A stretch of DNA of 31,365 nucleotides from Candidatus Hydrothermarchaeales archaeon (GTDB lineage: Archaea > Hydrothermarchaeota > Hydrothermarchaeia > Hydrothermarchaeales > JAZGAD01): the NCBI GenBank assembly GCA_036444275.1, contig JAZGAD010000023.1, positions 1 through 31,365 of the forward strand, written 5' to 3'. Below the pieces are notes generated by a model that saw nothing but the letters and a program-made list of their open reading frames with translations, ran no database searches and was not told the DNA's origin. Numbering within the stretch: position 1 is the first letter of the stretch; each line of letters begins with the position of its first letter. The position numbers were made by a program, and so were the translations under genes. This document shows positions 1 to 31,365 of the stretch, piece after piece.

Positions 1-89
1 AGAGCGACGTTAAGGCCGTAACCTACCACCTATTCAAGCTGGTGCAAAAAGGAGGGGAATGGACTGCTACCGTAGTACTGGACATATGA
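1..89 (+). CDS. Archease, C-terminal end (partial, runs off window start)
   Basis: Frame starting at nt 3 reads SDVKAVTYHLFKLVQKGGEWTATVVLDI*, matching the archease C-terminal signature (vKAvTyH...vlDi). Not in the ORF track. Confidence 0.88.
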   Translation, partial: SDVKAVTYHLFKLVQKGGEWTATVVLDI

Positions 90-118
90 TATGATACAAT
101 ATAATGCTCGGCTAGGTG

Positions 119-1798
119 TCACTCTAATATATCAAATCCTGTTAGGAGGTTCAGAAGCAGCAAGGCAGAAACACCGAGCAACGCCAGCGTGATGAAGTTG
201 TATATGCGGGATGGAACTTTAGGCACCGCTTTAAAAAAGTTTTCCAGAACCAGAACCACTGAGATCTCTGCCTCATGAGAAAACGCCCTATCACCCAGCT
301 TTGGATGCAGAAGCATGCCGGTAAAGTTCACCTTGTACCGCCCAGGCTTCTCAGGAGCTACTGCCTCGAATCCCTGGGTCGTTACCCCGTTAGGAGATAC
401 AACAACCTCTCTTATTCTGAAGCTTGCATTCCTCCAGCCCTCAAGCTCGATGCTAAGATTTCTTATAGTGAATTCATCTTCATCCGTATTCTTTAAAGTT
501 AGATTGAAGCTTTCGAGAGAGCCGTTCACTACCTCCATCGGCGATAGTAATAGCTGAAGGGGCATGGTGTGCACCCTCAACTGAAAGGCCACCGGCATTA
601 AGTGGAACGTCTCGTTCAGCTCGTTATCAGTAGAGTATCTTCCGGATGAGAAGATGGAATAACGCCCTGAGACTCCTCTAGGTACAGTTATAGAGAGGCT
701 CTTGCCTCTTTCCTCCTTACTCTCTAGGCTACTTATCGCCCAATTAATTTGTCTTCCACCTAGTTCCTCTGGGATATTAATGACAACCTCTAAATCCCTG
801 ACCCTAATCACGCCTACATTGGATGTTTTAACCGAGACTTCTACCTTGTCTTCAGCCATAAGGTGCTCTCTTGATAGGTGAACCTCTACTTCTATCCTGG
901 GTTCAATGGCATGGAGGGATATCTCCTTATTTAAGGCGGAGAGCACCCCAGCGGTAGAAAGAAGATCGCCGATATCCAAAGAGGAATAGGCGCTCCAGCT
1001 TCCATCCTTACGTTGCTTAGTGTAAAGCCAGCTGACAGCCCGCTGATAGCTTATTAGCTCTGGCCTCTCCCTGAGCAGGGCATAAACCGCTTTGAGGGAG
1101 ACTATTGAATTAGCTGTTGAGAAGACATCGAACCACTCACCGGTTTTCTCCTGTTTGTTGAGGAGCCAACTCTCGCCTTTTCTAATCGCTAGGATATAGT
1201 CATCGTTGGGGGCTACGGAATAGAGAAGCGACAATGCGAGAATGCAGTTTGATGTCGTCACAGCAGTATTCTCCCAGGAGCCGTCAACCTCCTGAGTTGC
1301 TAGCAGGTATTTTCCAGCTTCCTTTGTCTCGTTATATTGGAAGGCGCGCAGAGCAATAATAGCACTGCTAGTATACCAAGGAGTGCTCTCAAAAGCATTT
1401 GCCTTACCCCAGCCCCCGTCGAAATTCTGGTAGTTCAACAGCTCCTCTGCCAACGCCTGGTCTCTAGTGACTAACAGGGTTTTGCTTAAAGCGGTGGTTG
1501 CCCCTACATCTTGGATGCGCAGCCATTGCAAACCTCTTTCAATAGCCGATTTATATGCCTCCTCTTGCTCATTCGACAAATGCTCTGTCTGCTTGAACAG
1601 ATAGTCCTCGACGGCTTCCAGGGCATTTGCCGTAACATATACTTGGAAGTCTACCCCTTTGCTTCCATCACCCCAGCTTCCATCAGGGTTTTGCTCTTCC
1701 AGCAACCACTTAGCGGCATCGTCTTCACTGGCCAGCAAGATGACTGGGAAAAATAGGAAAAGGAAAACTAAAAACAGTACTAGGAGCTTGAGCTTCAT
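119..1798 (-). CDS. Secreted, membrane-anchored protein with prenyltransferase/squalene-oxidase (QW) repeats and Ig-like domains
   Basis: N-terminal signal peptide. Five QW-type repeats (WLLEEQNPDGSWG, LLNYQNFDGGWG, YLLATQEVDGSWE, WLLNKQEKTGEWF, WLYTKQRKDGSWS). Two beta-rich CARDB/NEW3-like segments and a C-terminal TM helix. GGAG RBS upstream. Confidence 0.8.
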   Translation of the reverse strand: MKLKLLVLFLVFLFLFFPVILLASEDDAAKWLLEEQNPDGSWGDGSKGVDFQVYVTANALEAVEDYLFKQTEHLSNEQEEAYKSAIERGLQWLRIQDVGATTALSKTLLVTRDQALAEELLNYQNFDGGWGKANAFESTPWYTSSAIIALRAFQYNETKEAGKYLLATQEVDGSWENTAVTTSNCILALSLLYSVAPNDDYILAIRKGESWLLNKQEKTGEWFDVFSTANSIVSLKAVYALLRERPELISYQRAVSWLYTKQRKDGSWSAYSSLDIGDLLSTAGVLSALNKEISLHAIEPRIEVEVHLSREHLMAEDKVEVSVKTSNVGVIRVRDLEVVINIPEELGGRQINWAISSLESKEERGKSLSITVPRGVSGRYSIFSSGRYSTDNELNETFHLMPVAFQLRVHTMPLQLLLSPMEVVNGSLESFNLTLKNTDEDEFTIRNLSIELEGWRNASFRIREVVVSPNGVTTQGFEAVAPEKPGRYKVNFTGMLLHPKLGDRAFSHEAEISVVLVLENFFKAVPKVPSRIYNFITLALLGVSALLLLNLLTGFDILE

Positions 1799-2154
1799 AT
1801 TCGTCTCCCCGCTGAGCTACCGTTTCATGAGCCCCATTTTGTCTATTAACACAGGCATAGCTATTTAAGAAGGGCTAAATCCGGAAAAAAAATTCGTGCC
1901 TTCCACTTTGAGATTATAATCTTTATTAGTATAACTCGTGTGAAATAGGCATTGAAAGGCTTTGTATACGGAATATAGCTTCATTTTTTCTTATATCTCT
2001 AATCTGCACCTTAGCATGATTCAGCAAAAAGTGAGCGTGGCTCAACAAAAAATTTAAATATACGAAGGTTGATTGAAATACGGTGAGCGAGGGAACAAGC
2101 GAATTTTTTTATTCCACCCCCTTCCTACGCTCCCTCCTCTCCATTTAACTATAA

Positions 2155-3051
2155 TTATAACAAAAATCCCAGTGTAAACAATAGTACAGTTGCGCTGTAG
2201 GTCTTCGCCATCTCTGCATTGGCAGCTGCCACCCTTATTCTGTCATCATAGTACCTCTGCAAGTAGCCAACTGAACGCATGGCAAATGGTAAGGAGAGCA
2301 GGGCAATAAGTACCCAAGGCGGGAATACTTCGAATATGACGCCGAAGCCTATGAAGGCATAAATAGCTGCCAGACTCAGGGTGTAGAGCCCGGAGCTACG
2401 CTTCACACCAAACTGTACAGTGAGGTTTCTCTTTCCAGCTCTAGAATCCTCCTTGTAGTCAGGAATCTCATTCACCAGGATCATGGCCCACATAAGCATC
2501 CCTGGAACCAAGCCTGCTAGGAACGCTCTCGTGCTCAATACCTCTGCCTGGACGAAGTAGGCACCCAAAGTTATGATCGGCCCATAGCCGAGGAGCATGG
2601 CCAACTCACCTAGTCTTCGGTATGCCAGTTTGAACCGCACTACAGTGTAAACAATGGAAATGAAAAAGCCGGCGAGGGCAATATAGAGCACTTCTATACC
2701 CACATTCAAAGCGAAGTATAGCCCTATGAAGAAGGCGCTGAGATAGAAGGCGACTATAACACCTAGCATCTTTTTAGGCTTTATCCTGCCATCTGCCAGT
2801 ACACCACTTCCCCCGCTGTAAGGGTTCTTATACATGCTTTTGGTCCTATCGGTTCCCTGGAGATAGTCCACCAGGTCTTTGAGCATGGTGAGGCCGAATT
2901 GCACTAGCATCATGCCGAGAAAAGCAAGCGCGAAATAGCCGAGGTTTACCAAGCGCTCGTCATTCCATGCAACGGCCGTGCCCAAAAGCACCGGGAGCAC
3001 TCCCTGCGGTAGGAACTTGAACCTAACCGCTTCAACCCAGTCCCTCATCAT
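2155..3051 (-). CDS. menA: UbiA-superfamily prenyltransferase, MenA-like (1,4-dihydroxy-2-naphthoate polyprenyltransferase)
   Basis: Multi-TM protein with DxxDxxxGxD, PYSGGSG, LGE and NEIPDYKEDSRAGKRNL motifs typical of MenA/UBIAD1. Confidence 0.75.
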   Translation of the reverse strand: MMRDWVEAVRFKFLPQGVLPVLLGTAVAWNDERLVNLGYFALAFLGMMLVQFGLTMLKDLVDYLQGTDRTKSMYKNPYSGGSGVLADGRIKPKKMLGVIVAFYLSAFFIGLYFALNVGIEVLYIALAGFFISIVYTVVRFKLAYRRLGELAMLLGYGPIITLGAYFVQAEVLSTRAFLAGLVPGMLMWAMILVNEIPDYKEDSRAGKRNLTVQFGVKRSSGLYTLSLAAIYAFIGFGVIFEVFPPWVLIALLSLPFAMRSVGYLQRYYDDRIRVAAANAEMAKTYSATVLLFTLGFLL

Positions 3052-3132
3052 CTCAACTCCTCCAGAGCGATTTAGATAGATAACAAACTCTCTGCTTATA
3101 TTTTTTTATCCTATTCTACTGCAAGCGTTAGT

Positions 3133-4287
3133 CTAGCTGAATTTTTTCAATGCTTTCTCTATCCTGTTCATCCCCTCTTTTATATTCTCGATGGAGGTAG
3201 CATAGGAGAACCTTAGGTGCCCTTCTCCCCGTCTGCCAAAGGCGATGCCCGGTGTAACCGCTACTCTTGCCTCTTTCAGTAGATAACTCGATAGTTTGGT
3301 GGAGTCTTCTGAAATAGCCTTGACGTCTGGGAAGATGTAGTATGCTGCATTAGGCTCTTTGACCTTGAAACCCTCCATTTCTTGAAGACGCCCTACGATA
3401 TATTCCCTCCTCCTAGCGAACTCATCAAGCATCGCCCTTACCTCATCCCTGCATTCTAGGGCTGTGACAGCTGCGTGCTGAACGAAGGAACTCGGCGATA
3501 TATAGAAATTCTGCTGGAGCTTTAGAACTTCTGCTGCCAACTCAGGCTCACATACAACGTATCCTACCCTCCAACCGGTCATCGAGTACAGCTTGGAGAA
3601 GCCGTCAAGCATGACGACCTTATCATAGCCTGTCTCCAGTATGCTTGGGCTCCTGTGCCTTCCATCGTATACCAAGCCAGAGTATATCTCGTCAGAGAGC
3701 ACATAGCTATTGCTGTCTTCTGCTATCTCAGCCAGCTCCCTGAGCTCTTTTAATTCGAGGAACATGCCAGTTGGGTTTGACGGCGTATTAACTAGTATTG
3801 CTTTGGTTCTACTGCTTATCTTTTCCTTCAGGTCCTCCATGTCCAGTTTGAAGTCATCGGTGAGCGAGGTATAGACTGGTTTGGCATCCAGAAAGCAGAC
3901 GAAATTGGGATAGCACGGATAGTGGGGATCAGTCATTATCACCTCGTCGCCTGGATCGAGAAGGCTCGCTAAAGCGAAGAAGAGAGCTTGACTCACACCG
4001 CCGGTTACAATTATCTCTGAATTAGAGTCAAATCTCCTACCAGTGAACTCAAGGTGGGAAGCTAAAGCCTCCCTGAGCTTCAACAAGCCAGCGGACTCAG
4101 TGTAGTGGGTGAAGCCCCTATTTATTGCTTGGACAGCGCTCTCCCTTATCCTCTGGGGTGTAACAAAATCAGGTTCGCCTATCTCGAAATGGATTACCCT
4201 CTTTCCCTCCCGCTCCATCCTCTGCGCCCTAGCCAGGATCTCCATTACCTGGAAGGGCTTAACACCAGCTACCCTCCTGGAGGTCAT
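3133..4287 (-). CDS. PLP-dependent aminotransferase class I/II (aspartate aminotransferase-like)
   Basis: IGEPDF, NTPSNPTG, SDEIY and FSKLYSMTGWRVG (PLP lysine) motifs; LRFSYA near the C-terminus. Confidence 0.93.
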   Translation of the reverse strand: MTSRRVAGVKPFQVMEILARAQRMEREGKRVIHFEIGEPDFVTPQRIRESAVQAINRGFTHYTESAGLLKLREALASHLEFTGRRFDSNSEIIVTGGVSQALFFALASLLDPGDEVIMTDPHYPCYPNFVCFLDAKPVYTSLTDDFKLDMEDLKEKISSRTKAILVNTPSNPTGMFLELKELRELAEIAEDSNSYVLSDEIYSGLVYDGRHRSPSILETGYDKVVMLDGFSKLYSMTGWRVGYVVCEPELAAEVLKLQQNFYISPSSFVQHAAVTALECRDEVRAMLDEFARRREYIVGRLQEMEGFKVKEPNAAYYIFPDVKAISEDSTKLSSYLLKEARVAVTPGIAFGRRGEGHLRFSYATSIENIKEGMNRIEKALKKFS

Positions 4288-4406
4288 AATTATAGCTAAA
4301 GTTAATGTCCGGTGTTAAATATTTTGTTTATTTTGATACGTTGAATCTATCAGCCCCAAAAAGATTAACCCATTTTTCAGTTTTCAAAAAATACTGTATA
4401 AATAGG

Positions 4407-4616
4407 CTTTGGAACAAATTTAAGGGCAAAGACTTTGGATATGAGGAAGCCTCGAAGGTTCTGAAAGAAAAGGACAAAAATCTGGTTAGCGTTGTTTTAT
4501 CCCAGCTAAGAAAGCATGGTTGGTTAATAATAAAGTTACACCCCAAAGATTCAAGAAAGAGGATTTATAAACTGAAAAGTCCGGAGAAAGCTATAGAGGA
4601 ACTAAAAGTCGGGTGA
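4407..4616 (+). pseudogene. Winged-helix DNA-binding protein, probably 5'-truncated (track ORF 4305..4616)
   Basis: LWNKFKGKDFGYEEASKVL...VSVVLSQLRKHGWL...DSRKRIYKL is a MarR-like wHTH with wing. The first 34 codons of the track ORF look non-homologous and overlap the aminotransferase promoter region. Confidence 0.55.
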
Positions 4617-4686
4617 TGGTTGACTACTCAGTCAAAAATAGGGAAACGTTTGAATGTAGTGAAAAAAGAAGTTTCTATGCCGATAA

Positions 4687-4857
4687 CTATCTGGGCTTTT
4701 TCTGTATCTCTTCTATTTCTTCTAAACGCCTTCTCACGGCATCTTTAACAAACTCGCTTATGGAAGAATAACCGAGTTTCTTTTTATTTATCACGTCTTC
4801 TATCTTTGCAACCAGGTCATCGGGAATCCTCAAAGAGCGGTATCCGGTTTTGGGCAT
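4687..4857 (-). CDS. Ribbon-helix-helix (CopG/Arc/MetJ-type) protein, 56 aa
   Basis: Hand translation: MPKTGYRSLRIPDDLVAKIEDVINKKKLGYSSISEFVKDAVRRRLEEIEEIQKKPR*. It has the beta-strand (SLRIP), helix, GYSS.SEF.++A+R pattern. Below the ORF-track size cut-off. Confidence 0.85.
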   Translation of the reverse strand: MPKTGYRSLRIPDDLVAKIEDVINKKKLGYSSISEFVKDAVRRRLEEIEEIQKKPR

Positions 4858-5001
4858 GCATTTCGCTTAGAATCGAGGTTATTTCTAATTTGTTTGTCAC
4901 ATATGTAGCATGCATGACGCATAACGAAATCTTTAAGAATAATCACTGCTGTAAATTAATCACTGAAGGCAATAAGATGGAACGACAGAAATTATATATC
5001 A

Positions 5002-5052
5002 TAGGCTTTGCCTAACAAGTCCCCCAAAAGTAGGGTCTGCCTAAAAAGTGCC
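5002..5052. promoter_or_regulatory. Two imperfect 22-bp direct repeats, each with a TAGG-N5-CCTA palindrome; putative operator pair
   Basis: TAGGCTTTGCCTAACAAGTCCC (5002-5023) and TAGGGTCTGCCTAAAAAGTGCC (5031-5052), 18/22 identical, just upstream of a TTTAAATA box at about 5082-5089. Confidence 0.4.
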
Positions 5053-5126
5053 ATTTGTGTAAAAAGTAAAAATTCAACAATTTTAAATAAAACCACCTTG
5101 AAAGATGATAAACGGAGGCATGGAGT

Positions 5127-6962
5127 ATGAAAAAGAACTTCTATAGGGGACTTGTGATTTTTATAGTAGTGTTTTTTTTAGTCCTGCCAAATGTATATGC
5201 AACTTATGATATCAAGATTATTGATCCATCTACATTGACTGCTGAAACACACAAAATAGACGTTGCTCCAGGTAAATTTTACGACATAGAATTTACAATA
5301 GAATATGAAGTTGAAGGTTTGACAAAAATATCAGCAAACATTGTTCCTGACTCTAAAGATAAGAGTGTGTGGCAATATGCTCATTTCGATACTATGACAA
5401 ATTTAGGGAAAAAGGGGGTTACCGGCTCTGGTCAGTTGACAATAACATTGGGGTCTAAAGCACCTTTAGAGACAGGAATGTATGAAAAGAAATTAAGTGT
5501 AGGTTTACACGATCCAGACACTTGGGAGACTATAGAAAGTAAAGGATACACATTTACTTTGAACGTTACATCTGAATTAAAGCCTACTTTGCCAGAGACA
5601 GGGATTACAATTAAAAATAATTTTGATGACCAAACTCATCAAAGCATATTCAACAATGTGAATGAATTTACCCAAATGATTGAGAATGCTATACCCTTCT
5701 CGAATAGTCCGGACCATGGTGGAATCTTCATAGATTCATTGATTAGTTTAAATTTTGAAAATCCGGGGAGGATCACAAAGGTTACTGGTTATTTGAAGGT
5801 TGAAGATTATACAGAGAGTGATCTTCCAACTAATTATTTTGACTTTGCTAAAACAGGCGATGGGATTTACAAGCGAAATGTGATTATAAAAGATATTAAA
5901 AAAAGGAATTTTGATTTTTTAAAAGACCTTTTTAGCTTCCTTTCACTCATGGCCGGATCACCTGGAACGAAAGCACCTTTAGATACCCTCGTTTATTATG
6001 AGGCGCAATATCCATCCATAACACTTGAAAAAGTAGTAGTGGAATTAGAAGATGGAACTTCAAATGAATTTATGATCAACAAACCGTTGCCAAAATTCAC
6101 CAGGTCAAATACATTTAGTTCATGTATCCCTCCTTGTTCCTTAGATACCATTACCGAACTAACAGCTCTTTCTCCTGTGGATTTATTAGTTGAAGATTCT
6201 TCAGGGAGAAAAGTAGGGACTAGACATGAAGATAGCTTGAATAAAAAATATAATGAGATTCCAAACTCAATCTATTCGGGCGATGGTGAACACGAATTTA
6301 TAATTCTAACAGGCAGTGAAAAAGAAAAATATCAGACATACATCCAAGCAACTGATGAAGGTGATTTTGATTTAATTATCAATCAAACAAGGTCCGAGGA
6401 AACAAACACTATCATTTATAAAAATGTACCAGTTGCACAAAAAACCGTAGCTACTACCGAAGTTGGCCTTTCTGTTACCGAGAATATAATGGAAATAGAT
6501 AAAGACGGTGATGGCACTACCGATGAAAAGAGAGCCCCAAATGTAGTCGAAAGTCCCTCATCAAGAGAAACCAAAGCTCAGAAACCCAAGATAGTTGTTC
6601 TCGCCAACTCCATTGACTTCCCACTTGCAGCAGAACTTTTTGGTTTCCTCCGTAACAAAGGATTGGAGGTCATTCATACTAATGTATATGACTTTGAGCA
6701 CTATAAAAATGAGAAATTCGTGGTTATTCTTGGGGGACCGGATGCGCCCGAAGAAGTAGGATCAATAGTTCAAGAGGTCCTTTCAGAAGCAGAACAAGAT
6801 AGTATCAGAGAAACTGGAGCCAGGAAAAAATATGTTAAAACCAATGTTTGGACTCAAGGTCAAAGAGTAATGGTCATTGCTGGATCTGATAGACACGAAA
6901 CTAAAAATTCAGAAGATGAAAATAAGGAGAACATCGCCTCCGAAGCTGAATCTGGTAGTTAA
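5127..6962 (+). CDS. Secreted cell-surface protein with Ig-like domains, a Ca-binding loop and a C-terminal S-layer/cell-wall-binding-2-like domain
   Basis: Signal peptide ending VYA; SPVDLLVEDSSGRKVG domain; DKDGDGTTDE loop; C-terminal VILGGPDA...VIAGSDRHET motif; GGAGG RBS. Confidence 0.75.
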   Translation: MKKNFYRGLVIFIVVFFLVLPNVYATYDIKIIDPSTLTAETHKIDVAPGKFYDIEFTIEYEVEGLTKISANIVPDSKDKSVWQYAHFDTMTNLGKKGVTGSGQLTITLGSKAPLETGMYEKKLSVGLHDPDTWETIESKGYTFTLNVTSELKPTLPETGITIKNNFDDQTHQSIFNNVNEFTQMIENAIPFSNSPDHGGIFIDSLISLNFENPGRITKVTGYLKVEDYTESDLPTNYFDFAKTGDGIYKRNVIIKDIKKRNFDFLKDLFSFLSLMAGSPGTKAPLDTLVYYEAQYPSITLEKVVVELEDGTSNEFMINKPLPKFTRSNTFSSCIPPCSLDTITELTALSPVDLLVEDSSGRKVGTRHEDSLNKKYNEIPNSIYSGDGEHEFIILTGSEKEKYQTYIQATDEGDFDLIINQTRSEETNTIIYKNVPVAQKTVATTEVGLSVTENIMEIDKDGDGTTDEKRAPNVVESPSSRETKAQKPKIVVLANSIDFPLAAELFGFLRNKGLEVIHTNVYDFEHYKNEKFVVILGGPDAPEEVGSIVQEVLSEAEQDSIRETGARKKYVKTNVWTQGQRVMVIAGSDRHETKNSEDENKENIASEAESGS

Positions 6963-7133
6963 ATTTAATCAGTCTTTTTCAACCAGTTCAAGATTCCCCC
7001 TCTTGTTAATATTCCTTGAAAATCTTTGACTAATTCAAAACCCCGGTATAGCGTTTATTCAGATATTTAATATCTGGTAAATATATATTTGTTATCCTTT
7101 GGTAGGTTTTTCCACGCTAATTGAGGAAAAGAG

Positions 7134-7334
7134 GTGGCAAGTGTGAAAGCCTATAATGCATTTATGAAGGCAAACCTAACCAAATATCTCGGGGAATGGA
7201 TAGCTATAGCTGACAATGAGATAGTGTCTCATGGCAAGGACATCAGGGCAATTTATGATCAAGCCAAAGAAAAATACCCAAACGCGCGTATAATGATCAC
7301 AAAGGTTCCAGAGAAGCAACACTGCATTTTTTAA
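7134..7334 (+). CDS. DUF5678-family small protein
   Basis: KYLGEWIAIADNEIVSHGKD...AKEKYP...I.KVP matches the family pattern (Y.GeWvai.dg.ivahg). Confidence 0.8.
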   Translation: MASVKAYNAFMKANLTKYLGEWIAIADNEIVSHGKDIRAIYDQAKEKYPNARIMITKVPEKQHCIF

Positions 7335-7362
7335 CATTTAAGGAGGTCATTCCTTATTTTTT

Positions 7363-7401
7363 ATGTCAATTACCTGTAGATACAAAACAATAAGGTTTTG
7401 A
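7363..7401 (+). pseudogene. Truncated start of the usual DUF5678 partner (retropepsin-like aspartyl protease?)
   Basis: MSITCRYKTIRF* directly follows DUF5678 and resembles the M..i.f.Yk start of such partners. It stops after 12 codons. Confidence 0.35.
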
Positions 7402-7429
7402 TTCCTAGCCCAAGCGTGACCAACCGGTG

Positions 7430-7480
7430 TTTTGGACAGCCCAAAAATGCACCACTCAAAAACGTGGAATCAACAGTGCC
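7430..7480 (-). mobile_element. Possible orphan IS terminal inverted repeat (IS6-like)
   Basis: The reverse complement of 7471-7480 is GGCACTGTTG, the start of the IS26/IS6-family TIR as I recall it. A nearby palindrome reads TTTTGG-acagc-CCAAAA. No transposase and no partner TIR seen. Confidence 0.3.
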
Positions 7481-7571
7481 TCATTTATTTTCTCTTATTT
7501 ATACTATAGAAATCACTTTTCATATGCTTGGAAAACCAAGTTAAAGGCTATAGATAGATGTAGCACTAAGT

Positions 7572-8327
7572 ATGATCGAGAACACCTTCATCCTCCTCGA
7601 CGGCATAGGATATAAGACTGAGAAGAACCTCTGGAGGCAAGGCATCCTCCACTGGGATGATTTTCTAGGAAAAGAGGATATCGTAGGCATCTCCGACAAC
7701 CGTAAAAGAAACCTTGACAAGGAATTGGAGCTCGCCAAATTCCACTTGGACAACGAGATCCCCTACTACTTCTCCTACAAGCTGGGGAAGAGGGAGCAGT
7801 GGAGACTCTACGAGGCATTCAAGGATAAAACCTGCTACCTAGACATAGAAACCACGTCCCTAAGCTCGTATAACGGCACTACTACTGCTTTAAGCATATA
7901 CGACGGCAGCGCAGTGAAGACCTTCGTCAGGGGTATAAACCTGGATCGAGAATCGCTTGCAGAAGAACTCTCCAAGTACCTGATGGTAGTTACATTCTAC
8001 GGCTCTGCCTTCGACCTGCCGTTCATCCAACATGAATTCGGGGTACACTTTGAAGTGCCACATCTAGATCTGTGCTTCGCCGGCAGGAGGATCGGCTTAA
8101 CTGGGGGACTGAAAAACATTGAAGAACAAGTGGGTATAGGCAGGAAAAGCGATGTCAAGGGGATGGACGGATTTGAGGCCGCCAGACTCTGGCACAGGTG
8201 GCAGACGCTTGGAGACAGAGCTTCCCTAGACTCGCTCATTCAATACAACCAGGCTGATACTGTTAATTTAGAGCGACTTGCCGAGCTAGTTTACTCCAAG
8301 TTGAAGAGTCTAACCTTTAAAGTTTAA
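7572..8327 (+). CDS. RNase H-like (YprB-type DEDD) exonuclease with N-terminal HhH-like segment
   Basis: LDGIGYKTEKNLW; YLDIETT (Exo I), TFYGSAFDLPFI (Exo II), GGLKNIE, YNQADTVNL (Exo III). Confidence 0.88.
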   Translation: MIENTFILLDGIGYKTEKNLWRQGILHWDDFLGKEDIVGISDNRKRNLDKELELAKFHLDNEIPYYFSYKLGKREQWRLYEAFKDKTCYLDIETTSLSSYNGTTTALSIYDGSAVKTFVRGINLDRESLAEELSKYLMVVTFYGSAFDLPFIQHEFGVHFEVPHLDLCFAGRRIGLTGGLKNIEEQVGIGRKSDVKGMDGFEAARLWHRWQTLGDRASLDSLIQYNQADTVNLERLAELVYSKLKSLTFKV

Positions 8328-8381
8328 AGACCAGTATTAATCCAAAAAAAGGATAATACCAAATTCTCGATCTTATGGAAT

Positions 8382-10020
<1,639 letters not shown>

Positions 10021-10127
10021 CTCTTCCTTAGCTCATTTGGTAAAAAAATCTTCCGCAGTTTGTTTTCACACTGCCGGAATTAAAGACAGAAAAGATTAAG
10101 TTAGAACATGGCATAAGACTCAAAGAC

Positions 10128-10886
10128 ATGGAAATCATATTCCTCGGCACCGGAGGTGGCAGATGGACCACTCTAACACAGAAGCTGGGAACAGGCGGCT
10201 TTAGGATACACGGTGATAAAAAGATCCACATTGACCCAGGCCCTGGAGCACTAGTAGCACTTAAGAATTATGATATCTCTCCCTTGAACACAGATGCTGT
10301 CATTGTAACTCACTGCCACCCTGATCACTACAACGATGCTGAAGTCTTAATAGAGGCCATGACCCACGGTATGACCAAGTCCAAGGGCGTGCTTGCAGCG
10401 AGCGAAAGCGTCCTGGTCGGGAAGAATCAGCTGGGGCCAGGTATCTCCAAGTACCACAAGTCCAAGGTACGTGACATCCATCTCTTGAAACCTTGGAAGG
10501 AATTTGACCTCTATGGCCTACACATTCAAGCTCTTCCAACAAAGCACAGCGACCGCACATGCGTTGGGTTAAAGTTGCACGCAGATATAGGTACGATAAC
10601 CTATACCTCTGATACGCAGTATTTCGAAGGGCTTTCAAGATATTATAAAGGCTCTAGGGTTATAATATTCAATGCGATAAGGCCAAAAAATGCTAGAATA
10701 CCCTGGCACCTCTGCTCCGGAGACGTAGTCAAGATAGTGAGGGAAGCTGAACCTGAGCTTGTTGTAATGCAGCACTTCGGGATGAAGATGCTCGGCATAA
10801 CAGAGGAAGAAGCTAGATGGGTGGAGGAGAAGTCAGGCGTAAAGACAATCTCTGCCTACGATGGCTTGAGGTTGAACTTGGATTGA
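10128..10886 (+). CDS. Metallo-beta-lactamase-fold hydrolase (RNase Z/PhnP-like)
   Basis: FLGTGGGR, IDPGPG, THCHPDH, KHSD, YTSDT, HL and QHFG motifs. Confidence 0.9.
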   Translation: MEIIFLGTGGGRWTTLTQKLGTGGFRIHGDKKIHIDPGPGALVALKNYDISPLNTDAVIVTHCHPDHYNDAEVLIEAMTHGMTKSKGVLAASESVLVGKNQLGPGISKYHKSKVRDIHLLKPWKEFDLYGLHIQALPTKHSDRTCVGLKLHADIGTITYTSDTQYFEGLSRYYKGSRVIIFNAIRPKNARIPWHLCSGDVVKIVREAEPELVVMQHFGMKMLGITEEEARWVEEKSGVKTISAYDGLRLNLD

Positions 10887-10899
10887 GGTAGGTATACTG

Positions 10900-13569
10900 A
10901 TGCTGGAGAAATACGACCCGAAAAAGATAGAACCCAGGTGGCAGAGAGAGTGGGACGAGCGACAAATCTATAGATTCGATTTTGAGAGCAGCAAACCAAT
11001 CTTCAGCATAGATACGCCCCCGCCTTATGCCAGCGCCTATCACCTGCATATGGGACATGCTATGCATTACTCGCAGTTCGAGTTCATGGCCCGCTTCTGG
11101 CGCATGCGCAACTATAATGTCTTTTTCCCGATAGGCTTTGACGACAATGGTCTGCCGACCGAGAAGCATGTTGAAGAGGTTCACAAGGTGGACAAGAGCA
11201 AGATCTCACGGGAGGAGTTTAAGAAGCTCTGCATGGAGGAAACCGAGAAGATAGAAGAAGAATTCATGAGGCCGATGTTCAAGCACCTGGGTTTCTCCTG
11301 CGACTGGGACATCTTCTACCGTACCATAGATCCCTGGTGCCAGAAAGTAGCACAGATGTCCTTCCTGGATCTGCACAAAAAGGGCTACGTGTACAGGAGC
11401 GAGGAGCCCACGCTGTGGTGCCCCTATCACCAGACTGCGCTTGCACAGGCTGAGGTTGAGGACCTTGGGAGAGAGACCACACTGAACTACATAGATTTTG
11501 AGCTGGAGGACGGCGAGAAGAGGATATCCATTGCCACTACTAGACCAGAGTTCCTGCCGGCCTGCGTTGGGATCTTTGTTCATCCCGAGGACGAGAGGCA
11601 CGGCTGGTTAGTCGGTAGAAAAGCTAGGGTGCCCATCTTCGGGCAGGAAGTACCGATAATGGAAGACCCCAAGGTGGACCCAGAATTCGGCACTGGGATA
11701 GTCATGATCTGCACCTTTGGAGACAGCACAGATATAGCGTGGTGGAAGACGCATAATCTACCTCTGCGAATGTGCATAGACGAGAGAGGGATGATGACAG
11801 AAAGCGCTGGGGAATACGCGGGGCTGAGCATAGAAGACGCTAGAGAGAGAATACTGGAGGACCTTGAAAGTAAGGGCTTCTTAAAGAAAAAGGAAAAACT
11901 GGAACAGGTCGTGGGAGCCTGCTGGAGATGCGATACCCCCGTGGAGTTCATAGTTACTGAGCAATGGTTCATCAAGACACTGGAATTCAAGGAGAAATTA
12001 ATAGAACAAGGCCGCAAGATAAAGTGGCATCCGGATTTCTACAGGAAGCGGTATGAGAACTGGGTGGAAAACCTAGCTTGGGACTGGTGCATAAGCAGGC
12101 AGCGCTACTTCGGCATACCAATACCTGTCTGGTACTGTGAAAAATGCGGCGAAGTAATAGTAGCTAGGGAGGAGGACCTGCCTGTGAATCCAGAGGTGGA
12201 TGAGCCGCCGGTAAAGCACTGCCCCAAATGCAAGGACGAGAGCTTCACGCCTGATCTAGACGTATTTGACACCTGGATGACCTCGTCTATGACGCCCCAG
12301 ATAGCCACGAAGTGGAATGCTAATGAAGAACTCTTTAAACGAGTGTTCCCGATGACCATGCGCCCCCAAGCACATGACATAATACGTACATGGGCCTTCT
12401 ACACAATCTTCAAGGCATGGCTGCATCACGGAAGCATTCCCTGGCGTGACGTTATGATGAGCGGGCACGGCTTAGACGAGCACGGCAAGGGCATGAGCAA
12501 GAGCAAGGGAAATGTAGTGCTCCCAGAGGGTATGATCGAGAAGTACAGCGCAGACGCAGTAAGATTCTGGGCTTCCAGCGCCACGTTGGGGGAAGACCTT
12601 CCTTACAGGGAAAAGGACATTGCAAAGGGACAGAAATTCCTGAACAAGTTGTGGAATGCTTCTAGATTCGTGGGTATGCACTTAGAAGATTACTCAAAGG
12701 AGGCACCTGTATCTCTTGAGTTATTGGACAAATGGATTCTGGCTAGACTGCATAAGGTAGTGGAAGACGGCACTAAGAATTTCGAGAGGTATAGATACAG
12801 CAAGACAAAGGTTGGTGCCGAGCAATTCTTTTGGCATGATTTCTGCGACGACTACATAGAGATGGTGAAGCACAGGCTGTACAACCCCAAGGTATACGGC
12901 GATGCAAGTAGAAATGCCGCCCAGCAGACACTCTACCAAGTGCTCTTGACATCGATAAAGCTACTTGCACCGATAGTGCCGCATATAACAGAGGAGATAT
13001 ACCAGGAAATCTTCGATAAAGAAGGAGATGTCAGCGTGCATGTCTCCATGTGGCCGAATTCAGAGGATATTCCACTGGATGCACGGGCACAAACCGAGGG
13101 GGAGTTAGTAAGGAGCGTTATCTCCAGGATAAGGAGGTATAAGGCTGACAAGGGACTGCCTCTGAATCACACCCTCAGCAAGGTCTCTCTCCATGCTGAC
13201 GAAGAAGCGTGTTCTATCTTAGAAAGGGATGAGAGGACGATTAAGGGCGCGATGCAGATCGAAAGACTGGAAGTAAGTAGGGGGAAAGTTAAGGTAGAGA
13301 AGACGATCCTTGAGATAGTGCCTGATTATTCAACGCTTGGACCAGAATTTAAAGGGGCTGCAAAGGATATAATCGAGCACTTGAGTTCTCAAAAGGAGGA
13401 TGCGGCAAGGGAGTTGAAGGAAAGAAGTAAATTCCTACTAACCGTGAAGGGGAAGGAATATGAGGTCCTGCCGCGACATATCAAAGAGATAAAGAGCGAG
13501 GTCAAGGGCGAGGGAGAGGCTGATATCGTCGAGGTGCCAGAACACCGAGTAACCATATTGATAAGCTAG
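10900..13569 (+). CDS. valS: Valine--tRNA ligase (archaeal type)
   Basis: FSIDTPPPY, HMGH, DWCISRQRYFG, RPQAHDIIRTW, a KMSKS-equivalent GMSKS and the anticodon-binding helical domain. Confidence 0.97.
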   Translation: MLEKYDPKKIEPRWQREWDERQIYRFDFESSKPIFSIDTPPPYASAYHLHMGHAMHYSQFEFMARFWRMRNYNVFFPIGFDDNGLPTEKHVEEVHKVDKSKISREEFKKLCMEETEKIEEEFMRPMFKHLGFSCDWDIFYRTIDPWCQKVAQMSFLDLHKKGYVYRSEEPTLWCPYHQTALAQAEVEDLGRETTLNYIDFELEDGEKRISIATTRPEFLPACVGIFVHPEDERHGWLVGRKARVPIFGQEVPIMEDPKVDPEFGTGIVMICTFGDSTDIAWWKTHNLPLRMCIDERGMMTESAGEYAGLSIEDARERILEDLESKGFLKKKEKLEQVVGACWRCDTPVEFIVTEQWFIKTLEFKEKLIEQGRKIKWHPDFYRKRYENWVENLAWDWCISRQRYFGIPIPVWYCEKCGEVIVAREEDLPVNPEVDEPPVKHCPKCKDESFTPDLDVFDTWMTSSMTPQIATKWNANEELFKRVFPMTMRPQAHDIIRTWAFYTIFKAWLHHGSIPWRDVMMSGHGLDEHGKGMSKSKGNVVLPEGMIEKYSADAVRFWASSATLGEDLPYREKDIAKGQKFLNKLWNASRFVGMHLEDYSKEAPVSLELLDKWILARLHKVVEDGTKNFERYRYSKTKVGAEQFFWHDFCDDYIEMVKHRLYNPKVYGDASRNAAQQTLYQVLLTSIKLLAPIVPHITEEIYQEIFDKEGDVSVHVSMWPNSEDIPLDARAQTEGELVRSVISRIRRYKADKGLPLNHTLSKVSLHADEEACSILERDERTIKGAMQIERLEVSRGKVKVEKTILEIVPDYSTLGPEFKGAAKDIIEHLSSQKEDAARELKERSKFLLTVKGKEYEVLPRHIKEIKSEVKGEGEADIVEVPEHRVTILIS

Positions 13570-13575
13570 TTAGAG

Positions 13576-13977
13576 CTAGGTATAGGAATACGCTTGTAGG
13601 TCCTCGTCTATCTTTTCAGCGCGCATTATATCCTCGATGGTTATTATTCCTACCAGACTACCACCCTCCACTACTGGCAGACGCCGTATGAGGTGCGACG
13701 CCATTAGCTTAGCTGCATCCTTCAGGTTCTTCTCCCCATCTGTGGTCTTCAAATCTTTGGTCATAGCCTCTTCTACAGTGGTGGATAAGCCTTTTTCTTC
13801 TGCCACGATTTTGTATGCAATGTCGCGCTCTGTCACTATACCAACCAGATTATCTCCATCTACTACTACGAGGCAACCTATTCGGTTCATCCTCATCACC
13901 CTAGCTGCCTCTGCCATGGTAGACGAAGGGGTGATAGTCCTAACAGGTTTTGTCATAACATCTCCGACTTTTGACAT
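13576..13977 (-). CDS. CBS-pair domain protein
   Basis: VGDVMTKPV...IGCLVVVD...GIVTERDI...IRRLPVVE...GIITIEDI. Confidence 0.92.
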   Translation of the reverse strand: MSKVGDVMTKPVRTITPSSTMAEAARVMRMNRIGCLVVVDGDNLVGIVTERDIAYKIVAEEKGLSTTVEEAMTKDLKTTDGEKNLKDAAKLMASHLIRRLPVVEGGSLVGIITIEDIMRAEKIDEDLQAYSYT

Positions 13978-14104
13978 ACTATTACATATGTCATTCTTGC
14001 CTTATATTTCTAGCGCCTTGGATTCCACAGCCTCGTACAAAAGAAATTTGCCAGCCGTAGAGGCCACCTACTTCTTGAAAAATTGTGTGAGCACGAAATG
14101 AATC

Positions 14105-14521
14105 TTACAACATCTCCAAAAAGTCATCTGGAGTTTTGAAGATAACTCTATCTTTAATTTTCATTTGAGTCAGCTTCCGGTTGGATGTAACAAAAATGTC
14201 GCACTCTGCGTGAAAGTAAGCTGCAATATGAGGAATGTCATCGAGATCTGCTACCAGCTCTTTAAATTCCTCAAGCTTATCCTTAATCTCAAAGTTCCTT
14301 ACAATCACTAATTTGGGTATGCTAAAAATCAGCTCTCTCAAAGAACTTGCGATGTCCTTTCCAAGATTTCGTTTAACATTTTCGAGCACCTCAGTGACGC
14401 TGTATTCAGAAATCACTGGCGTAAATATTTCACTCCCACATGCAGAGATAATCTTTGCAGAACTTGACTCTGGAAAATAAAGCATGATGATAAAGATATT
14501 TGTGTCTAAATAAGCCTTCAT
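14105..14521 (-). CDS. PIN-domain (VapC-like) toxin
   Basis: YLDTNIF, conserved E (TEVLE), DLDDIPHIAA, FVTSN; its start overlaps the upstream stop (ATGA). Confidence 0.85.
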   Translation of the reverse strand: MKAYLDTNIFIIMLYFPESSSAKIISACGSEIFTPVISEYSVTEVLENVKRNLGKDIASSLRELIFSIPKLVIVRNFEIKDKLEEFKELVADLDDIPHIAAYFHAECDIFVTSNRKLTQMKIKDRVIFKTPDDFLEML

Positions 14522-14718
14522 CCAAAATGCTTCCTGAAGACTTCCTTCCGTGTGAGTCTTAAAGACTTTAATATCTCTTCTTGAGAAAGTTTTCTGGCAC
14601 CACTAGCAATTACTTGTTCCTGAATTTCAGCTATGAGGTCGTCTAGAGTTATTTTACCTTTTTGTATCAGTCCTTTAATTATCTTTGAAGAATCAATGTC
14701 TTTAGTATCTACTTCCAT
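14518..14718 (-). CDS. Putative antitoxin of the PIN toxin
   Basis: 66-aa ORF translationally coupled (4-nt overlap) upstream of the PIN gene; GAGAG RBS and TTTTAAAT box upstream. Confidence 0.65.
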   Translation of the reverse strand: MEVDTKDIDSSKIIKGLIQKGKITLDDLIAEIQEQVIASGARKLSQEEILKSLRLTRKEVFRKHFG

Positions 14719-14956
14719 CTCTCTCAGGGTATATTCAGTGGATTAACATTTAAAAAGTTGCGGGGAGATAATTAGTTTCTGCGTGCTTATCCATAGAAAC
14801 CAAGAAAGTTACATCAAGGAAGAGAAGAGCACCGAAGACATCGTCGCCGTGGAATTCATGGCACTATCCTTTGGTGCCGTGTGTGGGAGTTATGATGGTT
14901 AGAGGTGGATTCTAGAATGCAAGATAAAGCCGTAAGCCTGGATACCGAGTGATGAT

Positions 14957-15094
14957 TTAAAATAGGACAGATATCCCCCTGAAATTCTGCTTCAAACGAT
15001 ATCGCCTAGCTCCTTCAACCGTCCTCTTAAAGCGCTGCCTTTGGGAGCCATAGAAGTTTCTCCCATCGTAGAAGACTTTCAAAGCATAACGCAC
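14957..15094 (-). pseudogene. truA: tRNA pseudouridine(38-40) synthase TruA, 5' fragment
   Basis: GTG-start frame reads MRYALKVFYDGRNFYGSQRQRFKRTVEG, matching the TruA N-terminus (YDG..F.G.Q.Q...RTVeG). Similarity is then lost and the frame stops at 45 aa, before the catalytic RTD motif. Confidence 0.8.
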
Positions 15095-15127
15095 TTACGA
15101 CACCCTTCTCATTCATACTATACTATC

Positions 15128-15721
15128 CTATCTACGCTCATAGCCAACCGGCATGATATAGATGGGCATGTGATCGCTTGGTATTCCAAGCACATTCTGC
15201 ACCCGTTCATCGTGAAAGGCGCCTACAGTAACTGTGCCTAGATCTAAAGCAACACATTGGAGATAGATGTTCTGTGAGACGTGCCCTGCCTCTGCATAAA
15301 CGTATCTAACATCCCGCTCCCCGTATTTTATCCTCGTCCTTTCAAAGACAGCTGTAATAACTATGTCTACTGGGGCTTCTGCTATGAACTCCTGTGAAAG
15401 AGCCGCTCTACAAAGTTTTTCTCTAGAGTCTTCATTGGATGTTTGGTGTAACATGTGCTCCTTGGGATCGTAGTGATACACCCCTTCTTCCATAACAACA
15501 TATATCTCTACAGGGTACAGGGCACCGGCAGATGGTGCAGCCCTAAGTTTGTATCCTCCCTCCCTGCCTGTTATCCCTTGCGCTGCCCAGAGTATCTGAG
15601 ATAGATTCTCTATAGATATGGACTTACTACTGAAATCCCTAATCGATCTCCTTCTGAGGATCGCCTCCTCCACAGAGACATCACCCTTATATTTCGGCTC
15701 TGGTAGTTTTATTTCCTTCAT
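15128..15721 (-). CDS. SagB/ThcOx-family nitroreductase-like dehydrogenase
   Basis: RRRSIRDF, LSQILWAAQG, RAAPSAGALYP, EAGHVSQNIYL, GAFHDE. Confidence 0.92.
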   Translation of the reverse strand: MKEIKLPEPKYKGDVSVEEAILRRRSIRDFSSKSISIENLSQILWAAQGITGREGGYKLRAAPSAGALYPVEIYVVMEEGVYHYDPKEHMLHQTSNEDSREKLCRAALSQEFIAEAPVDIVITAVFERTRIKYGERDVRYVYAEAGHVSQNIYLQCVALDLGTVTVGAFHDERVQNVLGIPSDHMPIYIMPVGYERR

Positions 15722-15796
15722 ACTTCTCTATTATTTAAGGCAGATGCTATAAAAATCTGGACACGTTATTGCATAGCGCCTCTAACGAAAAAAAGA

Positions 15797-16465
15797 CTAG
15801 TTAGCATCCCTAAAGCCGTTGCCTGTTATAACGAACTTAGTCTTTATATCCTGCGGCAAGCTGCGATGTCTCCTCAATATTGCTTCCTTCTTCTTGTCTC
15901 TGTCCTCTTTGAGTTCTACTATCGCCTTACTCCAGTACTTCAGAACACTCCCACCTATGGGCTCTACACCCCCGTCTTCGAATGAAGAGTACACCTGATT
16001 CGTGATTATCACAGCTAAGTTGTGCTTCCTGGCTAGCTCACTGAGTTTCGCAAGCTGTCTGCTGAGTTGCTTGTTCGCAGTCGAGGCATTATCACCGTTC
16101 ATGTGCAAACGGTAGAGGGAGACAGCTGAATCTAGCACGATGAGTCCGAATTTCTCATCTATGATTTCCTTAAGGTTCTCCACGATGATATTCTGATCCT
16201 TAAATTTGGTGGGTTCATAGAAATAGCTGTTCTTGAGCACTCTTTCAAAGTCGTCTTTGGCTAGCTGCTTTAACCTGTCTACAGAGCGCCCTGCCTCAGT
16301 GTCGATGAAAACTACTTTTTTCCCAGCTCGGACACAGTTTACAGCTGCAAGCAAACAGAGATTAGTCTTGCCAGATGCAGGGGGCCCATAGACCTGGGTA
16401 ATAACTTTGGTCTCTATACCACCATCTAGAATGTCATCCAGGCAGCACCCAAGAGGTAACTTCAC
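15797..16465 (-). CDS. radB: DNA repair and recombination protein RadB (probable GTG start at 16465; the track extends to 16522)
   Basis: LDDILDGG, Walker A GPPASGKT, FIDTE, VLDS, ITNQVY, PIGG, basic patch RHRS. No RadA N-terminal domain. Confidence 0.92.
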   Translation of the reverse strand: MKLPLGCCLDDILDGGIETKVITQVYGPPASGKTNLCLLAAVNCVRAGKKVVFIDTEAGRSVDRLKQLAKDDFERVLKNSYFYEPTKFKDQNIIVENLKEIIDEKFGLIVLDSAVSLYRLHMNGDNASTANKQLSRQLAKLSELARKHNLAVIITNQVYSSFEDGGVEPIGGSVLKYWSKAIVELKEDRDKKKEAILRRHRSLPQDIKTKFVITGNGFRDAN

Positions 16466-16547
16466 AGCATTGTCTTTTGCTAGGAAGGAATTGAGAGGAG
16501 ACATGAATAAAGATAGTTCCATGGAATATAACTATTTTTACCTATAC

Positions 16548-19500
16548 CTAGAAATCTGAAAGCGAGACCTGCCTTGCACCCTCGTTGTCAAAGACCGAGG
16601 ATATACTCACCTCCAGGATTCTAACGCGTTGCCTGAGATAGTCGTCTAAATTATATTTTTCTATCAAGTTCTTGGTTACTCCCAGATACTTCTCTACACC
16701 GCCCTTCGATACTGTTAGGACAAGCTTGCCGCCACAGCGCCTGCACTTCCCACTCAGGGGCACGCGTCTATATTTAGCGTTGCAACTGACGCACCTTATA
16801 GTCTGCTTTGAGAACGTCCTCAGGTTACCAGCTAGATCAGGCAGGAAATGACTCTCTACAACGCGTTTGGCTACATCGTGCTCATCCACCGCCCTAATCC
16901 TGCCCGCGAGCTCTAATTGGCGCTGGACCTTTTCCATCATCGTACCGAAGGTCTTATAGGCACTCGTCTTCGGGCCATTGGAGATATCGCCCGTGGAATG
17001 AGTGAAGCCCATACCAGAGTACTGCCCAGAATCTCCAATGCGGTCGCCAATGGTTTCAATGAGATCTTTTACTTCCCTCGGCGATGCATAGCGTAGTGTA
17101 GCCTCATAGAACTCCAAGGGATAGGTGTTCGCGATATCAATGTTGTGGGCTTCATCGTCTATCTCCTTGGGGTCGAGCCTAGTGGTAAGGACGAGAGGAG
17201 CATCCATCTTACCACCCCTAGTGCTCGGTAAGTAAGCTTTGGAGAAGTTCAACAGAGCATCCAATAAGAGAAAGAGAGCATCTTCGTCGCCGTCACAGTT
17301 CCTCCTTTTCGCGGCATGGAAGTAGGGATGAGCAAAACCTACGTTAGCTTGGATGAAGCCTATAACTCTGCCCAAAATAGCCGCTGACGTATGAGGTGCT
17401 AAGCCTAAAACCAAATGCCCCAGTAGATCTTCCTTATTCTCGGCGTTATAGAAGGGCTTTAGACCATAGACCTTTACCAGGAGCTCATCTACGAACTGTG
17501 AGACCCTCAAAAAGTACACGGCCCCTGTTTCTGGAAGGAGGATATCCTGGCACTTCAGCTCCACCAACTGCTCTTCAGATTCCAATGGCTTGCCCTCCCA
17601 ATCTCTGTCATAGCCCAACTCCCTTATCTTCTCTACACTAACACCGATCTCAACAGGCTTGAAATGAGTAAGAGGCATATCTGTGGAATCGAAACGTGTA
17701 GTGCCATCCTTGAACACGTAGACTCCGTGCTTCGACCTGAGGATGCCTTTCTCCAGGGACTCCGGGATCTTCTTTTCTGAGCTCATACCAATGATGCCTT
17801 TGATATCGTTAGGGGAATCGCCGACCATCTTCACAGCGGCATCCAAAAGTTCCTTCACATCCAACTTGCGTTTTTCGTATGCAACAATTAAGGAGCCGCA
17901 CTTGCATCTATCCCTTTCATCCTCCCAGTTGCGCCCACAAGATATGCATACCCTCTTGAGTCGCGTAGCCTCACCGCAGTTGGGACAAAAGGTCGTAGAA
18001 CTCACATGCTCACATTTTGGGCACTCCCTCCTAGCCACATCCACTTCAACGCTTCCTTGCTGGGATGCCTTTTTAATATCCCTAGTCCTGCCCCCAGCCT
18101 GTCCTATTGGGAAGAGAACGCTGACCGCAGGCTTCATCCTTCGCTCCTTGGCCTTCTCCGGCCGGCCCATCCTGGCTCCAATATAAGTAGGGGCCTTCTC
18201 CATGACCTTTACCCCAAAGCTGTTCACTAGCTCCATGGTGCTACTCGCCTTCTCATATGCCTCCAGAAATTTCTCTGTGGAGAATTCTTCTCCCATACCC
18301 AAAACACTGATAAGGGGCTTGTATTCCCTTATCCTAACTTTCCCTGCCTTCACGGAATGAGGCACGCCCACGAGCTCCAAGATCCTCTTCTCCTCAGAGT
18401 TCTTGAGCATCAATGAATCATCTACTAATTCCCCTGTGGAGAGCCAAGATGTCAATTGCTTAAGGTCCTCTTTTTCCACATCATGATAGAAGTAAGTGTA
18501 TCTAGGATGCAGTGGAACATTATATTCCTTAGAGAGCTGGAGAGCCTCTTCTTGGCTGGGCATGCCTGAAAAGGAGCCTCCTGCCTTTTCCAACTCCTGA
18601 AGCCACCATTCTTCCACATAGGCAGAGGGCATCAGTCTGTGATTGTTCTCCAGGAAGTCGCCGTAGTTCACTAAAATATCACCCAAGAACAAGATTTTTC
18701 TCACCGCATCCCTAAGCTTCTCCGCCTCCTCGACACTCTCCACCCTGATGACACTCCCATCGGCAAGCTTCACTATTGGTCCTTCAATGGAATCACATGT
18801 AGCGACAGCCGAGCCCTTTCCAGGCCTCTCTGTCTTGATCTGTGTGCCAATAGCAATGAAATCATCCAATAGCGCTAATGTAGCTGGATGCATACAGGTT
18901 GCTGCATAGCCGGAGTTCCTGCTCCTACCATATCTAAGCCTTAGGCCTCCCTTCGCAGAGGGATGCGCAAGCACAGGCCGTCCAGCGATGAGGTCCTTTA
19001 TGTATTTGTAGCTCGGGCCTATCTCCGGGTCGCTTTTCTCGTCTTTGAGCGAACTAGAGCTACTGCTCCAATCCCAACCCTCGAGTCCGAATTTCTCCAC
19101 ATACTTCAAGATCTTGGGAGCCTTCTGGAGCACGCCCTCTGCTAAGACCAATACCGCTCCACCCCTGAGCCGATTTGTTTCTATCCGCTCCAAGTCCCTA
19201 TAGCCTGAGACCTCCACCTTATCTGTGGACTCCCCTGTGATCTCAACAGGAATATTTCTAACTGCCTCTCGAACCTCATGAGAACTAGGGAGGTACTGGA
19301 GCCTTGAAGCCTCAGCGTTATATAGCTCTACCTCCTCGGCGAAGCGCTCTACCTCCTCATTAGTAGGCTTATACCTGTCCAAGCCTAAGACACGCCTAAT
19401 GTAATCCCCTGTTAGAGCTGCTAAGGCTTGAGCGGATCCCCCAGCGCTTCTTATAGGGCCGGCGAAATATATTGCTAGATACCTGCTGCCATCGTGGTTC

Positions 19501-19865
19501 TTCTTTATCTTAACCTTGACTATTCCATCTAACGGAGCCGCTACTATACCCTCTGTTAGTATTGCGAGCGATGTTCGTAGGGATTGTTCACAGAGCTCCT
19601 CTTTTGAAGTAAATTTCCCAAATTGCTCCTCTGCTATCTCTCTAGCTATCTGAAGAGCTACCACCTCTTTATCCTCGCCGCTCAACTCCCTGATCCTCTT
19701 AGCTACGCCCTTCGGTCCAACTAGTCCCTCTACTCGTCCCGCAAGATCTTTAGCCAGAGGTATCTCTGAGGTCAACTCTGGATCTACGCCCTTCTTCCTC
19801 GCCTCATTAGCTATCGCATATGCTTTTTTAGCCTCTGCTTCCAGCATCTCAAAATATGCTTCCAT
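16548..19865 (-). CDS. polC: DNA polymerase D large subunit DP2 (intein-free)
   Basis: GPIRSAGG, RLRYGRSR, RMGRPEKAK, central and C-terminal Zn fingers, catalytic HAAKRRNCDGDED. Confidence 0.98.
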   Translation of the reverse strand: MEAYFEMLEAEAKKAYAIANEARKKGVDPELTSEIPLAKDLAGRVEGLVGPKGVAKRIRELSGEDKEVVALQIAREIAEEQFGKFTSKEELCEQSLRTSLAILTEGIVAAPLDGIVKVKIKKNHDGSRYLAIYFAGPIRSAGGSAQALAALTGDYIRRVLGLDRYKPTNEEVERFAEEVELYNAEASRLQYLPSSHEVREAVRNIPVEITGESTDKVEVSGYRDLERIETNRLRGGAVLVLAEGVLQKAPKILKYVEKFGLEGWDWSSSSSSLKDEKSDPEIGPSYKYIKDLIAGRPVLAHPSAKGGLRLRYGRSRNSGYAATCMHPATLALLDDFIAIGTQIKTERPGKGSAVATCDSIEGPIVKLADGSVIRVESVEEAEKLRDAVRKILFLGDILVNYGDFLENNHRLMPSAYVEEWWLQELEKAGGSFSGMPSQEEALQLSKEYNVPLHPRYTYFYHDVEKEDLKQLTSWLSTGELVDDSLMLKNSEEKRILELVGVPHSVKAGKVRIREYKPLISVLGMGEEFSTEKFLEAYEKASSTMELVNSFGVKVMEKAPTYIGARMGRPEKAKERRMKPAVSVLFPIGQAGGRTRDIKKASQQGSVEVDVARRECPKCEHVSSTTFCPNCGEATRLKRVCISCGRNWEDERDRCKCGSLIVAYEKRKLDVKELLDAAVKMVGDSPNDIKGIIGMSSEKKIPESLEKGILRSKHGVYVFKDGTTRFDSTDMPLTHFKPVEIGVSVEKIRELGYDRDWEGKPLESEEQLVELKCQDILLPETGAVYFLRVSQFVDELLVKVYGLKPFYNAENKEDLLGHLVLGLAPHTSAAILGRVIGFIQANVGFAHPYFHAAKRRNCDGDEDALFLLLDALLNFSKAYLPSTRGGKMDAPLVLTTRLDPKEIDDEAHNIDIANTYPLEFYEATLRYASPREVKDLIETIGDRIGDSGQYSGMGFTHSTGDISNGPKTSAYKTFGTMMEKVQRQLELAGRIRAVDEHDVAKRVVESHFLPDLAGNLRTFSKQTIRCVSCNAKYRRVPLSGKCRRCGGKLVLTVSKGGVEKYLGVTKNLIEKYNLDDYLRQRVRILEVSISSVFDNEGARQVSLSDF

Positions 19866-19879
19866 GCTACATGCCTCAA

Positions 19880-21403
19880 TCAGATGTCAAACCTCATGAT
19901 GGTGGTCTTTTGAGTCTGCAGATCTACTATGGGTATTCTCCCGGGAGTTGGAATCACGTTCAACTTCCTCTGAAAGGATGTTTGGTCTTGAAATGTACCA
20001 GAGTTTATCAGGAGAACACCCCGATAATTAGAAACCTCTGCGGTGTGCACATGACCTACATGGAAAATATCAGGCGTGTCCTCGATTAGCATATAATCCA
20101 TTGCTTCAGGTGCGAGGGGTACCTTTCCACCATAGACTGGACTAAGGTGTCTCTTTTTCACTAACGCGAGCATAGCCTTCGCTGGCCGCGAGTAGGACAT
20201 ATCTGGCATAGTAGATATGATGTCGTCTAGGCTTCTGCCATGATATGATAGCACGTCCACACCATGAACCATGGTATAGCAGGGGTTTCCGACCATGTGT
20301 ACTCTAGGGTCCTTGTAGAAGTCCGGTGCGAATTCCTCCATAATCGCGGGTTGGGGCTCTGCCTGACGAGCTGCATCGTGGTTCCCTGGGATGACCACTA
20401 TCTCTACGTGATCTGGCACTTGAGTAAGATAGTCAGCGAGCTTTTTGTACTGCTGGTAGATGTCCTTGATCTCTAGCTCGCTTTCTTGCCCTGGATAGAT
20501 TCCAACGCCATCCACAAGATCGCCGCCAATGATGAGGTATTTCACTCTGCCTGCGAGCTCCCGCTGCCTCGAGGTGCCCAAATCTCCTCTAAGCCACTTA
20601 ATGAATTTTAAGAAGTCCTCCTCCAAAAACTTCGTGCTCCCCATATGGATATCTGATACCAAAGCAAGGGCGAGAGGCACTTGGCTTTTCTTTAATCCAT
20701 TCTTCACAGGTACGTCAGGGAAAAAAATCTCCTTTGCTATTATTATATCGCTGTCCTTGCCGAGGTTCCCCTCCACACCTATTACCTCATCCTTCACTAA
20801 TTCCTTGGCTACTCCCTGTAACTCTCTATTGCTGTTTAAAATCAGGATGGGAATAGTAGCTGTCGGATCTTCGAGTTCAACGATCACATGCCCTTTTCTA
20901 GTCGGCTTTACTTCGTTGACCATCCCAATTATCTTTACGCCGCCCTTACTCTTCTTCATCCAATCTATAGGGGTAGCGTCCCTCAATGTATCTCTGTTCC
21001 TAAGGATCTTGGCAAGCTTATCATAGCGATCGTTGAAGTAATCCAAGAAACTCTGGAGTTTGCCCTCAGAGAAGGATTTCTTAGTGATGTCTTTATCGCG
21101 CCGTATCTCTAACTCAGCCTCGTATTCCTCAGCTAATGCTCTTTTCCTGGGCCTCTGCACTACAACTTCTTGAGTCTCCTCACCGTTTTCCTCTTCTATT
21201 TCTTTCCCATCGATTCCCGGGCTATCATAAATGGATTTAAGATATTCCAGAGTGAGTACCTCTGGTATATTCTCCCCATTCTCTGCCTCTGAGATGACTC
21301 TCTCTATACCCTCAGCGTCCCTTTTTCGGAGATATTCGAGAGCTGAGGGGTGAATGTTTATATTACTCCTTAAAAACCTGCTCAAAATTTCCATATCATC
21401 CAT
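19880..21403 (-). CDS. polB: DNA polymerase D small subunit DP1 (3'-5' exonuclease)
   Basis: OB fold followed by calcineurin-like motifs SDIH, GDLVDG, PGNHD, YHG and GHVH. Confidence 0.97.
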   Translation of the reverse strand: MDDMEILSRFLRSNINIHPSALEYLRKRDAEGIERVISEAENGENIPEVLTLEYLKSIYDSPGIDGKEIEEENGEETQEVVVQRPRKRALAEEYEAELEIRRDKDITKKSFSEGKLQSFLDYFNDRYDKLAKILRNRDTLRDATPIDWMKKSKGGVKIIGMVNEVKPTRKGHVIVELEDPTATIPILILNSNRELQGVAKELVKDEVIGVEGNLGKDSDIIIAKEIFFPDVPVKNGLKKSQVPLALALVSDIHMGSTKFLEEDFLKFIKWLRGDLGTSRQRELAGRVKYLIIGGDLVDGVGIYPGQESELEIKDIYQQYKKLADYLTQVPDHVEIVVIPGNHDAARQAEPQPAIMEEFAPDFYKDPRVHMVGNPCYTMVHGVDVLSYHGRSLDDIISTMPDMSYSRPAKAMLALVKKRHLSPVYGGKVPLAPEAMDYMLIEDTPDIFHVGHVHTAEVSNYRGVLLINSGTFQDQTSFQRKLNVIPTPGRIPIVDLQTQKTTIMRFDI

Positions 21404-21429
21404 GATTTTCCCTCCCGCGGCTTGAGAAA

Positions 21430-22665
21430 TTATCTCAATCGCCGCTGGGGAAGCTGAAATTCTATGAGGTCCTTGAGCCTGATGTCATCCTCTAAAACCA
21501 GTTTTATTCCTACTGGCGGCACCTCAAGCTTGATCTCCTTAGTTCTACCGTACCTGCCCTTACTTATCACACATGAATTTAAGATGCCAAGCATATCGAG
21601 TTCAGAAATCAAGTCAGATACCCGCCTCTGGGTCAGCGTATCTAGGGAGACAGACCTGCAGAGCCTCTTATAGACATCATAAACCTCGCCAGTAGTTATC
21701 GAGCGCTCTCCTCTTTCCTCTAACAAGATAACAGAGTATAGTAGGAGCTTGCTCTGGGTAGGCAGCGTCCTGACTGCTTCCACGATGTTATCGGCCTCTA
21801 TCTTCTCGTTGGCTTTTCTAACATGGACCTCTGTGACTCTTTCCTCGTTCTCTCGCTCAGCTACCTCCCCTGATATCCTGAGCAAATCCAAGGCTTTTCT
21901 GGCATCTCCATGCTCTCTTGCAGCAAGAGCAGAGCACAGAGGTATGACAAATTCATCTAGGACGCCTGGCTTGAAAGCTAGTTCCGCCCTCTGTGTTAGG
22001 ATATCCTCTAACTGCCTCGCATTATAGGGTGAGAACACTACCTCTTCCTGTCCCAAGGAACTCTGAACCCGTGCGTCAAGGTAGTTGGTAAATTTCAGGT
22101 CATTGGATATCCCTACGATGCTTACCCTCGCGTTTTCCAATTCAGAATTCATGCGGGTTAAGTTATAGAGGACTTTGTCGCCGTCTTTGATCACGAGTTT
22201 GTCTATTTCATCCAAGAGTATTATTATCCTTTTTTTATCCTTGTCCGCAGCCTCTAATAGGGCACTGTAAACCTTGTCGGTAGGCCAACCGGTGAAGGGT
22301 ACGTTCTCGCCGAATTGTTTAGCCAAGTTCGCAAGCACGCGATACTTGGTATCTGTGGTCTCACAGTTTATGTAGACAGTAGCAACTGGCACTCCAAGTT
22401 TGACTCCTGTTTCCTTTAGCTCGTGACATATAAATTTTGAGACGATCGTTTTACCTGTACCACTCTTTCCATAAATCAAAATGTTGGATGGTGTCTCGCC
22501 TTTCAAGGCCGGAGCGAGAATGGATGCCAACTGCTTGATTTCTGCGTCTCTATGAGGCAGTTCAGTAGGCGTATAGGAATGTCTTAAGGCCTCTTTGTTA
22601 TTGAATAAAGGTTCTTTCTCAAGAATTGATTCAAATATTCCACTTAATGAAGTTTTGAAGTCCAT
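21430..22665 (-). CDS. cdc6: Orc1/Cdc6 replication initiator
   Basis: LPHRD, Walker A GKSGTGKT, Walker B LLDEID, GDARKALDLLR, C-terminal wH with ISELDMLG...GRYGRT. Confidence 0.97.
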   Translation of the reverse strand: MDFKTSLSGIFESILEKEPLFNNKEALRHSYTPTELPHRDAEIKQLASILAPALKGETPSNILIYGKSGTGKTIVSKFICHELKETGVKLGVPVATVYINCETTDTKYRVLANLAKQFGENVPFTGWPTDKVYSALLEAADKDKKRIIILLDEIDKLVIKDGDKVLYNLTRMNSELENARVSIVGISNDLKFTNYLDARVQSSLGQEEVVFSPYNARQLEDILTQRAELAFKPGVLDEFVIPLCSALAAREHGDARKALDLLRISGEVAERENEERVTEVHVRKANEKIEADNIVEAVRTLPTQSKLLLYSVILLEERGERSITTGEVYDVYKRLCRSVSLDTLTQRRVSDLISELDMLGILNSCVISKGRYGRTKEIKLEVPPVGIKLVLEDDIRLKDLIEFQLPQRRLR

Positions 22666-22696
22666 TATCTGTTTCTCCGTAAAGCGTTAACCTATG

Positions 22697-22718
22697 GTTC
22701 CACTGGAAAAATTGTAGG
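22697..22718 (+). promoter_or_regulatory. ORB element 1
   Basis: GTTCCACTGGAAAAATTGTAGG: a canonical TTCC-N3-GGAA core with a weak G-string. Confidence 0.85.
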
Positions 22719-22755
22719 TTAATTACATGCTTTAATGGTAGATAAATTCTTTAGC

Positions 22756-22770
22756 TATTTAACGTTTTTG
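22756..22770 (-). promoter_or_regulatory. Putative BRE/TATA promoter of the cdc6-polB-polC-radB operon
   Basis: Minus strand CAAAAACGTTAAATA, about 90 nt upstream of the cdc6 start. Confidence 0.5.
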
Positions 22771-22775
22771 CTACG

Positions 22776-22798
22776 CCCCCCATATCTTCCTATGGAAG
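22776..22798 (-). promoter_or_regulatory. ORB element 2
   Basis: Minus strand CTTCCATAGGAAGATATGGGGGG: core plus a G6 string. Confidence 0.85.
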
Positions 22799-22898
22799 GA
22801 TGAAAATAATTTAGACCCATAATTTGCATTACCGGGATGAAAATAGGGACAGAGCCTGATACATTTAAACTTTAACATATCAAAGAGGGAGGGAATCA

Positions 22899-22911
22899 TT
22901 TCTAATGGAAA
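22899..22911. promoter_or_regulatory. Mini-ORB-like box
   Basis: TTTCTAATGGAAA, one mismatch from TTCC-N3-GGAA; no G-string. Confidence 0.5.
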
Positions 22912-22937
22912 AAATAAATAGGAAAAGATAAGAATAA

Positions 22938-22958
22938 CCCCTTTACTTCCATTGGAGA
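22938..22958 (-). promoter_or_regulatory. ORB element 3
   Basis: Minus strand TCTCCAATGGAAGTAAAGGGG. Confidence 0.85.
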
Positions 22959-23190
22959 TATACCTTTATCAGGAGCCTTTCCCTACAAACTCTTTATTTC
23001 ATATACGATACAGTGTCATGTGAACTGCCAAATATTGGGTTTTAATTTTCTAGCCCAAATATCTCGGGATTTAATTAAATAGAAGCTTATCCAATTCAGA
23101 TTGATTTCGAAACTTATAAATATAAATATGGACAAAACAATTAATGAACTTTTTATTTAAAACATTATTGTAATAATGCTTTTATAATAA

Positions 23191-23210
23191 TTCCAAGTGA
23201 AATCAAGGGG
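23191..23210 (+). promoter_or_regulatory. ORB element 4 (degenerate core; overlaps the stop codon of the neighbouring ORF)
   Basis: TTCCAAGTGAAATCAAGGGG compared with the consensus TTCCAGTGGAAACAAAGGGG. Confidence 0.7.
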
Positions 23211-23727
23211 CCTCTCTGTATTCTAGTTTGTCTAGATAGGATTTACATTCTTGTAGTAATATGTAGATAGGATTTAGGATGCCAGAATCATAATTTTCGT
23301 AGAGCAACCTATATATCCCGTGATATTTTAATGAGAGATCAAAATATTGCATCTCTAGATTTTTTGGATCTTCGTGTAGTTGCCCAATATTTTCTTTTAA
23401 TTCTTGTATTTCTATAGTCAAATCTTCTATAAGTCTTTTCGATAAAGAATCCCAGTCGACAATATCGTGTCTCTTATTCAGACCCTCAGCGGCTAATGTT
23501 TTCCTTAATTCTAGATCTTCATCTGCTTCTAAATTTGGGCCTGGGATAAATCCTTCTTTAGAGAGAGAATTTTCTTCTGGGCGTAGCTTGAGAAGATCTC
23601 TCTTTTTTTCTAGGGCGTTGAAATTTTCTTCTAATGTTTTCTTCTTGACATCTCCAAGAATTAGCCTTATATCATCTAAAGTAACGAATTCTAATTCCTT
23701 CACTATAGACAATATTTTTCCCCTCAT
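23203..23727 (-). CDS. Hypothetical protein with probable N-terminal winged helix-turn-helix and helical C-terminus
   Basis: 174-aa ORF. RGKILSIVKELEFVTLDDIRLILGDVKKKTLEENFNALEKKRDLLKL fits a DeoR/TrmB-like wHTH spacing. It starts 9 nt after the UPF0147 stop. Confidence 0.65.
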   Translation of the reverse strand: MRGKILSIVKELEFVTLDDIRLILGDVKKKTLEENFNALEKKRDLLKLRPEENSLSKEGFIPGPNLEADEDLELRKTLAAEGLNKRHDIVDWDSLSKRLIEDLTIEIQELKENIGQLHEDPKNLEMQYFDLSLKYHGIYRLLYENYDSGILNPIYILLQECKSYLDKLEYREAP

Positions 23728-23736
23728 CTATATCAG

Positions 23737-23997
23737 CTAATCTAGCTTTATCGTCTCTAGTTCACTGGCTACATTCCAGATAAGGGTTCTAGCGTGAAGA
23801 GGAAGATTCCTATCATTGCTTATTTCCTCAAGAAGATAGATGGCTGAGCTCACCCGAACTCCAATATCTTGGCTTGTGTCGAGGAGGGTATTCTTAGCTT
23901 CGTCAGCCGACCTCCGAATATTTCTCGGTATAGAGGTATCACGAGTTACCGGCTCCAAGACACTGGCGATTTCTTCCATCTTTTTGTTCTCCTCCAT
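23737..23997 (-). CDS. UPF0147 family protein (probable start 23997)
   Basis: DTSIPRNIRRSA...AIYLLEEISNDRNLPLHARTLIWNVASELE; GGAGGT RBS before ATG 23997. Confidence 0.92.
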   Translation of the reverse strand: MEENKKMEEIASVLEPVTRDTSIPRNIRRSADEAKNTLLDTSQDIGVRVSSAIYLLEEISNDRNLPLHARTLIWNVASELETIKLD

Positions 23998-24054
23998 GAG
24001 TAATACCTCCATGACGCTAAATTTAAAAACCTACGGTCTATAAAAGTCTATTGT

Positions 24055-24384
24055 ATGAAAGCGAATTCTGAAGAGGCATTGAAGGGTATGGCTGAGTTGC
24101 TCTTGAGCAAGGCGAAGATGTTGCAGTATCACTGTGATACCTGCAAGTCCCCCCTATTCAAGAAAGAGGGTAAGATTATTTGCCCAATTTGTGGTGAATT
24201 CAAGAAGCGAGAGGAAACAGACAAAGTAAAGAAACCTAAAGTCGACGAGAGACTTCGAGCTACCTTGCAGAAGAAGCGAGAAGAGTTATTGAAGAGGTTG
24301 GAAGAAGAGAAGAAGCCAGAAGAGATATCAGCTCTATTAGATGCGATAGCGAAAATCGATGGAATGCTCGCTGGCGAAGTGTAA
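24055..24384 (+). CDS. UPF0148 / Sjogren's syndrome autoantigen p27-like Zn-finger protein
   Basis: MAELLLSKAKMLQYHCDTCKSPLF...IICPIC plus a coiled C-terminus; divergent from UPF0147. Confidence 0.88.
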   Translation: MKANSEEALKGMAELLLSKAKMLQYHCDTCKSPLFKKEGKIICPICGEFKKREETDKVKKPKVDERLRATLQKKREELLKRLEEEKKPEEISALLDAIAKIDGMLAGEV

Positions 24385-24424
24385 CCAAAGGTTAACACAT
24401 TTTTGATTGCTTACCTTTGCGCTA

Positions 24425-26104
24425 TTATCTTAGTTCATCGAGTAATTTCGGCAGCTTCCCAATTTTTACTCTTACCTGTTTCATGCTGTCTCTTTCTCTT
24501 ACGGTTACACTATCATCCTTCAGGGTATCAAAATCCACGGTGACTGCGAATGGCACGCCTATCTCATCTACTCGCGAGTAACGCCTGCCTATAGTATCTG
24601 AGCCGTCATAAATTACATAGAAGCCTAGGCTTTTTAATTCATTCAAAATCTTTAAGGCTACTGCGTTTAGTTCATCCTTAGACACCAAAGGAAAGACCCC
24701 AATGTCTATTGGGGCTATATTGGTCTTAAAACTCATTACTTTTCTATCATCCCGCTCGGTGTAGGCTTTCTCTAACAGACAGTATAAAATGCGATCTATC
24801 CCATAGGAGGGCTCTATCACATGTGGAGTAATTTTCTCTCCATGGACCTTCTCCTCCACCTGTTTTAACTCGATAGACTCTGACCCTAACTTGATCTTCT
24901 CTCCTTTTACTTGCAACTCTAGGAATCCCTTCTCTTCAAAGAAGTCCATGTCTTCATTGCTTGCGTCTCTCAAATTTTGAACAATCTCTGTCGCTCTTTC
25001 TTTGAATTCTTTTCCTATCCTCGCCATCTTCGGTGTCAGCATCCGCTTCTTGACTATTTTAGGCACTTCGTACTGGATGAAGGCATTTAACTCAACACCG
25101 CTGTGCTTCTCATGAGATATTAAATCATAGTTCGTTCTGTCTGCAATACCAACTACTTCGATCCATCCGAAGCGTTCTGTTTGGATCTCAGCATCCCAGC
25201 AATCTGCAGCGTAGTGCGCTATCTCGCTTTTAAGGTGTTGTCTGAACCTCAGGTCTTCTTTCGGCAGGCCTATTCCTTCCAAGAATCTATTGATCAAGAC
25301 GATGTGATAGCAGAGGAGTTCGTGAGCTACTAATCCGTCTTTTACGGCATCTTCGGCCGTAACCCTAACTTCTGCAGCATCCTGAGGGACTAAGCGTAGC
25401 TTCTCCTTTGCGTATCTAGCGAAATCCGGGTGGGTCTTCTCATCCGGATGAACAAATACTTCGACCTCAGCTTGGGAGAATTCCCTTAGCCTTATCACTC
25501 CTTGCCTCGGCGAGATCTCGTTGCGGTATGCACGTCCTAGCTGGGCTACCCCGAAAGGGAGCTTCTTCCGATGAAAGGCATACAGACGGTTGAAGAGTGT
25601 GAACATCCCTTGAGCGGTTTCAGGCCGCAAATACCCAACAGTCTTGCTCCCTGGGCCTATGTGGGTCTTGAACATTAGGTTATAGCTCCAGACCTCGCCA
25701 AGTTTTCCACTACAGTCTAGGCATTTTATATCATTTCCCTTGATTAGCTTGTTTAATCCTTCAAAGGAGTGCCCTGTAACCGTCTCCCCCGTTTTTGCCT
25801 CTATGAGTTGATCTGCCTTATACACCTCCTTGCATTTCTCGCACTCAACCATTGGATCGATGAAATTTTTTACATGACCAGAAGCAACGAATACATCCTC
25901 AGGAGCTATTGTTGGAGTTGATATCTCTAGGAAGCCTTGTTCCACACAGTATAATCTCCTCCACTCATCCTCTATTTTCTTCTTGAGCATCGCTCCTAGT
26001 GGACCATAGTCGTAGAAGCCGCTGGTGCCACCGTAAATCTCATAGGAGGGCCAGAGAAAGCCTCTACGCAGCGCCAACTCCATTACTTTTTCGTGTTTGT
26101 CCAT
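24425..26104 (-). CDS. glyS: Glycine--tRNA ligase (alpha2 type; probable ATG start 26104)
   Basis: RRGF...YDYGPLG, YLRPETAQG, RNEISPRQGVIRLREFSQAE, HVIEPSYGIDR, IGRRY.R.DEIG. Confidence 0.97.
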   Translation of the reverse strand: MDKHEKVMELALRRGFLWPSYEIYGGTSGFYDYGPLGAMLKKKIEDEWRRLYCVEQGFLEISTPTIAPEDVFVASGHVKNFIDPMVECEKCKEVYKADQLIEAKTGETVTGHSFEGLNKLIKGNDIKCLDCSGKLGEVWSYNLMFKTHIGPGSKTVGYLRPETAQGMFTLFNRLYAFHRKKLPFGVAQLGRAYRNEISPRQGVIRLREFSQAEVEVFVHPDEKTHPDFARYAKEKLRLVPQDAAEVRVTAEDAVKDGLVAHELLCYHIVLINRFLEGIGLPKEDLRFRQHLKSEIAHYAADCWDAEIQTERFGWIEVVGIADRTNYDLISHEKHSGVELNAFIQYEVPKIVKKRMLTPKMARIGKEFKERATEIVQNLRDASNEDMDFFEEKGFLELQVKGEKIKLGSESIELKQVEEKVHGEKITPHVIEPSYGIDRILYCLLEKAYTERDDRKVMSFKTNIAPIDIGVFPLVSKDELNAVALKILNELKSLGFYVIYDGSDTIGRRYSRVDEIGVPFAVTVDFDTLKDDSVTVRERDSMKQVRVKIGKLPKLLDELR

Positions 26105-26240
26105 ATTCAAAGCCTTTCTATTGCGATATGAACTCTTGTTCCTTAAATATTTCTGCTACAGTTCCAAGGACCGAATAGCCTCATATAAATCTCATAGATG
26201 CAATATTCACACATCCGCAAAATGAGCAGGGGGAGAATAA

Positions 26241-27071
26241 TTAGAAGGCCTTTAGGAGGTCTATGTCTCTGACCAGTCCTATTATATTCCCTTCAGCATC
26301 AATAACTGGCACTTGCTCTACCCGCGCTTTTGCCATCTTCTTGGCGCAGTCACTCGTTGTTGTCTTTTTAGTTGCTGTTATCACATTGGGGACCATGATT
26401 TCTTCCACTGTTAAATCAGGGAGCTCCAGTGTCTTCTTTGTTATATAGATGACGTTCTTGCTGTCCCAGCCCCACTTATCACCCTCCATAGCAGCTGCGA
26501 GTTCAGATTTCTGGGTAGACTCTGTCACTTGCGCCACCTTCAAGAGGTCAGTATTAGCAACTATCCCCACTAGCATCCCCTCACTATTGAGTACTGGGAA
26601 GGCTCTGAATCCAGCGAGATGCATGAGTTCGTAGGCCACCTTGATGGGAGTGCCCTCCCAGACAGCGGTTACGCTTTTCCGTAGGTATTTGCCAACAGGA
26701 GTGCTTATCCCCATCTTTCCAATAGCCCTGCCGATAAGATCATTAACTGTTAATATCCCGAGGACTTCTCCATCCTTCACCACCGGCATCCTTCTAAATT
26801 TCTTCTTCAGGAAGAGCTTAGCCGCCTCTTCCACGTTAGCCTCAGGCGATATAGCGACTACCTCTCTGGTCATGAGGAGTGCCAGCTGGGTCTCTTCAGG
26901 ATGCTCCGAGAAGTCGTCTCTAGTTATTATACCTAAAAGTTCCTTGCTCCCTCTCTTCACTACTGGCATGCCTGAGATATTCTTCTTTATAATGAGCTCC
27001 AATGCCTCAGCTACGCTACCCGGAACCTCAGCATATACTACCTCCTTCGTCATAATGTCCTTTACTTGCAT
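26241..27071 (-). CDS. Four-CBS-domain protein
   Basis: Four CBS repeats (ISGMPVV, FRRMPVV, FRAFPVL, VEQVPVI) with a conserved DKWGWDS insert. Confidence 0.92.
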   Translation of the reverse strand: MQVKDIMTKEVVYAEVPGSVAEALELIIKKNISGMPVVKRGSKELLGIITRDDFSEHPEETQLALLMTREVVAISPEANVEEAAKLFLKKKFRRMPVVKDGEVLGILTVNDLIGRAIGKMGISTPVGKYLRKSVTAVWEGTPIKVAYELMHLAGFRAFPVLNSEGMLVGIVANTDLLKVAQVTESTQKSELAAAMEGDKWGWDSKNVIYITKKTLELPDLTVEEIMVPNVITATKKTTTSDCAKKMAKARVEQVPVIDAEGNIIGLVRDIDLLKAF

Positions 27072-27094
27072 TTTAAATCCCCTTTAGAAATAAT

Positions 27095-27523
27095 CTATCT
27101 GCGAATAATCAGCACAGGACAGGTAGCAGTCCTCATTACTTTTTCGGCGACGCTTCCAAGCAAGAACTTGTCCAGCCCGCTTCTACCCGCTGTACCCATA
27201 ATAATAATGTCCACATCCCTCTCCTCAGCGGTCTTGATTATATCGTCGGCGGGACGGCCTTCCTTGAGGAGAAGTTCGAACTTTACCGTATTTTCCTTAG
27301 CCGCGTCTTCCACCATGCTAAGGGCCTTCTTTCCTTCCTCATCCAATAGGCTCCGCATATTCTCCCATATTGCCTCTGTAGGTATGCCTGTGAAGGCCGA
27401 GATGTCTATCACATACAGACCCAGTACTTCGCCTCCTACAGCCTTCGCTAATATAACGCCATGCTCAACAGCTCTGTTCGATGTTTCCGAGCCATCTGTC
27501 GGTAGCAAGAGCCTCTTATACAT
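27095..27523 (-). CDS. Universal stress protein (UspA family)
   Basis: LLPTDGS, GRPADDII, IIMGTAGRSGLDKFLLGSVAEKV (ATP-binding type motif). Confidence 0.95.
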   Translation of the reverse strand: MYKRLLLPTDGSETSNRAVEHGVILAKAVGGEVLGLYVIDISAFTGIPTEAIWENMRSLLDEEGKKALSMVEDAAKENTVKFELLLKEGRPADDIIKTAEERDVDIIIMGTAGRSGLDKFLLGSVAEKVMRTATCPVLIIRR

Positions 27524-27531
27524 CTTTCCTT

Positions 27532-28608
27532 TTATCCTTCGAAAAATTTATCCCCTACCAGCACACCTCTGATATCGCAGCCTTCGTAACGGTGTATTAT
27601 TGCTAGGATAGAGTCGTATATATAATTTCTCCTCCTAAGGATAATAAAGATCGCCCTAGCTCCCTCTTGGATGGCGTTACTCTCTAGGCCTAGCATCCTT
27701 CGTCCGTTGAGAGTAGCGGCCTTCAATATCTCTTTAGCTTGGAATTCGTGGTCCCTACTCAAGCCGCGTAGTACCTTAAAAGTGAACTCCATTTCTCTGA
27801 ACATGTTTAGGGAGTTCACCATCACGTTGTCGGTGCCCAGTGCAACCAGCCCATTGGAGAAGATATCTCTAAGCTCCGGGATGCCTATTGCGAGCATTGC
27901 ATTAGCTCTGGGGCAGAGGACAATGGGTACCTTGGCTTCGAAGCATGCCTCTAGACTCTCTCTTGAAGCATTGGTGGCGTGCACTATGAAATTAGGCTCC
28001 AGCTTCAAAGCATCCCGTATATCGTCCTCCACTTCACCAGCATGAATCGCAAGGAGCTTCCCACGCTTTTTAACCTCTTTTGCAATAGCGTGTAGCTCCC
28101 TGCTTGGATAATCGGCAACCCCGCTTATACCTATTCCATCAGCTTCACCTAGTACTGCACTGAGATCGCCGTTCGGCCTTCCAAGGATTACCGCCTCATG
28201 GTGCTTTACTAAGCGTCTGAGCAGCCGGACTCCATGGGTTCCTCCTTCCCGGAAATCACAAAAAGTAGTGACGCCGAGTTTCAACATTTCCTCCAAAGAA
28301 GCACGCATAGCAGTGCGTATACGTTCGTCTTTCTCCCTCAAGATTTCGAATTTCAAACCCTTTTTACCTACCCTATCCGCTATATGCTCGTAGGCCCCTA
28401 GGTCCTGTGCTATAGAGTCCCCGAGGTGCACATGGGCATTGGTAAATGCAGGAAAAACTATCCCTTTTTTGAGATCTATGGCATGCTTATAAGGGCACCT
28501 CCCGCTCCCGATTTCAGTGATGTATCCTCCATCAACCGAGAGGTATCCCCTTGTTGCCTCTAGGTCTTCTCCTTCCAGGATTGTTGCGTTTTTAAAGACT
28601 CGTTTCAT
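27532..28608 (-). CDS. Amidohydrolase-superfamily protein (deaminase-like)
   Basis: NAHVHLGD, IHAGE, VHAT, CPRAN and LGTDN metal-binding motifs. Confidence 0.9.
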   Translation of the reverse strand: MKRVFKNATILEGEDLEATRGYLSVDGGYITEIGSGRCPYKHAIDLKKGIVFPAFTNAHVHLGDSIAQDLGAYEHIADRVGKKGLKFEILREKDERIRTAMRASLEEMLKLGVTTFCDFREGGTHGVRLLRRLVKHHEAVILGRPNGDLSAVLGEADGIGISGVADYPSRELHAIAKEVKKRGKLLAIHAGEVEDDIRDALKLEPNFIVHATNASRESLEACFEAKVPIVLCPRANAMLAIGIPELRDIFSNGLVALGTDNVMVNSLNMFREMEFTFKVLRGLSRDHEFQAKEILKAATLNGRRMLGLESNAIQEGARAIFIILRRRNYIYDSILAIIHRYEGCDIRGVLVGDKFFEG

Positions 28609-28622
28609 CGCTTTTCCCAGCG

Positions 28623-28910
28623 CTATTTATTGCATGAACAGGGAATGTTTCCACAGTATCTGCAGTGGCCGGGGTATTTCTTCTCCAAGAGCTCCTCTAT
28701 ATTCATGTCAAGAATATTAGCCAGAGAGACCACCCAGGCTATTACATCGGCCATCTCCTCGCCGAGGGCATCTTCATCATCCTTCCTCATAGCACGAGAG
28801 AGCTCTCCCACTTCCTCTGTAAGCCAGAGAAGAGTCTTGTCTTTCCCTCTTTGCACATCTCTTTGATAGTATAAACGCTTCATCAGCTCCTGAAATTCCT
28901 TCACTTGCAT
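28623..28910 (-). CDS. MazG-like nucleotide pyrophosphohydrolase (probable ATG start 28910)
   Basis: WLTEEVGEL, EEMADVIAW.SLAN; C-terminal KYPGHCRYCGNIPCSC Zn motif. Confidence 0.92.
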   Translation of the reverse strand: MQVKEFQELMKRLYYQRDVQRGKDKTLLWLTEEVGELSRAMRKDDEDALGEEMADVIAWVVSLANILDMNIEELLEKKYPGHCRYCGNIPCSCNK

Positions 28911-28974
28911 TATACTCAACTAGGGTAGTAGATTTAGATAAGGCTTTTTATTAAGCATTATAATAGATGAGGAC

Positions 28975-29763
28975 ATGATCATCCTTAAGTTAGGCGGCAG
29001 CCTGATTACAGATAAAAAAAGAAGATTCTCTGTTAGGGGAGAAGTGCTCAAGAGGGTTGCAGCGGAAATCAGAGAGGCTGGTGTCACTGCGGAGGGGGGT
29101 CTCATTATCATCCATGGTGGGGGCAGCTTTGGGCATCCACTGGCAAAGGAATACAAGCTCCAGAAAGGCTCGAAGGTAGAGGAACAGATACAGGGGGTTG
29201 CTCTAACTAGGAAGGCTATGGGAGAGCTTAACAACTGTGTGGTGAGCGCGTTGGTGGAACAGGACATTCCAGCTGTAGTTATACAATCCTCGGCAGTCGT
29301 GGTTTGCAGAGATGGAAGGATTCACGAGTTTAATTTGGAAGCATTAAAAGGATTCCTTACATTGGGCTTAGTGCCAGTGCTTTATGGAGATGTAGTCCTA
29401 GACGAAGAGCAGGGGTTCTGCATCCTGTCTGGAGACCAAATAGTGTCCTATCTTTCTAGAATTTTCAAGCCTGACAAGATCGTCCTAGCTACAGATGTGG
29501 ATGGAGTTTTCGATAAGGATCCAAAGAAGTCGAAGAATGCAAAGCTCCTGAAAGAATTGGCAAACAGGGATTTACATGCTATAGATTTCGGTTTAGAGGA
29601 AGACGCTACAGGTGGTATAAGAGGCAAGCTCCTAGAGTTATTGGAGCTGGCAGAGGAAGGCTTCCAATCCCACATAATTAATGCCTTGAAAGAGGATAGA
29701 ATGAAGAAAGCTTTATTGGGAAAGGAAGTAATAGGCACAAAGATCAGGAGCAATACTAGATGA
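28975..29763 (+). CDS. ipk: Isopentenyl phosphate kinase
   Basis: LKLGGSLITDK, HGGGSFGH, PVLYGD, LSGD, TDVDGVF, DATGG; adjacent to fni. Confidence 0.93.
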   Translation: MIILKLGGSLITDKKRRFSVRGEVLKRVAAEIREAGVTAEGGLIIIHGGGSFGHPLAKEYKLQKGSKVEEQIQGVALTRKAMGELNNCVVSALVEQDIPAVVIQSSAVVVCRDGRIHEFNLEALKGFLTLGLVPVLYGDVVLDEEQGFCILSGDQIVSYLSRIFKPDKIVLATDVDGVFDKDPKKSKNAKLLKELANRDLHAIDFGLEEDATGGIRGKLLELLELAEEGFQSHIINALKEDRMKKALLGKEVIGTKIRSNTR

Positions 29764-30827
29764 TAAATTCAAGGAAGTTCGAGCATATCATGATAGCCCT
29801 CGAAGAGGAAATCGAGAGTAGGATAAAAAACGGCTTTGAAGACGTCATCCTAGTGCATAGGGCTCTTCCAGAAGTCGATAAGGATGGGATAGATGTAAAA
29901 ACAGATTTCTTCGGGAAAGAGGTAGCGGCACCCATCATGATAGCTGGCATGACCGGGGGGCATGAGAAGACCGAAGAGATAAACAAGAATCTAGCTTTGG
30001 CTGCGCAAGAGCTGGGCATACCCATGGGAGTTGGGAGTCAGAGAGCTGCTTTAGAAGATGAAAGGCTCGCCTCTACATATTCGATCGTTAGGGAAGTTGC
30101 GCCTGATGCATTCCTTATAGCGAACCTCGGGGGTGTGCAGTTCTCCAAGGACTATGGTTTGGAAGAGGCTAGGAAGGCGGTGGAGATGATCTCTGCTGAC
30201 GCCTTAGCTATTCACCTAAATCCCCTGCAGGAGGCTATACAGCCGGAGGGAGATGTTGATTTCAAAGGCTGCCTAGAGAATTTGGAGAAGCTTAAGGACC
30301 TGGGCGTCCCTATAATCGCTAAGGAGACTGGCGCTGGAATTGCTAGGGAGGAAGCTATGCGCTTAGAAAGGGCAGGCATTGCTGGAATAGACGTTGGAGG
30401 CCTAGGTGGTACATCCTTTGCTGCTGTTGAACACTACCGGAGCAAAACAAACTATGGAAAGCTCTATTGGGACTGGGGGATACCTACTGCTGTCTCAACC
30501 ATAGAGTGCATCGAACATACGAAGTTACCAGTCATCTCCACAGGCGGCATAAGAAACGGTTTAGAGGTTGCCAAAGCCCTGGCTCTAGGAGCCATAGCGT
30601 GTGGAATCGGCCTTCCACTTCTACGAAAGGCGGTAAAGAGTTCTAGAGAAGTGATCGGAGAGCTCTCTACGGTTATAGAGGCGCTTAAGATAGCAATGTT
30701 CTTGGTAGGAGCAGAAAACATAAAAGAACTGCGAGAGCAAGATATTATCATTGTGGGAAAGACGAGGGAATGGCTGGAGGCGAGGGGCATCGATTATGGG
30801 AAGTATGCAAATAGAAGCAAGCTCTAA
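29760..30827 (+). CDS. fni: Type 2 isopentenyl-diphosphate delta-isomerase
   Basis: RKFEH, GMTGG, MGVGSQR, HLNPLQE, KETGAG, GGTSF, WGIPT, GGIRNG; ATGA overlap with ipk. Confidence 0.97.
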   Translation: MINSRKFEHIMIALEEEIESRIKNGFEDVILVHRALPEVDKDGIDVKTDFFGKEVAAPIMIAGMTGGHEKTEEINKNLALAAQELGIPMGVGSQRAALEDERLASTYSIVREVAPDAFLIANLGGVQFSKDYGLEEARKAVEMISADALAIHLNPLQEAIQPEGDVDFKGCLENLEKLKDLGVPIIAKETGAGIAREEAMRLERAGIAGIDVGGLGGTSFAAVEHYRSKTNYGKLYWDWGIPTAVSTIECIEHTKLPVISTGGIRNGLEVAKALALGAIACGIGLPLLRKAVKSSREVIGELSTVIEALKIAMFLVGAENIKELREQDIIIVGKTREWLEARGIDYGKYANRSKL

Positions 30828-30859
30828 TATTCTATTAGGTTAGGTTAGGTGATATTAAA

Positions 30860-31365
30860 ATGGATTTCATAGCTGTAGGAGGATACGGAGAGGTAGGGCG
30901 GAATATGACTTACCTCAGGGAGGGTAATGATGCGATAATACTGGACATGGGGATAAGGCTGGATAGAGTTCTCATCCATGAGGATACTGATATCTCCAAG
31001 ATGAGCCAGGCGGAGCTTATCGCAAGGGGTATAATCCCTGATAATTCCGTCATTACGGGTGGTGTCAAGGCAATAATTCTGGGGCATGGGCATCTGGATC
31101 ACATAGGGGCTGTCTCCGTCTACTACGACAAGTACAAGGATGTGCCCATTATAGGAACGCCGTATACTATAGAGCTTATAAAGCGGGAGCTAAGAAATAA
31201 GAAAGCTCGCCTCTACCCCCTAGAGATGGGCAGTACTTTCCGTATTTCCCCTAGTATGAGCGTGGAGTTCGTAAGGATAAGTCACAGTATACCTCAGACC
31301 GTTATGGTAGTTGTGCATACTCCGAAGGGGCGATACGTCTATGTCAATGACTTCAAGTTGGATGA
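30860..31365 (+). CDS. rnj: Ribonuclease J (partial, runs off window end)
   Basis: Hand translation MDFIAVGGYGEVGRNMT...LDMGIRLD...GHGHLDHIGA...SHSIPQ...NDFKLD; AGGTGA RBS; usual position after fni. Not in the ORF track. Confidence 0.93.
   Translation, partial: MDFIAVGGYGEVGRNMTYLREGNDAIILDMGIRLDRVLIHEDTDISKMSQAELIARGIIPDNSVITGGVKAIILGHGHLDHIGAVSVYYDKYKDVPIIGTPYTIELIKRELRNKKARLYPLEMGSTFRISPSMSVEFVRISHSIPQTVMVVVHTPKGRYVYVNDFKLD

Follow-up and report, generated by a model that had tools for sequence, protein, structure and literature searches.

A narrowly distributed archaeal protein family with a predicted winged helix, paired with UPF0147 and only sometimes encoded beside the replication origin

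Introduction

The described systems close to the locus analyzed here include archaeal replication origins and the genes that flank them. WhiP, a protein with a winged helix, has its gene next to an archaeal origin (PMC4010727). In Pyrococcus, the coding sequence of dp1 holds a cluster of origin recognition box (ORB) and mini-ORB elements next to cdc6, and the core motifs of the ORB are named as TTCC and GAA (PMC1904270). Haloarchaeal OapA, which is the same protein as ArvA, is described as driving vesicle formation (PMC10927574). Our literature search on the replication origins of Hydrothermarchaeota returned nothing on these origins.

We analyzed a stretch of 31,365 nucleotides from a Candidatus Hydrothermarchaeales archaeon (assembly GCA_036444275.1, contig JAZGAD010000023.1), the whole of which is called the window below. 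It contains an open reading frame of 174 codons, ORF174, situated between a replication origin and the gene of UPF0147. Like ORF174, the Oap genes were noticed only for their position next to oriC, and the Oap proteins (a GTPase, DUF2073 and DUF2072) are unrelated to ORF174. The arrangement in the window also differs from that of Pyrococcus, in that no more of ORF174 than its stop and four codons falls within one ORB, and this only in the present clade, whereas in dp1 the whole cluster lies within the polymerase gene.

Results

The window contains a euryarchaeal origin neighborhood of the textbook type, with the gene order PolD small subunit, Orc1/Cdc6, spacer, ORF174, UPF0147, p27-type gene, GlyRS and CBS. 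The features of this neighborhood are as follows.

19880-21403, minus strand: gene of the PolD small subunit
21430-22665, minus strand: gene of the Orc1/Cdc6 initiator, on the opposite side of the origin from ORF174 (Cdc6_C 2.2e-34, Cdc6_lid 1.2e-29)
Between Cdc6 and ORF174: AT-rich spacer of 537 nt
23203-23727, minus strand: coding sequence of ORF174, 174 aa and TGA
23737-24012, minus strand: UPF0147 gene, first cistron of the putative operon (PF03685, E 4.4e-31; NCBIfam PRK04330, SRE_fam)
24055-24384, plus strand: p27-type zinc-ribbon gene, divergent from UPF0147 (PF06677, 8.7e-13)
24425-26110, minus strand: GlyRS gene, named by eye from its translation
26241-27071, minus strand: CBS-domain gene, named by eye from its translation

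The start codon of ORF174 (ATG) lies at 23725-23727 and its stop codon (TGA, "tca" on the plus strand) at 23203-23205, and the GC content in 300-nt windows is 0.28-0.37 over ORF174 versus 0.41-0.53 over the flanking genes. The UPF0147 and p27-type genes are separated by a spacer of 42 nt, and the p27-type gene stands beside UPF0147 in 18 of 20 related loci. An Rfam scan of 22000-24600 returned only a sub-threshold snoRNA-like match within the p27 gene.

Of the 35 genomes of the order, 22 matched ORF174. The family comprises only 24 clusters in a set of 1.84 billion representatives; the lengths of all 24 are 89-195 aa, and fused forms are therefore absent. The dN/dS of ORF174, estimated by the Nei-Gojobori method in nine pairs with estimable dS, was 0.14-0.23. 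The protein has no match in Pfam, NCBIfam, PADLOC or PHROG, with no Pfam family even at E<=1, and in a Pfam scan of 25 members no family matched more than 1 of the 25 and no regulator family recurred; Penicillinase_R (E 0.099) and MCM4_WHD (E 0.019, sub-threshold) each matched 1 of the 25. A search for wider relatives with a profile of alignment A2 in a 5.8-billion collection yielded eight proteins, all of them already known, and a sequence-profile search of the PDB gave nothing under E 0.39. The annotation carried by one relative is "hypothetical protein." ORF174 is a genuine protein, belonging to an uncharacterized and narrowly distributed family that occurs only in Hydrothermarchaeota.

The AlphaFold2 model of ORF174, built on an alignment of 25 sequences, had a mean pLDDT of 92.7 and a pTM of 0.83. 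Three helices (residues 2-12, 17-24 and 29-41) are followed in the model by a two-stranded beta-hairpin wing (strands 45-48 and 59-62), which is the order of elements of a winged helix, and then by a helix at 72-80, and the C-terminal part is formed by long helices at 92-116, 121-145 and 148-172. The protein is divided on the gene as follows.

23530-23727, minus strand: winged helix-turn-helix domain, residues 1-66 (AlphaFold2 model)
23218-23454, minus strand: three-helix bundle, residues 92-170 (AlphaFold2 model and alignment)
23206-23217, minus strand: tail codons 171-174 (R-E-A-P), formed by the G-string of the ORB together with its extension (low-confidence model)

When residues 1-80 were compared with known structures by VIA-align, they were placed on HxlR, QsrR, MarR, YtfH, ArsR-type, BigR and RosR winged-helix regulators with Z 8.3-9.6. 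Foldseek gave a probability of 0.96 for HxlR 7bzd, and the head was superposed on IdeR 4o6j with an rmsd of 1.5 A over 68 residues; the structure with the lowest rmsd was 9fso_F, a subunit of human Pol III, whose first winged helix matched the head at 1.2 A over 59 residues with Z 9.0. Foldseek searches of PDB and BFVD with ORF174 returned nothing at E<=0.001. The best-conserved motif of the family sits in the three-helix bundle (P121, Y128, F129, Y135 and H136). Structural matches of this bundle were generic (spectrin, BAG, GAT and TBCC-N), with Z 9-10.5 versus about 13 required for helical bundles, and those to spectrin repeats, BAG, GAT, TBCC-N, CorA cytosolic domains and designed bundles were set aside as generic and naming no function. 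The last block of the model had a mean pLDDT of 47, and an x-x-[TA]-P tail is present in only 5 of the 25 aligned members, most relatives ending in ...LEY. The earlier note, made by inspection of the sequence, had described ORF174 as an AT-rich frame of 174 codons for an orphan protein, with an N-terminus resembling a winged helix by eye and a helical C-terminus, and all of these descriptions were borne out.

The surface of the head gave a mixed picture with respect to what it might contact. The N-terminal end of helix 3 is basic (V-K/R-K/R-K/R-T) in most of the 25 members, as judged by eye, which fits contact with nucleic acid. The family is acidic, with a whole-protein pI of 4.7-5.5 in 19 of the 25 members and a net charge of residues 1-66 that is zero or negative in 16 of the 25. 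The wing tip bears a conserved acidic P-x-E-N-S motif, also recognized by eye, and a tip of this kind is more in keeping with a winged helix that binds protein than with one that binds DNA.

UPF0147 lies directly upstream of ORF174 in all of the 21 loci compared. The junction is a 4-nt ATGA overlap in 13 of them, a 1-nt overlap in 2 and a gap of 4-22 nt in 6, so that start and stop codons overlap in 15 of 21, and ORF174 thus has both the conserved adjacency and the translational coupling with UPF0147 that mark an operon partner. The gap in the window is 9 nt, and no terminator-like site was found between UPF0147 and ORF174 or before the ORB. The co-transcription with UPF0147 that the earlier note had suggested is, given this gap, the invariant adjacency and the lack of a terminator-like site, consistent with the sequence. 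ORF174 without UPF0147 was found in none of the 22 genomes, and UPF0147 without ORF174 was found in four genomes of the order (G024, G028, G032 and G033); at all 70 UPF0147 loci examined from other phyla, ORF174 was absent.

UPF0147 is spread across archaeal phyla (578 confirmed stretches) and has relatives in the PDB (2qzg and 2qsb). With a dN/dS of 0.00-0.12 and a mean column identity of 73% versus 40% for ORF174, UPF0147 is under much stronger constraint than ORF174, and the latter therefore looks like a younger, faster-evolving accessory. A stand-alone gene for an Lrp/AsnC ligand-binding domain precedes UPF0147 in 25 of 70 Thermoplasmatota loci, and UPF0147 therefore keeps company with regulator modules. 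In 25 promoter spacers between UPF0147 and p27, inspection by eye identified TATA-like boxes and a ribosome-binding site (GGAGGTG), and no palindrome common to the order. An uncontrolled prediction of the complex of UPF0147 and ORF174 (alignments A3 and A2) scored 0.00 versus a mark of 0.32 and weighs neither for nor against their association. Searches of the literature on UPF0147 and on its NCBIfam label (stationary phase-response protein, SRE_fam) found nothing relevant.

The origin itself consists of the following elements.

22666-23190, no strand assigned: remainder of the oriC intergenic region, with ORB dyads and a GC content of 0.28-0.33
22698-22709, 22787-22798, 22900-22911 and 22947-22958: further ORB dyads in oriC, for which G/C-string partners were located
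23191-23216, plus strand: outermost ORB, consisting of the dyad TTCCAAGTGAAAT (23191-23203), CAA, GGGG (23207-23210) and CCTCTC

Five dyad sites in 22697-23203, a G-string at 23207-23210, an AT-rich stretch and an adjoining cdc6 are all present, which is the combination by which we recognized ORBs, and the outermost ORB resembles the ORB1/ORB2 oligonucleotides described for Pyrococcus (PMC1904270). Over the window, GAAANNNRGGGG had 1 match versus 0.62 expected, and TTCCANTGGAAA with up to two mismatches had 18 strand matches versus 11.8 expected; 9 of these 18 strand matches to the dyad cluster in 22697-23202. The ORB pattern by itself is not beyond chance in the window, whereas its clustering and conservation are. 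Nine related genomes have, at the corresponding position, an origin bounded by this element in the form of the dyad, 2-3 bases, GGGG and T(C/G)TC. The same element occurs in three origins without ORF174 alongside; it is present in locus L067, where ORF174 is missing and UPF0147 itself faces the origin, and at HerA-flanked origins (L153 and L154; the Cdc6 origins of G007 and G011). The ORB is a feature of the origin that is independent of the ORF174 gene. The most AT-rich stretch of oriC extends from about 22960 to 23190. As the C-string of the ORB at 22947-22958 is located on the opposite side, this ORB and the outer one form an inverted pair around the stretch.

The last codons and TGA of ORF174 had been placed inside an ORB, and this was confirmed: the stop codon falls between the dyad and the G-string of the outermost ORB, and codons 171-174 read through the G-string. 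In relatives, the GGGG and the stop are 5-18 nt apart, with the stop on the outer side, and the last residues of the protein are ...LEY, ...LDF or similar. In the clade of the window, the TAG after ...LEY is missing and the frame continues for four codons until it meets a TGA located between G-string and dyad. Thus, ORF174 ends inside the ORB because this TAG was lost and four codons were added. The overlap results from genome compaction and a lost stop, and it is no sign of function.

The link of ORF174 to the origin was not consistent. In 9 of the 21 loci, ORF174 is followed by an AT-rich spacer and then Cdc6. In 10 others, a convergent gene is found within a few bases of the stop, with no Cdc6 in up to 6 kb, and 2 end at contig breaks in AT-rich sequence and were counted in neither group. 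The consistent adjacency to be expected of an origin-linked factor is therefore absent, ORF174 being adjacent to the origin in 9 of 21 loci and not adjacent in 10 of 21. A single contig of G007 carries both ORF174 and the orthologous Cdc6, at a distance of about 196 kb. The dN/dS of ORF174 was 0.14-0.16 in origin-linked lineages (two pairs) versus 0.14-0.23 in unlinked ones (seven pairs), and purifying selection on ORF174 is the same in both. In G025, in-frame stops and a frameshift mark ORF174, located between UPF0147 and the origin, as a pseudogene, and in G024, a congener of G025, the gene is gone; both genomes retain an ORB origin next to UPF0147 and Cdc6. In G028, G032 and G033, Cdc6 with ORBs is kept, UPF0147 is elsewhere and ORF174 is absent.

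Eight genomes that have neither ORF174 nor UPF0147 were not counted as demonstrated losses. In seven of them, the contig with Cdc6 ends 260 nt or less from the Cdc6 start or cuts Cdc6, and in the eighth Cdc6 was not found. The Cdc6 contigs being broken at the origin, the origin flank is unassembled in those genomes, and counting the eight as true losses was rejected on the grounds of a broken Cdc6 contig or no Cdc6.

Most families of the order include loci in which ORF174 adjoins the origin, an arrangement that is probably ancestral, and a link to the origin may have existed in the ancestor of the order. ORF174 stands beside the origin in only about half of its relatives, and it is therefore probably not an origin factor. 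The earlier note had put ORF174 forward as an origin-associated factor, for which homologs would be expected to flank oriC and cdc6 always; only 9 of 21 do, and homologs unlinked to origins exist, 10 of 21 having neither an origin nor Cdc6 downstream, which leaves this proposal unsupported. ORF174 may still act in trans at the origin; what has fallen away is the support that its genomic position lent to such a role.

Discussion

The reading that we favor, with a probability of roughly 0.55, is that ORF174 is a trans-acting partner of UPF0147, namely, a lineage-specific winged-helix regulator or adaptor. ORF174 is the second cistron of the putative operon and is coupled translationally to UPF0147, and the protein would act in trans together with or for UPF0147. 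It could be a small, probably dimeric, DNA-binding regulator of the UPF0147 module, or it could be an adaptor, with the bundle holding a partner, and a regulator is somewhat more likely than a pure adaptor. We infer, within this proposal, the binding of ORF174 to DNA or UPF0147, its dimerization and its regulatory role. The position beside oriC would represent inherited gene order, with no functional requirement.

That ORF174 is a pure protein adaptor, a non-DNA-binding subunit of a UPF0147 complex, seems to us unlikely. Winged helices can serve as protein-protein modules, as in RPC34/RPC6, kleisin and ESCRT-II, and the head of ORF174 is closest by rmsd to just such a Pol III subunit winged helix, 9fso_F; the acidic pI, the zero or negative charge of the head in most members and the acidic wing tip, conserved as judged by eye, would suit such a protein, as would translational coupling, which is typical of complex subunits. 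The structural neighbors of the head are, however, mostly DNA-binding regulators, several of which were solved on DNA (7bzg, 4hqe and 5h3r), and the basic start of helix 3 is mostly conserved. Quite unlikely, in turn, is an accessory factor of the origin, which would bind origin DNA or Orc1/Cdc6/MCM in trans and modulate initiation, its gene being kept close to oriC wherever possible. The 10 of 21 homologs that are unlinked to an origin are equally constrained, the gene has been deleted (G024) or has become a pseudogene (G025) despite a retained ORB origin, and it is absent from G028, G032 and G033, which retain Cdc6 with ORBs; moreover, the protein is acidic and has no sequence similarity to the Cdc6_C, Cdt1 or WhiP families. 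These points outweigh, in our estimate, the facts that in 9 of 21 loci, spread over most families, the operon borders the outermost ORB and is read in its direction, that two further loci break off in AT-rich sequence, and that Orc1/Cdc6 and WhiP use the winged-helix fold predicted for the head. OapA provides a precedent, since it was named for its position and, as described in PMC10927574, proved to be a vesiculation GTPase; therefore, position should be taken with caution as a poor guide to function. Still more doubtful is an extended form of the same idea, in which UPF0147 and ORF174 would constitute an undescribed origin-proximal control module, with ORF174 binding the outer ORB/DUE or Orc1/Cdc6 by means of its winged helix, a feedback between module expression and initiator occupancy that would arise because the operon reads into this ORB, and a rewired circuit in the lineages where the gene was moved or lost.

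It may also be considered that transcription itself matters more than the protein, in that the operon would read into the outer ORB and occupancy and read-through would interact. The mioC gene of E. coli reads into oriC. At the present locus, a terminator-like site is absent between the stop of ORF174 and the ORB, the distance between the stop and the G-string of the ORB is 0-18 nt in 9 of 9 origin-linked loci, and the orientation toward the origin is conserved, including L067, where UPF0147 faces the ORB. This explanation is nevertheless improbable, as conserved gene order alone explains the conserved orientation and half of the lineages have abandoned the arrangement. Finally, the genes of UPF0147 and ORF174 are small, with overlapping stop and start codons, and ORF174 is patchy in its presence, as in a toxin-antitoxin, defense or mobile-element cassette of two small overlapping genes; UPF0147 also matches a viral PHROG of unknown function (phrog_32150, E 9.6e-20) and has a weak, sub-threshold match to RelB (E 0.035). 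Such a cassette is very hard to reconcile with a UPF0147 that is kept across archaeal phyla with a dN/dS of 0.00-0.12 in a fixed chromosomal context, and PADLOC found neither UPF0147 nor ORF174, nor did structure searches find a toxin-like fold for ORF174.

Returning to ORF174 as a partner of UPF0147, this study adds a previously unnamed family in which two ordinary folds are newly paired, in one uncultured archaeal phylum. ORF174 is the first consistent partner for the widespread UPF0147 family, which has no function assigned to it, and ORF174 and the Lrp/AsnC-domain neighbor in Thermoplasmatota, taken together, suggest that UPF0147 has a regulatory setting. The analysis also maps a well-formed oriC of Hydrothermarchaeota, with an outer pair in inverted orientation among its five ORB dyads and a conserved G-string extension, and offers a concrete route by which the end of a gene comes to lie within an ORB. 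If the minority reading were true, ORF174 would be a new archaeal origin-control factor, which the evidence makes unlikely.

Among proteins of known origins, WhiP/Cdt1-like proteins and Orc1/Cdc6 differ from ORF174, which is predicted to have one winged helix and a bundle and no AAA+ module. Matches to Cdc6_C, Cdc6_lid or Cdt1 were found neither in the window protein nor in the 25 members, and no initiator was among the top rows of the fold searches with ORF174. Furthermore, the origin in the window has its own adjacent Cdc6.

Among regulators, structures of the MarR/HxlR (DUF24)/ArsR type (7kd3, 7bzg, 4hqe, 3voe, 1yyv and 6ez1) have the topology of ORF174 residues 1-80, with 64-78 residues aligned. 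The flanking dimerization helices of the MarR and HxlR winged helices are missing in ORF174, whose head begins directly with residue 1 and has the three-helix bundle as a separate unit behind it, and the wing tip is acidic, unlike that of MarR/HxlR. Membership in the MarR, PadR, HxlR or ArsR families of Pfam was found neither for the window protein nor for the 25 members. The two-domain PadR proteins (B. subtilis PadR 5x11, BC1756 6jyi and VanR 5z7b; 165-196 aa) are similar in size to ORF174 and share with it the order of parts, in which a winged helix at the N-terminus precedes a helical domain at the C-terminus, as in other small dimeric regulators. In PadR, the C-terminal domain mediates dimerization. 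PadR is among the few near full-length Foldseek alignments of ORF174 (183-195 columns), and these matches are weak (E 0.08-0.26, TM 0.25-0.29, rmsd 15-18 A).

DUF7109, a haloarchaeal family of about 184 aa on which no literature was found, is the nearest ESM Atlas structure to the model that the Atlas itself holds of ORF174, with a TM of 0.51 over residues 1-171 and of 0.76 in the C-terminal part. The DUF7109 HMM (PF23421, with a cut-off of 27 bits) gave no match over the cut-off in the 35 genomes of the order and nothing in five genomes of other phyla, and 1 of the 25 ORF174 members matches it with E 0.022. The likeness of the modeled ORF174 to DUF7109 is thus a lead only, which is structural and unconfirmed by sequence models. 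Taken together, what is new about ORF174 in comparison with the known systems is the family itself and its undescribed pairing with UPF0147, and its folds are already known.

Elements and flanking genes of the origin

A near-palindrome, ATTATTGTAATA, was found in a comparison of the window with loci L169 and L153. It lies 15-25 nt inside the outer origin recognition box (ORB) both in the window and in G007, a genome of the same order, and its position in the window is given below.

23164-23175: near-palindrome ATTATTGTAATA, on the inner side of the outer ORB

The origin of a further genome, G030, carries two copies of ATTATTGTAATA, at 14 and 46 nt from the outer ORB on its inner side, and variants, ATTATTATAATA, are present in G023 and G015 at a greater distance from the ORB. 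The motif may be nothing beyond AT-rich sequence of the DUE, the AT-rich stretch of the origin.

At the Cdc6 origins of G007 and G011 (L153 and L154), the same outer ORB is kept, and the UPF0147 operon is replaced as the flank by a divergent gene for a HerA helicase.

L153:3339-4229, divergent: gene for HerA, with HAS-barrel and DUF87 (7.7e-35) matches

Breaks in the assemblies of the order frequently fall within the AT-rich origin, as indicated by the Cdc6 contigs of G003, G012, G013, G017, G018, G019, G025, G026, G027, and G002, which end 52-260 nt upstream of Cdc6 or in which Cdc6 itself is cut. Therefore, the genes adjoining the origin are under-counted in these genomes. A distant second Orc1/Cdc6 paralog is encoded on another contig of the window's genome (G000:C49:5439-6503; 29% identity, E 7e-48) and likewise in G007 and G021, and it may mark a second origin.

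Decay, repeat, and base composition of ORF174

ORF174, the winged-helix gene directly behind UPF0147, was found as a pseudogene between UPF0147 and the origin in G025 (L055:1-1003), where most of its length is still recognizable despite several in-frame stops and a frameshift, and where the Cdc6 start lies at the end of the contig. The GC content of origin-adjacent ORF174 copies is 4-13 points under that of their own locus, and that of copies away from the origin ranges from 4 points below to 5 above the locus (L021-L038). The 3' part of the window's ORF174 also contains an exact 13-nt direct repeat, the two copies of which are 31 nt apart and in different reading frames.

23233-23245: TAGATAGGATTTA, first copy
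23264-23276: TAGATAGGATTTA, second copy

UPF0147 leader, family matches, and neighbors outside the order

In one family of the order (L030-L038), the upstream spacer provides a UPF0147 leader about 60 nt longer than that of the window, in which the ribosome-binding site is closely preceded by an inverted repeat and then a T-run, a sequence that could possibly form a leader hairpin; the window's leader is without this hairpin-like element.

UPF0147 is labeled "stationary phase-response protein" (SRE_fam) in NCBIfam, and a literature search on that name found no paper. The window's UPF0147 (23737-24012) matched the viral family phrog_32150, of unknown function (E 9.6e-20). Among the 70 UPF0147 loci examined from other phyla, 25 have a same-strand gene of roughly 105-205 aa upstream of UPF0147 (L082-L151; Thermoplasmatota, Methanomassiliicoccales), in most cases at a spacing of 20-60 nt.

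L084:3613-3966, same strand as UPF0147: UPF0147-preceding gene, example from 1 of the 25 loci

The single scanned member of these preceding genes comprises an Lrp/AsnC ligand-binding domain alone (PF01037, E 1.5e-15).
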